Shown: in pieces, positions 1-64,000 of the stretch
Layout: every line of letters starts with the position of its first letter
Position numbering within the stretch: position 1 is the stretch's first letter
Source of the DNA: an uncultured Bacteroidaceae bacterium
GTDB taxonomy: Bacteria; Bacteroidota; Bacteroidia; Bacteroidales; P3
Reading direction: 5' to 3'
Length of the DNA stretch: 64,000 nucleotides
Assembly (NCBI GenBank): GCA_964442435.1
Contig: CAYTZG010000003.1
Coordinates: 43,802 to 107,801 of the forward strand
The notes under the pieces: model-generated
What the model saw: only the letters and a program-made list of their open reading frames with translations
The model's database searches: none
Told to the model about the DNA's origin: nothing
Position numbers and translations under genes: made by a program

Positions 1-82
1 TTGAAGCAAAATGATAAGCCTGACAGGTTTCAAACCTGCCGATATGTTTATATTTGTAAATCATTAATCAAAACAAAAAGCT

Positions 83-3013
83 ATGAAAAAAATTTTTTTA
101 TGGGGTTTTGTAATCCTCTTGGCGAATCTTTTGCCGTGCGCGGCTCGGGCGCAGCAGCCGGCCGTTCCGGCCAACCTGAAAGCCGATGTAATGGGGCATC
201 GCGTAACGCTGAATTGGGAACATCCCGACTTGGGCGAAACGTTGCTGTCGACGGACTTTGAGTTGGAAGGCGTGCCCGTGACGGACGACGAAATATCGTT
301 GGATACCGACGGTTGGACGGTCAAGACGACGAATACGTCGGACTATTCCTGTACGTGGTTCCGGTATCCGACGTCCGATTTCATGGGGGCGGACAATTAT
401 GAGATACTGGTCGGAAACGGCTTGCGGAGCGCCGTCGTATTCTTCGACATCGTGGAAGATGAGCACGATATGCATCAGGACGAATGGCTCATATCGCCCA
501 TCATGGAAAAAGCGGCTTATCTGGAATTTAGCTATTACATCGATCCGCGGGTGGTGGAGAACGGCGTTCATCCGGAATATCCCGACCATTATGTCGTCAT
601 AGCCAGTACCGATGGCGGCAATACATGGGGCGAACCGCTGTGGGACGCGCGTTACGACGCTTCGACCGAGGAAGGCTGGCATACGGTGTCGCTTACATTG
701 GCGGATGTGCCCACCGATGCGATGCGCGTGGCTTTCCGGGCCTATGGCGAATATCAGTTCGACGACTACGGCGATACGATAAACCAAAGTCTGTACGCCA
801 CCTGGGCCATCGATGACGTCACGGTTCGGGCGGCTGATAGGACGCCCAATGTGGAAACATTGGTATCCAGCGATTTCGAAAAGGCCGAATCGGACGAGGA
901 TATGTCATTCGAAGCCGACGGATGGACGGTCAATACGACGAACGATTATGAGATGACGACCACTTGGTTCAAGAATCCCGTTACGGAAGATGATGAAACG
1001 TTCCCCATGATGGTGATTGAGGGTGAGAGAAGCGCGATGGTGTTCCCCGACGAAGCGGATATTTATCAGGACGAATGGCTGATTTCGCCCGAATTGACGC
1101 CGGTGGCGGGTCAGAATCTTTCCATGCGGTTCAGTTATAAGTCGAATGCCGTTTATATAGACGAAGAAGAAGGTTTCATGCCCGATGAAACCTTGGGACA
1201 TTATGTGGTGGTCGTGAGCAAGGATGGCGGTGAAACCTGGGGGGAACCGATTTGGGATCTCATGGAGGATGACAAGGGCACGATGGATGAAGATGGGATG
1301 TTTTACATGAATACCGTAACGGTGAACATTAACGCCGCTCCGACCGACAAAGTGAAAGTGGCTTTCCGTGCCTATGGCGAGAAATCCGGCGAAACGGACG
1401 AGGAAACAGGCGATGAGTTGGGCGGTCTCGGTGGCGTTTGGGTAATCGACAATGTCTTTATCCTTTCCACGGCTGCCGCAGAGGGCGGATCGGCCCTTGT
1501 ATCGCATTTCAAGGTCATGCTCGACGGCAAGGAACTGGCCGACCGTTTGACCGAGTGCCACTATGTGGACAAAAGCGAGAAAACGCCGGGCGAACACAGA
1601 TATGCCGTCATGTCCGTGGCTACGGACGGCACGGTTTCCGAACAGGCTTCCGTGGATGTTACGTTGGCGAAAATCGATTTCGTCGCGCCGCGGAATTTTA
1701 CCTGTACGTCCGAACTGAACGAGGAAACCGGAAGATATACGGTCCATATGACATGGGAGGCGCCGGAAACCGACTTTCAACCGGCTTACTATACGGTATA
1801 TAGCGATAACGTTATGTTCGGTACCGAATTTACCGCCGAACAGGGCAAGGAAGGCATCGGCATGTCGGGTTGCTTCGGGCTTTACGAGTTCAGCATAGAG
1901 GCGGTTTATGAAACGCCCGACGGCGTGTCCGAACGGGTCAAGAAACGCCTGGCGATGGGCGTGCGGTACGGCGTGTTGGACCTCAAGGCGGAGACGGAAG
2001 GCAAGGATGTCGTGCTTTCGTGGTCGGCGCCGGAGGAAGACGGCTATACGGTGGCTTCGTACACGGTCTATCGGGCCGGCGAGAAACTGACCGAAGGGCT
2101 GACGGCAACGACCTGGCGCGATGTCGCGGTGGAAGAAGGCCTGTATGAATACGTTGTCATCGTGGTTTATACCGATGGCGTGGCGTCCGTCCGGACGGGC
2201 GTTTCCTGTCAGGTGGGCGATGAGGTACGGGTGGCCCTGCCTTACGAGGAGCCTTTCAATACGACCTTCATGCCGGTCAACTGGCGCATCGAAAATCAAA
2301 CCGAAAGGACACCCGACAAATACACCTGGTATTTCGACGACCAGAGCCGTTTAGGCGTCAAGGGTCCCGGTTTCGAGGGCTGTTATGCGGCCATCGACAG
2401 CAAGGATATCCTCTTCCGTCTCAACACCACGCTGGCGTTGCCGGCCATCGACCTGACGACGGCGAAAGACAAAAAGAACGTTACACTGTCGTTCTATTAC
2501 AGTTATGCCATCGGTGGCATTTTCAAGGCCGGGGTGGAATTTTCGCTGGACGGCGAGGAATGGTATCTGCTCGATGTTCTTGATAAGGAAAACGGTTTCA
2601 AACCGGAAGATGACGGCGATTTCCATATTCAGAAAGCGGATATGCGTATAGGCAAAGTGCTTACGAACAAAGATTTGGAGAATGCCGATGTGATATATCT
2701 CCGTTTCCGTTACGAAGCCATCCGTTCCAATTTCTGGGCCATCGACAACGTTTATGTCGGTGAAGATTTGACGGCGTTGGAAAAGAGGACCGAAGATATG
2801 GACGTCGTGGTTTCGTCCACCGCCGGCATCATGCAGGTTCATGCCGCGCAGGAAATCCGTCGGGTGGAAATCTATGCGCCCGACGGCCGCAAACTGGCCG
2901 AACGTATCGGCGGCGAGACCACCGAACTGACGATGCCGGTACCCCGGAGAGGGCCGGCCGTCGTGCGCGTAACGACCGCGCAGGGCGTTAAGACCGTCAA
3001 GACGCTCTTGTAG
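83..3013 (+). CDS. Secreted T9SS cargo protein with repeated choice-of-anchor-J/MAM-like modules and Fn3-like repeats
   Basis: 976-aa ORF with signal peptide MKKIFLWGFVILLANLLPCAARAQ. Two internally homologous modules share DGWTV..TTN..TWF..DEWLISP..HYVV..DGG.TWGEP.WD..VAFRAYGE. The C-terminal beta-rich tail (..VVRVTTAQGVKTVKTLL) resembles Bacteroidota Por/T9SS sorting domains. Confidence 0.7.
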   Translation: MKKIFLWGFVILLANLLPCAARAQQPAVPANLKADVMGHRVTLNWEHPDLGETLLSTDFELEGVPVTDDEISLDTDGWTVKTTNTSDYSCTWFRYPTSDFMGADNYEILVGNGLRSAVVFFDIVEDEHDMHQDEWLISPIMEKAAYLEFSYYIDPRVVENGVHPEYPDHYVVIASTDGGNTWGEPLWDARYDASTEEGWHTVSLTLADVPTDAMRVAFRAYGEYQFDDYGDTINQSLYATWAIDDVTVRAADRTPNVETLVSSDFEKAESDEDMSFEADGWTVNTTNDYEMTTTWFKNPVTEDDETFPMMVIEGERSAMVFPDEADIYQDEWLISPELTPVAGQNLSMRFSYKSNAVYIDEEEGFMPDETLGHYVVVVSKDGGETWGEPIWDLMEDDKGTMDEDGMFYMNTVTVNINAAPTDKVKVAFRAYGEKSGETDEETGDELGGLGGVWVIDNVFILSTAAAEGGSALVSHFKVMLDGKELADRLTECHYVDKSEKTPGEHRYAVMSVATDGTVSEQASVDVTLAKIDFVAPRNFTCTSELNEETGRYTVHMTWEAPETDFQPAYYTVYSDNVMFGTEFTAEQGKEGIGMSGCFGLYEFSIEAVYETPDGVSERVKKRLAMGVRYGVLDLKAETEGKDVVLSWSAPEEDGYTVASYTVYRAGEKLTEGLTATTWRDVAVEEGLYEYVVIVVYTDGVASVRTGVSCQVGDEVRVALPYEEPFNTTFMPVNWRIENQTERTPDKYTWYFDDQSRLGVKGPGFEGCYAAIDSKDILFRLNTTLALPAIDLTTAKDKKNVTLSFYYSYAIGGIFKAGVEFSLDGEEWYLLDVLDKENGFKPEDDGDFHIQKADMRIGKVLTNKDLENADVIYLRFRYEAIRSNFWAIDNVYVGEDLTALEKRTEDMDVVVSSTAGIMQVHAAQEIRRVEIYAPDGRKLAERIGGETTELTMPVPRRGPAVVRVTTAQGVKTVKTLL

Positions 3014-3040
3014 AACCATAAGTGTGTTGTTTAAAATCGG

Positions 3041-3076
3041 AAGCCGGGACGTTCTGTACGTTCCGGCTTTTCCGTT
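3041..3076 (+). terminator. Rho-independent terminator candidate after the T9SS cargo gene
   Basis: Hairpin aagccgggacg-ttctgta-cgttccggctt (one G-T pair) followed by a T-rich run. Confidence 0.5.
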
Positions 3077-3084
3077 ATTTATGT

Positions 3085-3092
3085 TATCTTTG
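3085..3092 (+). promoter_or_regulatory. Bacteroidota -7 promoter box (TATCTTTG)
   Basis: Exact TAnnTTTG match about 60 nt upstream of the ATG at 3153. Confidence 0.45.
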
Positions 3093-3152
3093 TAAGTCAT
3101 TCACGGAAGGCCCGACAGGTCGGTTTGGGGTGAAGGGACACGATAACATACT

Positions 3153-4814
3153 ATGGAACATTGGTTTAACGAGATATTGTTCGGGAGCGGCGTGGCGCAT
3201 GCCGTGTTCGCGCTCGCGCTGACGATAGCCGTCGGCTTGTCGTTGGGGAAATTCAAAATCGCCGGCATTTCCTTGGGCATCACGTGGATTCTGTTCGCCG
3301 GCATTTTCTTCTCGCATTTCGGCATCCGGCTCACGCCGGCCGTGGGGCATTTCGTCAAGGAATTCGGCCTGATTTTGTTCGTTTACGCCATCGGGCTGCA
3401 GGTGGGCCCCAGCTTCTTCTCCTCGCTCCGCAAGGGCGGGCTTTCGATGAACCTCATGGCCTCCGCCATCGTGTTGCTCGGCTGCATCACCACCTATGCC
3501 ATCCACGTGTTGAGCGGCACCGACCTCGCGACGATGGTCGGCATCATGTCGGGCGCCGTGACCAATACGCCGGGCTTGGGCGCCGCCCAGCAGACCTATA
3601 CCGACGCCACCGGCCTGTCCGGGCAGACCATCGCGTCGGGCTACGCCGCGGCCTATCCGTTGGCCGTGGTCGGCATCATCCTGAGCATCATGCTGTTCAA
3701 ATATATCGGCGACCGGCATAACGCCGAGGCCGAGAATTTCGTGCCCGGCAAAAGCGAGTCCGAGACCAAGCGCATCAACCTGCGCGTGGCCAACCAGGGC
3801 ATCTTCGGGCAGACCATCGCCGAGATGGCGCGCATCGTCAACCGGCCGTTCGTCATCTCGCGCGTCATGCACCCCGACGGCACGATCGAGGCCGGTCTGG
3901 GCGAACTCAAACTGCATGAGGGCGACGTACTGCGGATTGTGGCGCGTCCCGAGGCCGTGGAGGCCCTCACCGCCTATATCGGGCAGGTGGTTCATATCGA
4001 CGCCGCCATCTGGGAGAAAGAGACGTCGGAGCTCGTCTCGCGCCGCATCGTCGTCACCAAGGAACAGGTCAACGGCGTCCGCATAGGCGACCTGCACCTG
4101 CGCTCGCTGCACGACGTCACCATTACGCGCGTCAACCGTGCGGGTTGGGATCTTTTGGCCACGATGGACCTGCGCCTCCAGCTCGGCGACCGCGTGACGG
4201 TGGTGGGCAAGAAAGAGAGCGTGGAGAAAATCGCCACGATTCTCGGCAACTCGATGAAGCGGCTCGACGTGCCCAACCTGTTCCCGATCTTCTTCGGCGT
4301 GCTGCTGGGCGTGCTCGTGGGTTCCGTCCCCGTCATGTTCCCCGGCGTGCCCGTGCCCGTCAAGTTGGGCTTGGCCGGCGGCCCGCTCATCGTGGCCATC
4401 CTCATCGGCAGGTTTGGCCCCTATTACCACATGGTCACGTTCACGACCACGAGCGCCAACATGATGCTGCGCGAAATCGGCATCGCGCTGTTTTTGGCGG
4501 CCGTGGGCTTGGACGCCGGCGAACACTTCGTGGAGACGTTGGCCGACGGCGGCTATCTGTGGATTCTCTACGGCGTGCTCATCACGGTGCTGCCGTTGCT
4601 TATCGTCGGCTTCTGCTGCCGCAAGTTCCTCAAATGGGACTACTACAAGGTGGCCGGGCTCATGGCCGGCGCCACCACCGACCCGCCCGCGCTGGCGTTC
4701 ATCAACAACGCGGCCCCCAACGACCGCGCCGCCGTATCCTACGCCACGGTCTATCCGCTCACGATGTTCCTGCGCATCCTCGCCGCCCAGGTTCTTATAT
4801 TGTTGGCCTTGTAA
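3153..4814 (+). CDS. YidE/YbjL-family putative transporter (AspT/YidE/YbjL duplicated permease with central RCK_C/TrkA-C domains)
   Basis: 553 aa. Hydrophobic N- and C-terminal halves flank two soluble repeats (LRVANQGIFGQTIAEM.., ..GVRIGDLHLRSLHDVTITRVNRAG..) typical of this family. Confidence 0.8.
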   Translation: MEHWFNEILFGSGVAHAVFALALTIAVGLSLGKFKIAGISLGITWILFAGIFFSHFGIRLTPAVGHFVKEFGLILFVYAIGLQVGPSFFSSLRKGGLSMNLMASAIVLLGCITTYAIHVLSGTDLATMVGIMSGAVTNTPGLGAAQQTYTDATGLSGQTIASGYAAAYPLAVVGIILSIMLFKYIGDRHNAEAENFVPGKSESETKRINLRVANQGIFGQTIAEMARIVNRPFVISRVMHPDGTIEAGLGELKLHEGDVLRIVARPEAVEALTAYIGQVVHIDAAIWEKETSELVSRRIVVTKEQVNGVRIGDLHLRSLHDVTITRVNRAGWDLLATMDLRLQLGDRVTVVGKKESVEKIATILGNSMKRLDVPNLFPIFFGVLLGVLVGSVPVMFPGVPVPVKLGLAGGPLIVAILIGRFGPYYHMVTFTTTSANMMLREIGIALFLAAVGLDAGEHFVETLADGGYLWILYGVLITVLPLLIVGFCCRKFLKWDYYKVAGLMAGATTDPPALAFINNAAPNDRAAVSYATVYPLTMFLRILAAQVLILLAL

Positions 4815-4830
4815 AAATGTTTTCCGAAGC

Positions 4831-6537
4831 ATGAAAAGCGGTTATAAATATATACGGTTGTTTACGGCGGGATGTGTTTTTCTGCTATGGGGCGCGTTGT
4901 CGTTGGCAATGGCGCAGTCCGGGGCGCAGAACACGCGTCAACCGTCGTTAGGCGTGGAGAAATCGCTTTTGGAACAGGCCGACTATTACAAGTTCCTGAA
5001 CGAAGATACGAGCCTTTATTTCGCAAACTTGGCCTATACCGAGAGCGTGGCGGCGCAGAACAAACGTCGGCAGGCGGAGGCGCTCACGTATATCGCCGTG
5101 GCGTATAAAAACAAGGGCGAATACGAAAAGGCGCTGGAGATAAGCAAAACGCTTGGCGAACTGGCCCAACAGCTCGACGATGACCTGCTCTATGCGCAAA
5201 GCGTTTACCAAACGGGTACGGTCTATTTGAAAATGGGGGTGCTCGATGCCGCTTATGCAGATTTGACGTCGGCCATCAATATCTTCAGCCATTATCCGCC
5301 GTCCAACCATCTGGCGGCGGCCTACAACGCGCTGGCCGTATTGTTCGCCAAACAAACCAATTACGCCAGGGCCTGCGAGTTGTTCGCCGACGGCCTGGCG
5401 GCGGTGGACACATCCGACAAGCGGGAATACGTGTTGTTGAACAACAATTTGGCATTGTGCTATCTGCTGTCGGACGACGAGAAGAAAGGCGAGGAACTGC
5501 TCAAGTCGCTCATCGACCTGATTGAAGACGAGAATATCCCCTACAATCAATCGCAAATCCAATTGAACCTTTGTCGAATATATATAGATATGGGCCGCTT
5601 CGACGAAGTGTTGCATTACGGGGAGGCGGCTTTGAAATTGGCCCGCAAGCGGCATAGCCGCAATTCGGAAGCCCTTGCGCTTTACTATATCGGCTATGTT
5701 TATTTCGCGACCCAGCAAAGCAAACAGGCCATCGAATATTTTTTGGCCGCAAACAGCATCGCGACCGATTTGGAGATACAGATGTCCACATTCGATTACC
5801 TGTCGATGCTCTACGGACAGGCGGGCGACTACAAGAAAGCCTACGAGTATGCGGTGCAGCAATCGGATGTGAGGGATTCGCTCAACCAACAGACCAACCG
5901 CGACAACCTCGCGCGGCTCACGCACGAATACCAATACAAACAGCAGTTGGCCTTGTTGGAGGCCGAGCGGCGCAAATACCTGCTCACTTGGATTATGGTC
6001 GGCGTCTTAACGCTTTTCGTAGTGATTGTGTTCTGGGTGTTGTATTCGCGGCAACGGCTCAAATTCGACAATGTCAAGTTGAAGGAGCAGAATATGGCGT
6101 TGGAACTGGAGCACCGCAACAAGGAAATCGTGTCCAAGACGATGTATCTGCAACAGAAAAATCAAAGCATCACCGGCATCATCGGCCGGCTGTCGCAGGC
6201 GAAGCATCTGTTCAAAAGCAGCAACCAGCCGTTGATAGACGAAATCATCCGCGAGCTTTCGCTCTCCACCAAGGATACGACATGGGAGGAGTTTGAGATG
6301 CGGTTCGAACAGGTGCATACCGACTTCTTCAAGAACCTGAACAAGCGGTTCCCCAACCTGAGCCCGAACGAGAAGAAACTCTGCGCCTATCTCAAACTCA
6401 ATATGAATTCCAAGGAAATCGCGCGGCTGACCCATACCACGGTGGGCAGCGTGGAACAGGCGCGCTTCCGTCTGCGCAAGAAATTGGGGCTGACGGACTC
6501 GGAAACCAATCTGTCGAATTTCATCGAGTCGCTGTAG
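4831..6537 (+). CDS. TPR-repeat membrane-anchored LuxR-type HTH transcriptional regulator
   Basis: 568 aa. Signal/anchor segment, TPR-like repeats, one internal TM segment (LLTWIMVGVLTLFVVIVFWVLY), and a C-terminal LuxR/GerE HTH (LSPNEKKLCAYLKLNMNSKEIARLTHTTVGSVEQARFRLRKKLGL). Confidence 0.75.
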   Translation: MKSGYKYIRLFTAGCVFLLWGALSLAMAQSGAQNTRQPSLGVEKSLLEQADYYKFLNEDTSLYFANLAYTESVAAQNKRRQAEALTYIAVAYKNKGEYEKALEISKTLGELAQQLDDDLLYAQSVYQTGTVYLKMGVLDAAYADLTSAINIFSHYPPSNHLAAAYNALAVLFAKQTNYARACELFADGLAAVDTSDKREYVLLNNNLALCYLLSDDEKKGEELLKSLIDLIEDENIPYNQSQIQLNLCRIYIDMGRFDEVLHYGEAALKLARKRHSRNSEALALYYIGYVYFATQQSKQAIEYFLAANSIATDLEIQMSTFDYLSMLYGQAGDYKKAYEYAVQQSDVRDSLNQQTNRDNLARLTHEYQYKQQLALLEAERRKYLLTWIMVGVLTLFVVIVFWVLYSRQRLKFDNVKLKEQNMALELEHRNKEIVSKTMYLQQKNQSITGIIGRLSQAKHLFKSSNQPLIDEIIRELSLSTKDTTWEEFEMRFEQVHTDFFKNLNKRFPNLSPNEKKLCAYLKLNMNSKEIARLTHTTVGSVEQARFRLRKKLGLTDSETNLSNFIESL

Positions 6538-6538
6538 G

Positions 6539-7513
6539 GTGTCCGCTTACTTTCAATTCAAGCAGTTTAGGATTGCACAGGACCGCTGTGCGATGAAGGT
6601 GGGTACCGACGGGGTGCTGTTGGGTGCCTGGGCTTCGATGGGGGCGGCCGCGCCGCCGCCTGTGGCGGCGGATGCCGCGTTGCGCCAGCTGTCCGGGGCG
6701 GGGGTTGAGGTCCTGCCGCCGTTGCAGATACTGGATGTGGGTACGGGCACCGGGCTGGTGGCCTTGATGCTGGCGCAACGGGCGGCCTCCCGCGCGTGGG
6801 GCAGCCGGATGTTCTCCGTTACGGCCGTGGAGCGGGAGGCCGCGGCCGCCTCCCAGGCGCGTGAGAATGCGGCGGCCTCGCCTTGGGCGGCGATGGTCAC
6901 CGTGGTCACGGCCGACGCCCGCTACTGGCATCCGACCGACCCCGCCTCCGCCGCGCCGCTTGTTGCCGACGTAGCGCCCAATGTGCTGCCGACAGCCGCC
7001 GTTGCTCCCATTGCCCCGCAATTCGACCTCATCGTCTGCAACCCGCCCTTTTACGCCAATTACCTCAAAAGCCCCGATGCCGCCCGCAACGCGGCGCGGC
7101 ACGACGACGGCCTTACGCTCGACGACCTGTGCCGCATGGCGTCGGCCTGGCTTAAGCCCGCCCCCGCCGCGCTCAGCCTCATCCTGCCCGCCGGCCGGGA
7201 ACAAGACGCCCTGACGGCCGCCGACCGCCACGGCCTGCGCCCCGTCCGCCAGTGCCATGTCTTCACGTCGCCGGCCGCCACGTGCCCCAGCCGCGTGCTG
7301 CTGTCGCTCGCCCGCCGCGCCGCCGCGGCCGCCCAGCCCGCCGCTGAGCCGTCGTCCTCCCTTGGATCATCGGCTGCCGCTCTACCACCGGCCTCAGACC
7401 TCTCGGCCGCCGTCCCGTCCCCTGAAACCCTCCGCCTGTACGACCCCGAAAATCCCGCCCGTTATTCCCCCGAATACCGCGCGTTGGTCCACCCGTTTTA
7501 CTTAAACCTTTAG
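6539..7513 (+). CDS. tRNA1(Val) (adenine37-N6)-methyltransferase-like (TrmN6/YfiC family) with Ala/Pro-rich insertions
   Basis: GTG start. N-terminus FQFKQFRIAQDRCAMKVGTDGVLLGAWA, SAM motif ILDVGTGTGLVALMLAQR and catalytic DLIVCNPPFY. About 80 extra low-complexity residues compared with typical ~240-aa members. Confidence 0.7.
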   Translation: MSAYFQFKQFRIAQDRCAMKVGTDGVLLGAWASMGAAAPPPVAADAALRQLSGAGVEVLPPLQILDVGTGTGLVALMLAQRAASRAWGSRMFSVTAVEREAAAASQARENAAASPWAAMVTVVTADARYWHPTDPASAAPLVADVAPNVLPTAAVAPIAPQFDLIVCNPPFYANYLKSPDAARNAARHDDGLTLDDLCRMASAWLKPAPAALSLILPAGREQDALTAADRHGLRPVRQCHVFTSPAATCPSRVLLSLARRAAAAAQPAAEPSSSLGSSAAALPPASDLSAAVPSPETLRLYDPENPARYSPEYRALVHPFYLNL

Positions 7514-7755
7514 GCAATCCGCTCCCGCGGGCCACTTTTTTTGACTCGTAAAGCGCCACGGGGCCGTAGTGCCAAAGTCGGGTTTCGGCAGAAGCCAATA
7601 AATCCACAAATTCCACGGACCGAATTTAAACCGGGCCACTTGGTCGTTAGCCGGTCGGTTTAAGATATAAAAGGTATATCTTGTATATTTGATATATTAT
7701 ACATACATTTGCGTCAATGAAAGATTGTGAAGCAACTTTATCATAGACTAAAATA

Positions 7756-8193
7756 ATGGCGATGGATACGGTATTGGTAATGCCTGAAAAGCGAAACCTT
7801 TTCGATAAGCCAAACGAACGTTCGGGCTATGCTGTGGCGGGGAAAGTTGCCCTGAAAAGGAAAAATATCGATTTGCCGTTGGATGCTTGGAAGAAGTTAT
7901 CCATTATGGCGGCGGCGCAAGGCAAAAGCCTTAAGGCGTTTGTGGAGGGTTTGTTGATGGCCAAAGCGGATGCCGTGGCTTTGGAAGTGGTAACTCCGGA
8001 ACGTTCCGTTTCGGCCAAAAACCGTCCGTATGCCAATGCCAATCCCAGTCCGAGTCGCGATTGGTATTTTGAAGATGCGGGAAACGTAAAGGAAGTGGAA
8101 AAACGGGCGGAATCGTATCGGAAAGGCAAATCGAAAAACACGGTCGTGTTGCGTTCCGCCGAAGAAATTGCCGACTTTCTCAAAAACCTGTAA
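7756..8193 (+). CDS. Putative antitoxin-like DNA-binding protein (ribbon-helix-helix-like core)
   Basis: 145 aa. The core IDLPLDAWKKLSIMAAAQGKSLKAFVEGLLMAKAD is paralogous to the core of the 8574-8864 gene. Its stop is 1 nt from the start of a YoeB-like toxin remnant. TACATTTG -7 box at about 7705-7712. Confidence 0.5.
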   Translation: MAMDTVLVMPEKRNLFDKPNERSGYAVAGKVALKRKNIDLPLDAWKKLSIMAAAQGKSLKAFVEGLLMAKADAVALEVVTPERSVSAKNRPYANANPSPSRDWYFEDAGNVKEVEKRAESYRKGKSKNTVVLRSAEEIADFLKNL

Positions 8194-8194
8194 G

Positions 8195-8392
8195 ATGGTT
8201 TATCGTTTGGAATTGGCGCAGCAGGCCGTACAGGATATTGCCGACCTCAAACAGGCCGGCTGTAACAAGGCAATCGCCAAGATTGAAAAATTGTTGTTGG
8301 AATTGACTTTGCATCCTAAAACGGGTACAGGTCAAATTGAAGAAGAAATTGTGACGGTCATCGTCATTTCAGCAAGGGGGCATTATCGGTAG
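8195..8392 (+). pseudogene. Txe/YoeB-family toxin with in-frame internal deletion (likely inactive remnant)
   Basis: 65 aa. The N-terminal part MVYRLELAQQAVQDIADLKQAG..LLLELTLHPKTGTGQ and the C-terminal IVTVIVISARGHY match Bacteroidales YoeB-like toxins as I remember them. About 25-30 central residues (the ..LKG..G.WSRRI...HRLVY.. core) are missing. Confidence 0.55.
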
Positions 8393-8573
8393 TGCCTTTT
8401 CTTGGCCTTAACCCTTTTGGGTGAGATTTTTTCAAAAATTTTACCCGAAAATTTGTATTTTAATATATAAATTATATATCTTTGCGGCATGAAAGGGGGT
8501 AGGATAGGCGTTTTCAAAACGGCCCCGTTACCCGTAAAGTGATTATATATAATAATTTAACATTCATAGTATC

Positions 8574-8864
8574 ATGAAAAAAACAGTGAAAAGCACCGCG
8601 AAAAGTGCGAAAGCGGCCGTTAAACCCGCCGCCAAACGCGGACGTCCCAGCAAGGCCGGCGTTGCGAAGAAGAAATCGAACAAGCCCAAGACGAAACAGC
8701 GTAAGCTCATCGACCTGCCGTTGGAAGTCCTGCCCAAACTGAGCATCTTGGCGGCCAAGGAAGGCAAGAGCCTCAAGGCTTATGTCGAATGGCTGGCGAT
8801 TGAGAAGGCCAAGACGGTTAAAGACGACAAGCTGTCCGCCGCCGTACGCCGCACGCGCAAATAA
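8574..8864 (+). CDS. Small Lys/Ala-rich histone-like protein with AT-hook (KRGRPSK) and RHH-like core, paralog of 7756-8193
   Basis: 96 aa. Basic N-terminus followed by IDLPLEVLPKLSILAAKEGKSLKAYVEWLAIEKAK. TATCTTTG -7 box at about 8478-8485. Confidence 0.55.
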   Translation: MKKTVKSTAKSAKAAVKPAAKRGRPSKAGVAKKKSNKPKTKQRKLIDLPLEVLPKLSILAAKEGKSLKAYVEWLAIEKAKTVKDDKLSAAVRRTRK

Positions 8865-8888
8865 AGTCCTTGCGCAAGCCTATCGAAA

Positions 8889-8921
8889 GTCCCGGGATAT
8901 CCACGTCCCGGGGCTTTTTTT
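8889..8921. terminator. Bidirectional terminator between convergent genes
   Basis: Hairpin cccggga-tatccacg-tcccggg followed by gcttttttt. It lies between the 3' ends of the 8574-8864 (+) and 8920-9684 (-) genes. Confidence 0.6.
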
Positions 8922-9684
8922 ATAATCCCCACCAGCTTAAATCGGTCTCCCGCTCCACGGCGGTTTCGATGCTGTCGGGCAGGTGGGGAAAGAAGTCCAT
9001 GCCGGTCAGGCGTTCCAGACTGTCTATACTCAGCGTGTGAACCCACAGGTCGGCGTCCGAGGCCTCGTTTTCAAACACAAATCCGATGGCCGACCACCGG
9101 CCTTCCGCTTCCTGCAACAAGGCTTTGAAAAAACGTTGCGGCACGACCACGCCTTGCCGTCCGATCCGCGGTGCGTCTTCGGCCGCGATAGGCCCGCAGA
9201 CCACATAGACGCTGCCCCGCGTCGCGGCCCGCTTCCGTACCAAATCCTCCAACTGCTTCCAGATGCCGCGGTTCAGCGCGGGGTGTTGCGGACAGATATT
9301 CGACAGGTAAAACGACTCCCGCATCGCCTGCTCGCTCCATTTCATGTCGCCGGCGGGCGCCATGTGGCCGCGGTCGTAGCCCGAATGGCGGTAGTCGTCG
9401 GTCGTGGCGGTCTCGTGCGGCGGCACCTCCGGGTCGGGCACAAAGCGGTTCTGCCGCGCCGCCGGCCCCGACGTCTCCTCGGGCGTCAGCTCGTAAGCCA
9501 CCCAGTTCGGCAGCCGCCGGTCGCCGTTGTAGCTCACCGTATAGCCGATATGATGGATAATCCGCTCTTGGCCGCCCGCAAGGGGTGCCGGCATCTCCAA
9601 GGCCGTCTGCGCGTGCGCCGTGCCGCCCCACAACATGGCCACCGCGAGCAGCCATTGTCCCGATAAAACGTTCCTCATCCGCAT
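8920..9684 (-). CDS. Secreted DNA/RNA non-specific endonuclease (NUC/EndoG family)
   Basis: Signal peptide MRMRNVLSGQWLLAVAMLWGGTAHAQ and active-site motif YDRGHMAPAGD, then ..SNICPQ...LN. Start chosen at the internal Met (9684) that gives a signal peptide. Confidence 0.85.
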   Translation of the reverse strand: MRMRNVLSGQWLLAVAMLWGGTAHAQTALEMPAPLAGGQERIIHHIGYTVSYNGDRRLPNWVAYELTPEETSGPAARQNRFVPDPEVPPHETATTDDYRHSGYDRGHMAPAGDMKWSEQAMRESFYLSNICPQHPALNRGIWKQLEDLVRKRAATRGSVYVVCGPIAAEDAPRIGRQGVVVPQRFFKALLQEAEGRWSAIGFVFENEASDADLWVHTLSIDSLERLTGMDFFPHLPDSIETAVERETDLSWWGL

Positions 9685-9738
9685 TTCGTCATCCCGTAAA
9701 CCAAAAAAGGCCTCCATTCGGAAGCCTTTTCATTTCGG

Positions 9739-9813
9739 GGTGGAAGATGGGACTCGAACCCACGACCCACGGAACCACAATCCGGTACTCTAACCAACTG
9801 AGCTACATCCACC
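9739..9813 (-). tRNA. tRNA-His (anticodon GUG)
   Basis: The reverse complement folds as a cloverleaf with anticodon loop TTGTGGT, a T-arm GTGGG-TTCGAGT-CCCAT, and the His-specific extra G-1 opposite discriminator C73. CCA is not encoded. Confidence 0.9.
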
Positions 9814-9891
9814 GTGTATAGGGGTGCAAAAGTACGACATTTTTTTAATTTCCCAAAATTTCGTAATTTTACACGATAAATACCGATTTGT

Positions 9892-11358
9892 ATGTACCTT
9901 ACGCCGCAAAATATCCTTCTGATAGGCTCCATCCTTCTGTTTATCAGCGTATGGGTCAGTCAGGGCTCCTATAAGTTCGGCGTTCCCGCCTTGATTCTGT
10001 TCCTCGGCGTGGGCATGTTGGCCGGCTCCGAGGGGGTTGGCGCGTGGTTCGGGCATCATCAGGGCATCGTGTTCGACAACCCCAAGACGGCCCAGTTCAT
10101 CGGTGTCGTCGCGCTTAACTTCATCCTGTTTTCCGGCGGTTTGGACACCAAGTGGCGCAGCATCAGACCGGTGTTGTGGCAGGGCGTCGCGCTCTCCACG
10201 GTGGGCGTCGTGCTCACGGCGGGGGCCGTCGGGCTGTTCGTCTATCTCGCGCTCGACAATTTCACTTTCGCCGAAGCCATGCTGCTGGGCTCCATCATCT
10301 CGTCCACCGATGCGGCGGCCGTGTTCTCCATCCTGCGGTCAAGCCGGCTCGCGCTCAAGCACAACCTCAAACCCATGCTGGAGTTGGAGAGCGGGAGTAA
10401 CGACCCCGTGGCCTACCTGCTCACCATCATGTTCATCTCGGTGGTTCAGAACCCCACCGACAGCCTTTGGAAGCTGTTGCCCGTCTTTCTGATGCAGATT
10501 CTCATCGGCGCCATGGCTGGCTATCTCATGGGGCGGGTCAGCGTGTGGATTGTCAACCGCATCAAGACGCATTACAACGGGCTCTATCCCGTCTTGATGG
10601 TCGCCCTCATGTTCTTTACCTATTCCATCGCCGACGTGTTGCACGGCAACGGCTTTTTGGCCATATACATAGCGGCGGTGTTCATTGGCAACAAGAAAAT
10701 CGTTCAGAAAGAGTTGATACTCGGCACGTTCGACGGCTTCGCCTGGCTCATGCAGGTGGTGCTGTTCCTCTCGTTGGGCCTGCTCGTACATCCCAAACAG
10801 GTATGGTCGGTGCTCGGCATCGGGCTGCTGATTTCGGTCTTCATGATTTTGGTGGCGCGTCCGTTGAGCGTCTTCATCACGCTCGCGTTCAATAAACTCG
10901 GCATCAAGAACAAATTGTTCATCTCGTGGGTCGGACTGCGCGGCGCGGCGCCCATCGTGTTCGCCACCTATCCGCTCATCGCGGGCTTGGAAAAGGCCGG
11001 CATGATATTCAACATCGTGTTCTTCATCTCCTGTACGTCCATGCTCATCCAAGGCACGTCCATCCCGGCCGTGGCGCGTTGGCTCAAGGTATCCCTCGTC
11101 ATGCCCAAGCATCTGCTCTCGCGCAAGGAGTTGGATCAGAACATGGAAGTCATCGAAGTCAAGGTGCCCGTCGACAGCAAGCTCATCGGCTCGCAGCTCT
11201 GTCAAATCGTGTTTCCTAAGGGCGTTCGCATCACGATGATGGCGCGTTGCGGCGAATACCTCATTCCCAACGGTCAGACGCAGATTTATGCGGACGACCA
11301 TCTGTTCGTCATGTGTCATGAGGACGACCAGCCGGAGATATACCGGATGCTGGATTAG
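9892..11358 (+). CDS. K+/H+ antiporter, NhaP2/CvrA-type (CPA1 family) with C-terminal TrkA-C domain
   Basis: 488 aa. About 12 TM segments, ..LESGSNDPVAYLL.. motif, and a soluble C-terminus (EVIEVKVPVDSKLIGSQLCQIVFPKGVRITMMARCGEYLIPNGQT). Confidence 0.85.
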   Translation: MYLTPQNILLIGSILLFISVWVSQGSYKFGVPALILFLGVGMLAGSEGVGAWFGHHQGIVFDNPKTAQFIGVVALNFILFSGGLDTKWRSIRPVLWQGVALSTVGVVLTAGAVGLFVYLALDNFTFAEAMLLGSIISSTDAAAVFSILRSSRLALKHNLKPMLELESGSNDPVAYLLTIMFISVVQNPTDSLWKLLPVFLMQILIGAMAGYLMGRVSVWIVNRIKTHYNGLYPVLMVALMFFTYSIADVLHGNGFLAIYIAAVFIGNKKIVQKELILGTFDGFAWLMQVVLFLSLGLLVHPKQVWSVLGIGLLISVFMILVARPLSVFITLAFNKLGIKNKLFISWVGLRGAAPIVFATYPLIAGLEKAGMIFNIVFFISCTSMLIQGTSIPAVARWLKVSLVMPKHLLSRKELDQNMEVIEVKVPVDSKLIGSQLCQIVFPKGVRITMMARCGEYLIPNGQTQIYADDHLFVMCHEDDQPEIYRMLD

Positions 11359-11370
11359 TCAGTCGTTGTT

Positions 11371-11408
11371 TTTTCGTGTGACCCGACGTTTTTTCCGTGT
11401 GACCCGAC
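11371..11408. repeat. Tandem ~19-bp duplication in a convergent intergenic region
   Basis: ttttcgtgtgacccgacg followed by ttttccgtgtgacccgacg. Confidence 0.6.
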
Positions 11409-11443
11409 GGGAAAGCGGAGGACGGGTTATCTGCCGTTAATGT

Positions 11444-13330
11444 CTATAGCAGCCGGCGGCTCAATACGATTTCTAAATCGTCGAAATAAGACGGATGGCG
11501 CGCCGAATCGGTCGTGACGTGGACGAGCACGCGCTGTACGCCCGTCGGGATAGCCGTGCGTATCTCCAAATCATCCCACAGGTCGGCCGTATCGCGCGCC
11601 GACGCCACCTGCCGTTCGGCCTGCGTCGCCTCCACATGGAAAGGCACCGCGCGGGCTTTCTGCCGTGCGAAATGAAAGTCCTCCACGCCGAGGCGGCCGT
11701 TTCCCTTCCGTTTTACGCGCACGTAGAGGCTGTCGCCGGCCTGCACGTTGAACGCCACGGGCAGGGCTTCCCAGTCCCCGCCGGCCACCTTCACGCAGGC
11801 GTCGCCCGCAAAGGCCGTCTCAAGGCATTGGCGTTCCACGAGTTCGGGGCCGGAGGAAAGCCCTTCGGCGCTGTCGGGCCACGTCTGGCATAGGAAGAAA
11901 GGCTTGCCGGCGCGGTCGCGCGCGTAGTCTTCGGCCGTGCAGCGTACCGTATATATCGGACGGAACGCGAAGAAGTCGGCCGGCAGGATGTCGAAACTGC
12001 CCTTGGCGTGCAGCGACAGGAAATAAGTCGGGTTCAGCAGGTTGGACGGCCATTCCAAATCGTTGGTCAGCAGAAAAGACAGGTCGGCTTCGTAGGGCGA
12101 CTGGAAACGGACGCCCGGCAGCGGGAACTGCACGATGCGCGGCCGCGCCGTATATATGAGCGTGTAGTTGAGCATTTCCACCTGCGGCACCACGGAGGGC
12201 TGGAAACTGTGTTCGGGCATGGCAATGTTGTAGGCCAAAAATTTCTCAAACGGTTCGGGCAGGTTCTCGGCAAACGTGCCGTAGAAGTGCGCGCGGCGGT
12301 CGAGCGTCTTGTATTCGTCGGCCGTGCCGCAGACAAGGAACAGCAGGGCGGGCGCGAGCCAAATGGCCGGCTGTCTCTCTCTTAGGATGAGCAGGGCCGT
12401 CAGGGCCCAAAACGGTAGGAAACGGCGGCCGAAGTCGGCGGCATAGCCGGGCGTAAAGCCGAAGAGTGCGAGCCAGACGGCCGTCAGAATCAACAGCGTG
12501 GCGAGCGACCGGTAGGCCTTGCGGCAGACGTAGCGGGCGGCCAGATAAGCCCAGCCCGCCCACAGGAACAGATAGGCGTAGGCCTGCGCCTGTCCCCAGA
12601 ACGCGAAGGCGTTGCGGAAGCCATAGACGGGCAGGAAGAAGTCCGCGTTGAAGTCCAAGGGTTGCGGCAAAAAGCGGTGGTCGAGCCATGCGGCGAGCGA
12701 CAGCCCTGCGAGCAGCGCCACGTGCGGCCACCAAAAGCGGCGGCGGTCGGCGGGGAGGCCGTCCGTAGCGGCATCGGGGCGGTGGCAGAGCCAAACCGCG
12801 ATGGAGGCGGGCAGCCAAACCGGGTTGGCGAACACGCAGAGCAGGAGCAGGGCGGCGAGCACAACCCAGCGGAGCGCGGCGGGCAGGCGGCCCGCTTCTT
12901 TCAGTTGCGGCCAACGTTCGCCTTCAAACAGCGCGAGGGCGAGCGCGAAGTAACCCAGCCCGTTGAGCGTGCCGTTGGCCGGATTCAGCCAAAGGGGGGC
13001 GCTTACGAGCGCGAGGGCGAGCGCGAGGCGGCCGGCGTTGCGGTACCGGAAGCCGTAGCGTGCGATGAGGTAAAGGAGATAGGCGTACACCACCTGGCTG
13101 AGCGCGAACACGAGCGCAAGTGCCTTCGGCGCGGCCGCCAGCCGGACGGCGGCCCGCATGGCGAGCCACGTCAGCGGGTTGAGCGTGCGCAGGTCGTCTA
13201 TGTTCAGCGGCGGCAGTTGCAGCAGCCGGAAGAACGTATAGGCGCTGTCGGTCTGCAACGGCAGCAGCGGCGCCACGATGCAGGCCACCACGGCGGCGAG
13301 CGCGAACAGCAGGTGAGAGGCGTTTTTCAT
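11444..13330 (-). CDS. Polytopic membrane protein of unknown function with soluble C-terminal domain
   Basis: 628 aa. The N-terminal two thirds are strongly hydrophobic with many TM segments. It overlaps the upstream rdgB stop by 4 nt, which suggests an operon. Confidence 0.55.
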   Translation of the reverse strand: MKNASHLLFALAAVVACIVAPLLPLQTDSAYTFFRLLQLPPLNIDDLRTLNPLTWLAMRAAVRLAAAPKALALVFALSQVVYAYLLYLIARYGFRYRNAGRLALALALVSAPLWLNPANGTLNGLGYFALALALFEGERWPQLKEAGRLPAALRWVVLAALLLLCVFANPVWLPASIAVWLCHRPDAATDGLPADRRRFWWPHVALLAGLSLAAWLDHRFLPQPLDFNADFFLPVYGFRNAFAFWGQAQAYAYLFLWAGWAYLAARYVCRKAYRSLATLLILTAVWLALFGFTPGYAADFGRRFLPFWALTALLILRERQPAIWLAPALLFLVCGTADEYKTLDRRAHFYGTFAENLPEPFEKFLAYNIAMPEHSFQPSVVPQVEMLNYTLIYTARPRIVQFPLPGVRFQSPYEADLSFLLTNDLEWPSNLLNPTYFLSLHAKGSFDILPADFFAFRPIYTVRCTAEDYARDRAGKPFFLCQTWPDSAEGLSSGPELVERQCLETAFAGDACVKVAGGDWEALPVAFNVQAGDSLYVRVKRKGNGRLGVEDFHFARQKARAVPFHVEATQAERQVASARDTADLWDDLEIRTAIPTGVQRVLVHVTTDSARHPSYFDDLEIVLSRRLL

Positions 13331-14022
13331 CGGCGTGCGGAAATGCGGTCGAGATATTGTTGCAGGGCCGCCACGGCGCGGCCGCGGTGGCTGATGCGGT
13401 TCTTGGTCTCAAGGTCCAATTCGGCGAAGCTGCGGTCGTAGCCCTCCGGTTGGAAGACGGGGTCGTAGCCGAAGCCCTCGGCGCCGGCGGGCGCGTTCAG
13501 GATGGTGCCCTCCACGCGGCCTTCGAAGTACAGCGGCTGGCCGTCGGCCTCAATCAGACAGATGACCGTGATGAACGCCGCCCGCCGTTGCGGACCTTCC
13601 AAGCCGCGCATCTTATGCAGCAGCCGGTCCATATTCTGGGCAAACGTGGGATGAGGCGCGGGGGGCGCGGCTTGGATGTCCGCCAGCACCCGGCGGTCAC
13701 CGGCTTGCATGCGGGCCTCGAAATCGTCCGGCAGGGAGGCGTAACGCGCCGTATATACGCCGGGTGCGTCGCCGAGGGCCGGCACCTCCAGCCCGGTGTC
13801 ATCGGCAAAGCAGGGCACGCCGTAGCGTTCATATACATACATCGCCTTTTGGAAAGCGTTCTCCCGCAGCGTGAAGCCCGTTTCGGGAATGTCCTCCGTG
13901 CAGCCCAAGGCCGCCAAGCCTTGCACGGGAAACCTCAGCGAGGCCTGTACCTCTTTCAGTTTGTGGGCGTTGTGGGTCGCGAAAACATAATGGCCCGCTT
14001 GGGGCTTTTCATTGGATGCCAT
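13327..14022 (-). CDS. rdgB: Non-canonical purine NTP pyrophosphatase (RdgB/HAM1 family)
   Basis: FATHNAHKLKEV.., ..FADDTGLEV.ALGDAPGVYTARYA.., ..GFGYDPVF.P.GYDRSFAEL....KN.ISHRG.A. It carries an extra Ala/Pro-rich insertion. Confidence 0.85.
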   Translation of the reverse strand: MASNEKPQAGHYVFATHNAHKLKEVQASLRFPVQGLAALGCTEDIPETGFTLRENAFQKAMYVYERYGVPCFADDTGLEVPALGDAPGVYTARYASLPDDFEARMQAGDRRVLADIQAAPPAPHPTFAQNMDRLLHKMRGLEGPQRRAAFITVICLIEADGQPLYFEGRVEGTILNAPAGAEGFGYDPVFQPEGYDRSFAELDLETKNRISHRGRAVAALQQYLDRISARR

Positions 14023-14152
14023 AGGCCGTCAGGGTTTTAAAGGTCGGACAAAATATCCGAACTTTCCGCAAAGGTACGATAATCGTCCGATTTTTTTCAT
14101 CTATCGGGGTCGGTTTCACCACTTAAAACGTCCGTTGAAAGCAAAAAATGTG

Positions 14153-14160
14153 TATATTTG
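14153..14160 (+). promoter_or_regulatory. Bacteroidota -7 promoter box (TATATTTG) upstream of pepD
   Basis: Exact TAnnTTTG about 75 nt upstream of the ATG at 14234. Confidence 0.4.
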
Positions 14161-14233
14161 AGTTCCGCGCGTGCTTCGATAAACGTTGGCTGCGCGTACA
14201 GATGCAGAATAAATAACTAAAAATCATACAATT

Positions 14234-15694
14234 ATGAAAAACAAAAACATCGCGGCCTTGGAGCCGAAAAACGTGTGGGGTCATTTCTACGGACTGACCC
14301 GTCAGCCCCGTCCCTCCAAACACGAGGAGAAAGTACGGGCTTTCATCGTCGATTTCGCCAAGAAGAACAAATTGGATTGCAAGGTGGACGGGGTCGGCAA
14401 CGTCATCATCACCAAGCCGGCCACGAAGGGCATGGAGAACCGCCGCGGCGTCATCCTGCAGGCGCACCTCGACATGGTGCCGCAGAAGAATGCCGACAAG
14501 AAGCACGATTTTGTGAAAGACCCGATTGAGGCCTACGTTGACGGCGACTGGGTTACGGCCGACGGCACCACGCTGGGCGCCGACAACGGCATGGGTTGCG
14601 CCGCGATTATGGCGGTGTTGGAATCCAAGACGATCAAGCACGGCCCGCTCGAAGCCCTGTTCACGATTGACGAGGAAACCGGCATGACGGGCGCGTTCGG
14701 CATCAAGAAAGGTATGTTCAAGGGCGATATCCTGTTGAACCTCGACTCCGAGACCGAGGGCGAACTCTATGTGGGTTGCGCCGGCGGTATCGACGCCACG
14801 ATAACGTTGCCCTACAAGACCGAGGCCGTTCCGGCCGACAGCAAGGCGTTCAAAATCGCGCTCACGGGCCTCAAGGGCGGCCACTCCGGCATGGACATCG
14901 TGCTGGGTCGCGGCAACGCCAACAAACTCATGAACCGTCTGCTGCTGCGCCTCATGGAAGGTTGCTCCGCACGGCTCGTTAAACTGGACGGCGGCAGCCT
15001 CCGCAACGCCATCCCGCGTGAATCGTTCGCCACGGTGACGTTGCCCAAGGCCAAGGAAGCCAAGTTCCAGAAAATCGTGGAACAGTTCTACGCCGAGACC
15101 AAGGCGGAACTGTCTGCGGTGGAACCCGACTATACGGTCAAGTGCGAGAAGGCGACCTTGCCCAAGAACGTCATCACGGCGGCTTCGGGCAAAAAGATGT
15201 GCCGTCTCGTTTACGGTATGCCCAACGGCGTGATGCGCATGAGCGACGCCATGCCGATTGTGGAGACGTCCACGAACATGGCCATCGTCAAGGCCGACAA
15301 GGGCGTGCTGACGATTGCGTGCCTGTTGCGTTCGTCGGTCGATACGGCCAAGGAAGACTTGGTGAACCAAATGAAGAGCGTGGTGGCGCTCGCGGGCGGC
15401 AAGGCCGAGTTCACGGGCGGCTACCCGGGTTGGAAACCCAATATGCAGTCGCCGATTCTGAAGGCGATGCAGAGCACCTATCATTCGCTCTACGGCAAGA
15501 AGCCGAAAGTTCTGGCCATCCATGCCGGCTTGGAATGCGGCTTGCTCGGCGGCGTTTACAAGAACTGGGACATGATTTCGTTCGGCCCCACGATTATGTA
15601 TCCGCACTCGCCGGACGAAAAGGTAAACATCGCCAGCGTCAAGAAGTTCTGGGATTACCTCGTGGCCACGTTGGCCGCCACGCCTAAGAAATAA
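14234..15694 (+). CDS. pepD: Aminoacyl-histidine dipeptidase (cytosol non-specific dipeptidase, M20C)
   Basis: 486 aa. LEPKNVWGHFYGLTRQPRPSKHEEKVR.., QAHLDMVPQKN, GADNGMG, and a length typical of PepD. Confidence 0.9.
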   Translation: MKNKNIAALEPKNVWGHFYGLTRQPRPSKHEEKVRAFIVDFAKKNKLDCKVDGVGNVIITKPATKGMENRRGVILQAHLDMVPQKNADKKHDFVKDPIEAYVDGDWVTADGTTLGADNGMGCAAIMAVLESKTIKHGPLEALFTIDEETGMTGAFGIKKGMFKGDILLNLDSETEGELYVGCAGGIDATITLPYKTEAVPADSKAFKIALTGLKGGHSGMDIVLGRGNANKLMNRLLLRLMEGCSARLVKLDGGSLRNAIPRESFATVTLPKAKEAKFQKIVEQFYAETKAELSAVEPDYTVKCEKATLPKNVITAASGKKMCRLVYGMPNGVMRMSDAMPIVETSTNMAIVKADKGVLTIACLLRSSVDTAKEDLVNQMKSVVALAGGKAEFTGGYPGWKPNMQSPILKAMQSTYHSLYGKKPKVLAIHAGLECGLLGGVYKNWDMISFGPTIMYPHSPDEKVNIASVKKFWDYLVATLAATPKK

Positions 15695-15779
15695 CCGCCG
15701 GCCCTCATTCAATGAAAACGCCTTGCTTGCGGACGGCCCTCGCGGCCGAAACCGGGCAGGGCGTTTTTCGCACCGACCT

Positions 15780-16697
15780 ATGGATTGGAACACCCGTCTG
15801 GCTTATCTGAAAGACCATCCGCAACGGATGCCCGTCGTGTTGGGGCCCACCGCCTGCGGCAAGACCCGTTTGGCCGTGCAGCTCGCCGGCCGGCTGGGGG
15901 CTGAGGTCATCGGGGCCGACTCGCGTCAGGTGTATCGGGAAATGGACCTCGGCACGGGCAAAGACCTGGCGGAATACGTCTATGAGGGGCGCCCCGTGCC
16001 CTACCACCTCATCGACGTGGCCGAGCCGGGCACCGAATACAACGTATTCCTGTATCAGCAGGCGTTCGACCGCGTTTACGCCGACCTCGTGTCGCGTGGC
16101 CTAAGGCCTTTGCTTTGTGGCGGAAGCGGCTTATATTTGCAGAGTGCAATCGGCACGCGGCGTTTCGCCGAGGTGCCGGAAAACGCGGCCTTGCGCACCG
16201 AGCTCAAAGGGCAGACGCTGGCCGAGTTGAGCCGCCGGCTGAGCCTCTACGGGCCGCTGCACAACCACACTGACACCGAGTCGGAGGCGCGTTGCGTGCG
16301 GGCCATAGAGATAGCCGAATACGAGGCGACGCATCCGGAGGCCTTCCGCCGGACGCCGCCGCAGGCCTACCTCATAGGCATAGACGTGCCGCCCGAACAG
16401 CTGCGGCGGCGTATCCGCCTGCGGTTGGAGGAACGGCTCGCGCAGGGCATGGTGGAGGAGGTGGCGGGCTTGCTCCGCAAGGGCTTGCGGCTCGAGCAAC
16501 TTACCTACTACGGCTTGGAGTACCGCTATGTGACCGACTACCTGCAAGGCCGCTCCGACATGGACGCGATGCGGGAGGGCTTATATACGGCCATCTGTCA
16601 GTTCGCCAAGCGGCAGCGCACGTGGTTCCGCGGCATGGAGCGCAAGGGGTGGGCCATCGAGTGGATTGGGCTGGACGAGGCGGCGGCCTTGGCGTAA
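15780..16697 (+). CDS. miaA: tRNA dimethylallyltransferase
   Basis: P-loop VVLGPTACGKTRLAVQLA and GAEVIGADSRQVYREMDLGTGK. Start placed at the ATG at 15780 (MDWNTRL..). Confidence 0.85.
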   Translation: MDWNTRLAYLKDHPQRMPVVLGPTACGKTRLAVQLAGRLGAEVIGADSRQVYREMDLGTGKDLAEYVYEGRPVPYHLIDVAEPGTEYNVFLYQQAFDRVYADLVSRGLRPLLCGGSGLYLQSAIGTRRFAEVPENAALRTELKGQTLAELSRRLSLYGPLHNHTDTESEARCVRAIEIAEYEATHPEAFRRTPPQAYLIGIDVPPEQLRRRIRLRLEERLAQGMVEEVAGLLRKGLRLEQLTYYGLEYRYVTDYLQGRSDMDAMREGLYTAICQFAKRQRTWFRGMERKGWAIEWIGLDEAAALA

Positions 16698-16717
16698 AAA
16701 CAAGAAACAAACCATCT

Positions 16718-17602
16718 ATGATATTTGCCGGTATTGACATTGGATCGAACGCGGTGCGCGTCTTGTTTTCGGATGTGTTCGCAGGCGAGAAAGGCCGCCC
16801 CGTGGCTTCGAAGGTCGCCTTGGTGCGCGTGCCGTTGCGTCTGGGCGAGGACGTGTTTTCGGAGGGCTATATCCGTCCCGAATCGGAACAGGCGTTAATT
16901 GATACGCTGCAAGCGTTCAAGCAGCTGATGAAAGTCTATAAGACGGCCGATTTCGCCGCCTGTGCGACGGCCGCCATGCGTGAGGCCGCCAACGGCGCGG
17001 AGGTCGTGCGGCACGTCAAGGCCGCCACGGACATCGACATCCGGGTCATAGACGGTCTGGAAGAGGCGCAGATTATCCGCACGGCCGGCGAGAGCCTGCC
17101 CGAAGAACGCTACGATACGACGGTATATGTGGATGTGGGCGGCGGCAGTACCGAGATTTCCGTTACGGAGGGCGGCCGTTTCCTGCAGTCCTATTCGTTC
17201 AAGCTCGGCACGTTGCGGCTGTTGCACAAGGCCGAAGACCCGCAGGAGTTCGACCGTCTGGAAGCGTGGCTGCAACAGTTCGAGGGGCGGTTCGGCCGCA
17301 TGAACCTCGTGGGGTCGGGCGGCAACATCAACAAGCTGACCAAACTGTTCGGCGACAAGACCGGGCTTTCCATGTCGGTGAACCAACTCAAGAAAGGCTA
17401 CAAGCAACTGGAGGGCATGACGGTGGCCGAACGCATGGCCGTTTACAAGCTGCGGGCCGACCGTGCCGACGTCATCCTGCCGGCCGCCCGTATCTTCCTG
17501 TTCATCGCCGGACATACGGGGGCGGAACGCATCTGGGTGCCGCGCTTCGGCCTGGCCGACGGCTTGGTCTGCCAGCTGTATCAAGACCGACTGCAACGGT
17601 AA
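16718..17602 (+). CDS. Ppx/GppA-family phosphatase (exopolyphosphatase-like, short form)
   Basis: MIFAGIDIGSNAVRVLF.., ..VDVGGGSTEIS.. ASKHA-fold motifs. The track ORF starts at 16292, but that extension overlaps miaA in another frame and is rejected. Confidence 0.8.
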   Translation: MIFAGIDIGSNAVRVLFSDVFAGEKGRPVASKVALVRVPLRLGEDVFSEGYIRPESEQALIDTLQAFKQLMKVYKTADFAACATAAMREAANGAEVVRHVKAATDIDIRVIDGLEEAQIIRTAGESLPEERYDTTVYVDVGGGSTEISVTEGGRFLQSYSFKLGTLRLLHKAEDPQEFDRLEAWLQQFEGRFGRMNLVGSGGNINKLTKLFGDKTGLSMSVNQLKKGYKQLEGMTVAERMAVYKLRADRADVILPAARIFLFIAGHTGAERIWVPRFGLADGLVCQLYQDRLQR

Positions 17603-17624
17603 AACGTTGACACGTATATAAAGG

Positions 17625-17657
17625 AAAAGCGCCGACCCGCATGGGCCGGCGCTTTTC
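17625..17657. terminator. Bidirectional terminator
   Basis: aaaa-gcgccgaccc-gcat-gggccggcgc-tttt between convergent genes. Confidence 0.6.
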
Positions 17658-17685
17658 GCATCCACGGAGCGGGTATCGCCCCCGT

Positions 17686-18669
17686 TTATTTCTTTTCGGT
17701 GGAGAACATATAGGCCAGACCGATGGTCAGCATCTCGCGGAACTGCACCTTGGGGCCGCGCACGTTGCCGTACTTGTCGGTCGTCTTGACCTTGTCGTCG
17801 TATTTGAGCGTGGTGCCGATCTGGGCGTTCAGCCACGAGGTCACCTTCATGACGAGCTGTACGTCCCAGTCCACGACGAAGTTACCGAAGTCCTTGTTGT
17901 AAGGCGTAAAGAGCGTGAGGCCGGACGAGAGGACGATTCTATCCTTGAGGATTTCCCAGTTCACGTTGCCTTGGATTTGCAAACCGGCCTGCATGAGGTA
18001 GCGTTCGCCCGGCGTGACGCCGAACGCGCCCTGATCCGACAGGAATTTGTCTTCCACGAACGTCGTACGCATAACCGCCGGCGCCACATAGACGTCCAAC
18101 AGGTTTTTGAGGTGGTATTCCACACCGACGGAGACGTTCAGATAACCGGGCGCCATGATTTTGGATATATAGGTCGGCGCCGTGTCGTTGTCGGCCAGGT
18201 GGCTGGCCACATCCTTGTAACCTTTGTCGTACTGGGTGCGGAAGTCGGCTTCGGCCGAGATAAACCAGTGGTCTTTCGTGTCCAGCGCGTAGCCGTACTG
18301 CGTGTTGAGCACTAATTTATCGACGGTTTTGTTCAGCTTGTTCGTCGGCGTCCACGTCAGACCGTATTCGGTGTTGAGGTTCGACACCCATTTGTGACGG
18401 TTCTTGAGGTAGGTCGCGTTCAGGTTCACGAGCGCGTTGCCGGCAATCGAACTCTCACCACCGGCCGACCAGTTGGTCAGCGAGGTCTGCGACAGGTTGA
18501 TGCCCATATCGCCCTTGAACGTCCAGGGTTTGACCACCGCGTTGGCCGCATCGTCCGCCGCTTCCTGGGCGGAGGCGGGAGAAACGGCGAGGCCCGCCGC
18601 TAAAACCAAGGCCAAACCGAGCAACGACCGCCGCGCGGCGCCGTTGCGGAAATAGTTGTCAGCTCTCAT
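17686..18669 (-). CDS. Outer-membrane beta-barrel protein, DUF3078-like
   Basis: 327 aa. Signal peptide ..AVSPASAQ, the motif LSQTSLTNWSAGGESS that I associate with DUF3078, and alternating beta-strand pattern with aromatic-rich strand ends. Confidence 0.6.
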   Translation of the reverse strand: MRADNYFRNGAARRSLLGLALVLAAGLAVSPASAQEAADDAANAVVKPWTFKGDMGINLSQTSLTNWSAGGESSIAGNALVNLNATYLKNRHKWVSNLNTEYGLTWTPTNKLNKTVDKLVLNTQYGYALDTKDHWFISAEADFRTQYDKGYKDVASHLADNDTAPTYISKIMAPGYLNVSVGVEYHLKNLLDVYVAPAVMRTTFVEDKFLSDQGAFGVTPGERYLMQAGLQIQGNVNWEILKDRIVLSSGLTLFTPYNKDFGNFVVDWDVQLVMKVTSWLNAQIGTTLKYDDKVKTTDKYGNVRGPKVQFREMLTIGLAYMFSTEKK

Positions 18670-18784
18670 AATTCAATAATTATATGGTGTTTACAACGTT
18701 TACAGGCTGTTCGGAAAGCCGCAAATTTAGTAAAATTTTCAAAAATGCCGCATTTTAAGTACATTCGCGCGGTGATATTTGACG

Positions 18785-19855
18785 ATGATGAACGTTTCCG
18801 AAACGAAAGATAAGACCCGTTTGCCGATGCCGGCCGATTTCAGCCTTATAGCCGGCCCTTGCAGCGCCGAGAGTCTGGCGCAGTTGCGTACCGTGGCGGC
18901 CTGTTTGGACGGCTTGCGGCGGCAGGGTTATCCGGTCGAGGCCTTGCGGGCCGGCGTTTGGAAGCCGCGCACGCGCCCCGGCCACTTCGAGGGCTACGGC
19001 GAGCGGGCTTTGACGTGGCTCACGCAGATAAAGGCCGAGTTTCCGAATTTGCCGGTCATGACCGAAGTGGCCGAGCCTCCGCATGCGGAGGCTTGCCTAA
19101 AAGCGGGCATCGACCGCTTTTGGGTGGGCGCGCGCACGGTGTCGAACCCGTTCGCCGTGCAGGCGCTGGCCGACAGCCTGCGGGGCAGCGGCCTCACGCT
19201 CCGTGTCAAGAACCCCGTCTCGCCCGACTTGGCGTTGTGGATAGGCGCGTTGGAACGTTTCGAGAAAGCGGGCCTGAAGGTTGAGGCCGTACACCGCGGC
19301 TTCGGGCTCTACAACGCCGCGCCTTACCGGAACGCGCCGCTTTGGGAACTGCCCATCGAACTCAAACAGCGTTGCCCCGGCCTGCGGGTCTTGTGCGACC
19401 CGAGCCATATCGCCGGACAGGCGCGTTACGTGCCGGAAGTGGCGCAGCTGGCCGTCGATTTGGAGATGGACGGCCTTATGGTGGAGGTGCACCCTACGCC
19501 GGAAGCCGCCCTGAGCGACGCCGCCCAGCAGCTCACGCCCGCCGCCTTCGTCGATTTCGTGGGGCGGCTCTGTTTCAAGCACTGCCATACCAACAGCGAC
19601 CGTTTGGAGACGCTGCGGCGCCTCATCGACGAAACCGACCGCGAGCTCATCGCCGTGTTGGCGCACCGTTTCGACTTGGTTCGGCAGATGGGCGCGGTCA
19701 AGAAAGAAGAAAACCTGTCGGTGTTGCAACTCAACCGTTGGCAGACCGTGTTGGAACAGCGCGCCGCCTGGGCGCAGGAATCGGGGCTGAGCGCCGATTT
19801 CGCCAAGGCCCTGTTCCGTTGCATCCATGCCGAATCCGTCGATATTCAGAAGTAG
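18785..19855 (+). CDS. Bifunctional 3-deoxy-7-phosphoheptulonate synthase / chorismate mutase type II
   Basis: The N-terminal DAHP synthase part (IAGPCSAES.., ..RAGVWKPRTRPG.FEG.G, CDPSH) is fused to a C-terminal chorismate mutase helix bundle (LRRLIDETDRELIAVLAHRFDLVRQMGAVKKE..). First ATG is at 18785; the track starts at TTG 18779. Confidence 0.85.
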   Translation: MMNVSETKDKTRLPMPADFSLIAGPCSAESLAQLRTVAACLDGLRRQGYPVEALRAGVWKPRTRPGHFEGYGERALTWLTQIKAEFPNLPVMTEVAEPPHAEACLKAGIDRFWVGARTVSNPFAVQALADSLRGSGLTLRVKNPVSPDLALWIGALERFEKAGLKVEAVHRGFGLYNAAPYRNAPLWELPIELKQRCPGLRVLCDPSHIAGQARYVPEVAQLAVDLEMDGLMVEVHPTPEAALSDAAQQLTPAAFVDFVGRLCFKHCHTNSDRLETLRRLIDETDRELIAVLAHRFDLVRQMGAVKKEENLSVLQLNRWQTVLEQRAAWAQESGLSADFAKALFRCIHAESVDIQK

Positions 19856-19963
19856 GCGGTATCTTTAGCTTCGCTGAAGATACTCCGTCTTGACAATGCC
19901 CTTTACCAAACGGCTTTAATCTGCCGTTTTTGAAAAAATTTGGCATTGTGCTCAACTTATTCG

Positions 19964-19971
19964 TATCTTTG
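19964..19971 (+). promoter_or_regulatory. Bacteroidota promoter (-7 box TATCTTTG, with TTTG -33 element at 19939-19942)
   Basis: Exact TAnnTTTG box with an upstream TTTG at appropriate spacing, placed just before the riboswitch. Confidence 0.55.
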
Positions 19972-19979
19972 CCCCGTTA

Positions 19980-20170
19980 CTCTTCGGTCGCGGTCGCTGA
20001 TAGCGCCGCGGCAAACAGGAAAACCGTGAAAATCGGTTGCAGTACCCACTGCCGTAATTCTTGATCCCCGCAAGGGGTTGGCGATACGCCACTGCGATAA
20101 GGCATCTGAAAGCCCGCCGCGGGAAGGCCGCCGAAAAAGATAAGCCGGAAGACTGGCCGTCGAGTTTGGA
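19980..20170 (+). promoter_or_regulatory. Cobalamin (B12) riboswitch aptamer
   Basis: The conserved blocks appear in the canonical order: GGAAAACCGTGAAAATCGG, CAGTACCCACTGCCGTAA, GCCACTG, GGGAAGGC, and the B12 box AAGCCGGAAGACTGGCC at 20143-20158. Confidence 0.8.
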
Positions 20171-20207
20171 AACTGTGTTTGCTTTTGGGAGTTAGAGCAG
20201 GTGCAAG

Positions 20208-20246
20208 ACGGGCGGCGCGCCCGTACCGGTCTGTCGGTCTTTTTCT
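20208..20246 (+). terminator. Possible riboswitch expression-platform terminator
   Basis: Hairpin acgggcg-gcg-cgcccgt, then a small hairpin accg-gtctgt-cggt, followed by cttttt. Confidence 0.35.
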
Positions 20247-20327
20247 CATCATGCTTCCGGTTTCCCGGTGTCGCGGTATATACGCGATGCAAAATGTTTT
20301 GCACTTAACCTTAAAAAACCGATAGTT

Positions 20328-21077
20328 ATGAAAAAAGTAATTCTGATGGCCTTGGTGGCCTTGTCCCTCTTCTCCTGCAAGAAAGAGAAACGCCCTTTGA
20401 CGGCCGATTTCGAAGATTTGGGGCTTAAAACCGAAAGTTACTGGCATGGTACGCAAGATGGCGAAACCTATTTCCAGAGCGGCGATTTCCAGTTCAGCAC
20501 AAGCTACAATGCCGAGTGGGATTCGTGGAACCAGTTTGTTTACAGCAACGTGACGGCCACCGGCTTTGAAAGCTATGCCGAAGGCCAGTACCGCAATGTG
20601 GTGGGCAAGGGCGCCGAGAGTACGGCCACGTTCGCCGTCGTGCACGATGCCGGCGACTACGGTACGCCCCGCATCAAGGTGGCTTCGGATTTGGCGGCCG
20701 ACGGTGTGACGCTGGACTATGTATATATCACAAATTCATCCTATGCCGTCAACTCCATGGAAAACGGCGATGACTTCGCGGGCGAACCGTTCAAGCAGGG
20801 CGACTATATGCGTCTGGAAATCCGCGGGCTCATGGACGAGACCGAGGGCGGCGACGTCAACAAAATCGACTTCTATCTGGCCGACTATCGTTCTTCAAAC
20901 GCGGCCGACCATTATATCGTCAAGGACTGGCGGAAAGTGGATTTGGGGGCGTTGGGCAAGGTCAAGATGCTGACGTTCCGCATTGTCAGCTCGCGCGCCA
21001 ACGAATACGGCAACCTCTTGCCGGCCTATTTCTGCCTCGACCAGCTCAAATCGGTGGAAGTCGAAGTGGCGGAATAG
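20328..21077 (+). CDS. DUF4465-like surface lipoprotein under B12-riboswitch control (putative corrinoid-related)
   Basis: Lipoprotein signal MKKVILMALVALSLFSC. FEDLGL..ESYWHG...F.SG.F.F...Y...WDSW..F.YSN motifs match DUF4465 as I remember it. It lies directly downstream of the riboswitch. Confidence 0.65.
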   Translation: MKKVILMALVALSLFSCKKEKRPLTADFEDLGLKTESYWHGTQDGETYFQSGDFQFSTSYNAEWDSWNQFVYSNVTATGFESYAEGQYRNVVGKGAESTATFAVVHDAGDYGTPRIKVASDLAADGVTLDYVYITNSSYAVNSMENGDDFAGEPFKQGDYMRLEIRGLMDETEGGDVNKIDFYLADYRSSNAADHYIVKDWRKVDLGALGKVKMLTFRIVSSRANEYGNLLPAYFCLDQLKSVEVEVAE

Positions 21078-21139
21078 CCACGGCTCAAACAGCACGCAGA
21101 CCTTCGGGTAATTATATAGTTAGTTTTCTAAAAACACAA

Positions 21140-21170
21140 GGGGAGTCCGGCGTGGGGCTCCCCTTTTTTA
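21140..21170. terminator. Terminator hairpin between convergent genes
   Basis: ggggagtcc-ggcgtg-gggctcccc followed by tttttt. Confidence 0.55.
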
Positions 21171-21175
21171 TCATC

Positions 21176-22483
21176 CTAGTTTTTAGCCCTGAAAAATATC
21201 TTCATGACCGAGCCTTGGAAGTCGTAGAGCTTGCGGAGTTGGTTCTCCACAAAGCGTTTGTAAGGCTCCTTGATGTATTGCGGCAGGTTGCAGAAGATGA
21301 CGAAGGCCGGATAGGCCGTCGGCAACTGCGTCACGTAGTTGATTTTGATGGACTTGCCTTTATAGACAGGAGGCGGCGTCTGCCGCAGGATGGGCAACAG
21401 CTCCTCGTTGAGGCGCGAGGTCGGAATCCGTTGCGACTTGTGGTCGTAAACGGCCTTGGCGTATTCGAGCACCTTGAAGATGCGCTGTTTTTCGATAACG
21501 GACGTAAAGACGATGGGCACGTCGTTGTCGGGCGCGAGGCGGGCGCGCAGGCCGGCTTCGTACTCCTTGAGCGTGTTGGCCGACTTCTCCACCGTGTCCC
21601 ATTTGTTGACCACGAGCACCACGCCCTTGTTGTTGCGGCGGCAGAGCCCGAAGATGTTGAGGTCTTGCGCTTCGAGGCCCGTGGCCGCGTCAATCATGAG
21701 CAGGCAGACGTCGCTGTGTTCGATGGCGCGGATTGACCGCATCACCGAGTAAAATTCGATGTTCTCGCTCACCTTGCTTTTCTTGCGCACGCCGGCCGTA
21801 TCCACCAGGTAGAAGTCGAAGCCGAACAGGTTGTAGCGCGTGTAGAGCGAGTCGCGCGTGGTGCCGGCCACGGGCGTGACGATATTGCGGTCTTGCCCGA
21901 TAAAGGCGTTGATGATGGACGACTTGCCCACGTTGGGGCGTCCCACGACCGCTATGCGCGGCAGGTCGTCGGCCGGCTCGTCGGTTTCGGGCTTCATGTC
22001 CTTGACCACGGCGTCGAGCAGGTCGCCCGTGCCGCTGCCGTTCACGGCCGACACCGTAAAGAAATCGCCCATGCCGAGCGCGTAAAATTCGGCCGACTGC
22101 TGTTCTATCTTGCCGTTGTCCACCTTGTTGACCACAAGGAACACCGGCTTTTCGCAGGCACGTAGCATCTGCGCCACGTCCTCGTCCAAGGGCGTGATGC
22201 CGTCTTTGGCGTCCACCAGAAACAGGATGAGGTCGGCCTCGTCCACGGCCAAAAGCACCTGCGCACGGATGGCTTCGTTGAAAGCGTCCTCGTCGTCAAG
22301 CAGATAGCCGCCCGTGTCGATGAGCGAGAACTCCTTGCCGTTCCAGTTCACGGTACCGTAATTGCGGTCGCGCGTCACGCCGCTCGTTTCATCCACAATC
22401 GCCTGACGGCTCTCGGTCAAGCGGTTGAACAACGTCGATTTTCCGGTGTTGGGTCGCCCAACGATGGCTACGATATTTCCCAT
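21176..22483 (-). CDS. der: Ribosome-biogenesis GTPase Der (EngA)
   Basis: Two GTPase domains ([18 protein letters not shown]; [22 protein letters not shown]) plus a KH-like C-terminus. Start at MGNIVAIVG (22483); the longer track ORF reads through a tRNA gene. Confidence 0.9.
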
Positions 22484-22530
22484 GGCAAAAAAAAAGCTCA
22501 CAAGCCATTGCCTGCAAGCCCCTGATTTTG

Positions 22531-22602
22531 TAGCGGGAAGAGGATTCGAACCTCTGACCTTCGGGTTATGAGCCCGACGAGCTGCCTCTGCTCCATCCCG
22601 CA
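22531..22602 (-). tRNA. Initiator-type tRNA-Met (anticodon CAU)
   Basis: Cloverleaf with anticodon arm TCGGG-CTCATAA-CCCGA, which contains three consecutive G:C pairs and is identical to the E. coli tRNA-fMet arm. D-arm GAGC/GCTC, A73 discriminator, unpaired 1:72 position (U-U), no encoded CCA. Confidence 0.85.
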
Positions 22603-22659
22603 ATGTGGCCGCAAAGGTAGTACATTTCCACGTAAAATGCAAATGACGCGCGCCGATGC

Positions 22660-23787
22660 CTATTCCAACACCCGTTTCAACCAAAGCGCCATCACGGGGT
22701 CGGCCAAAACGGTCCTGCGGTTTTCAACTTCTATCAGTTCCTTTTTGAGGAGCGCCCGTTTGATGATGCTGACATTGGCCGATGAGCCGAGTTGGTATTT
22801 TTGCAAAACGTTTTGCGTTGTGAATTCCGTGTGAACCCCGTCCAAGATAGCCCGCAGGAAGTTCATCTGGTAGGCGGTCAGATTTTCCGTCTGTTTTTCA
22901 AACAAAGGCGAGTTTTGATTCAGAAGATCTTGGCAAGCCTCTGCGAAATCTTTTCCGGAAGCGGTCTTTTCGGTATGAATCCAAGTCAGCCAGGCCAACT
23001 GTTGCACGTATGACGAGTGATTGTCAACCGTTTGACAGATTTTTTCGGCCAAAGTCTTGGAAATATGTTTTCCGGTGACCTCAAACCGTTCACCAATATA
23101 TTTGACCCAATCGGCCGTACTGATTTTGGGCAGATAGACCGTATCGCCGAATTTGTAAAAAGGCAGGCTTTTCTTCTCGAAAAGTTCGGTCATCAAATGT
23201 TTCTTGCTTCCGAACAGACAATAGGAAACGGATTTCTGCAATTGCCAAACCGTGCGCAACTGTTTTTGGAACGTTTTGGAATCTTCAAATTCCGCTATCT
23301 GTTGGAATTCGTCAATACAAACCACAATCCGGCACCCCTTTTTCCGTGCGATTTTTTCAGGCAGTTGGAGAATGTCCTGGATATCATCGGTTTTAGGAGA
23401 TATTTCCAATGATACGGAGAAATCGGATATCGGGTCGGGTCCCAATGATATTTTAGGACTGATGCGGGAGAGGAACAGTTTGGCGTGTTCCAACCAATCT
23501 TCCCATTTGGATGATGTTTGTTTGAGGACGGCTTCTGCCAACTTATCGTAAAATTCCCGGTCGCTGCGGCATGAAAAAATATCCAAATAAACGATTTTAA
23601 GTTGGTCGGACTGTGCCAAACGGCAGACTTTCTGCACCAAAGACGTTTTCCCCCAACGGCGGGGGGAGATTAAAACCGTGTTGATGCCGTGTTGGAAATT
23701 GGATAACAGCCGTGCCGTTTCCGTTTTTCGGTCGGTAAAGTTTTCGTCGGAGGTGGCGATACCGAAGATAAAAGGTTTGTCGTTCAT
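22660..23787 (-). CDS. Orphan AAA+ ATPase (archaeal-ATPase/ATP-binding protein family)
   Basis: 375 aa. [38 protein letters not shown] (Walker A), a Walker B-like IVVCIDEFQ, and a winged-helix-like C-terminus. AT-rich relative to its flanks and adjacent to a tRNA gene. Confidence 0.75.
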
Positions 23788-23827
23788 GATGTTATGGATT
23801 TATAAACCCTATTTCCTCAATGCAAAT

Positions 23828-23879
23828 TTAGTAATAATCTTATTACTAACAAACTTATTACTAATAAAGTTATTACTAA
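23828..23879. repeat. One inverted plus three direct copies of a 10-bp motif (TTATTACTAA) at 15-bp spacing
   Basis: ttagtaataa at 23828-23837, then ttattactaa at 23840, 23855 and 23870. On the minus strand the repeats abut the TAAATTTG -7 box of the ATPase gene. Confidence 0.7.
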
Positions 23880-24064
23880 GTGGTTCCTTGCAAAGTGCAC
23901 GGAGGGGATTTTATGTTGGCAATCAGTGCGTCATGTTGGTATGGTCATTCCGTTTTCAAAAAAAATGAAAAAAAGTCGGTCAAAAATTTGGAAATCATGA
24001 ATATATATAGTAACTTAGCGGCCAAATTGAAAAACCAAAAAAATTAAAAGATATGTGCACGAAT

Positions 24065-26386
24065 ATGAAAAGGATTTTCAAATACCTCTGCGCAGGTATG
24101 ACGATGCTGTGGATAGGGGGTGGCCTGTTTCCGGCCAAGGCGGTGGCCGATGTGGTTACCATGACGACTACGGCAACGCAGGTGTCCATAACGGTTAGTT
24201 GCAGCGGGAGTTTTGACGTGGATTTTGGCGATGGAGAAAGTGTCCATTATGATGGGGCAAACTCTGTAAACCATACTTATGGTAATGACCTTTCAGAGGA
24301 GAACTTGATAACCATAACGACAAGTTCTCCCTTGACTGAGCTGTGGTGCGGCGGTAATCAGTTGACGTCCTTGGACGTGGCATGTACGTTCTTGACTTAT
24401 CTGTCTTGCGACAAAAATCAGTTGACGTCCTTGAACGTGAGCGCTTGTACGTCCTTGAGAGTTCTGTCTTGCTACAATAATCAGTTGACGTCCTTGGACG
24501 TGAGCGCATGTACGTCCTTGACAGATCTGCGGTGCTACGATAATCAGTTGACGTCCTTGGACGTGCGCGCTTGTACGTCCTTGAGGAGTCTGTCTTGCGA
24601 CAATAATCAGTTGGCGTCCTTGGACGTGAGCGCTTGTACGTCCTTGGGGAGTCTGTCTTGCTACAAGAATCAGTTGACGTCCTTGAATGTGCGCGCTTGT
24701 ACGTCCTTGAGGAGTCTGTCTTGCGACAATAATCAGTTGGCGTCCTTGGACGTGAGCGCTTGTACGTCCTTGGGGAGTCTGTCTTGCTACAAGAATCAGT
24801 TGACGTCCTTGAATGTGAGTGGTTGTACGTCCTTGAGGATGCTGTATTGCTTCAATAATCAGTTGGCGTCCTTGAACGTGAGTGGTTGTACGTCCTTGAG
24901 GATGCTGTCTTGCTACAATAATCAGTTGACGTCCTTGAACGTGAGTGGTTGTACAGCCTTGACGGATCTGTCTTGCTACAATAATCAGTTGACGTCCTTG
25001 AACGTGAGTGGTTGTACAGCCTTGGAGAATCTGTCTTGCTACAAGAATCAGTTGACGTCCTTGGACGTGCGCGCTTGTACGTCCTTGACTTTTCTGCATT
25101 GCTACAATAATCAGTTGACGTCCTTGGATGTGAGTGCTTGTACGTCCTTGTTTGGGCTGGAATGCGGCAATAATCAGTTGACGTCCTTGAACGTGAGTGG
25201 TTGTACAGCCTTGGAGAATCTGTCTTGCGACAAGAATCAGTTGGCGTCCTTGGACGTGCACGCTTGTACGTCCTTGACTTTTCTGCATTGCGACAATAAT
25301 CAGTTGCCGTTCTTGGACGTGCACGCTTGTACGTCCTTGAAAGGGCTGGAATGCTCCAACAATCAGTTGGCGTCCTTGGCCGTGCGCGGTTGTACGTCCT
25401 TGGTGGAGCTGTATTGCGACAAGAATCAGTTGACGTCCTTGGACGTGAGCGCCTGTACGTCCTTGACTTGGCTGTCTTGCTACAAGAATCAGTTGGCGTT
25501 GGCCTCTCTCAGAGACTTGCTGAACCATCTTCAGGATGTGGCTTCCGCCACATTGTCGCCGCAGCATATCGCCAAGGCGTTGGCTGTTGGCGAAACGTGG
25601 GATATGACGTCGGATATGACGATAGACGGCACCGCCACGGCCTATACGCTGACGGATGTCAACGGGGCGCCGACGTCGGAGACGGTCTATGAGGAAAAGG
25701 ACGGCGTGTTCCGCTTCCGTCAGAGTGGCGACTATGTATTGACATTGACCAACCAAAAGGTAACTGACTATCAATTCGATGCGCCCGGCAACCCGGTGGA
25801 AGTGGTCTATGAAGTGACGGTAACGGGCACGGATGACCCCAATACGCCCGATGACCCCGACGACCCGAATACGCCTGACAATCCGGATAACCCCAATACG
25901 CCCGACAATCCGGACGACCCCAATACGCCCGACAATCCGGACGACCCGAATACGCCCGATAATCCGGACGACCCCAATACGCCCGACAATCCGGACGACC
26001 CCAATACGCCTGACAATCCGGATGACCCGAATACGCCTGATAATCCGGACGACCCGAATACGCCCGATAATCCGGATGACCCGAATACGCCCGACAATCC
26101 GGATGACCCGAATACACCTGACAATCCGGACGACCCCAATACGCCCGATGACCCAACCACGCCTGACGACCCGACGGCCATCGAGGATTTGACAGTAGGC
26201 ACCGCCCCCGTGGTTTATGTCAAGGGACATACGGTTTATGTGGCGGACAACACGGCGGAAGTGCGCGTGTACACGTTGGGCGGCCTGTGTATCTACAGTG
26301 GTCGCGCTACGGCCATCCCCGTCCGTCAGAGCGGCGTGTACGTCGTATCGGTGGGTGACCACCGTCTCAAGATACTAGTACCGTAG
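24065..26386 (+). CDS. T9SS-secreted leucine-rich-repeat surface protein (BspA/internalin-like) with PDNPDDPNT linker repeats
   Basis: Signal peptide MKRIFKYLCAGMTMLWIGGGLFPAKA. About 19 copies of the 21-aa unit CTSL..L.C..NQLTSLDVSA, about 12 copies of PNTPDNPDD, and a C-terminal Por-type sorting domain (..VRVYTLGGLCIYSG...GVYVVSVGDHRLKILVP). Confidence 0.85.
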   Translation: MKRIFKYLCAGMTMLWIGGGLFPAKAVADVVTMTTTATQVSITVSCSGSFDVDFGDGESVHYDGANSVNHTYGNDLSEENLITITTSSPLTELWCGGNQLTSLDVACTFLTYLSCDKNQLTSLNVSACTSLRVLSCYNNQLTSLDVSACTSLTDLRCYDNQLTSLDVRACTSLRSLSCDNNQLASLDVSACTSLGSLSCYKNQLTSLNVRACTSLRSLSCDNNQLASLDVSACTSLGSLSCYKNQLTSLNVSGCTSLRMLYCFNNQLASLNVSGCTSLRMLSCYNNQLTSLNVSGCTALTDLSCYNNQLTSLNVSGCTALENLSCYKNQLTSLDVRACTSLTFLHCYNNQLTSLDVSACTSLFGLECGNNQLTSLNVSGCTALENLSCDKNQLASLDVHACTSLTFLHCDNNQLPFLDVHACTSLKGLECSNNQLASLAVRGCTSLVELYCDKNQLTSLDVSACTSLTWLSCYKNQLALASLRDLLNHLQDVASATLSPQHIAKALAVGETWDMTSDMTIDGTATAYTLTDVNGAPTSETVYEEKDGVFRFRQSGDYVLTLTNQKVTDYQFDAPGNPVEVVYEVTVTGTDDPNTPDDPDDPNTPDNPDNPNTPDNPDDPNTPDNPDDPNTPDNPDDPNTPDNPDDPNTPDNPDDPNTPDNPDDPNTPDNPDDPNTPDNPDDPNTPDNPDDPNTPDDPTTPDDPTAIEDLTVGTAPVVYVKGHTVYVADNTAEVRVYTLGGLCIYSGRATAIPVRQSGVYVVSVGDHRLKILVP
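24334..25500 (+). repeat. Tandem 63-bp coding repeats (LRR units), including a perfect 126-bp tandem duplication at 24565-24816
   Basis: By-eye alignment of successive units. 24565-24690 and 24691-24816 read identically. Confidence 0.85.
25838..26165 (+). repeat. Tandem 27-bp coding repeats (about 12 copies, PNTPDNPDD)
   Basis: Repeated cccaatacgcccgacaatccggacgac with synonymous variation. Confidence 0.85.
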
Positions 26387-26419
26387 GCATATCGTCGGCA
26401 TAAATCTATATATAATTAA

Positions 26420-26449
26420 GGGAGGTCACATTGAGCGGCCTCCCTTTTT
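26420..26449 (+). terminator. Rho-independent terminator after the LRR gene
   Basis: gggaggtc-acattgagc-ggcctccc followed by ttttt. Confidence 0.55.
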
Positions 26450-26542
26450 CATAGTTCGTCGGCCTTGACGTGTACGTCAGATAGCACATACAAATCGGGT
26501 AAACATGAAATACTGGTGGAAATTTAGTATCTTCGCGGCACT

Positions 26543-27910
26543 ATGGCAACGACAGACCCTAGGATTTTAGAGACGGAAGATGTCCGGAAACTGCTTTTCA
26601 AGTTCGCGGTACCGGCCATCATCACCACTTTGTCGGTGTCGCTCTACAACGTCGTGGACCGGATTTTCATCGGGCAGGGGGCTGGGGCGATGGCCATCTC
26701 CGGGCTCGCGCTCACCTTTCCGATTATGACGCTCATCCAGGCGTTCGGCACGCTGGTCGGCGTGGGCGCCTCCTCGCGCATCTCCATCGTCCTCGGCATG
26801 AAAGACAAGGCGCGGGCGGAGCGCATCCTCGGCACATCGGTCGTGCTTACCTTGCTGATATGGGCCGTCATCACGGTGCTGAGCCTGCTGTTCCTGCGGC
26901 CGCTCCTGCAACTCTTCGGCGGCAGCGAGCAGACGATGCCCTACGCCGTCACCTATCTGCAAATCATCATTCCCGGCAGCGTGCTGAGCAACTTCACGTT
27001 CAGCTTCGGCAACATCATCCGCGCCGCCGGGTCACCCAAGAAAAACATGAGCATCATGCTCATAGGCGTGGGCTGCAACCTCGTGCTCGACCCGCTGTTT
27101 ATCTTCGGCTTCGGCATGGGCATCCGCGGCGCCGCCTGGGCCACGGTGCTTTCCATGTTCGTGAGCGCGTGTTTCACGATGCAGTATTTCCTAAGTCCGA
27201 AATCATATATACAACTCAAGCGGCAGAACATCCGCATCAAGTGGCATATCGTGCAGGACATCGTTTCCATCGGCCTGTCGCCGTTCTTGATGAACGCGGC
27301 CGCCTGCGTCGTCAACATCATCCTCAACAACCGTCTTTATGCCTACGGCGGCGACTTGGCCATCGGCGCCAACGGCATCATCAACAGCTACGCCATCCTG
27401 TTCGTCATGTTCACGCTCGGACTGTGCCACGCCATGCAGCCCATCGTGGGCTATAACTTCGGCGCCGCCCGCATGGACCGCGTGCGGCAGGCGTTGTTCC
27501 TGTCCATCCGTGTGGCCACCGCCATCACGCTGTTCGGATTCATCTGCATGGAGGGGATGCCGGGCGTGCTGGCAAGCCTGTTCACGCAAGACGAAACGCT
27601 CATCGACATCACCAAGACCGGTATGCGCTTCGTGTTCGCGCTCTTCCCGTTCGTGGGCTTCCAAATCGTGACGGGCAATTATTTCCAGTCCATCGGCAAA
27701 ATCTCGCTGTCCATCTTCCTGAGCCTGACGCGGCAGGTGCTGTTCCTCATACCGGCCCTTTACGTCTGCTCCGGCCTGTGGGGCTTGGACGGCGTTTGGG
27801 CGGCCACCACCACGGCCGACACGCTGTCCATCATCGTGGCCTTCATCCTGCTCACCGTACACCTGCGCCGCCATCCCATCGCGGAGGGTCAGTTACCCCC
27901 GGAATCATAA
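26543..27910 (+). CDS. MATE-family efflux transporter
   Basis: 455 aa, 12 TM segments, N-terminus ..LLFKFAVPAIITTLSVSLYNVVDRIFIGQG.GAMAISGLALTFP typical of MATE/NorM-like pumps. Confidence 0.85.
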   Translation: MATTDPRILETEDVRKLLFKFAVPAIITTLSVSLYNVVDRIFIGQGAGAMAISGLALTFPIMTLIQAFGTLVGVGASSRISIVLGMKDKARAERILGTSVVLTLLIWAVITVLSLLFLRPLLQLFGGSEQTMPYAVTYLQIIIPGSVLSNFTFSFGNIIRAAGSPKKNMSIMLIGVGCNLVLDPLFIFGFGMGIRGAAWATVLSMFVSACFTMQYFLSPKSYIQLKRQNIRIKWHIVQDIVSIGLSPFLMNAAACVVNIILNNRLYAYGGDLAIGANGIINSYAILFVMFTLGLCHAMQPIVGYNFGAARMDRVRQALFLSIRVATAITLFGFICMEGMPGVLASLFTQDETLIDITKTGMRFVFALFPFVGFQIVTGNYFQSIGKISLSIFLSLTRQVLFLIPALYVCSGLWGLDGVWAATTTADTLSIIVAFILLTVHLRRHPIAEGQLPPES

Positions 27911-27919
27911 TACGGAACT

Positions 27920-28156
27920 ATGGAAAAACTGATAGAATTATCGAAAGAAGAAGTGCTGTTGGGGTTTGTCGCCTCCTGCATCGAATATACGGCGCGGCGG
28001 TTAGGCAGGCCGTATCAGGAAATATTTGCCCGTATGCAACGCACGGATATGATCAATAATTATCTCATACCGTGTTACGATACGTTGCACACGGAGAGCC
28101 GCGAGCATATCACGGACAATGTCATCGCCTATCTAAAAGAAAGAGGGGAGTTGTAA
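27920..28156 (+). CDS. DUF3791-like small protein
   Basis: 78 aa. ..LLGFVASCIEYTARRLGRPYQEIFARMQRTDMINNYLIPCYDTLHTES.. resembles DUF3791 family members of Bacteroidales/Firmicutes. Confidence 0.55.
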   Translation: MEKLIELSKEEVLLGFVASCIEYTARRLGRPYQEIFARMQRTDMINNYLIPCYDTLHTESREHITDNVIAYLKERGEL

Positions 28157-28170
28157 CCAATATCTCAGTT

Positions 28171-28422
28171 ATGAAGGCGTTGAAACGATTGGATGATCCG
28201 GTCCTTTCTCCGGAAATACAAGATATGGTTATGAGTAATCGTATCGGGATTATTGCGGCGGAAGTGGCCAAGCGATTGGGAATTATGCCGGCAGAGGCCT
28301 TGGAAATGTTTTATGCGAGCCAAACTTGCGCCGATTTGCATGATAAAGCCACCGGCCTTTATTTATACGGTAATCTCTATGTCGCCGACGAATTCATGCG
28401 GGAATTGGCGGCTATATCATAA
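28171..28422 (+). CDS. Second DUF3791-like small protein (tandem paralog)
   Basis: 83 aa from the ATG at 28171. ..IGIIAAEVAKRLGIMPAEALEMFYASQTCADLHDKATGLYLYGNLYVADEFMREL. Confidence 0.5.
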   Translation: MKALKRLDDPVLSPEIQDMVMSNRIGIIAAEVAKRLGIMPAEALEMFYASQTCADLHDKATGLYLYGNLYVADEFMRELAAIS

Positions 28423-28455
28423 CGTTTAGCCGTTATATCAGAAAACATCAGTATC

Positions 28456-29334
28456 ATGCGGTATTGGTATTTATTTGTGACGCTTTTATTTTGTCTGCCG
28501 GCGAAATCACAGAATGTTTATTTCTATAGGTGTGATTCGCTGTTGGATGTTTATTATGAGACTAAGGATTATGGAGGACTGATTCAAGATTGGCGTCAAA
28601 TCCCGTCGGATTCCATGCCATGTTTGGCACATACGGGCATTTTGCCCATCATGATAGACCGCGGCGATGAAATGTTGTCGCGTCAAACGATTTATCATTT
28701 GATATGTGAATATGGGTTTGATGTCAAGGTGGCTACAGATATTTATCGCGTTAAAGATACTTGGATTGACGGTGCGATAGCGGATTCCTTGTTTCAAGCA
28801 TGGTATGGACGGCAGGGCCGAGAAAGGCTTGAAAATAATCAGGCGGTCAAATCCTTGAGGGAGCGGGAAAAAGCCACTTATCAGTCTTATATGAAAAGCG
28901 ATAGCGGTTATAGGGCAGAAAAATATGACACTTTACAAAGCTGCATAGATTCTGTATTTGAGGATTTAATGGCGATATGTGTTCAGCAGGGATTCTTGCC
29001 GAACATGGAGGCAAATGGCTATGGGAATGACGTTTCCCTGCCGCTGTTTCATATATTGTCCGTGTCGGATACGTGGGCGGATAAATGGTGCCGCATATAT
29101 CCATATATCCGTGCGGCGTTTGAAAAAGGCATGATTTCGAATTCCTATTGTTTCATGTATGATAGGATTTCGTATCAGTGGCAACGGTGTCAGAATTTCG
29201 GCACATTGGGTGATAAAGTGCCTTTGTGTGACTGTATGTGCGGGGAAGATATGACGTTGCTGAAAGCGGCTTATCTCATCCCGCAGGCGTATGGATTCAT
29301 ACAGCGCAATAAGCAGTGGTTGTCGGTTTTTTGA
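28456..29334 (+). CDS. Hypothetical secreted protein
   Basis: 292 aa. Signal peptide MRYWYLFVTLLFCLPAKSQ, AT-rich codon usage, no family recognised. Confidence 0.5.
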   Translation: MRYWYLFVTLLFCLPAKSQNVYFYRCDSLLDVYYETKDYGGLIQDWRQIPSDSMPCLAHTGILPIMIDRGDEMLSRQTIYHLICEYGFDVKVATDIYRVKDTWIDGAIADSLFQAWYGRQGRERLENNQAVKSLREREKATYQSYMKSDSGYRAEKYDTLQSCIDSVFEDLMAICVQQGFLPNMEANGYGNDVSLPLFHILSVSDTWADKWCRIYPYIRAAFEKGMISNSYCFMYDRISYQWQRCQNFGTLGDKVPLCDCMCGEDMTLLKAAYLIPQAYGFIQRNKQWLSVF

Positions 29335-29340
29335 CGGAGA

Positions 29341-29418
29341 TTAGCCCTCGAAATCATCGAAACACCCGTCTTCCTTATATCTGTCGATTTCGCGGCGCTC
29401 CTTCTTGGTGGGGCGGTG
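29341..29418 (-). pseudogene. Orphaned 3' end of an hslR-like gene (displaced by insertion)
   Basis: The minus strand reads RPTKKERREIDRYKEDGCFDDFEG-stop. 29373-29416 matches 30884-30927 (the 3' end of the intact hslR) in 43 of 44 positions. Confidence 0.6.
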
Positions 29419-29420
29419 CA

Positions 29421-30740
29421 TCACATATCATCCATTGACAAATCGTGGTACGTTACTGCATAGCCTTTGAAGGCACCGGTGGCGCACATAAACATTGCCG
29501 CCTTATGCACCAAGGCCGGTCGATCGATGTTTCCGGCCTTGCGTTTCACTTCGAAGAATTCCGCCCGACGGTCCAACTCATTTTCGGCGATGAGGTCGAT
29601 TTCGTTTTCTCCCTTGCGGTCCCACCAGTTTCCGATTCGGGTGTAGCGATGCGTTTCAATCAACATACGTCTGAAATAACGTTCGAGCATCAGGCCGCTG
29701 AACATCTCGTAATCGCGGTTGATGATGGTTTTCAGGCTCTCGAAACTCTCTATCTCGAGCATATAGTTGTATTTGTAGATGAAGCGGAACCAAAAGGTAA
29801 AGAAATTGTCCTCTATTGTATAACGCATGTTCTTGGTGGCGCTTTTTTCGAATAGGGGCTGTCTTTTGGTGATGATTTCGTAGTCTTTCTCCAATTTGGT
29901 GAGGTAGCCGCCTATTTCTTTGCCAACGATATTTTCAATTTCGGAGCGGGTGGTTTTGCCGCGTGCAATGGCGGAAAGTATGGAAAAATAGATGCCATAG
30001 TCTTTTCCGAACTCTTCGATGAGGATGGCTTTGCCTTCCCCTATAAAGACAGAGTCCGCCTTGATGATTTGGTTGAGCATTTTCGTTTTGGTGGTTGCGC
30101 CCGCGTCCATCAGCAGTTGTACGTACTTGGCCACGCCGCCCGTAAATGCGTATAAGGCCAGTAAATCTTCGGACGTGTAGCGGGAGTGGTGGGCCGCTAA
30201 AATGTCTTTCAGTACGGCCGGTGTAAACGGACGTACGGTCATGAAACGGGTCTGACGGTTATACAGCGGCTCTTTTTGATCCTTGAACAGCTTGGTCATC
30301 ATGGAATATATGGAACCACAGACAATCAGATTGATATGTGATTTCGGGCTGTAGAGGTCCCAAAGCCGTTGCATATCGCTGTAAATCGACGGATTGACAC
30401 GGGAAAATTCTTGAAACTCATCGATAAAAAGTGTGAAAGAACGGTCGATGGAGAGTTTCATCAAGTATTCGAAAATTTGGACGAAGCTGGCGGGCGTGCC
30501 GATGGTCGGCAGACCTAACTTGGTTTCGATTTCGAGACGGAAATTCTCGCATAGTTCACCCTCGGCCTTTCGGGCGACGAAAAAGTAAAGCATGGGTTCG
30601 TCCTCGTAGGCTTTCCATATGAGCGATGTTTTCCCGATGCGGCGGCGACCCGTCACCACCGTGAATTGAGCATGTTTTTTGGCCATATTACGGATGTCAC
30701 GTAAGTTGGCTATCTCATCTTTTCTATCAAAAAAATCCAT
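29421..30740 (-). CDS. Orphan AAA+ ATPase with DUF234-like C-terminus (archaeal-ATPase family)
   Basis: 439 aa. FFDRKDEIANLRDI..FTVVTGRRRIGKTSLI (Walker A), LFIDEFQEF (Walker B), and a C-terminal ..IGNWWDRKGENEIDLIA.. nuclease-like DUF234 motif. Confidence 0.75.
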   Translation of the reverse strand: MDFFDRKDEIANLRDIRNMAKKHAQFTVVTGRRRIGKTSLIWKAYEDEPMLYFFVARKAEGELCENFRLEIETKLGLPTIGTPASFVQIFEYLMKLSIDRSFTLFIDEFQEFSRVNPSIYSDMQRLWDLYSPKSHINLIVCGSIYSMMTKLFKDQKEPLYNRQTRFMTVRPFTPAVLKDILAAHHSRYTSEDLLALYAFTGGVAKYVQLLMDAGATTKTKMLNQIIKADSVFIGEGKAILIEEFGKDYGIYFSILSAIARGKTTRSEIENIVGKEIGGYLTKLEKDYEIITKRQPLFEKSATKNMRYTIEDNFFTFWFRFIYKYNYMLEIESFESLKTIINRDYEMFSGLMLERYFRRMLIETHRYTRIGNWWDRKGENEIDLIAENELDRRAEFFEVKRKAGNIDRPALVHKAAMFMCATGAFKGYAVTYHDLSMDDM

Positions 30741-30767
30741 GTTATGAGTATTTTATATAAGAAATAA

Positions 30768-30810
30768 CTATTTCGGAAATATTTGTTTCGGAAATGGCTA
30801 TTTCGTAACA
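30768..30810. repeat. Three direct ~13-bp repeats at 15-bp spacing (CTATTTCGGAAAT-like)
   Basis: ctatttcggaaat, tgtttcggaaat and ctatttcgtaaca. On the minus strand they lie between the TATCTTTG -7 box and the ATPase start codon. Confidence 0.6.
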
Positions 30811-30863
30811 AAGATATAAAAGATTTCCCGAACGGCAAAATCAGGATGGCCCATTGCGGAGGG

Positions 30864-31244
30864 TCAGTCGGTATAATCTTCCCCCTTATATCTGTCGATT
30901 TCCCGGCGCTCCTTCTTGGTGGGGCGGCCGGCGCCACGCTCGCGGTACTCGAAGGCGGAAACGGAGCGCTGGGCCGTGAGTTTGGCCTTTTCCGAGTCGG
31001 GCGTCAGGTCGCAGAGGTATTGGGGTACGAGCGCGGCGCCGACGCGCGAAGGCGGCACGCCCACGGCCTGGTATGTAAACTTGACGCCGTGCTGTTTGAG
31101 GTCGAACCGCTCGCCGATTTTAATCTCCCGCGCCGCCTTGACGGCCTCCTCGTTTATGAAAACGCGGCCGTTGCGGCAGGCCTCCGCCGCCTGAGAGCGC
31201 GTCTTGAAAAGACGGACGGCCCATAGGTATTTGTCGATGCGCAT
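30864..31244 (-). CDS. hslR: Heat-shock protein 15-like RNA-binding S4-domain protein
   Basis: MRIDKYLWAVRLFKTRSQAAEACRNGRVFINEEAVKAAREIKIGE.. is an S4 domain, followed by a basic C-terminal tail. Confidence 0.8.
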   Translation of the reverse strand: MRIDKYLWAVRLFKTRSQAAEACRNGRVFINEEAVKAAREIKIGERFDLKQHGVKFTYQAVGVPPSRVGAALVPQYLCDLTPDSEKAKLTAQRSVSAFEYRERGAGRPTKKERREIDRYKGEDYTD

Positions 31245-31268
31245 GACGATATCCCGTTCAGCCCCTTC

Positions 31269-32363
31269 CTACCGTTGTTTGAAGCCGTCGAAGCCCTGCG
31301 CCTCCAAGCGCATCATCGGCCCGTTTTCCGGCACCATATAGCAGCCCTGCGCGGCCTCCACGATATGCCCGATGATATGGACTTCGGGGCAGTCCTTCAG
31401 CTTGTCGTAGTCTTTCTGCGCAATCGTGAACAGCAGCTCGTAGTCCTCGCCGCCGTTGAGCGCGGCCGTCGTCGGCACGATGTCGAAGATATCCAGCGCC
31501 TTGCAGGTCTCGGCGTCGATGGGGATTTTGTTGTCATAGACCATGCAGCCGCAGTGCGAGCGTTCGCACAGGTGCAGCAGCTCCGACGAAAGGCCGTCCG
31601 AGATGTCGATCATCGACGTCGGCTTCACGCCTTTCTCGGCCAGTAGCTTCACGATGTCGGTACGCGGTTCGGGCTTCAGCTGACGTTCCAGCACATACGA
31701 GAAATCCTGAAAGTCGGGCTGGGCGTTCGGGTTGGAGAGGAACGTCCGCTTCTCGCGTTCGAGGAGCAGCAGCCCGGCGTAGGCGCCGCCCAAGTCGCCC
31801 GACACGCAGATGAGGTCGTGCTCTTTCGCGCCGTCGCGGTAGCAGATGTCCTCCGGCTTGGCCGAGCCGAGCACGGTCACCGAGATGAACAGCCCCGCCG
31901 CCGACGAGGTGGTGTCGCCTCCCACGAGGTCCACGTGATAGCGGTCGCAGGCCAGCCGGATGCCGGTGTAGAGCTCTTCGAGCGCCTCCACGCTGTAGCG
32001 GTTCGAGGCCGCGATGCCGACGAGCACTTGGCGCGGCGTACCGTTCATGGCCGCGATGTCCGACAGGTTGACCGCCACGGCCTTGTAGCCCAAGTGACGC
32101 AGCGGGCAGTACGTCATATCGAAATGCACGCCCTCGCAGAGCAGGTCTTTGGAAACCAGCAGTTTCTCGCCTTCGGGCAGTTGCAGCACGGCCGCGTCGT
32201 CGCCCACGCCCTTGCACGTATAGCCGGCGTTGTGAATCGGGAGGTCGGCCGTCAGGCGGTCGATGAGCGGAAATTCGCCAATGCTGCCGATTTCGGTGCG
32301 GGGGGCCGGTTGCGGGTCTTGCGCCGCCTTTTCGGCCTTCGGTTTTGCGGAAGTCTTAGCCAT
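31269..32363 (-). CDS. thiL: Thiamine-monophosphate kinase
   Basis: ..GVGDDAAVL...L.VSKDLL.EGVHFD...GYKAVAVNLSDIAAMNG.P.., ..GGDTTSS.., ..DISDGL.SEL.HL. AIR-synthase-like fold motifs and an appropriate length. Confidence 0.85.
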   Translation of the reverse strand: MAKTSAKPKAEKAAQDPQPAPRTEIGSIGEFPLIDRLTADLPIHNAGYTCKGVGDDAAVLQLPEGEKLLVSKDLLCEGVHFDMTYCPLRHLGYKAVAVNLSDIAAMNGTPRQVLVGIAASNRYSVEALEELYTGIRLACDRYHVDLVGGDTTSSAAGLFISVTVLGSAKPEDICYRDGAKEHDLICVSGDLGGAYAGLLLLEREKRTFLSNPNAQPDFQDFSYVLERQLKPEPRTDIVKLLAEKGVKPTSMIDISDGLSSELLHLCERSHCGCMVYDNKIPIDAETCKALDIFDIVPTTAALNGGEDYELLFTIAQKDYDKLKDCPEVHIIGHIVEAAQGCYMVPENGPMMRLEAQGFDGFKQR

Positions 32364-32479
32364 ATCGTATAAGTTGTATTTTTGTGTTCAGTCACACTGA
32401 ACAATTATAAAAATAATCTTATTTTCAAAGCGTTAAATCAATCTTCTTAAGTTCAGTCACTCTGCCGTCACATAGAATT

Positions 32480-33931
32480 TTATGCCCAAATTGGAACATA
32501 GTGTGCATATTTTCGTGAGCGGTTTGCATCATCTAATTTTATATAATTGGCATTTACAGTCTCTGATATAATTCGTGAAGCAATAGAATAGTTTTCTGGA
32601 CTAATGGCCAGTCGCCCTCTAAAACTTTCGTTTGTCATTTTTTCTCCAGAAATGTATTGAAGACAGCAATGTTGATAGCAAGCCCTTATTTTGTCTTCTT
32701 TATTCATTTGACGTAAGGTTCTTGGAGAAAACATGGTTATTTTTGTATATAAATCATCCTGCGCAAAATCAGGTGCGGGTAATTGATATATCTCACATTC
32801 TGATAATGCTCGATCAATACCACTTCCCCGTTCTTCACAAAAATTCATTCTTCTCATAGTGTAGGCCAAACGTTCATTTCTGCTGATAGGTGCATGATCT
32901 ATAAAGCGCAGAGTATCAATCAAAGGCTTGCCTGGATTGGTTATTTCCAAACGATTTTTAAAAATTTCAATCATGGGAGATGTGCCTCCAATGGAAAAAT
33001 CTTGATGAATTAACGCATTAGCAACAAATTCGCGTATAGCAATGGGTGGATACATAGGTTTATTTGTTCTTAATGCTTTCCCGATTTCTTCGTTGACAGG
33101 TAAATTTGAATTTATATAATCCGTTAGTTCTTCAAAACCGGTGGCATACCCCTTTATATGAATTTTTTCTTTAATGGTGTTTATTCTGTCGTTTCCTTTA
33201 TAAAAAATTACTCTTACTGCTTTTCGTGATAGATTGCCAAATGTGTTTAGGTCTATGGAAAAAAGAATAGCCCCAAGATTGGTAATGTCATAACAAGATG
33301 GGCGTTTTTCTATAATATGCTCCTCAGATAATTTTTCTAATATTGCATCTTTATTTTCCGGTAGAGGAATGCCTAACAATCTAAATGCAGTAGGATAGTC
33401 AATTAAAGATAAAACATCGTCTGCATTCAATCCTTGTTTTGCGATTTTTGATTCAAAGAAATGATGATGGGTATTTTGCCAAATCTTTCGTTCGCGTTCA
33501 GGGTGGTCAGCAAGTTTTTTTTTGCATGAACCTACCCTTATGTAAGCTGTATTTTTAAATTTGACAGGTGTATTACCAGCTGCATCTATAATAAATATAA
33601 CAATACGTTTGCCTTGGATACATGTTTCGTGGATGGAAAAATCAATGCGAGGGCTTAGTTGAGTGGCTATCCAGTTTTCAATTTCTTGATTTCCAATTTT
33701 TTCTTTTTGTGGATTAAATGTCGTTCCGATAATTGCATGGGTAGTATCATCGAAACCGAAGGCTAAATAACCTGTGGATTGCCCCATGTAAGCTGCCCCA
33801 TTGGATAATGCGGAAATATATTCCCCTATCAATTCGGGTTGATAGTTATCTTTTTTTAGTTCAATCCATTCGCATTCTTTTGGAGAAGCTTGAATGTCTG
33901 ATACAATTGTTTCGAGTTCTTTGTTTCCCAT
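32480..33931 (-). CDS. AlbA_2 (Schlafen-like) + HATPase_c_4-type putative DNA/RNA-binding ATP-binding protein
   Basis: 483 aa. The N-terminus ..ECEWIELKKDNY.PELIGEYISALSNGAAY.. is typical of the divergent AAA/AlbA_2 domain. The central ..REFVANALIHQDF...G..P.IEIF.NRLEI.NPG matches HATPase_c_4. Very AT-rich, with a TATCTTTG -7 box on the minus strand at 33964-33971. Confidence 0.7.
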   Translation of the reverse strand: MGNKELETIVSDIQASPKECEWIELKKDNYQPELIGEYISALSNGAAYMGQSTGYLAFGFDDTTHAIIGTTFNPQKEKIGNQEIENWIATQLSPRIDFSIHETCIQGKRIVIFIIDAAGNTPVKFKNTAYIRVGSCKKKLADHPERERKIWQNTHHHFFESKIAKQGLNADDVLSLIDYPTAFRLLGIPLPENKDAILEKLSEEHIIEKRPSCYDITNLGAILFSIDLNTFGNLSRKAVRVIFYKGNDRINTIKEKIHIKGYATGFEELTDYINSNLPVNEEIGKALRTNKPMYPPIAIREFVANALIHQDFSIGGTSPMIEIFKNRLEITNPGKPLIDTLRFIDHAPISRNERLAYTMRRMNFCEERGSGIDRALSECEIYQLPAPDFAQDDLYTKITMFSPRTLRQMNKEDKIRACYQHCCLQYISGEKMTNESFRGRLAISPENYSIASRIISETVNANYIKLDDANRSRKYAHYVPIWA

Positions 33932-33991
33932 AACCCTAAAAAGTGCGTTTCTTTTGCATAAAGCAAAGATAATGATTTTATTTATTTCCCG

Positions 33992-36900
33992 TTAAAAATC
34001 GGTCGAGAGTGAGAAATAGAACACGGGCTTGTCGTGCACCAAGCCGTTCTCCACGCCCCAGGCAAGGTCAAACCGCATGAAGTAGCCCAGCAGCTGACAG
34101 CGCAGCCCCGCCCCGAAGCCCAGCACAATCGGGTTCGCCTCCTTCTCCAGTTCAATCGTGATTTTGCCGTCCTCTATGGTCTGTTTGTAAAACGGGTTGT
34201 CTTTCGACCACGGGTTCCAGTCGCTCCACGCGCTGCCCACGTCGGCGAACGCCACGAGCTGCAGGTGGCGCAGGAACGACGACTTGACCGGCCCGCGCGA
34301 CAGCACCTGCGCGAACGGGAAGCGGATTTCGCTGTTGATGACGACAAAGCTGTTGCCGTTGCGGATGTTCTGGATAAAGCCGCGCATATTCGTGGCCAGC
34401 GTCTGATAGGCGTAGTTCTGATTCGGGTCGGTCTGCACGTCGCTGTTGAAGCGCGGCAGCAGCCAGCCGTCTATGCCGCCCATGTAATACACGAGCTTCT
34501 GTTGTCCGAACGAGGTCGAGGCCGCGATGCGGTTCGCCCAAATCAGCGTCTTGTACAGCCGTCGGTAGTCGCGGAAATCGACGCCCACCACAAACAGGTT
34601 TTGGTTGTCGTGCACGATGCCCTGATAGTATTCGGCAAACACCTTGCCGCGCGTGCCATAGTATATATTCTGCGTCACGAAGCGCGAGCGGTCATACACC
34701 CATTCCCCCTTGAGCCCCACTTTCAGCTGCTGTTGCATCGGTTCGATAAGGCTGTTCCATTCGTAACTCTTGAACACCGTGCGGTCGTAGCGTGCAAAAA
34801 CGGTACCCTTGATCATGCTCACGGGCGAGAGCGGATATTTCATCACGTAGTAGCCGTTGTAAGTGTTTTGCTTATAAGGCTCCACGTTCATGCTGTTGTC
34901 GTTCCGGTTGATGATGTGGAACACGAACTGGTGGCCGAGGCGCCGTTCCAGATACTCGTAACTCAGCAGGTATTCAAACGTCGTGAAGTCGAACGAGAAG
35001 CTGAAGCCGCCGATAATCCGGTGGTTCTCCATCAGGTCCGACAGCGAGATCTGCGTAAAGCCGTTGACGTCCGAGTTGAGGTAAATGGGCGAGGAGCTGT
35101 TCGTAAACGCCTGATACGTCGTGTTCAGGAAGCTGAAGCCCAACTGCGCCGTCGCCTGGTTGATGGAGAACTCCGGCCGGTACGTGTATTGTTTCGGCGG
35201 CACGCGGGCCGGGACGGAATCCGCGGCCAATTCGGCAGGGGCGGGTTCGGCGGCGGTGTCGGCCGGATTATCGGCCTGACGGTTTTTCCGTTTGTTATTT
35301 TTTTTGACCCGACGGGACGCCGTGGCGCCCGTGGTGTCGGTGGGGGCATCACCCGCCGGGCTTACCCCGCTTGGGGCGACAGGTCCGCCAATGGCGGGCG
35401 CGGCGGAAGTGTCCGCCGCAGGGGTCTGCCGGCGGGCGTCCGCCGTATCGGGCGTGGCGGCGGAGGCTTCCGGCCGAGGCGCTCCGAGGCCGGCCGCCGC
35501 GCGGGCCGCCAGATAGCGGTCAAAGGCCGTCGTATCGCTGCGGTCTTCATAGCGGTCGGCATGGAGTGCGAGCGACTGACGGAGGCGGCCCGTGCCCGGC
35601 GCAGCCGCGCCCGCCGTCACGGCCTGCGCCGTGTCGGCCGCGGCGGCCGCCGCCAGGCTGTCGGCAATGGCTTGCCGCCGTTCCATACGCGCTATTTTGG
35701 CCAAAATTTCGGACTTGAAAGCCGTGGGCGGCGCCAAGGTCGCCGGCGGCAGTTTGGGGTACAGCTCGTCGCGCAGCGACAACAGCGGTTCCACGGCCAG
35801 CACATAGCGGCCGTTCTCCAAGCCGAGGCTCGTATATACGCCCGACTTGGCCGAGGCGTCTATCTCGCGCAGACCGGCCGGCCGGTTGCCGAGCGGCACG
35901 CTCTCAAACGTGCGGCGGTAGTGGATGGCCGTGTCCACGTGGTCCATGACACGCCCGAAGCCGCCCGCCGCCAAGTCGGTCTTGCCGGCCGCGTTCGTCA
36001 GGAACAGCAGCCGGCGGCTGTCGAGCGGGTTGGGCGAGGAGAGGCGGACGCGCTCCTGTTCGTCCGTCATCTGAAACAGCGTGACGCCGCCTTTCTTCAG
36101 GTCGTAGGCAAACAGGTTCGTGCCCTTCTTCATCGAGGGCGCCACTTCGAATTTCTGCCCCTTGCGGAGCGTATCGTCGGGTCGGTTCGACACAAAGACG
36201 AGCAACGACGTGCCGGGGATAAACGTCGGCTCCTTGTCGTCGTAGAGGTCGAACGTCAGCTGCTTGTCGGTGCCGGCCATCAGGTTGTGCAGGAAGATGT
36301 CCGACTGGCCGTTGCTTGAGGCCGCTATCGCGATGCTGCGGCCGTCGGGCGAGAAGCTGAACGACGTTATTTTCTCGAAATAGTCCAGATAATAGCGGCG
36401 GATGTCCTTGCGCTTCTTCTCCAAGTCGTAGATGAGGAGCGTCGTGCGGCCCTTCTCCTCCGTGATGATGCCCAAGGCGTGGCCGTTGGGGTGCCAGGCC
36501 AGCACGGGAAACGAGTAGTCGGGCATGTCGTTCACGGCCGCTCCCGTCCTATAGACGCACCGCCGCCGCGACGGGTTCAGGCTCTGTATATACACTTTGG
36601 CGCGCCCCAACCAGTTGGATGTAAAGGCCAATTCGCCTCCGTTGTGGCGGTCTGAAGCCGTTTCACGGCCTGCGGTGGCGCGGCTGTCCGCCCCACCGTC
36701 CTGCCCGTTGCGCCGCGCCGCCGCGCGCGCCAGCCCCTCCTGCGAGGCCGTCAGCGCGCTGTCGCGCCACACCGCCCCCGGGTTCACCGTAAACCGGCTG
36801 TAAACCGTTTCGGGCTTGTTCGTGCGTTTCAGCACCGCATGATGGCTCACGCTGTCGCGCTTCAGCCCCGCCTCCCGTTCCGCATAAAACGCGCGGAAGC

Positions 36901-37741
36901 CTTTGAGCAGGTCTTTCATCTTGGTATTGAGCGCAATGCGGAACGTCTTGTCCATATTGCGTTCGGAAGCCACAATCCGCACGCAGCGCGGCACGGCGTC
37001 CGTGCCGTAGGTCTGCGCGATGAAATACCAGAACGCATGGCCGGCAAAGGCCGCATCCTCGCCATATACGCCCGACAGATACCGGTAGTCGTTGCGCAGG
37101 ATGGCCTGCTGGATGCGTTCGTCATACTGTTCGTTCCAAGGCTCGCTGAAATAAGCCGCCAAACCCTCCGTAAACCAGGCCGGCAGGTCCATGAGATACG
37201 AGTTCTTGTACTGCGTGCTCACCTTGGCGCCCGAAATGGCCTGCGTCAGCAACACCGACGCCATGCCGCGCCTTATCTGCCGCTCGAACGCCACATAGTC
37301 GCCCTCGAAATACAGAAACACCTTGTTGTCGATAAAACGCGTCACGCCGCCCGTGTTGTAGCCCACCTCGCTGCTCTCGTCCAGATAGCCGATGTTGCTC
37401 TGCTTGAAGTCGCTCAGCCGGTTGAAGACAATGAATTTGAGCGCGTCCTGCGTCTGATAGCCGATGGCCTGCTCCATCTCCGGCAAATGATACTGCAGGT
37501 AGTTGGCCGTATAGAGCGCCAGGTTGCGCCCCTTGCGGTTGAAATAGACGTCGAAGCCGTCGAAACGGTAGTACGACCAAAAAAATTTCTCGTATTGCAC
37601 GCGCTTCCGGCCGAAGCTCATCTCGGAACCGGTATAGAACTGCGCCTGTCCCACGCCCGTCGCGGTCACCGTCAGCAAAAGCCAAAGCAAGGCTTTCCCG
37701 GCGGGGGAGGCAGGCGTGAGGCGGGGCGGTTCGTGCGGCAT
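33992..37741 (-). CDS. Giant outer-membrane protein: degenerate peptidase-MA-like N-domain, TolB/PD40-like propeller, Ala/Pro-rich linker, Omp85-like C-terminal barrel
   Basis: About 1249 aa from the Met at 37741. WFTEGLAAYFSEPW motif, PD40-like FSFSPDGRSIAIAASSNG, a low-complexity segment (..AAAAADTAQAVTAGAAAPG..RKNRQADNPADTAAEPAPAE..), and a C-terminus ..GFGAGLRCQLLGYFMRFDLAWG......FYFSLSTDF typical of surface-antigen (D15) barrels. Confidence 0.6.
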   Translation of the reverse strand: MPHEPPRLTPASPAGKALLWLLLTVTATGVGQAQFYTGSEMSFGRKRVQYEKFFWSYYRFDGFDVYFNRKGRNLALYTANYLQYHLPEMEQAIGYQTQDALKFIVFNRLSDFKQSNIGYLDESSEVGYNTGGVTRFIDNKVFLYFEGDYVAFERQIRRGMASVLLTQAISGAKVSTQYKNSYLMDLPAWFTEGLAAYFSEPWNEQYDERIQQAILRNDYRYLSGVYGEDAAFAGHAFWYFIAQTYGTDAVPRCVRIVASERNMDKTFRIALNTKMKDLLKGFRAFYAEREAGLKRDSVSHHAVLKRTNKPETVYSRFTVNPGAVWRDSALTASQEGLARAAARRNGQDGGADSRATAGRETASDRHNGGELAFTSNWLGRAKVYIQSLNPSRRRCVYRTGAAVNDMPDYSFPVLAWHPNGHALGIITEEKGRTTLLIYDLEKKRKDIRRYYLDYFEKITSFSFSPDGRSIAIAASSNGQSDIFLHNLMAGTDKQLTFDLYDDKEPTFIPGTSLLVFVSNRPDDTLRKGQKFEVAPSMKKGTNLFAYDLKKGGVTLFQMTDEQERVRLSSPNPLDSRRLLFLTNAAGKTDLAAGGFGRVMDHVDTAIHYRRTFESVPLGNRPAGLREIDASAKSGVYTSLGLENGRYVLAVEPLLSLRDELYPKLPPATLAPPTAFKSEILAKIARMERRQAIADSLAAAAAADTAQAVTAGAAAPGTGRLRQSLALHADRYEDRSDTTAFDRYLAARAAAGLGAPRPEASAATPDTADARRQTPAADTSAAPAIGGPVAPSGVSPAGDAPTDTTGATASRRVKKNNKRKNRQADNPADTAAEPAPAELAADSVPARVPPKQYTYRPEFSINQATAQLGFSFLNTTYQAFTNSSSPIYLNSDVNGFTQISLSDLMENHRIIGGFSFSFDFTTFEYLLSYEYLERRLGHQFVFHIINRNDNSMNVEPYKQNTYNGYYVMKYPLSPVSMIKGTVFARYDRTVFKSYEWNSLIEPMQQQLKVGLKGEWVYDRSRFVTQNIYYGTRGKVFAEYYQGIVHDNQNLFVVGVDFRDYRRLYKTLIWANRIAASTSFGQQKLVYYMGGIDGWLLPRFNSDVQTDPNQNYAYQTLATNMRGFIQNIRNGNSFVVINSEIRFPFAQVLSRGPVKSSFLRHLQLVAFADVGSAWSDWNPWSKDNPFYKQTIEDGKITIELEKEANPIVLGFGAGLRCQLLGYFMRFDLAWGVENGLVHDKPVFYFSLSTDF

Positions 37742-37819
37742 AACGTTAAAATGAAAAAAGGGCGGACCGAACCATCGTCCGGATCCGCCCGCGGGTTTGC
37801 ATGGTGTCGAAGTCAAAGA

Positions 37820-39454
37820 CTACAACTGAGGACCGGCCGCCACAAGGCGTTTGCCCTCTTCGTTGTCGGTAAAGTTCTCGAAATTCTTGATGAATTTCTC
37901 GCCCAGTTCGCGGGCCGCCTTGTCCCAGTCGGCCGGATTTTCCCACAGGTTGCGCGGGTTGAGGATTTTGGGATCCACACGGTTCACGGCCTTGGGCACC
38001 GCCAGGCCGAATACCGGAATCGTCTCGGTCTCCGCCTTGTCGAGCGAACCGTCCAGAATGGCGTCGATGATGGCGCGCGTGGACGGGATGTCGATACGGC
38101 GGCCAACACCGTAAGGCCCGCCAATCCAGCCCGTGTTCACGAGGTAAGCCGTCGAGTTGTGCTGACGCATCTTCTTGACGAGTTCCTGCGCGTATTTCGT
38201 CGGGTGCAGCAACAGGAAGGCCGCGCCGAAGCAGGACGAGAACGTGGGCGTCGGTTCCTTGATGCCGCGTTCGGTACCGGCCACCTTGGCCGTATAGCCG
38301 CTCAGGAACTGATACATCGTCTGGTCGGGCGTCAGGCGCGATACGGGCGGCAGAACGCCGAACGCGTCGGCCGTCAGGAAAATCACCTTCGACGGGTGAC
38401 CCGCCTTGGAAACCGGCTTTACGATGTTGTTGATGTGGTAGATAGGATACGAAACACGCGTGTTTTCCGTCTTGGAGGCGTCATCGAAGTCGATATGGCC
38501 CTTGGCGTCGATAACGACGTTTTCGAGCAGCGCGTCCCGTTTGATGGCGCCGTAAATGTCGGGCTCGTTTTCCTTGCTCAGGTGGATGCATTTGGCGTAG
38601 CAGCCGCCTTCGAAGTTGAAGACACCTTCGTCGTCCCAGCCGTGTTCGTCATCGCCGATGAGCTCGCGGTTCGGGTCGGTCGAAAGCGTGGTCTTGCCCG
38701 TGCCGGACAAGCCGAAGAAAATGGCCGTGTCGCCGTCTTTGCCCTTGTTGGCCGAGCAGTGCATGGCCGCCATGCCGTTGAGCGGCAGGAAGTAGTTCAT
38801 GACCGAGAACAAACCTTTCTTCATTTCGCCGCCGTACCACGTGCCGCCGATAACGGCGCGCTTCAGACCCAGGTGGAAGGCCACGAACACCTCGCTGTTC
38901 ATGCCTTCGGCCTTGAAGTCGGGATAGGTCGTCTTGCAGGCGTTGAGCATGATGAAGTCGGGCTTGAACGTCTTGAGTTCATCTTCGCTCGGGCGGATAA
39001 ACATATTCTTGACAAAGTGCGCCTGCCACGCCACTTCGGTGATGACGCGGATGCAGATGCGGCTGTTGGGGTTCGCGCCCACATAGCCGTCCTGTACATA
39101 CAGGTTCTTGGCCGACAGCTGCGCGCTGCCCTTCTTGTAAAGCTTTTCCCACAGTTCGGGCGAGATGGCCTTGTTGTCGGAGCCCTTGCGGCCCGCCTGC
39201 GCCCACCATACGTTGTTTTCCGAACCGGGTTCCTTCACGATATATTTGTCTTTGGGAGAACGGCCGGTAAATTCGCCCGTGTCCACGCTCACGGCGCCCA
39301 TATCGGTCAGATAGGCGCGGTCGAAGCCGGTCAGGCCGGCTTTGGTTTCGTGTTCGTACAATTCGTCATAAGACAGGTTGTAGTAAATGTCCTTGACATT
39401 TTCGATGCCGTAAGACGCCAAGTCTTTGCGGATCTGTTCCAAATTTTGGTTCAT
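37820..39454 (-). CDS. pckA: Phosphoenolpyruvate carboxykinase (ATP)
   Basis: 544 aa. ..[10 protein letters not shown].., kinase-1a [11 protein letters not shown], ..IGDDEHGW.. and a typical PckA length. Confidence 0.92.
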
Positions 39455-39525
39455 ACGTTAAATCCTTTTCTTTTTTAACCTTCTATTGCTTTTATAACTC
39501 TTTGTCTCTGTCCTTCACGCGTTTC

Positions 39526-40485
39526 CTATTTAAACGCTTGGAAGCCCTTGCCATACACGCCCGTGGCTTTCGTCACGCTCGTAAAGGCGTCGGGGTCAAT
39601 GTCACGTATGCGGCGCAACACGTTCTGCATCTCGTATTTACGCACCACGGCAAACAATACGTTCGATTGCTTCTTCGAATAAAAACCCTTGGCGTCCAAG
39701 AGCGTCACCCCACGGTGCATCTCGGTGCTGATCATTTCGGCTATTTCCTCGTGTTTGTTGGAGGAAATGAGCATCTGCACGCTCGACTGCGCACCCATCA
39801 CGATGAGGTCTATCGTGTAGGACGTCACCGTCATGACCACAAAGCCGTACAGCACGACCCGCAACGATTCCTCCGGCGATTTCCCAAGGAAATAGTAGAA
39901 AATGAGGAAAGACGACGAGATGATGCCGAGGTCGCAGTAAAGGATGACCCGACCCGGGCTGACGTTGTGGTATTTGGTGATAATCAGCGCCACGATGTCG
40001 GTGCCGCCCGTGCTGCCGCCGTAGTTGAAGGCCGTGCCCACCGACAGCCCGATGAGCGCGCCGCCGATAACGGCCGACAGGAACGGGTCCTGATCCAAAA
40101 CCGGCTGTTTGAGCAGCCCCTGCCAAAGCGTTACGAAAAACGACAGGAAGAAAATGGCCCATACCGTTTTGAAACCGAACGCATTGCCGAGGATTTTAAA
40201 GCCGATGAGCAACAAGACGGCGTTGATGACGAAGGCCGAGATACCGACCGGAATCCGGTGCCCCGTGGCATAGTACAACAGCGTGGAGATACCGTTCACG
40301 CCGCCGCTGACGATGTTCGAGTTGATGATGAACATCACGAGCGCGAAGGCGTAGAGGCACAGACAGAGCGTGATAACGATGTAACTCTTTACCTCACGCT
40401 TGACCTGCTTCTTATCCAACGGCTTCGCCGGAAACAACTCTTTCCAGAACGGTTTCTTGCCCTTGGCGTCCGATTGTTCGCTCAT
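39526..40485 (-). CDS. YitT-family membrane protein (DUF2179 C-terminal domain)
   Basis: 319 aa. Several TM segments with GG..G..LL.. motifs and a C-terminus ..HRGVTLLDAKGFYS...SNVLFAVVRKYEMQNVLRRIRDIDPDAF..V..A.GVYG.GF. The minus-strand TATCTTTG box lies at 40559-40566. Confidence 0.8.
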   Translation of the reverse strand: MSEQSDAKGKKPFWKELFPAKPLDKKQVKREVKSYIVITLCLCLYAFALVMFIINSNIVSGGVNGISTLLYYATGHRIPVGISAFVINAVLLLIGFKILGNAFGFKTVWAIFFLSFFVTLWQGLLKQPVLDQDPFLSAVIGGALIGLSVGTAFNYGGSTGGTDIVALIITKYHNVSPGRVILYCDLGIISSSFLIFYYFLGKSPEESLRVVLYGFVVMTVTSYTIDLIVMGAQSSVQMLISSNKHEEIAEMISTEMHRGVTLLDAKGFYSKKQSNVLFAVVRKYEMQNVLRRIRDIDPDAFTSVTKATGVYGKGFQAFK

Positions 40486-40596
40486 GCTTTAACTGATTAA
40501 AATTAGCCGTTTGGCGGATTTTACGACTTTTAAAGCCCTTCTCCACCAATAAGGCTGGCAAAGATAATGCAAGTTGAGCGCATTTCCAAACCGTGT

Positions 40597-40708
40597 GGCG
40601 CACCGCGCCGCCACAGAGTGGCGTGCGTAAGGATAAGGCCGCCGTCGAAAACTTGTTTTCAGATGGCGGCCTTATCCTTACGGCGGCGTTGCCGCTGCGC
40701 GGTGCGCC
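40597..40708. repeat. 112-nt GC-rich nested palindrome predicted to fold as a four-way (cloverleaf-like) structure
   Basis: Outer 12-bp stem ggcgcaccgcgc/gcgcggtgcgcc (40597-40608 / 40697-40708). It encloses hairpins cgcca-cagag-tggcg, an 18-bp perfect stem cgtaaggataaggccgcc/ggcggccttatccttacg (40626-40643 / 40665-40682) with an inner gaaaac-tt-gttttc, and gcggc-gtt-gccgc. Confidence 0.7.
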
Positions 40709-40838
40709 CTACATTGTCGTCGAATGCCGAAACGCCGCCTATCTTCACCGATTAGGTAAAGAAGGGTCTTAAATCCATGTTTGTCGCAAAAACATAAAGA
40801 GGTTATCAATGAAATTTTGTGCATTAGAGATGTTTTTG

Positions 40839-40846
40839 TATCTTTG
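40839..40846 (+). promoter_or_regulatory. Bacteroidota promoter of the three-gene cassette (-7 TATCTTTG; -33 TTTG at 40816-40819)
   Basis: Exact consensus boxes 20 nt apart, 33 nt upstream of the ATG at 40879. Confidence 0.6.
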
Positions 40847-40878
40847 TTACAAAAGTTTTAAATAGGGTATGTTATAAA

Positions 40879-41748
40879 ATGGTTATTACAAATGCAAATA
40901 AAGAGTCGATTAGGCTGAGGAATTTATCTTCAGCTTTTTCTCGTAGTGCATTTGTAGATGTCTTAAATTACAATGATTATTCCCATTTAAATTGGTTGGC
41001 ATCAAAATATGGTACTTTAAAATGTACTACATATTTGGAACTGCTCAACAAGTCATATTTTTTAATATCTAAATATTACAGATGTGAATATGTGTATAAG
41101 AATGAGTTAATAAAACTTCTTCTTAAAAAATATGGAACAAAAAATTCTGTGTATTTTAGCGAATTTAGAGTTGGGAACTCTATTGCTGATATGGTGATGT
41201 TTAATGGTGAGAGTAAAGCATTTGAAATCAAAACCGAGTATGATACTTTTCGGAGATTGGATAAACAAATGGAAGATTATAAACGCTTTTTTGATAAATG
41301 TTACTTAGTTGTTCCGGAAGACAGATTAGAAGAATACTCTAAGATCAACGAATCCACAACAGGGATTATAGTAATGAGTCAAAATAACGGGCGTATTTTT
41401 TTAAAGGAGGTTAAATCAGCATATCAGAAAGACCACTTTGAGTCAGATGCATTAATGTCTTGCCTTAGGACGGCCGAGTATAAAAATATCGTATTGTCTT
41501 TGGGTATTTCTTTGGATGGAGTTGCGGGTTATGATATGTATACATTTTGCTGCAAGGTCATTTCCCATGCAGATCCAGGCAAGGTTCGTGAGCTTTTCCT
41601 ACGTGAGATAAAAAAGCGTAAAAACAATACATCACTATTGCGAAAATACCCTGCCTCAATCAGACAAATGATGCTAAGTTTGAATTTGCCAGAAGGCAAG
41701 GCGAGTAAATTATTGGAACAATTGAATATTAATATAAATCAAGCATAG
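40879..41748 (+). CDS. PD-(D/E)xK nuclease-fold protein, sce7726-like
   Basis: 289 aa. E95..D104..E116-x-K118 in SEFRVGNSIADMVMFNGESKAFEIKTEYDTFRRLDKQMEDYKRFFDKCYLVVPE. The pattern matches my recollection of the NCBIfam sce7726 family (..D.A....G....EIKS..D...RL..Q...Y...FD). Confidence 0.6.
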   Translation: MVITNANKESIRLRNLSSAFSRSAFVDVLNYNDYSHLNWLASKYGTLKCTTYLELLNKSYFLISKYYRCEYVYKNELIKLLLKKYGTKNSVYFSEFRVGNSIADMVMFNGESKAFEIKTEYDTFRRLDKQMEDYKRFFDKCYLVVPEDRLEEYSKINESTTGIIVMSQNNGRIFLKEVKSAYQKDHFESDALMSCLRTAEYKNIVLSLGISLDGVAGYDMYTFCCKVISHADPGKVRELFLREIKKRKNNTSLLRKYPASIRQMMLSLNLPEGKASKLLEQLNININQA

Positions 41749-41751
41749 ATT

Positions 41752-42696
41752 ATGTATTATCCATATCTTCGTGCAAAGCAATATGAACTTAAGGCTTTAA
41801 AAGAATTTTCTAGAGAGCACCAAGAGCAGGATTCTATAACGCCGATATTAGAACCGGTAAAACAACAGCCTAATGCATTGAATGTTGCAATAGATGAAAT
41901 GCTTACCAACGGATTAAAGTTTGCATTGATCTTAAATCCAAAAGAAGGGGATTTTAAGCACCCCACAGTCCGTTTTGATGCATGGTTTCAGAATACAAGA
42001 TTAATGGAGAATCAAGAGGGGTGGATACCTGCGTTTCTTTATTCTAGACGTAATGTTCATGAAATATTATCAATAATTAATGAATATCAACTTGAGCATG
42101 CTATGATTATATTCCGCACTTGTATGGATATGGACGATAGAGATGCGTGGGAAATAATCAATAGTGATTCTATTAAATATGTTGTAAATTCATTCGGATC
42201 CACCTCAAGAAGATTAAGAAGCAAACTAAAAGAAACGAAAAAGCAGGTTATTCGATTAGATGATTGTTTTAAATCAAGGGTTCGTAATGCAGACTATGCA
42301 CTTGAAGTGGATGAATTGTTTTCTGAGGAACCATTTTTCTATGCAGACGAAGGTTTGGATGGGTATTCAGATTATACCACACTGCCATCGGAGTATATAG
42401 AAGGTGGTATGTTGCCACATGCTTTAGTTATTCATCTTTCATATAAAAGAAATGAGGAACAACTATATGTTCATCATTTTGTTTCCGATAGCAATGATAC
42501 TAATAACGATATTCGCGGAAAATTTAGAGAAGCAGCAAGGAAGGTCGCACCCTTTTATAAAGATAAGTCCCCAACGGAAGCTGTTAGAGAACTTATTGAA
42601 AAGGCAAATGATCCAGAAGGGTATCCTGGACTCGGATATTTGAAGAAATTATCTGTAAAGAACCACTTGGAATTAATCCTCTCACTAAAAAAGTAA
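41752..42696 (+). CDS. Beta_protein (PF14350)/sce7725-like protein of unknown function
   Basis: 314 aa. The N-terminus MYYPYLRAKQYELKALKEFS..ITPILEPV is characteristic of that family as I remember it. It starts 3 nt after the upstream stop. Confidence 0.5.
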   Translation: MYYPYLRAKQYELKALKEFSREHQEQDSITPILEPVKQQPNALNVAIDEMLTNGLKFALILNPKEGDFKHPTVRFDAWFQNTRLMENQEGWIPAFLYSRRNVHEILSIINEYQLEHAMIIFRTCMDMDDRDAWEIINSDSIKYVVNSFGSTSRRLRSKLKETKKQVIRLDDCFKSRVRNADYALEVDELFSEEPFFYADEGLDGYSDYTTLPSEYIEGGMLPHALVIHLSYKRNEEQLYVHHFVSDSNDTNNDIRGKFREAARKVAPFYKDKSPTEAVRELIEKANDPEGYPGLGYLKKLSVKNHLELILSLKK

Positions 42697-42702
42697 TCAC
42701 GT

Positions 42703-43704
42703 ATGTATATATGTAAGGACTGTTTTCTTGATGAGGAATTACGTTCTGAGATAAATTCCAATGCTACTATTGAAGGCGTATGCGAGGTCTGCGGAACAGA
42801 AGGAAAACTAATGGATTTTTCTGAATTTCATGGTTTCTTTGCAGCCATACTCTCCATGTTTTCCACAACAGATAACGGTGATAAAACAATAGTTGATGTT
42901 ATCCAAGAAGAGTGGAATCTCTTTAAGAATAAAGAAGTCGCGCAGGTATTGTTGTCTGATGTTATTGACACGTGCGATTGTGGATACTCAATAGACGCTT
43001 ATGTAGATTATACAGGTGAGGTTCAAGAACGTGTTGCTGTTTGGGATAGGCTGAAGACCAGTGTAAAAGAAAATTTTCGCTTTTTCACTGATATGGATGA
43101 ATTTGCCCAATATAACTATCTTTCAGCAGATAAAATTATACCTATTGGCCAAAAACTATATCGTTCTCGCATTACCCCTGTTGGTCTTCAAAAGATTCGA
43201 TGTAAAGAAATGGGATGTCCTCCGAAAGATTTAGCCTCTGCCGGACGTGCTAATCCAATAGGAATACCATACTTATATTTGAGTGACTCTGCTAAAACAA
43301 CATATTTTGAGGTTCGAGCTGTATATTTAGACCAATTAAGTGTTGGAACATTCAGGATAGAACGCGAATTAAAACTTGTTGATTTTATGTATGATATAAG
43401 TTTGTTTTGGGCGTACAATGATGATTCAACACCACTAAAAGAATTTGTAATCAAGAAAAAAATCATTGATGCGATAAGTAAAGATCTATCCAAGCCCCTC
43501 CGTAGGTATGATTCAGAATTGGAATACGTCCCAACTCAATTTATATGTGAGTATTGTAAATATGTAGTGGGTGCAGATGGTGTTACTTTTGGGAGTTCTT
43601 TGCATAAAGGGGGACGCAATTATGTTTTATTTGATGAATCTGCGGTAAAATGTATAAGAGTAGATTCACACGAAATAACACGGATAGACATTGATAGAAA
43701 ATGA
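42703..43704 (+). CDS. Zinc-ribbon (HEPN/RES-NTD1-like) + RES-domain effector (predicted NAD+-targeting toxin)
   Basis: 333 aa with C4-x2-C7...C27-x2-C30 at the N-terminus. RES signature: LYRSR.., AGRANPIGIPYLYLSDSAKTTYFEV (Arg and Glu) and GVTFGSSLHKGGRNYVLF (Ser). It starts 6 nt after the upstream stop. Confidence 0.65.
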   Translation: MYICKDCFLDEELRSEINSNATIEGVCEVCGTEGKLMDFSEFHGFFAAILSMFSTTDNGDKTIVDVIQEEWNLFKNKEVAQVLLSDVIDTCDCGYSIDAYVDYTGEVQERVAVWDRLKTSVKENFRFFTDMDEFAQYNYLSADKIIPIGQKLYRSRITPVGLQKIRCKEMGCPPKDLASAGRANPIGIPYLYLSDSAKTTYFEVRAVYLDQLSVGTFRIERELKLVDFMYDISLFWAYNDDSTPLKEFVIKKKIIDAISKDLSKPLRRYDSELEYVPTQFICEYCKYVVGADGVTFGSSLHKGGRNYVLFDESAVKCIRVDSHEITRIDIDRK

Positions 43705-43724
43705 TATAAATAACGCCAAATTCT

Positions 43725-43865
43725 ATGTCGTTAATTATTGCATTATATTTGGGTGAAGGTATTGTTATGGCTAGTGATAGTAGAACAACATTTAGTTTTA
43801 CCTCTACAATGCCAGATGGGACTATTATTCAGAATAATGGAGTTCTAAACAAAAAGAGGATTTAA
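43725..43865 (+). pseudogene. N-terminal fragment of an Ntn-hydrolase/proteasome-beta(HslV)-like gene
   Basis: 46-codon ORF MSLIIALYLGEGIVMASDSRTTFSFTSTMPDGTIIQNNGVLNKKRI-stop. The G.V.ASDSR.T pattern resembles the start of proteasome-type subunits, but the ORF is far too short to be functional. Confidence 0.35.
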
Positions 43866-43907
43866 AATTAATAGATAAACATTTTTGACTTTAATCTATT
43901 AAAAAAA

Positions 43908-44438
43908 ATGAAAAAGTTAATCGCAATGTTAATGATTCTGTCGCCGATTATGGCAATGGCGCAGAAGATTCAAAAGAACGAAATTGATAAGTTCACCAAA
44001 CAGCGTCTTGTTGAGACAAAAATGGAAACTCTTGCGAAGTTCAATAAATGGAAAAGCCTCAGGGCGGATAACACAAGATTGAACATTGGGGTCAGATTTT
44101 TGAACGGCGACTGGGTTTTCCCTGCCATGATTGTTCTTGATGATTGCGAAAAAGTTACTGAAAGAAACGGTGTATTGTTTTTACTTGACAATGGAGAAAC
44201 CATAACATCAACGACCGCATACACGGGTATTTTTGAAAGTTCCCAGGAACCAGGAAGCTCTCTGTGGAGGTTCAATACCGTTTTATACGTTGATCAAAAC
44301 GACGTACCCAAACTGAAGAATGGTAAAATAACAGATATTCGTATAAGTGTTTTGGGGCGCAATTTCGACTTACCTGTGGAGGAAGGGAAGCAAGACTTAA
44401 TCAGTAGAATGATTACTTTAATAGAATCAAAACTTTGA
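43908..44438 (+). CDS. Hypothetical small secreted protein
   Basis: 176 aa. Signal peptide MKKLIAMLMILSPIMAMAQ, AT-rich, no family recognised. Confidence 0.5.
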   Translation: MKKLIAMLMILSPIMAMAQKIQKNEIDKFTKQRLVETKMETLAKFNKWKSLRADNTRLNIGVRFLNGDWVFPAMIVLDDCEKVTERNGVLFLLDNGETITSTTAYTGIFESSQEPGSSLWRFNTVLYVDQNDVPKLKNGKITDIRISVLGRNFDLPVEEGKQDLISRMITLIESKL

Positions 44439-44771
44439 GCATGTTAAGGGTTCTTTCTCTTAATAACTGGTTGCTTCAGTAAACATAAAAGACAAGAAAC
44501 GAGATAAAGGTTGACCTCATGAAAGATTATCTAGGTAATCGTTTTCGCCATTTGTCACCACAAAATACACCTCTGAAACAATAAAGCCTCCTAATTTACT
44601 ACCTAATCTTCTATTTTCGCAATTAAGGCTTCCCGTATACGAGATGCATCCTCTTTTGGCAACTCACCCCCCAACAATCTATCTGCCGATCTAATTATAA
44701 TCAAATCGCCCTTTCCCGTTTCTCTCCGATATTTCGTATCTTCGCAACCTTGTTCGCGGCAATTTGCGCTT

Positions 44772-45869
44772 ATGGGAATGCTGATATTCTATCTGCTGTT
44801 GGCCCTCGTGGTCTCTTTCGTGTGCTCGGTGCTGGAGTCGGTGCTGCTGTCCGCGCCGCCCTCCTACGAGGAGGTGCTGCGGCAACAGGCCGAGGAGGAG
44901 GCGGAGGGCGAGAAGTCGCGCTCGGCGCGGCGGCGGCTCAAGGACGCGACGCTGTTCGGCCGTATGAAGGCCGACGTTGAGAAGCCCCTGTCTTCCATCC
45001 TGTCGCTCAACACGATAGCGCATACCGTCGGGGCGGCCGGCGTGGGGGCGCAAAGCCTCAAGGTGTTCGGCGACGTCTATGCCGGTCTTACGTCGGCCGT
45101 GCTTACGTTCCTCATCCTCATCCTCTCCGAAATCCTGCCCAAGTCGGTCGGCGCGCGTTACTGGAAAAGCCTCATCGTGCCGTCCTGTTACGTTATCCGC
45201 GTGTTGGTCTGGATTTGCTATCCGCTCGTGTGGCTGTCGGAGGGCGTCACCTACCTCGTCACGCGCGGCAAGAGCGAACCGACCGTCAGCCGCCAGGAGG
45301 TGGAGGCGGTCGTCAACATGGGTTCCAAAGAAGGCATCCTGCAGGCCGGCGAGGCGCAGACGTTGCGCAGTATGCTGGCGTTCCGCGACTTAAGGGTGCG
45401 CGACATCATGACCCCGCGCATGGTGGCGGTCACGGTCAGCGAAAACATGACGTTGCGCGATTTCTTCTACAAGAAAAACTATCTCAAATACTCGCGTATT
45501 CCCGTTTACAAGGGGCAGAACCCCGAACACATCACGGGCTTCGTGTTGCTCAAAGACGTGTTTACGGGCGTGGCCGAAGATGATTTCGACAAAAAGCTGC
45601 TGGCCTTGAAGCGGCCGCTTTCCATCGTGTCGGCCTATCAGCGCGTGCCGGGGCTGTGGGAGCGGATGCGCCGTCGCAAGGAACAGATTGCGATGGTGGT
45701 GGACGAATACGGCACGTTCGTGGGCTTGGTCACGCTCGAAGACCTGATAGAAACGATGCTTGGCTACGAGATTGTGGACGAGAAAGATACGATTACCGAC
45801 CTGCAAGCCTACGCGCGGCGCAAGTCGTCCGAAAAGCAAGACAAGACCGATGACAAAGACCGAAATTAA
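44772..45869 (+). CDS. CNNM/HlyC/CorC-family transporter-associated protein (DUF21 + CBS pair)
   Basis: 365 aa. The N-terminal TM region carries LESVLLS..., ..LSSILSLNTIAHTVGAAG.. and then CBS domains (VRDIMTPR..MV.V.., ..YSRIPVY.., ..IAMVVDEYGTFVGLVTLEDLIE). Confidence 0.8.
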   Translation: MGMLIFYLLLALVVSFVCSVLESVLLSAPPSYEEVLRQQAEEEAEGEKSRSARRRLKDATLFGRMKADVEKPLSSILSLNTIAHTVGAAGVGAQSLKVFGDVYAGLTSAVLTFLILILSEILPKSVGARYWKSLIVPSCYVIRVLVWICYPLVWLSEGVTYLVTRGKSEPTVSRQEVEAVVNMGSKEGILQAGEAQTLRSMLAFRDLRVRDIMTPRMVAVTVSENMTLRDFFYKKNYLKYSRIPVYKGQNPEHITGFVLLKDVFTGVAEDDFDKKLLALKRPLSIVSAYQRVPGLWERMRRRKEQIAMVVDEYGTFVGLVTLEDLIETMLGYEIVDEKDTITDLQAYARRKSSEKQDKTDDKDRN

Positions 45870-47070
45870 ATATCCGCTGAGGTGGTATCGGGCCGCCATC
45901 GGCCTCTTTTTCTTTTTGCAGGGCACGGTTTTCGCCACGTGGTCGGCGCGGATTCCGGACATCAAGCAGGCCTTGCAGCTCGGAGACGCGCGGCTCGGCA
46001 CCATATTGTTCTTCTTTCCGTTGGGGCAGCTGGTCTCGGTGCCCCTTTCCGGCTATCTGGTACAGAAATATTCGAGCCGCGCCATGTTGCTGTGCGTGGC
46101 CTTGCTTTACCCGTTCAGCTTGGTGGGCATCGGCCTCATGCCCACGGCGGGCGCTTTGGCCGCCATGCTGTTCCTGTTGGGCGTCGTGGCCAACCTGCAC
46201 AACCTCTCGGTCAATACGCAGGCCGTGAGCCTTGAGAAACGCTACGGCCGCAGCATCATCGGCACGTTCCACGGCCTGTGGAGCCTGGCGGGCTTCGTGG
46301 CCGGGCTCACGAGCTCGTTTTTAGTCGTGCGCCACGTGGCGCCGCTTTGGCATTTCTGCGGGGTGGCGGTCTTCGGTCTGCTCGCCGTGCTGTCGCTCAA
46401 CCGCTTCCTGCTGCCGGAAGACCTACCCGCCGCGCCCGCCGACCCGCAGTCCGATGGCCAAGCCGGGGCCGCGCCCGTCAAGGAAAAGGCCACGTTCAAC
46501 ATCTTCAAGGGCATGGACCGCTACCTCTGCCTGCTCGGCTTTCTGGCGTTCGGCTGTATGCTGTGCGAGGGGAGTGTTTACGACTGGTCGTCCGTCTATT
46601 TCGAACAAAGCCTGCACGTGGCGCCGGCGTGGATACGCGCGGGCTATACGGGCTGTATGCTGGCCATGGCGTCGATGCGTTTTCTGGCCGACGGCTTGGT
46701 CAACCGCATCGGGGCCGTCAAGGTGGTGCGTATCAGCGGCTTCGTCATGGCTGTCGGCTTCCTTACCGCCGTTCTGTTGCCCTACCTCGTGCCGGCCACC
46801 GTCGGCTTCGTGCTCGTGGGTTTGGGCGTGTCGTCGGTGGTGCCCGTCTGCTACGGCATGGTCAAGGGCAGCCGCACGATGAGCGCCGGCCGCGCCATCA
46901 ACGCCGTCTCCACCATCGGGTTCTTCGGCTTCGTGGCCGGCCCGCCCGTGGTGGGCTATATCTCCGAATGGCTCGGTATGCGGCTCGCGTTCGCGCTCGT
47001 CGCCTGTATAGGCTTGCTCACCGGCCTGCTTGCCGGCCGGTTGGAGCGCCAATCTAAAACAATTCGTTGA
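45850..47070 (+). CDS. MFS transporter
   Basis: About 406 aa from the ATG at 45850 (MTKTEIKYPLRWYRAAIGLFFFLQG..), with 12 predicted TM segments. It overlaps the upstream gene by 20 nt. Confidence 0.75.
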   Translation: MTKTEIKYPLRWYRAAIGLFFFLQGTVFATWSARIPDIKQALQLGDARLGTILFFFPLGQLVSVPLSGYLVQKYSSRAMLLCVALLYPFSLVGIGLMPTAGALAAMLFLLGVVANLHNLSVNTQAVSLEKRYGRSIIGTFHGLWSLAGFVAGLTSSFLVVRHVAPLWHFCGVAVFGLLAVLSLNRFLLPEDLPAAPADPQSDGQAGAAPVKEKATFNIFKGMDRYLCLLGFLAFGCMLCEGSVYDWSSVYFEQSLHVAPAWIRAGYTGCMLAMASMRFLADGLVNRIGAVKVVRISGFVMAVGFLTAVLLPYLVPATVGFVLVGLGVSSVVPVCYGMVKGSRTMSAGRAINAVSTIGFFGFVAGPPVVGYISEWLGMRLAFALVACIGLLTGLLAGRLERQSKTIR

Positions 47071-48448
47071 TTCCCACGTAGAATTGGGGCTTACCCTTGT
47101 AGAAGCCCATGTCGCCGCGAATCGTGAACGGCAGGCTTGTAAACGGCTTGAGCCGCAGCCCCACGCCGTAGGTTATTTTGCCGAAGCTCCAGGCCTCCGC
47201 CAGCGTGGCTCCCACGTCGCCCGCGCAGCCGAAGATGGCGAAGCCCAACCATTTCCAATAAAAGCGGTATTCGGCCTGAAACGCCATCATATGCTGGTCT
47301 ATATAGCGGTCTTTGAGGATACCGCGGGCATAGCGCCGGTCGGCCATGCGCGGCAGTTCCTGAAACGGGATGTCGTCGCCCATGGCGCTGCTCGCCACCA
47401 GGTTCACCGCAATCACATGGTCTATTTTCTGTTTCGCTTGCGGAATGTGGAAATAATAGCGCACGTCCATCGTCAGTTTGCCGTACTGGCCGCTGAAGTC
47501 GCGGATGGGCGTGTTGTAGAGCGCGTCAAAGCTGATGAGGGCGCCTTTCAGCGGCCGCGTGTTGTCGTTGCGCGTGTCGTAGATGAGCGACAGCATCGGG
47601 CCCACGCCCATGGCGATGTCCTGTCCCGGAATCGTCGTCTGCGTCAATAAGCCCTCCGTTGCCGACAGCACGTAATAGAAGAAATAGCGGCCCCCGAAGC
47701 CGAGGAACACCCCGTGCCCCACGTCGTAGGTCAGCCGCAGGTCGGCCGTGGTGATGAGTTCGTTGTAAGTCTCCTTGTTCTCGTCCGGCGTGTCGCCGCC
47801 GATGCCCCAAAACCAACTCGGCCAGTAACCCATATATACGGAGCCTTTCAGCATAAGCCGGCGGTTGAGGAAATACAGTTCGGGCGTCAGTTCCAACGAA
47901 AACTGCTTCAGAATCGAGGCGTTCAGGCCGATGAGCAGGTTGGAGCGGCGGCCGGCGATAAGATTTTTCTGCGCCGCCGGCAAGTCGGTATGCGTCAGCC
48001 GCTTGTCCATGTCATCGAAAAAGAACTGTCCGCCCAACGTAAAGGCCAAGGACGTGGAGGGCGTGTAGTACGCGCCGGGGCCTAATACGAAGGCCACCTT
48101 GCGTGGCTTGAAGTTGGGGTCGTCCGCGCTACCCGCCGTATTGCTGAAAATCTTGGCGAAGTTAAACTTTTTTCTCGGTCGGACCGCCTCCGCCGTCGTG
48201 TCCAGCGCCACGGCCGTTTCCGTCTCCGACGTCACCGTCATCGCCGAGTCCGTCACCACAACGTTTTCCGCTGCCGAATCCGCCGCGACGACAGTATATA
48301 TATCTGCCGTCTGCGCGCTGTCCGCCATTTGCACGCTGTCCGCCGTCTGCGCGTGCCCCGCGGCAACCAACGTCATACAATACAACAGCAGGCCAAGGAC
48401 GCACCGACGCCCCTGCCTGCCGTCGCTATAAGGCACGCTCAACCGCAT
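47054..48448 (-). CDS. Omp85/BamA-TamA-family outer-membrane protein (surface antigen D15 barrel)
   Basis: 464 aa. Signal peptide, Ala/Thr/Asp-rich N-terminal repeats (ADSVQMADSAQTADIY..), beta-barrel pattern and a terminal ..FYVGINELF. Confidence 0.65.
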   Translation of the reverse strand: MRLSVPYSDGRQGRRCVLGLLLYCMTLVAAGHAQTADSVQMADSAQTADIYTVVAADSAAENVVVTDSAMTVTSETETAVALDTTAEAVRPRKKFNFAKIFSNTAGSADDPNFKPRKVAFVLGPGAYYTPSTSLAFTLGGQFFFDDMDKRLTHTDLPAAQKNLIAGRRSNLLIGLNASILKQFSLELTPELYFLNRRLMLKGSVYMGYWPSWFWGIGGDTPDENKETYNELITTADLRLTYDVGHGVFLGFGGRYFFYYVLSATEGLLTQTTIPGQDIAMGVGPMLSLIYDTRNDNTRPLKGALISFDALYNTPIRDFSGQYGKLTMDVRYYFHIPQAKQKIDHVIAVNLVASSAMGDDIPFQELPRMADRRYARGILKDRYIDQHMMAFQAEYRFYWKWLGFAIFGCAGDVGATLAEAWSFGKITYGVGLRLKPFTSLPFTIRGDMGFYKGKPQFYVGINELF

Positions 48449-49851
48449 TAAAACTCAGCGTTTTGAGGATAACGCGGGAACGGAATCACATCGCGGATAT
48501 TCGTCATGCCCGTAATGAACAGCAACAGCCGTTCAAAGCCGAGGCCAAAGCCGCTGTGCGGCGCCGAGCCGAACCGGCGCGTGTCCAGATACCACCACAT
48601 ATCCTTGTCCGGGATATGCAGCTCTTCGATGCGTTTCTGCAGTTTATCCAAGTTCTCTTCCCTTTGCGAGCCGCCGATGATTTCGCCGATTTGCGGGAAA
48701 AGCACGTCCATGCCGCGCACCGTCTTGCCGTCGTCGTTCTGCTTCATATAAAACGCCTTGATTTCCTTCGGGTAGTCGGTCAGGATAACCGGACGTTTGA
48801 AGTGTTTTTCCACCAAGTAGCGTTCGTGTTCGCTCTGCAAGTCCGTGCCCCAGTCCACCTTGAATTCGAACTTGGCGCCGGAGCTCTTGAGGATATCTAC
48901 GGCCTGCGTGTAGGTCAGCCGTTCGAAGCGCGTTTTCAAAACCCCTTCCAGGCGGTTGATGAGCTCCTTGTCGTACATATCGTTGAGGAAGCGCAGGTCA
49001 TCGCCGCAGTGTTCGAGCGCGTAGGCCGTCAGGTATTTCAAAAATTCCTCGGCCAAATCCATATTGTCCTCTATCTCGTAGAACGCCATTTCCGGCTCGT
49101 TCATCCAAAACTCGGCCAAGTGGCGCGGCGTGTTGGAGTTCTCGGCGCGGAACGTGGGGCCGAACGTGTAGATTTTAGACAACGCCATCGCGCCCAATTC
49201 GCCTTCCAACTGGCCCGACACCGTCAGGCTCGCCTGACGGCCGAAGAAATCCTGGCTGTAGTCTATCTTGCCGTCCTTCATCGGTAGCTTGTCGAGCGGC
49301 AGTGTCGTCACTTGGAACATCTCGCCGGCACCCTCGCAGTCGGAGGCCGTGATGAGCGGCGTATGCAGGTAGTAGAAGCCGCGTTCGTGATAGAACGTGT
49401 GCAGGGCGTAGGCCATCTCGTGACGCAGGCGCAACACGGCGCCGAACGTGTTGGTGCGGGGCCGCAGGTGGGCGATTTCGCGCAGGAATTCAAGGCTGTG
49501 GCCTTTCTTCTGCAACGGATAGACCTCCGGGTCGGCTTCGCCCAGCACGTCAATGCTGTCGGCCTGTATTTCCACGCTCTGACCCTTGCCCATCGACGGC
49601 ACCAAGCGGCCGTTGACGCAGAGGCAGGCGCCGGTCGTGATGCGTTTCATCAGCTCCTCGGGGAAGGCCGGCGCGTTGAGGTCGGCCACCACTTGGATGG
49701 TCTGCACGCAGCTGCCGTCGTTCAACGCAATGAACGCCACCTGTTTGTTGCCGCGTTTGGTTCTTACCCAACCCTTTATCTGCACGGGGCGGCTTTCGCC
49801 CTCGGCCAAGGTCAGGCCTATGAGTTTCTTTATTTCCGTATGGGTCAGCAT
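48448..49851 (-). CDS. asnS: Asparagine--tRNA ligase
   Basis: 467 aa. OB-fold N-terminus ([23 protein letters not shown]) and class II motifs ([31 protein letters not shown]). Confidence 0.92.
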
Positions 49852-49878
49852 AACAATCGTTTCCTTTCTGTCTTTACT

Positions 49879-53018
<3,140 letters not shown>

Positions 53019-53228
53019 ACGCTTTGTATAAAGTTGATTTTTAATTGTTTCTAAAAATAATTTTCGGGCGGTGGTAAAATATCTGTCCGCCGCCGCAGGG
53101 TATAAAAAACCCAGCCGGAAAATCTTCCCGGAACTTGCAAAAATAAGCATTTCCTCAAAAAAACACAATTGGTTAAAAAGGTATGAAATAAAATCACTAT
53201 CTTAGCGGCGAAATTAGCGTCAAAAACC

Positions 53229-53519
53229 ATGCTGACAACCGATATTTTAAATAGTCTCAAAAATTATAAGGCCGATAAATCAATGGTTTACGGCATTGAG
53301 GCGTTGGGCTTGTTCGGCAGTGCCGCCCGAGGCGAACAGACGGCGGAAAGCGATATCGACGTTTGTGTCAAACTCAATCCGCCGTCCTTTTTCAACCGGA
53401 TGGCCATTCAAGAAGAGTTGGAACATCTTTTTCATTGCAAGGTGGATGTAATATCCTTGGGTGCCGTCATGCGGCCTTTTTTCAAAAAAAATCTGGAAAA
53501 AGATGCCATTTACGTATAA
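53229..53519 (+). CDS. MNT-type nucleotidyltransferase antitoxin
   Basis: 96 aa with the motif GLFGSAARGEQTAESDIDVCV. Confidence 0.75.
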   Translation: MLTTDILNSLKNYKADKSMVYGIEALGLFGSAARGEQTAESDIDVCVKLNPPSFFNRMAIQEELEHLFHCKVDVISLGAVMRPFFKKNLEKDAIYV

Positions 53520-53928
53520 GGAACGGATTTTGGATATGCTTGATTTTGTGAATAATCAAGCAGCATTCATAGAGAAAACCACGGCACAGGTAAAATCCGC
53601 GGACGATTTCATGTTGGATCCGGCCGGCGTTGTGTTATACAACTCCACTTGTATGTGCTTGCAAACCATAGGGGAAACACTGAAAAAAGTGGACGCGCTT
53701 ACCAAGCAGCAATTTTTAGCGGTGTTTTACCCTCAGATTCCATGGCATGGTATTTTCGGTCTGCGAAATATCATCGCGCATGAATATGAAAATACGGAAC
53801 CCGAAGAAATCTATCATATCATCAAGTCGGAATTACCGGAATTGTATCGTAATGTACAGAAAATCACGGATGATATTGCCGGTGGGATGCATGATGCTTT
53901 TTGGGCGGAAATGAGAGAGCGGAATTAG
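53503..53928 (+). CDS. HEPN (DUF86/HepT-like) ribonuclease toxin
   Basis: 141 aa from the ATG at 53503. R-x4-H motif in GLRNIIAHEY. It overlaps the MNT gene by 17 nt. Confidence 0.75.
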   Translation: MPFTYKERILDMLDFVNNQAAFIEKTTAQVKSADDFMLDPAGVVLYNSTCMCLQTIGETLKKVDALTKQQFLAVFYPQIPWHGIFGLRNIIAHEYENTEPEEIYHIIKSELPELYRNVQKITDDIAGGMHDAFWAEMRERN

Positions 53929-53952
53929 AAAAAACGAAAAAAGTCGGAAAAA

Positions 53953-54297
53953 GTGACGGTAGAAGTTTTAAAATCGAAGATTCACAGGGTGGCTGTGACG
54001 CAGGCCGATTTGAATTACATCGGCAGCATCACGATAGACGAGGCCTTGATGGAGGCCGCCGGCCTGTTGGAAAACGAGCGCGTTTACATTTACGATATCA
54101 ACAACGGGGAACGCTTCGACACCTATGTCATCAAGGGCGAAAGAAACAGCGGCGTCATCGGATTGAACGGGGCGGCCGCCCGCAAGGTGGCCGTGGGCGA
54201 TCTCGTCATCATCGTGGCCTATGCGCAAATGACGCCCGACGAGGCGGCGCGGTTCCAGCCGCGGATTGTTTTCCCCAAGAACAACAAGTTGGTTTAA
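53953..54297 (+). CDS. panD: Aspartate 1-decarboxylase
   Basis: 114 aa. [24 protein letters not shown] (Gly-Ser self-cleavage site) ..ERV.IY.INNGERF.TYVI.G.. GTG start in the track. Confidence 0.9.
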
Positions 54298-54329
54298 AGT
54301 CGGTTAAGCGTTTTGACGTTTCCGCATCG

Positions 54330-54355
54330 GCGCGAGTCCCATCGCGCTTTTTTTT
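54330..54355 (+). terminator. Rho-independent terminator after panD
   Basis: gcgcga-gtccca-tcgcgc followed by tttttttt. Confidence 0.6.
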
Positions 54356-54375
54356 GAATTTCTGAAGGAGGCTAT

Positions 54376-56781
54376 ATGGCATTATTGGATAAGTTGAACG
54401 AGCGTCAGCGGCAGGCGGCCGAGTGTACCGAAGGGCCGGTCATGATTATAGCGGGGGCGGGCAGCGGCAAGACGCGCACGCTCATGTACCGCATCGCCCA
54501 CCTGTTGGAAATAGGCAACGACCCGTTCCGCATCATGGCGTTGACGTTCACGAACAAGGCCGCCGAGGAGATGAAGGACCGCATCGCCGACTTGATAGGC
54601 CCTTCCGCGCGCAGCCTTTGGATGGGCACGTTCCACTCCATTTTCTGCCGCATCCTGCGCGCCCATGCCGAACGGCTCGGCTACGAAAAGACGTTTACGA
54701 TTTACGACACCGACGACAGCCGTAACCTCCTCAAAAACATAGCCAAAGAGAAGAACCTCGACCCCAAGCTCTACAACCCCAAGATGGTGGGGGCGCGCAT
54801 CTCCATGGCCAAGAGCGCGCTCGTGGGCCCCGCCGACTACGCCCGCAACGCCGCCTTGCTCGAAGAAGACCGCATGATGCAGCGGCCGCAAATCGCTGAA
54901 ATATATACCGAATACCAAAACCGTCTGTTCCACGCCGGCGCGATGGACTTCGACGACCTGCTGTTTCAGACCAACGTCCTGTTGCGTGACCATCCCGACG
55001 TGCTGGCCAAATACCAGGAGCACTTCCGCTATATCATGGTCGATGAGTATCAGGACACCAACTTCGCGCAATATCTCATCGTCAAAAAGTTGGCGGCCAA
55101 GCACCGCAATATCTGCGTGGTGGGCGACGATTCGCAGAGCATCTATTCGTTCCGTGGCGCCAACATACAGAACATATTGAGTTTCAAGGCCGACTATCCG
55201 GAGTCCACCACCATCGCGCTGGAGCAGAACTACCGTTCCACGGGCACCATCGTCAAGCTGTCGAACGTGCTCATCGAAAACAATAAGGGCCGTATCCCCA
55301 AAACCATTTGGACGCAGAACGACGAAGGCTGCCTCGTCAAGCTGCTGGCCGCCCCCACCGACGAGGAGGAAGGCCGCATGGTGGCGCAGCAGATTTTCGA
55401 AACCGAGATGAACGAGCGCGTCCATCACCGCGACTTCGCCATCCTCTACCGCACCAACAACCAGAGCAAGGCCATGGAAGACGCGCTGCGCCGCATCAAC
55501 ATCCCGTATCGGATTTACGGCGGCCAGAGCTTCTATCAGCGCAAGGAAATCAAAGACATGGTGGCCTATTTCCGCTGGGTGGCCAACCCGCGCGACGAAG
55601 CCTGCCTGTTGCGCTGCATCAACCTGCCCGCGCGCGGCATCGGCGACACCACCATCGACCGCCTGCGGATACTGGCCTCCGCCAAGGGCTGTGCGCTGTT
55701 CGACGCCATCGCGCTGTTGAGCGACCCGGCCGTGAGCGCCGAGGCGGGCCTCAACGGGGCGGCCGTGGCGCGGCTGTCCCGCGTGCGCGACATGATTCTG
55801 AGCCTGCACATCCGCCTCTCCGACACCGACGCCTACACGCTGGCGGCCGACGTGTGGAAGCACTGCGGCATCGAGCAGGAATACAAGCAGGAAAACACGA
55901 TAGAGAGCGAGGCGCGTTTGCGCAACGTGGAGGAATTGCTCAACGCCGTGCAGGAGTACGTAGAGCGCGAGCACTTCGAGGTGGACGAGGAAACGGGCGA
56001 GATGCTACCCTACGAGGGCATCGTCACCTTAGATCGCTTCCTGCAGGAAATCGCGTTGCTGACCGATATGGACGAGAAGAAAGAGGACGACGAGCACGGG
56101 AGCGACGTGGTAACGCTTATGACCATCCACGCGGCCAAGGGCTTGGAATACCCCTATGTGTTTGTGGTGGGCTGCGAGGAAGACCTGTTCCCGTCCGAGA
56201 TGAGTTCGGCCACGCAAGAAGATTTGGAGGAGGAGCGGCGGCTGTTTTATGTGGCCGTCACGCGTAGCGAACGGCAACTATTCCTCAGTTTCGCGCGCAA
56301 GCGGATGCGCTGGGGGCAGCGCAACGACACCAAGCCCAGCCGGTTCCTTTCCGAAATCGAACGGTCGGGCTGTTTCGAGAACCCGCAGGTGTTGAAGGCG
56401 CCGGCCGCCGTGTTCATCGACGACGATGAGGAGCGCGGCGCGTGGGGCGGCTTCGGGGGCTTCGGAAGCCGGAGCGGCGGGCGCCAAACCCCCGCGCCCG
56501 TTCGACCCGTAGAGCCCCGCAAACTCAAGCGAATCAGTGTCGCCCCAAGCGGCAGTGTGCAGGGCCCAAGCCCCGCCGTGCCCGCCGCGCCCAATGGCGG
56601 CGCGCAACCCCAAGGCGGCTATGCGGCCGGCCAGCGCGTGGCCCATGCCAAGTTCGGCCTCGGCACGCTCGTCGAAATACAGGGCGCGGGCAGCGACCAG
56701 CGCCTCATCGTCAAGTTCGACAGCCTCCCGCAGCCCAAAACCCTGCTCACCGCCTTCGCCAAGTTGCAGATTGTGGGGTAG
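54376..56781 (+). CDS. UvrD/PcrA/Rep-family ATP-dependent DNA helicase
   Basis: 801 aa with SF1 motifs: AGAGSGKTRTL, VDEYQDTN, GDDSQSIYSFRGA, LEQNYRS, TIHAAKGLEYPYVF, and YVAVTRSE. Tudor-like C-terminus. Confidence 0.88.
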   Translation: MALLDKLNERQRQAAECTEGPVMIIAGAGSGKTRTLMYRIAHLLEIGNDPFRIMALTFTNKAAEEMKDRIADLIGPSARSLWMGTFHSIFCRILRAHAERLGYEKTFTIYDTDDSRNLLKNIAKEKNLDPKLYNPKMVGARISMAKSALVGPADYARNAALLEEDRMMQRPQIAEIYTEYQNRLFHAGAMDFDDLLFQTNVLLRDHPDVLAKYQEHFRYIMVDEYQDTNFAQYLIVKKLAAKHRNICVVGDDSQSIYSFRGANIQNILSFKADYPESTTIALEQNYRSTGTIVKLSNVLIENNKGRIPKTIWTQNDEGCLVKLLAAPTDEEEGRMVAQQIFETEMNERVHHRDFAILYRTNNQSKAMEDALRRINIPYRIYGGQSFYQRKEIKDMVAYFRWVANPRDEACLLRCINLPARGIGDTTIDRLRILASAKGCALFDAIALLSDPAVSAEAGLNGAAVARLSRVRDMILSLHIRLSDTDAYTLAADVWKHCGIEQEYKQENTIESEARLRNVEELLNAVQEYVEREHFEVDEETGEMLPYEGIVTLDRFLQEIALLTDMDEKKEDDEHGSDVVTLMTIHAAKGLEYPYVFVVGCEEDLFPSEMSSATQEDLEEERRLFYVAVTRSERQLFLSFARKRMRWGQRNDTKPSRFLSEIERSGCFENPQVLKAPAAVFIDDDEERGAWGGFGGFGSRSGGRQTPAPVRPVEPRKLKRISVAPSGSVQGPSPAVPAAPNGGAQPQGGYAAGQRVAHAKFGLGTLVEIQGAGSDQRLIVKFDSLPQPKTLLTAFAKLQIVG

Positions 56782-56840
56782 TATAATGGTGTTAGCGATA
56801 TTTTTACTATATTTGCAGGTTTGAAACAACTTAAAGGAAT

Positions 56841-57365
56841 ATGTTACGGAACAACATCATAAAGGGTCTGACGGTGGCGCTTTGTCTGTCGGCGGCGCTC
56901 CTGCTGGGTGCCTGCTCGCTTTCCAAGGCCGAGCGCACGGCGCGGCAGTTCTTGAAAGCCTACTATGTGGAGTTGGATTTCGACCGCGCGTTGGAGCTCT
57001 CCACCGAAGACTCGCACCAAGGCATTTATTACAAAAAGAATATGACGGCGCTCTCGCCCTATGCCAAGGATGAGGTGCCGGCATTGGAGGTGTTGGACGT
57101 GATTATCGACCCCGACGACGGCAATTATGCCTATTGCGCCTACGAAATCAACGGCCAGCCCAAGATGTTGCCGTTGCAGAAGCACGATGGCAAATGGCTC
57201 GTCGATACCGACAGCGAGGCCGTTGAAGGTTCGATGAGTTCGTCCGCTTCCGGGGTTTCGGAAATCGGTTTCGCTTCGGCGGCCAGCAGCGAAACTTTGC
57301 CCAAGACGGGGCCGGGTCAACGGGCGCGTGAAGCGCGCGAACGCGAGGCGGCCGCCAAAAAATAA
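56841..57365 (+). CDS. Hypothetical lipoprotein
   Basis: 174 aa. Lipobox LLLGAC, TATATTTG -7 box about 35 nt upstream, no family recognised with confidence. Confidence 0.5.
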   Translation: MLRNNIIKGLTVALCLSAALLLGACSLSKAERTARQFLKAYYVELDFDRALELSTEDSHQGIYYKKNMTALSPYAKDEVPALEVLDVIIDPDDGNYAYCAYEINGQPKMLPLQKHDGKWLVDTDSEAVEGSMSSSASGVSEIGFASAASSETLPKTGPGQRAREAREREAAAKK

Positions 57366-57407
57366 AAGGTAAATTCAATAGAATCAATACTTAAAAACCC
57401 AATAGAT

Positions 57408-58082
57408 ATGAAAGCTTTGAAATACGGTTTGACCTTGATGTTAGGTCTGAGTATGTTAGGTTTCGGCGCGCGCTTGCAGGCGCAAGTGGCTTCCGGACAG
57501 ACGGCCGACGTCGTGCCGGCCACCCCGGTGGCGTTGCCGGACGTGCCGCCCGCCGATGAAAATGAAGATGAACAGGAAGAAGAGCAGCCGCAACGCGGTA
57601 TGGTAACGCCTAAGCCCATCGAAGACATGGTATCGCGAGGCGAATATGCCCAGGCCGTAGCGGAATTTGAGAAATATATGAAAACGGCGAGCGGAGACCC
57701 TTGTGATTTGCTTTATCTGCCTTATAGTTTTTACGACAGATTGCAGTTTGAAGACACCGCCAATACGGCCGTTCATAAAGAAACGAGAGATAAATATCTC
57801 GCTAAATTCTATAAAACCTGCAGCAATTCACCGGAAGTCTATGTGCTTAAAGATAGAATGAGTGACCCGAGAACGCCCGAATCGACGTTGGAATATATGA
57901 ACAAGGCGCTTGCCATCGACCCGAATTACGCCCAGTTGTATTCGATGCGCGGTGATGCCTTGTGGGCCTTGGGACGTAAGGAAGAGGCCTGCGCCGATTT
58001 CAAGAAATCCCAAGAGTTACTCAATGACTCGTATTCGAAGCGGTTCCTTGAAGAGAATTGCAACGCAGAGAAGGCTGAATAA
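57408..58082 (+). CDS. Secreted TPR-repeat protein
   Basis: 224 aa. Signal peptide, an acidic linker (ENEDEQEEEQ), and TPR-like C-terminal helices (..NKALAIDPNYAQLYSMRGDALWALGRKEEACADFKKS). Confidence 0.55.
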   Translation: MKALKYGLTLMLGLSMLGFGARLQAQVASGQTADVVPATPVALPDVPPADENEDEQEEEQPQRGMVTPKPIEDMVSRGEYAQAVAEFEKYMKTASGDPCDLLYLPYSFYDRLQFEDTANTAVHKETRDKYLAKFYKTCSNSPEVYVLKDRMSDPRTPESTLEYMNKALAIDPNYAQLYSMRGDALWALGRKEEACADFKKSQELLNDSYSKRFLEENCNAEKAE

Positions 58083-58107
58083 CACGCCGGATATATTATC
58101 AAACGAA

Positions 58108-58143
58108 AGTCCCCTGCATGATGAATGCAGGGGACTTTTTTTA
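58108..58143. terminator. Bidirectional terminator (12-bp perfect stem)
   Basis: agtcccctgcat-gatga-atgcaggggact followed by ttttttt, between convergent genes. Confidence 0.7.
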
Positions 58144-59727
58144 TTTGACTTCCAACGCCTCCGGGTAGATGAGCTCGCCGTCGGCGGCTTTGGTGGTCTT
58201 GAAGGCATCGTAAGGCGCGGGGCCGTTGCTGAATACCGGCACGTTATACGATTTGAGGAACGTCAGGTAAAGGTCCGGGTCTTTCTGCGGCAACATAAAC
58301 GGTTTGGACGCGCGTCCGTGGTCGTCCAACAGGCAGAAATACGGCCTTGAATACATGCCGTCGTCGCGTTTGGACGAGAACATCAACCAGCGGCCGCCGC
58401 CGGGGCTGAACTCGTGATAACTCTCCGTCTTGTCGCTGTTCACCCCATTCAGTAAACGGTAAACCCGCGCGTCTTCGGCCGTGTCGGCTTCGGTGGCGCG
58501 GCGGTAAGCCCCCGTGCCGGCCGCCGTCAAATCCAACACATAGAGGTCGCTTTCCGGGTGGCGGATGGGGAACGTGCCGTGGTCGCTCAGGCAGAACACC
58601 AAAAAGCGGCCGTCGGGCGAAACGCGCGGAAACGACACCGTGCCGCCGCTTTCGGCGGCATCCACCAGCGTATCCATGCGCCCGAACGCGCCCGTTTCGG
58701 CGTCGAAGGCAATCGAAACCAGGCTGTATTTGATTTTTTGGGAGTAATCGACCGGGTCTTCATCCGCGCTGTCCTTGGGCGGCGTCAGACTTTGGCAGAA
58801 ATAGAGCGTGCGGCCGTCGGGCGAAAAATACGGAAACGTCTCCTCCTTTTCTTCGGTGCAGATGCGGCTGTCGCTGAAAATACGGTTGCGGTGAATGTCA
58901 TATACCATAAGGTCGCCCAACGAATCATACACTTCAGTGCGTCGCACGATGTTTTTCGAGTGCACGAACGGAAAGGCCGATGCCGTGCCGAACGCGATAT
59001 AGCGTTTGTTAGGATGCCAGGCCGGATAAACGCCGCCCTGCGGAAAGCGGTTCGATTTCAAGTCCACGCGCCGCAGTTTGCCGTCCACGGCAATGAAAGT
59101 CCCCGTGCGGTTGAAACGGACGTGGTAAACGCTGTAGTTCGGGTCGCCCCAGGCCGCCGTATGGCAGTTCACGCAGGCCATCTCGTTCATATTGTTGTCG
59201 TAGAGGTTGCGCGTGTGGAAGTTCTCCAAACAACGTTCCTCTATCGTCAAAAAGCCGCAGAGTTGGTAACTCGGTTCAATAAGGCGGTAGGTCAGGTAAG
59301 GGCTTATGGCCGAGGTGTCGATATAGAGCGGAAACGGTGCATAATCGCGCCAGCCCCCGTCTTGTTTCAGGCTCAGCGCAAACCAAAGCGTGTCGCCTTG
59401 CGCCTGTTGCAGCCAGCGTTGCCAGCGGCGCAGCGGCAGTTGCACAAGGTTTTTGCCGTGCTGTTTGTAAAGCGTTTGGCCGTTGGCGCCGTCCGTGCCG
59501 CCGCCTTGCCGCACTTCCAAACGGTAGCGCGTGCCGGGCGTCAGGATGCGGAAATTGCAGGGCGCCATGTTGTGCGGCAGGCGGCAGCCCGCATAGTCGG
59601 GATAAATTTGCAGACGGTCGGGGTCGGTCGAAACCGCTATGGAACCGATATCAGACCGGCAGGCTGTCGTGGCGAGGCATAGCCCGCAGGCCACGGAAAT
59701 CAAATAGAAAAATTTATGAAATCGCAT
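58141..59727 (-). CDS. Lipoprotein with TolB/PD40-like beta-propeller repeats
   Basis: 528 aa. Lipobox LATTAC and repeated F/VSPDGR.L.F motifs (YFSPDGRTLYF, RVSPDGRFLVF, FSPGGRWLMFSS). Confidence 0.55.
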   Translation of the reverse strand: MRFHKFFYLISVACGLCLATTACRSDIGSIAVSTDPDRLQIYPDYAGCRLPHNMAPCNFRILTPGTRYRLEVRQGGGTDGANGQTLYKQHGKNLVQLPLRRWQRWLQQAQGDTLWFALSLKQDGGWRDYAPFPLYIDTSAISPYLTYRLIEPSYQLCGFLTIEERCLENFHTRNLYDNNMNEMACVNCHTAAWGDPNYSVYHVRFNRTGTFIAVDGKLRRVDLKSNRFPQGGVYPAWHPNKRYIAFGTASAFPFVHSKNIVRRTEVYDSLGDLMVYDIHRNRIFSDSRICTEEKEETFPYFSPDGRTLYFCQSLTPPKDSADEDPVDYSQKIKYSLVSIAFDAETGAFGRMDTLVDAAESGGTVSFPRVSPDGRFLVFCLSDHGTFPIRHPESDLYVLDLTAAGTGAYRRATEADTAEDARVYRLLNGVNSDKTESYHEFSPGGGRWLMFSSKRDDGMYSRPYFCLLDDHGRASKPFMLPQKDPDLYLTFLKSYNVPVFSNGPAPYDAFKTTKAADGELIYPEALEVK

Positions 59728-59739
59728 GATGGTTCGTTT

Positions 59740-61725
59740 TTAAAGGGCACCGCTTTGTCCGTGTGTCGGTTCGATTGTGGTTTTAAAATCGTTGAATGTG
59801 GCGTGATACCAATACGTATCCTCAAATCCTTTTTTCAATTTCCGGAATGAGGTATAACCGTTTTGATAAAGGCCGTAAGTTTGCAGGAAGGCGGCATAGC
59901 GCGCTTTGATATCGGGGTTGATATCGTCCGGCACCTCGTCCAGGCGCTCGATGGGGAAACAGGCCAATACGGCTTCCTGTATATGCGTGGGAAGGGTTTT
60001 GTAATATTGGCGGATTTTAGGCAGTTCCGTCAATATTTGGTTGTGGTTTTTGTAGACCATCCAAAGCGCGAGCGCGTATTCATATACGGCGGCGTTGTCG
60101 CCCTCGGAAAGCAGGCGGAAATGGGTATTGTCGTCCGGATGATAACCCAAAACCGTATGGTTGTGCGTTGAAAGCCGCGTGCGTGCGGCCGCTATTTCGG
60201 GCTTTGAGGCCGTTTGAACCGTGTCGGATATATAGGCCGTATAACGGCGGGCGATATCTTTGTGAAACAGGCTTTGTTCAAAGAAGCGGATGAATTTGCG
60301 GCAGGGCACGTAGTCGCCCACCACCACGCTGTTCCAAAGCAAAGGCGTCAATACGGCCGTGCTGACGCGGTGCAGGGTTATAAAATCGTAGAGCAGATGC
60401 AAGGCTTCGGCATACAAACCGTTCTGCGTATAATAAAGCGCCATGACATAAGAGCAAGGCACGTGCAGGATTTCTTCCGAAAGCAACAGCGGAAAATAAT
60501 AGGAACCGTTGTAGGCAAACAGTTTTTCGGTGGCTTGTTTGCTGGCCAACAGGCTTATTTTAAGCATATCGGCCATGTAGCCTTCTTCAAACTCCGTTTG
60601 AAAGGGCAAAGGCGTTATGCCGAGTTTCCCGGACAAAGTGCGTGCGCGTTGGCGTTGGCCGCGTAGGAAAAACGCGCGGGAATCGCCGGCACTTTCCGGC
60701 CGCGCGTGTCTGAAAAACGCAAGTTCGGCGGCATCGGCGGCTTCGGCCCAGCGGTTTTCGCCGGCCAAGCGGTCCACCAAAAAGAATTCCTCCGTTTGGT
60801 AACGCAGGTTAATCCAACCGGCCGTTATCAGCAATCCGGCGATAAGGAGTCCGGTCAAGCCCCGCGCCCATGTCTTTTTGCGGATAGAAAGCCGTGCGGC
60901 GAACGGCAATCCCATGGCGATGCCGATGGTGGCATAGCCCCATACGAGCATCAAGGTCGGGCAAAAGAAAAATATGGAGGGGAACTCTTGAATGATATAA
61001 AAGTTACCATTCAAAATGGGCCATTTCCACAAGAATTGGGCATAATAAAACGGATATCCTATGCCAATAATCAAGCCGATACCGATGGCGGCACCCGCTA
61101 TGCCGGCCGCCAGGCCGTAGAGACCGTTTCGCCAGGAACGTGTCCGCAATCCGCCTATGATGCTCCAGAACGCGATGCCCCAAACGATGTTTTCCTGTAT
61201 GAGCAAACCGCCCGCTATGCCGCAAGCTGCCATAAGACCCAAACGCCCGTAGGTCGGTAGCCGGTGCAGGTTGATCAACAGCCCGCCGCCCAGTAGCAAA
61301 AGCCAGATTAAAATCCAAAGCAGATTGAAATAGGGAATCAGCGGCAGCATGAAAGCCGCCCACACGGCCCCTGTCCAATACCGGCCGGTCAGTCGGTGCC
61401 AGGCGCCCATGCCCAAAACGAGCAAACCGCCTATTACCGCCGCCCCCAAGAGCGGGTAAAGGTAAAATTGCGTAAAGAACGCCTGCAGATGCAACAAAAC
61501 CGGATAGGCGTTGGACGAAAAATAAGTCCAATAGTCGGCCGAGAAGCGAAACAACTGGTGTCGCTCCCAACCCATCATGCTTTCCGGCAGGGCGAGCCGC
61601 AGCCAAAGTGTGAACAACAGCCAAAAACCGCCGTACCAAAGCGCGTTGCGGAGCATTTTTTGCCGCTTATTCGGGGTGTTGGATAAATCCGAAGTCATCA
61701 TACTTATTATAATATAGTAGTGCAA
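59740..61725 (-). CDS. Large polytopic membrane protein of unknown function (possibly DUF6057-like)
   Basis: 661 aa. About 10 TM segments in the N-terminal half and a soluble helical C-terminal half. The family assignment is from memory only. Confidence 0.45.
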   Translation of the reverse strand: MHYYIIISMMTSDLSNTPNKRQKMLRNALWYGGFWLLFTLWLRLALPESMMGWERHQLFRFSADYWTYFSSNAYPVLLHLQAFFTQFYLYPLLGAAVIGGLLVLGMGAWHRLTGRYWTGAVWAAFMLPLIPYFNLLWILIWLLLLGGGLLINLHRLPTYGRLGLMAACGIAGGLLIQENIVWGIAFWSIIGGLRTRSWRNGLYGLAAGIAGAAIGIGLIIGIGYPFYYAQFLWKWPILNGNFYIIQEFPSIFFFCPTLMLVWGYATIGIAMGLPFAARLSIRKKTWARGLTGLLIAGLLITAGWINLRYQTEEFFLVDRLAGENRWAEAADAAELAFFRHARPESAGDSRAFFLRGQRQRARTLSGKLGITPLPFQTEFEEGYMADMLKISLLASKQATEKLFAYNGSYYFPLLLSEEILHVPCSYVMALYYTQNGLYAEALHLLYDFITLHRVSTAVLTPLLWNSVVVGDYVPCRKFIRFFEQSLFHKDIARRYTAYISDTVQTASKPEIAAARTRLSTHNHTVLGYHPDDNTHFRLLSEGDNAAVYEYALALWMVYKNHNQILTELPKIRQYYKTLPTHIQEAVLACFPIERLDEVPDDINPDIKARYAAFLQTYGLYQNGYTSFRKLKKGFEDTYWYHATFNDFKTTIEPTHGQSGAL

Positions 61726-61743
61726 AGATAGCGAAAATACCGC

Positions 61744-63033
61744 TTAATCCCGTAGGCAGCCCAAAGGTACGACCTTTACGCCGTCGGGGCGTGTGTAGGC
61801 CATTTCGCCGCCGGTCAAAACCATCAATAGGTCGGGTAAGCGTAGAGGGGTCTGTTTTTCTTTGGCATTGCGTTGTTGAACCAAGTTTTTCAGTTCCAAA
61901 AGATGCCGGGCGCCCTCTTCAATGTCTTGACTTCCCAATTTGCATTCTATCAAGGCATAACGTCCATCGTTCAGGTGCAATACCGCGTCGGCTTCCAAAC
62001 CGTAACGGTCGTGGTAATACGAAATGGCGCCGCCCAAGGCTTGCGAATAGACTTTCAAGTCGCGGATGCACATACATTCGAAAATAAAGCCGAACGTTTT
62101 GAGATCCAATTCCAAATTTTCCGGCGATAACCCCAAGGCGGCCACGGCCATGGAAGGGTCTGTAAAGCAGCGCTTTTTACCGGAGCGAATCGTGGTGGCC
62201 GAGCGGATGGCCGGGTTCCAGGCGTCCAAGTCCTCGATTACAAAGAGCTGTTCAAAGGCCTTGACGTAATTGTCGAAGGTAACGATGGTGGTGCTTTCCA
62301 TACTGCCAGTCACGTCGGCCAACATGGCGGTCTTTTTGGCCAAGGTGCAGAGGTTGCGGGCATACGACCGCAAAATGAGGCTCGCCAAAGCGGGGTTGCG
62401 TTGGGTGTTGTCTATATTCGAAATATCCTCTTGGCAAACGGCTTTGATGTAATCAGACGCTATTAACAATTTGGCTTTCCTACTCAAATTGTCTAAAGCC
62501 GCCGGCCAACCGCCGCGGCAGGCGGTAAAAATGAGCTGTTCGATGGAGAGGTTTGAATGTAGGCCGTCTATGTCGGCATCCGGGTTGTCGAATAACTGTC
62601 GGAGTGAGATTTCTCCGTTCGACTCCTGCGATTCGAAAAGGCTCATCGGATACATGGCCATTTGGGAAATACGGCCGGTGCCGGTATGCATAATCTCTTG
62701 GTCGTCTATGACGGTGGAACCGGTCAGGATGAATTGTCCTTTCAGTTGTCTTTCATCTACGGCATGGCGCACGGCATCCCACAATACGGGCGCTACCTGC
62801 CATTCGTCTATCAGGCGCGGAGTGTCGCCTTTGAGCAGGAGCGAGGGTTTGGTGTTGGCGGTGGATAGATAGTTGGCGCGCGTATCGGGATTCTGCATAC
62901 GGATAATGCTTTGCGCCTGTTGTTCGGCCGTGGTGGTTTTGCCGCACCATTTAGGGCCTTTTATCTGTACGGCACCGAAGGCCTCCAACCTTAGTTTCAG
63001 TTGGTCATCGGCAATTCTTTTCAGATATTCCAT
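61744..63033 (-). CDS. Orphan AAA+ ATPase (AAA_14 + DUF4143-like)
   Basis: MEYLKRIADDQLKLRLEAFGAVQIKGPKWCGKTTTA (Walker A), LIDEWQ (Walker B), and a C-terminus with E.D....D....LIECK, a PD-(D/E)xK-like DUF4143 motif. The ATG at 63033 is preferred over the TTG at 63045. Minus-strand TACATTTG box at 63053-63060. Confidence 0.75.
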   Translation of the reverse strand: MEYLKRIADDQLKLRLEAFGAVQIKGPKWCGKTTTAEQQAQSIIRMQNPDTRANYLSTANTKPSLLLKGDTPRLIDEWQVAPVLWDAVRHAVDERQLKGQFILTGSTVIDDQEIMHTGTGRISQMAMYPMSLFESQESNGEISLRQLFDNPDADIDGLHSNLSIEQLIFTACRGGWPAALDNLSRKAKLLIASDYIKAVCQEDISNIDNTQRNPALASLILRSYARNLCTLAKKTAMLADVTGSMESTTIVTFDNYVKAFEQLFVIEDLDAWNPAIRSATTIRSGKKRCFTDPSMAVAALGLSPENLELDLKTFGFIFECMCIRDLKVYSQALGGAISYYHDRYGLEADAVLHLNDGRYALIECKLGSQDIEEGARHLLELKNLVQQRNAKEKQTPLRLPDLLMVLTGGEMAYTRPDGVKVVPLGCLRD

Positions 63034-63086
63034 CTTTTTTGTCAATTTGCTGCAAATGTAGGTAATAAATATGAGATTTAAAAGTT

Positions 63087-63178
63087 GCTTTGTGTTTTTG
63101 AGGCATTTCGCTTTGTGTTTTTGAGGTATTCCATTATATGTTTTTGAGGTATTTCGCTTTGTGTTTTTGAGGTCAATG
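63087..63178. repeat. Four tandem 23-bp repeats (GCTTTGTGTTTTTGAGGnATTTC)
   Basis: Copies start at 63087, 63110, 63133 (diverged: attatatgtttttgagg) and 63156. They lie upstream of the promoter of the 61744-63033 ATPase gene. Confidence 0.8.
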
Positions 63179-63258
63179 CGAAACTTTTTATTAACAAATG
63201 TTAGGAGCGGTCGTTAACGGCTTGTTAGTAATAATTTGCATTTTTTTTTGAATATGCT

Positions 63259-63266
63259 TAAATTTG
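63259..63266 (+). promoter_or_regulatory. Bacteroidota -7 box (TAAATTTG) upstream of the last gene
   Basis: Exact TAnnTTTG about 100 nt upstream of the ATG at 63366. Confidence 0.35.
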
Positions 63267-63365
63267 TCGGTTGAAAAGTAATGTGCACAAAAGGCTTTAG
63301 TTGTAAACAGCTGACAGTCACGTAACTAACAAATACTAACATAAAAAATATTAACAACAACAGAT

Positions 63366-64000
63366 ATGAAAGCAAGTAAATGGATGCGCTGTCTGACGTT
63401 AACGTTAGTAGCGGTTTTGCTTTGTCCGTTTGGTCTGATGGCCAACAATATCCGTATCATCGGTACGCCGGAAGTCAAGAAGAAATCCGACGGCAAGACG
63501 GCGGCCATCAATTTCACGTTGGCCTGGGACAACAGTTGGAAGTCTTCCAAGCCCGTCAACTGGGATGCGGCCTGGATTTACGTCAAATGCTGGGATGGCA
63601 ACGAGTGGAACCATGTCTATCTCGAAGGCGATGGGAAACATACGGCCGGCAATTCGGATTTGCCGAACTACCGCGTTACCAACCGCGACGGCAGCGGCCG
63701 TAAGATGCCGATGACGATTGAATGCGGCAAGTCGCTCGTTTACAAGAAATGGCATGTCAATCCGGAAGAAGAAGCCGTTGTGGGCACGGTGGGGGTTTTC
63801 CTGTACCGCAAAGACAGCCTCGGTGCCGGTGACGTCGTTGTTCCGGGCATCTCGTTGTTGTGGAACTATGCCGACCAGGGTTTTGTGGAAGACGACGACC
63901 TCGTGGTCAAGGTGTTTGCCGTAGAGATGGTCTATGTGCCGGGAGGCGCCTATTATTTGGGTGGCAAGGGAAATGCCGCTTGGCAGGTGGCTTCGTTCAC
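63366..64000 (+). CDS. Secreted protein, 5' partial view (continues beyond the window); start of a SUMF1/FGE-like domain near the end
   Basis: I translated this frame by hand and it stays open from the ATG at 63366 to the window end. Signal peptide MKASKWMRCLTLTLVAVLLCPFGLMA. The final residues ..EMVYVPGGAYYLGG resemble the start of formylglycine-generating-enzyme-like domains. It is not in the ORF track because it has no stop in the window. Confidence 0.6.
   Translation, partial: MKASKWMRCLTLTLVAVLLCPFGLMANNIRIIGTPEVKKKSDGKTAAINFTLAWDNSWKSSKPVNWDAAWIYVKCWDGNEWNHVYLEGDGKHTAGNSDLPNYRVTNRDGSGRKMPMTIECGKSLVYKKWHVNPEEEAVVGTVGVFLYRKDSLGAGDVVVPGISLLWNYADQGFVEDDDLVVKVFAVEMVYVPGGAYYLGGKGNAAWQVASF

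Follow-up and report, generated by a model that had tools for sequence, protein, structure and literature searches.

A three-gene sce7726-sce7725-RES operon of an uncultured Bacteroidaceae bacterium that resembles the Gop-β-cII anti-phage system of satellite phage P4

The operon and its island

The window examined here, a 64,000-nucleotide stretch of the genome of an uncultured gut bacterium of the Bacteroidaceae (order Bacteroidales), contains three co-directional genes on the forward strand, namely, ORF1 (40879-41748, 289 aa), ORF2 (41752-42696, 314 aa) and ORF3 (42703-43704, 333 aa), which share one reading frame and, as the original prediction had it, are separated by only 3 nt (ORF1/ORF2) and 6 nt (ORF2/ORF3). 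The predicted promoter is present as well: a Bacteroidetes-type promoter spans positions 40816-40846 of the same strand, with a -33 TTTG box at 40816-40819, a 19-nt spacer and the -7 box TATCTTTG at 40839-40846, which ends 32 nt before the ATG of ORF1. The consensus reportedly described by Bayley and colleagues in 2000 is TTTG-N19-21-TAnnTTTG, and in all 14 Bacteroidales-type loci with related operons a TAnnTTTG box precedes the first gene by 25-59 nt.

The composition profile bears out the claim that these genes belong to a foreign, AT-rich block of about 4 kb: the GC content is 31-39% over about 40.75-44.7 kb, compared to 52-69% in the flanks. This island (positions 40750-44700, with approximate borders and no strand) comprises the triad and non-conserved cargo, and is flanked by the host yitT gene (39526-40485, reverse strand) and a CBS-domain/CNNM-type gene (44772-45869, forward strand). 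ORF, repeat and tRNA scans detected no integrase, tRNA or flanking direct repeat at the island, and no plasmid DNA matching it was found. Within the island there is no Rfam RNA, no tandem-repeat array, no further defence gene adjacent to the triad and, in agreement with the prediction, no gene for an Xre-type antitoxin. Downstream of the triad lies ORF4 (43908-44438, forward strand, 176 aa), which has a signal-peptide-like N-terminal segment and matches no Pfam, NCBIfam, PADLOC or PHROGs family; it accompanies the triad in this strain only and is island cargo outside the system. A 46-aa gene fragment is also found downstream of the triad and, like ORF4, is unrelated cargo. The triad operon is a horizontally acquired one, located on a foreign AT-rich island and equipped with its own conserved promoter.

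Protein families and domains of the triad

ORF1 and ORF2 are encoded by adjacent genes and both score above the curated NCBIfam cut-offs, that is, they constitute an sce7725/sce7726 pair. By sequence comparison, ORF1 is a member of the sce7726 family (2e-47, 161.5 bits with a cut-off of 70), which is also the family of the P4 cII protein: ORF1 matches the PADLOC 'cll' model (7.6e-23), aligns with P4 cII in BLASTP (28% identity, E 2e-17) and is precomputed as a member of Pfam PF26915 Phage_P4_cII, and P4 cII itself carries the RefSeq label 'sce7726 family protein'. The core of ORF1 is predicted to be a PD-(D/E)xK-type nuclease. The respective motif, D…(D/E)xK preceded by a further acidic residue, is present, the conserved positions being E70, E95, D104, E116-x-K118 and Q130-x3-Y134 (the residue numbers originally given for E95, D104, E116 and K118 are right). 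Among 131 diverse family members, E70, D104, E116, K118 and Q130 are invariant, and E95 and Y134 are at least 90% conserved. So much of the original nuclease assignment stands, but the αβββαβ restriction-endonuclease-like fold was confirmed neither by AlphaFold, which yielded an unusable model (pLDDT 56, with the core near 30), nor by the comparison of a deep ORF1 profile with the PDB, which returned no match. The matches to families that we take to be members of the PD-(D/E)xK clan are marginal, namely, MmcB-like (5 of the 131 members, best 4e-4), HSDR_N_2 and PDDEXK_3.

A nuclease of this kind could be the center of a restriction-like system, in which ORF1 would degrade the invading DNA, with ORF2 and ORF3 as accessory proteins and the RES domain as a fail-safe suicide arm. 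The conservation of the E…D…ExK…QxxxY motif is compatible with this scenario, and so are the presence, in S. aureus, of an sce7726 protein alone beside a type I restriction subunit, and the existence, in proviruses, of sce7726-sce7725 pairs that lack RES. We nevertheless consider such a system very improbable, given that a modification or self/non-self component is absent and that the nuclease fold was confirmed by neither the AlphaFold model nor the PDB profile search. Furthermore, all informative metagenomic loci of the sce7725 type include a RES gene (see below), which argues that RES is a core component rather than an accessory one.

ORF2 belongs, judging by its profile matches, to the sce7725 family (9e-80, 268.6 bits with a cut-off of 60) and is distantly related to P4 Beta; the similarity is strongest in the N-terminal two thirds. 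The match to Pfam Beta_protein (about 9e-7) covers the N-terminal residues 2-50 only; hhalign against P4-type Beta gives 74% probability (E 2.8e-5, 201 columns) and BLASTP against P4 β 19% identity (E 1e-3), whereas the PADLOC beta model is hit with only 0.023, below its threshold. The assignment of both proteins in the original prediction was accurate, but the accompanying statement that neither has a known function is not, because sce7726 is the family of P4 cII and Beta_protein that of P4 β, both of them components of the validated Gop-β-cII system, and a Beta-like protein is needed in the PD-λ-2 system as well. The AlphaFold model of ORF2 (pLDDT 82.7, pTM 0.85, with low confidence for residues 175-220) suggests a TIM-barrel-like (β/α) fold. 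The top Foldseek matches in the PDB are all TIM barrels, albeit weak ones (best E 1e-2, TM 0.3-0.45, none at or below 1e-3), and a Gordonia phage protein was found with an E of 5e-7. When the model and the alignment are combined, invariant polar residues are seen at the C-terminal ends of the strands; these residues look enzyme-like, so ORF2 is, perhaps, more than a passive antitoxin.

ORF3 combines three regions. The four-Cys zinc ribbon (42712-42792, forward strand) consists of C4, C7, C27 and C30, exactly as originally numbered; the alignment shows no variation at C7, C27 or C30, and C4 is found in every row with a complete N-terminus. The ribbon is followed by a mostly helical, HEPN/RES-NTD1-like region (42793-43230, forward strand) with the invariant residues W114, R126, F128, R154 and R156. 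The NTD1 assignment, also part of the original prediction, is made by transitivity: ORF3 itself has no Pfam match to HEPN/RES-NTD1 PF18870 at E ≤ 1, and full-length relatives of ORF3, one of them a triad member, match this family with 1.9e-6 (above the cut-off), 5.9e-6 and 9.8e-5. The RES domain proper (43231-43671, forward strand, residues 177-323) matches Pfam PF08808 with 8.4e-12 and 45.8 bits (cut-off 23.2) over profile positions 21-151 of 157. RES has been described as a divergent ART (PMC9503650), and the R, Y and N residues of ORF3 were mapped accordingly. In full-length homologs, R182, E203, S298, Y192/Y275 and N306 are invariant across phyla. NCBI names these homologs 'RES family NAD+ phosphorylase'; sequence profiles failed to reach the solved RES toxins. 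Taken together, the domain composition and the conserved residues point to ORF3 as a putative effector enzyme attacking NAD+. The chemistry of RES differs among the known members, so NAD+ depletion by ORF3 is not assured.

Other assignments of the effector role are conceivable. RES has been placed among the NAD+-utilising signal-generating domains of prokaryotic immunity (Iyer et al. 2022, PMC9503650), and by that token ORF3, with or without ORF2, might make or process a small ADP-ribose-derived molecule that switches on the cII-like nuclease, in which case the nuclease would be the actual effector. The enzyme-like residues of ORF2, located at the catalytic face of the TIM-barrel-like model, and the nuclease motif, intact across the 131 diverse relatives of ORF1, are in line with such signalling. 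Still, we deem it decidedly doubtful: profile searches recognised no nucleotide-signal sensor domain (e.g. CARF, SAVED or SLOG) in ORF1; the third gene of the P4 system encodes a small membrane protein incapable of producing such a signal, and yet β and cII are kept; NTD1-RES proteins are also found alone; and the characterised RES proteins act as toxins. With equal reserve, one could imagine that the triad is a new kind of NAD+-linked immune pathway rather than a simple effector swap. The Beta/sce7725 proteins would then be an unrecognised family of TIM-barrel enzymes that sense or convert a metabolite, either induced by the phage or derived from NAD+, and thereby control the RES enzyme or the cII-like nuclease; if true, this would explain both how P4 Gop-β-cII works and why PD-λ-2 needs a Beta-like protein.

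Conservation and genomic context

Synteny of the gene order cII-like → sce7725 → NTD1-RES extends to 8 other species of Bacteroidales and to additional lineages of this order, and the order is strictly maintained between Bacteroidota and the Alpha-, Beta- and Gammaproteobacteria. Of 80 metagenomic loci, 61 carry the intact triad and none has an alternative third gene; RES was found in all 76 informative metagenomic loci of the sce7725 type. Among viral contigs, 20 of 41 carry the intact triad. The absence of a mobility gene from the island, together with the ORF4 and the gene fragment that trail the triad, might be taken to mean that three unrelated foreign genes, or non-functional remnants of such genes, lie next to each other by chance and do not cooperate. 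This explanation is effectively refuted by the conservation data, that is, the strict synteny across phyla at 25-85% identity, the three intact ORFs with invariant catalytic residues, and the conserved promoter.

Triads are frequently found on plasmids (Pseudorhizobium, Moraxella, Shinella, Rhizobium and Ralstonia), on ICEs, as in Salmonella, in proviruses and in defence islands. The neighbours include, in some loci, IS66, an Eco57I/MmeI-type enzyme, a PLD-SNF2 helicase, integrases, relaxases, DarT-Macro and AAA_15/21 ATPases and, elsewhere, Tn3 and IS110; a scan of the flanks, which had no background control, additionally revealed type I R-M, DRT reverse transcriptase, DrmD and PDC candidate systems. 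Some triad loci lie among housekeeping or capsule genes. The related triad loci surveyed contain no Xre/HTH antitoxin gene. Decayed RES or sce7725 genes are frequent among the triad copies, as expected of a costly toxic system. NTD1-RES proteins also occur as standalone forms in Bacillus, Enterobacter and an E. coli P2-like prophage, where the gene adjoins PDC-S49.

That the triad is often carried by plasmids, ICEs and mobile islands would also befit a tripartite toxin-antitoxin addiction module that stabilises these elements via post-segregational killing and has no dedicated anti-phage role, all the more so as RES is a classic toxin domain of toxin-antitoxin systems and Gop/β was originally described as toxin-antitoxin-like. 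We regard pure addiction as unlikely, considering that the homologous P4 system defends against phage, that a three-gene system in which one partner is enzyme-like and another nuclease-like exceeds the needs of addiction, and that the triad is also found in defence islands of chromosomes and in capsule loci. Besides, the defence and addiction roles can coexist.

Proposed function and relationship to known systems

The mobile and defence contexts fit the originally proposed role in defence by abortive infection, which we find plausible. Our preferred interpretation, to which we assign a probability of roughly 60%, is that the operon is a mobile three-gene system directed against phages or other mobile elements, of the abortive-infection or toxin-antitoxin-like type, and an effector-swapped, rearranged relative of Gop-β-cII. 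The triad probably acts by abortive infection, with an effector directed against NAD+. In the scheme that we infer, the RES domain of ORF3 would consume NAD+ by phosphorolysis or hydrolysis, or else ADP-ribosylate a target, and so arrest or kill the infected cell. ORF2 might silence ORF3 in uninfected cells and/or license it upon infection, a role suggested by two analogies, namely, that β neutralises Gop in P4 and that PD-λ-2C is needed for defence. ORF1 may sense or process the invading DNA or, perhaps, serve as a second, DNA-directed effector. The wiring of the original prediction, in which a sensor/nuclease module would control the RES effector, is likewise hypothetical.

Abortive-infection systems with NADase effectors include Thoeris, DSR, SIR2/TIR-pAgo and others. 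The predicted outcome, a loss of NAD+ that halts phage replication, is common to these systems and the triad; unlike them, the triad has an effector with the RES fold (ART superfamily) rather than SIR2 or TIR, and its sensing components are unrelated to theirs. The RES toxins of type II toxin-antitoxin systems, for example, MbcT/MbcA, Res/Xre of Pseudomonas putida and ParT/ParS, share with ORF3 the RES catalytic domain with its conserved residues and the predicted NAD+-directed toxicity. In contrast to these RES-Xre systems (covered in PMC9503650), the triad includes no Xre/DUF2384-type antitoxin gene, RES shares a polypeptide with a zinc ribbon and an NTD1-like domain, and the partners are a TIM-barrel-like and a nuclease-like protein. 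The order of domains in ORF3, zinc ribbon, HEPN/RES-NTD1 and RES, is the architecture defined computationally by Anantharaman et al. (2013), who described NTD1-RES proteins, some of them with a further N-terminal zinc ribbon (PMC3710099); that work concerns the single protein, not its linkage to sce7725/sce7726.

In PD-λ-2, the Beta-like third component, PD-λ-2C, is required for defence but dispensable for toxin neutralisation (Vassallo 2022, PMC9519451). P4 Beta matches the PADLOC PD-Lambda-2_C model with 8e-14, and ORF2 shows a weak N-terminal match (0.0041). The other components of PD-λ-2, a HigB-like protein and an Xre-peptidase fusion, have no counterparts in the ORF list of the island, and PD-λ-2, in turn, includes neither a cII-like gene nor RES.

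The closest comparison is with Gop-β-cII, a validated anti-phage system of satellite phage P4, listed as gop_beta_cll in DefenseFinder and PADLOC, that protects against λ and P1, and in which Gop is toxic without β; Gop/β was first described as toxin-antitoxin-like (Rousset 2022, PMC9122126). Its trigger is the phage accessory gene orf184 (bioRxiv 10.1101/2023.04.06.535777). Both systems consist of three genes, two of which are homologous (ORF1 belongs to the cII family, and ORF2 is distantly related to β), both are carried by mobile elements and occupy defence hotspots, and the third gene is toxic in P4 and predicted to be toxic in the triad. To our knowledge, no mechanism has been established for Gop-β-cII, so the analogy provides little mechanistic detail. 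The differences are considerable. Gop has 133 aa and hydrophobic, TM-like segments at its N-terminus, whereas ORF3 is a 333-aa zinc ribbon-NTD1-RES enzyme; BLASTP aligned no part of ORF3 with Gop, and none of the ORFs matched the PADLOC gop model, with which P4 Gop itself scores 4.8e-70. Moreover, the triad is arranged cII→β→RES, entirely on the forward strand, as opposed to gop→β convergent with cII in P4; sce7725 is an NCBIfam family separate from P4-type Beta; and ORF1 has an N-terminal extension of about 65 aa that is absent from P4 cII. As expected in the original prediction, PADLOC would not call the triad a known system, detecting only the cII-like component. The claim that the triad had not been described experimentally holds for the exact combination with RES, for which we found no paper in the searched literature and no PADLOC model, but does not extend to the gene families, two of which belong to Gop-β-cII. 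Rather than a wholly new kind of system, the triad looks like an effector-swapped, rearranged relative of Gop-β-cII, in which a RES enzyme takes the place of Gop.

The operon and its AT-rich island

The operon comprises three genes, namely, ORF1 (40879-41748, +; 289 aa), ORF2 (41752-42696, +; 314 aa) and ORF3 (42703-43704, +; 333 aa), which, exactly as claimed in the original prediction, are co-directional, are separated by gaps of only 3 and 6 nt, and are embedded in an AT-rich block within GC-rich surroundings (31-39% GC at approximately 40.75-44.7 kb vs 52-69% in the flanks). The predicted promoter, TTTG (40816-19, +) followed after 19 nt by TATCTTTG (40839-46), also proved to be exact, and all 14 of the related Bacteroidales-type loci have a TAnnTTTG box 25-59 nt 5' of their first gene, despite differing surroundings; a scan for sigma-70 promoters and intrinsic terminators was uninformative for this Bacteroidetes genome. 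All three genes (40879-43704) lie in a single reading frame, divided by a stop codon and one or two further codons; this common frame is probably incidental, and would make read-through or fusion variants easy to construct.

The host of the island is an uncultured Bacteroidales represented by a metagenome-assembled genome, and the flanking genes are of the housekeeping variety, encoding PckA, a YitT-family membrane protein, a CBS-domain/CNNM-type protein and an MFS transporter. No integrase, tRNA or meaningful flanking direct repeat was detected at the island borders, no Rfam RNA or tandem-repeat array was found within the island in scans aimed at an RNA antitoxin, and a DNA-level search against plasmids yielded no match to the island. 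An empty insertion site was not found, and every sufficiently long contig with an identical flanking YitT protein carries the island. Between yitT and the island, in DNA of host composition, there is a GC-rich nested inverted repeat (40597-40708) with an inner hairpin (40626-40682; 26-nt arms, 88% complementary, 5-nt loop), which may represent a terminator, or else a REP-like element that marks where the island was inserted. Directly after ORF3, there is a 46-aa ORF (43725-43865, +) that begins with MSLIIALYLGEGIVMASDSRTT and is an annotated gene in sister contigs; it resembles what is left of the 5' part of a larger gene and, judged by eye, is possibly Ntn/proteasome-like. The fourth ORF of the island, ORF4 (43908-44438, +; 176 aa), has a signal-peptide-like N-terminus and matched nothing in Pfam, NCBIfam, PADLOC or PHROGs; it occurs beside the triad in this strain only and is not conserved with it. 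A second AT-rich block (32480-33931, -; 33-36% GC) lies between GC-rich housekeeping genes and encodes a lone 483-aa Schlafen AlbA_2 + HATPase_c_4 protein, with weak PADLOC matches to the pAgo-associated PNTD (8e-8) and PDC-S50 (1.4e-3), that may be another horizontally acquired defence-type gene.

Sequence and structural features of the three proteins

ORF1 belongs to the NCBIfam family sce7726 (2e-47) and matches the PADLOC model 'cll' (7.6e-23), which leads to a comparison with satellite phage P4, in whose RefSeq record the cII gene is named 'sce7726 family protein' and the β gene 'beta family protein'. ORF1 shares 28% identity with P4 cII (BLASTP, E 2e-17), and its precomputed Pfam assignment is PF26915, Phage_P4_cII, within a family of 1,843 representative clusters at 50% identity. 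Across 131 aligned, diverse members of the family, P4 cII among them, residues E70, D104, E116, K118, D122 and Q130 are fully conserved, with E95 and Y134 close to invariant; the residue numbering of the original prediction was correct. The pattern E…D…ExK…QxxxY can be read, at the sequence level, as a RecB/Cas4-like PD-(D/E)xK signature. Pfam matches of the family are marginal, namely, to MmcB-like (5 of the 131 members, best 4e-4), HSDR_N_2 and PDDEXK_3, all of which we take to be PD-(D/E)xK-clan families. The deep ORF1 profile had no match in the PDB, designer-PPR hits being rejected as repeat artefacts, and the AlphaFold model, built on a shallow alignment (75-91% identity), has a pLDDT of 56, with the core near 30. 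Of the two folds predicted originally, the RES domain of ORF3 is supported by its profile match, and the nuclease fold of ORF1 remains putative. A restriction-like system centred on this putative nuclease appears quite improbable.

ORF2 is a clear member of the NCBIfam family sce7725 (9e-80), a search for which returned approximately 4,200 clusters at 90% identity, and matches the Pfam family Beta_protein over residues 2-50 only (9e-7). Comparison with P4 Beta gave a BLASTP E of 1e-3 and, for P4-type Beta, an hhalign probability of 74% (E 2.8e-5, 201 columns), and several ORF2 relatives match both HMMs built here; judged from these alignments, the kinship is apparently real but distant. In the AlphaFold model (pLDDT 82.7, pTM 0.85), strands and helices alternate, and TIM-barrel enzymes make up all the Foldseek matches in the PDB, each of them weak (best E 1e-2, TM 0.3-0.45); among viral proteins, the top match is to a 379-aa uncharacterised protein of a Gordonia phage (E 5e-7, TM 0.6). 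The residues that are invariant across phyla (R7, K9, E34, N62, D171, D207, H228, H242, S245, K257, K298/299, H305 and E307) lie for the most part at, or immediately beyond, the C-terminal ends of the predicted strands. These ends form the catalytic face of TIM barrels, and because the invariants sit there, the model suggests an enzymatic or ligand-binding role for ORF2 in place of that of a passive antitoxin. Such enzyme-like conservation on a TIM-barrel-like fold is unexpected in a supposed 'antitoxin'. In PHROGs, the relatives of both ORF1 and ORF2 are listed as 'unknown function'.

In ORF3, the RES domain spans residues 177-323 (Pfam, 8.4e-12), and full-length homologs with 25-31% identity are present in Proteobacteria and Bacillota. 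Invariant across these homologs are C7, C27, C30, R154 and R156 in the N-terminal part and R182, N184, Y192, E203, R205, Y275, S298 and N306 around the RES domain. The latter include the eponymous R/E/S residues together with the R/Y/N set expected of RES as a divergent ADP-ribosyltransferase clade (PMC9503650). ORF3 itself has no match to Pfam HEPN_RES_NTD1; two of its full-length relatives match this domain (1.9e-6 and 5.9e-6), as does the Moraxella triad member (9.8e-5). The HEPN/RES N-terminal domain was defined by Anantharaman et al. 2013, who noted that some RES fusions carry an extra N-terminal zinc ribbon (PMC3710099), so the zinc ribbon-NTD1-RES architecture of ORF3 is of a described type. 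No similarity was detected between ORF3 and P4 Gop, which is 133 aa long, belongs to no Pfam family and has hydrophobic, transmembrane-like segments at its N-terminus. Sequence and profile searches of ORF1, ORF2 and ORF3 against PDB chains produced nothing real.

Conservation, modularity and decay of the triad

The order cII-like, sce7725, NTD1-RES recurs at 60-84% identity in 8 further Bacteroidales species (Bacteroides, Paludibacteraceae, Porphyromonadaceae, Millionella and Prevotella), close relatives retrieved by scanning a genome collection with the single ORF2 sequence as the query. It was found also in an Alistipes putredinis-type lineage and three more divergent Bacteroidales lineages, on a gut 'bacteriophage' scaffold (46-50% identity), on plasmids of Pseudorhizobium, Moraxella, Shinella, Rhizobium and Ralstonia, and in an ICE of Salmonella houtenae; 13 of the 15 plasmid records with an sce7725 match have RES and sce7726 matches as well. 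A diverse sce7725 profile gathered 121 more loci, the neighbours of which were scored with HMMs built here. Among the 80 metagenome loci, 61 are intact triads, 15 have a RES or NTD that is cut by the contig end or disrupted, and 4 contigs end before the third gene, with 0 pairs lacking RES. Accordingly, the answer to the question, raised with the original prediction, of how often RES is the third gene is every metagenome locus that reaches this position (76/80). The 41 viral or proviral loci (26-36% identity) include 20 intact triads, nine of them near-identical, 3 with a RES or NTD cut by the contig end or disrupted, 1 contig that ends before the third gene, and 17 pairs without RES. Nearly every sce7725-type pair is linked to RES, which is the dominant arrangement of this type, and chance adjacency of the three genes is effectively excluded.

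Of the 17 viral pairs that lack RES, five, on the IMG/VR proviral contigs L135 and L138-L141, are reversed (β then cII), with an sce7725-like gene ahead of a cII-like gene. Upstream of the reversed pairs, there is either an HTH-Peptidase_S24 gene or Xre with Peptidase_M78 (ImmA/IrrE), joined on L141 by a gene for an HSDR_N nuclease-like protein; the upstream genes may simply belong to the prophage immunity region or may form a PD-λ-2-like module, and we do not claim them as effectors. On Enterococcus faecium plasmid p114-2 (L023, 4306-6513) and on a 'Listeria phage' contig (L026), a 229-aa protein with an ExK-type motif and no family match is followed by sce7725 and a 170-aa GNAT acetyltransferase, and this third gene may be another effector swap. 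P4-type loci, seen in P4, Bacillus thuringiensis and Sinorhizobium, consist of a small variable gene, then a full-length Beta_protein gene, convergent with cII; the third gene differs in each and is unannotated. Given that sce7726 proteins occur alone, as do NTD1-RES proteins (in Bacillus, Enterobacter and an E. coli P2-like prophage), and given the RES-less pairs and P4-type loci, the parts are modular. In the E. coli KE47 chromosome (NZ_CP141089.1; locus L049, 3692-7152), a 647-aa KAP NTPase (PADLOC candidate PDC-S49, 3e-156) precedes a standalone 384-aa zinc-ribbon-NTD1-RES protein, between P2-like replication/dam genes and portal/terminase genes, which, by our reading of the ORFs, is the P2 defence-hotspot position; the two may form a two-gene system.

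Downstream of Alistipes-type triads, the neighbourhood is constant (IS66, a 1,021-aa Eco57I/MmeI-type methyltransferase-restriction enzyme and a 1,097-aa PLD-SNF2 helicase), with varying upstream flanks that include integrases, relaxase/MobC, Toprim and replication-initiator genes; in another divergent Bacteroidales lineage, the triad is near DUF3987/HTH_17 mobile-element genes. A single-pass scan of 149 flanking proteins of non-redundant triad loci gave strong matches to type I R-M subunits, a DRT UG5-nitrilase reverse transcriptase, DrmD and several PDC candidates, alongside integrases, IstB, phage regulators and ordinary housekeeping genes; the association with defence and mobile genes is frequent, and is not graded as a proven enrichment because the scan had no background control. 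In the gut Bacteroidales loci L040-L044, triads are inserted inside capsular-polysaccharide/glycosyltransferase loci, which may be integration hotspots for defence genes in Bacteroidales; in L040-L043, they adjoin DarT-Macro and AAA_15/21 ATPase genes.

Decayed copies are common, with RES split or truncated, sce7725 split or interrupted, or the cII-like gene alone, and such decay fits a costly, toxic system; that the triad is a pure addiction module is unlikely. Decayed loci are L042 (7963-8961), L056, L058, L074, L080, L089 and L165, L077 and L093, L024, and L033; in Arthrobacter, sce7725 is interrupted by IS3, and in some loci the lone cII-like gene adjoins the PLD-SNF2 helicase.

Proposed function and relationship to known systems

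The reading that we favour, with a probability of roughly 0.6, is that the triad is an abortive-infection or toxin-antitoxin-like defence system. In this reading, the RES effector would deplete NAD+ or ADP-ribosylate a target, the Beta-like protein would restrain and/or license this effector, and the cII-like nuclease-type protein would sense invading DNA or attack the same DNA. This functional wiring we infer by analogy with P4, PD-λ-2 and the known biochemistry of RES toxins, whereas the anatomy, homologies, predicted ORF2 fold, motif conservation, synteny and contexts come from the analysis itself. An NAD+-derived signalling cascade with the nuclease as the effector seems distinctly unlikely.

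The defence system proposed here is a good experimental target because the family is large, the predicted RES effector has an easy biochemical read-out, namely, NAD+ levels, and the Beta/sce7725 component is unexpectedly enzyme-like. The RES-containing form is common in human-gut Bacteroidales (an Alistipes putredinis protein, for example, is indexed in 678 collection blocks), and, if the proposal is true, it adds to gut Bacteroidota a defence system missed by current annotation tools, with a bearing on phage-host prediction and phage therapy in the microbiome. The triad is a good entry point for studying how infection is sensed and a toxin controlled by Beta-like and cII-like proteins, and a TIM-barrel-like, enzyme-like Beta/sce7725 could explain infection sensing across the Gop-β-cII/PD-λ-2 group.

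To our knowledge, the only studied relative of the sce7726/sce7725 families is P4 Gop-β-cII, and we know of no mechanism for it. This system protects E. coli against λ and P1, with Gop toxic without β (Rousset 2022, PMC9122126), and the trigger of its toxicity is the phage accessory gene orf184 (bioRxiv 10.1101/2023.04.06.535777). P4 Beta also matches PADLOC PD-Lambda-2_C (8e-14), and the Beta-like component of PD-λ-2 is dispensable for toxin neutralisation and needed for defence (Vassallo 2022, PMC9519451). Of the triad, the 2023 PADLOC models recognise the cII-like gene alone and, as anticipated, return no full system, and full-text searches of the literature on sce7725/sce7726, gop-beta-cII and RES-NTD1 yielded no description of the RES triad. 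The original interpretation is partly right; its claim of novelty stands to this extent, and was overstated inasmuch as ORF1 and, more distantly, ORF2 are kin of cII and β of the validated Gop-β-cII. The triad has a cII component and an apparently distant β relative; Gop is absent and the gene order is not that of P4, which places it outside gop_beta_cll in its present definition. Likewise, it is not a RES-Xre toxin-antitoxin system because there is no Xre, and it is not PD-λ-2. The triad is a new, widespread and putative form of a known type of system and not a categorically new one.
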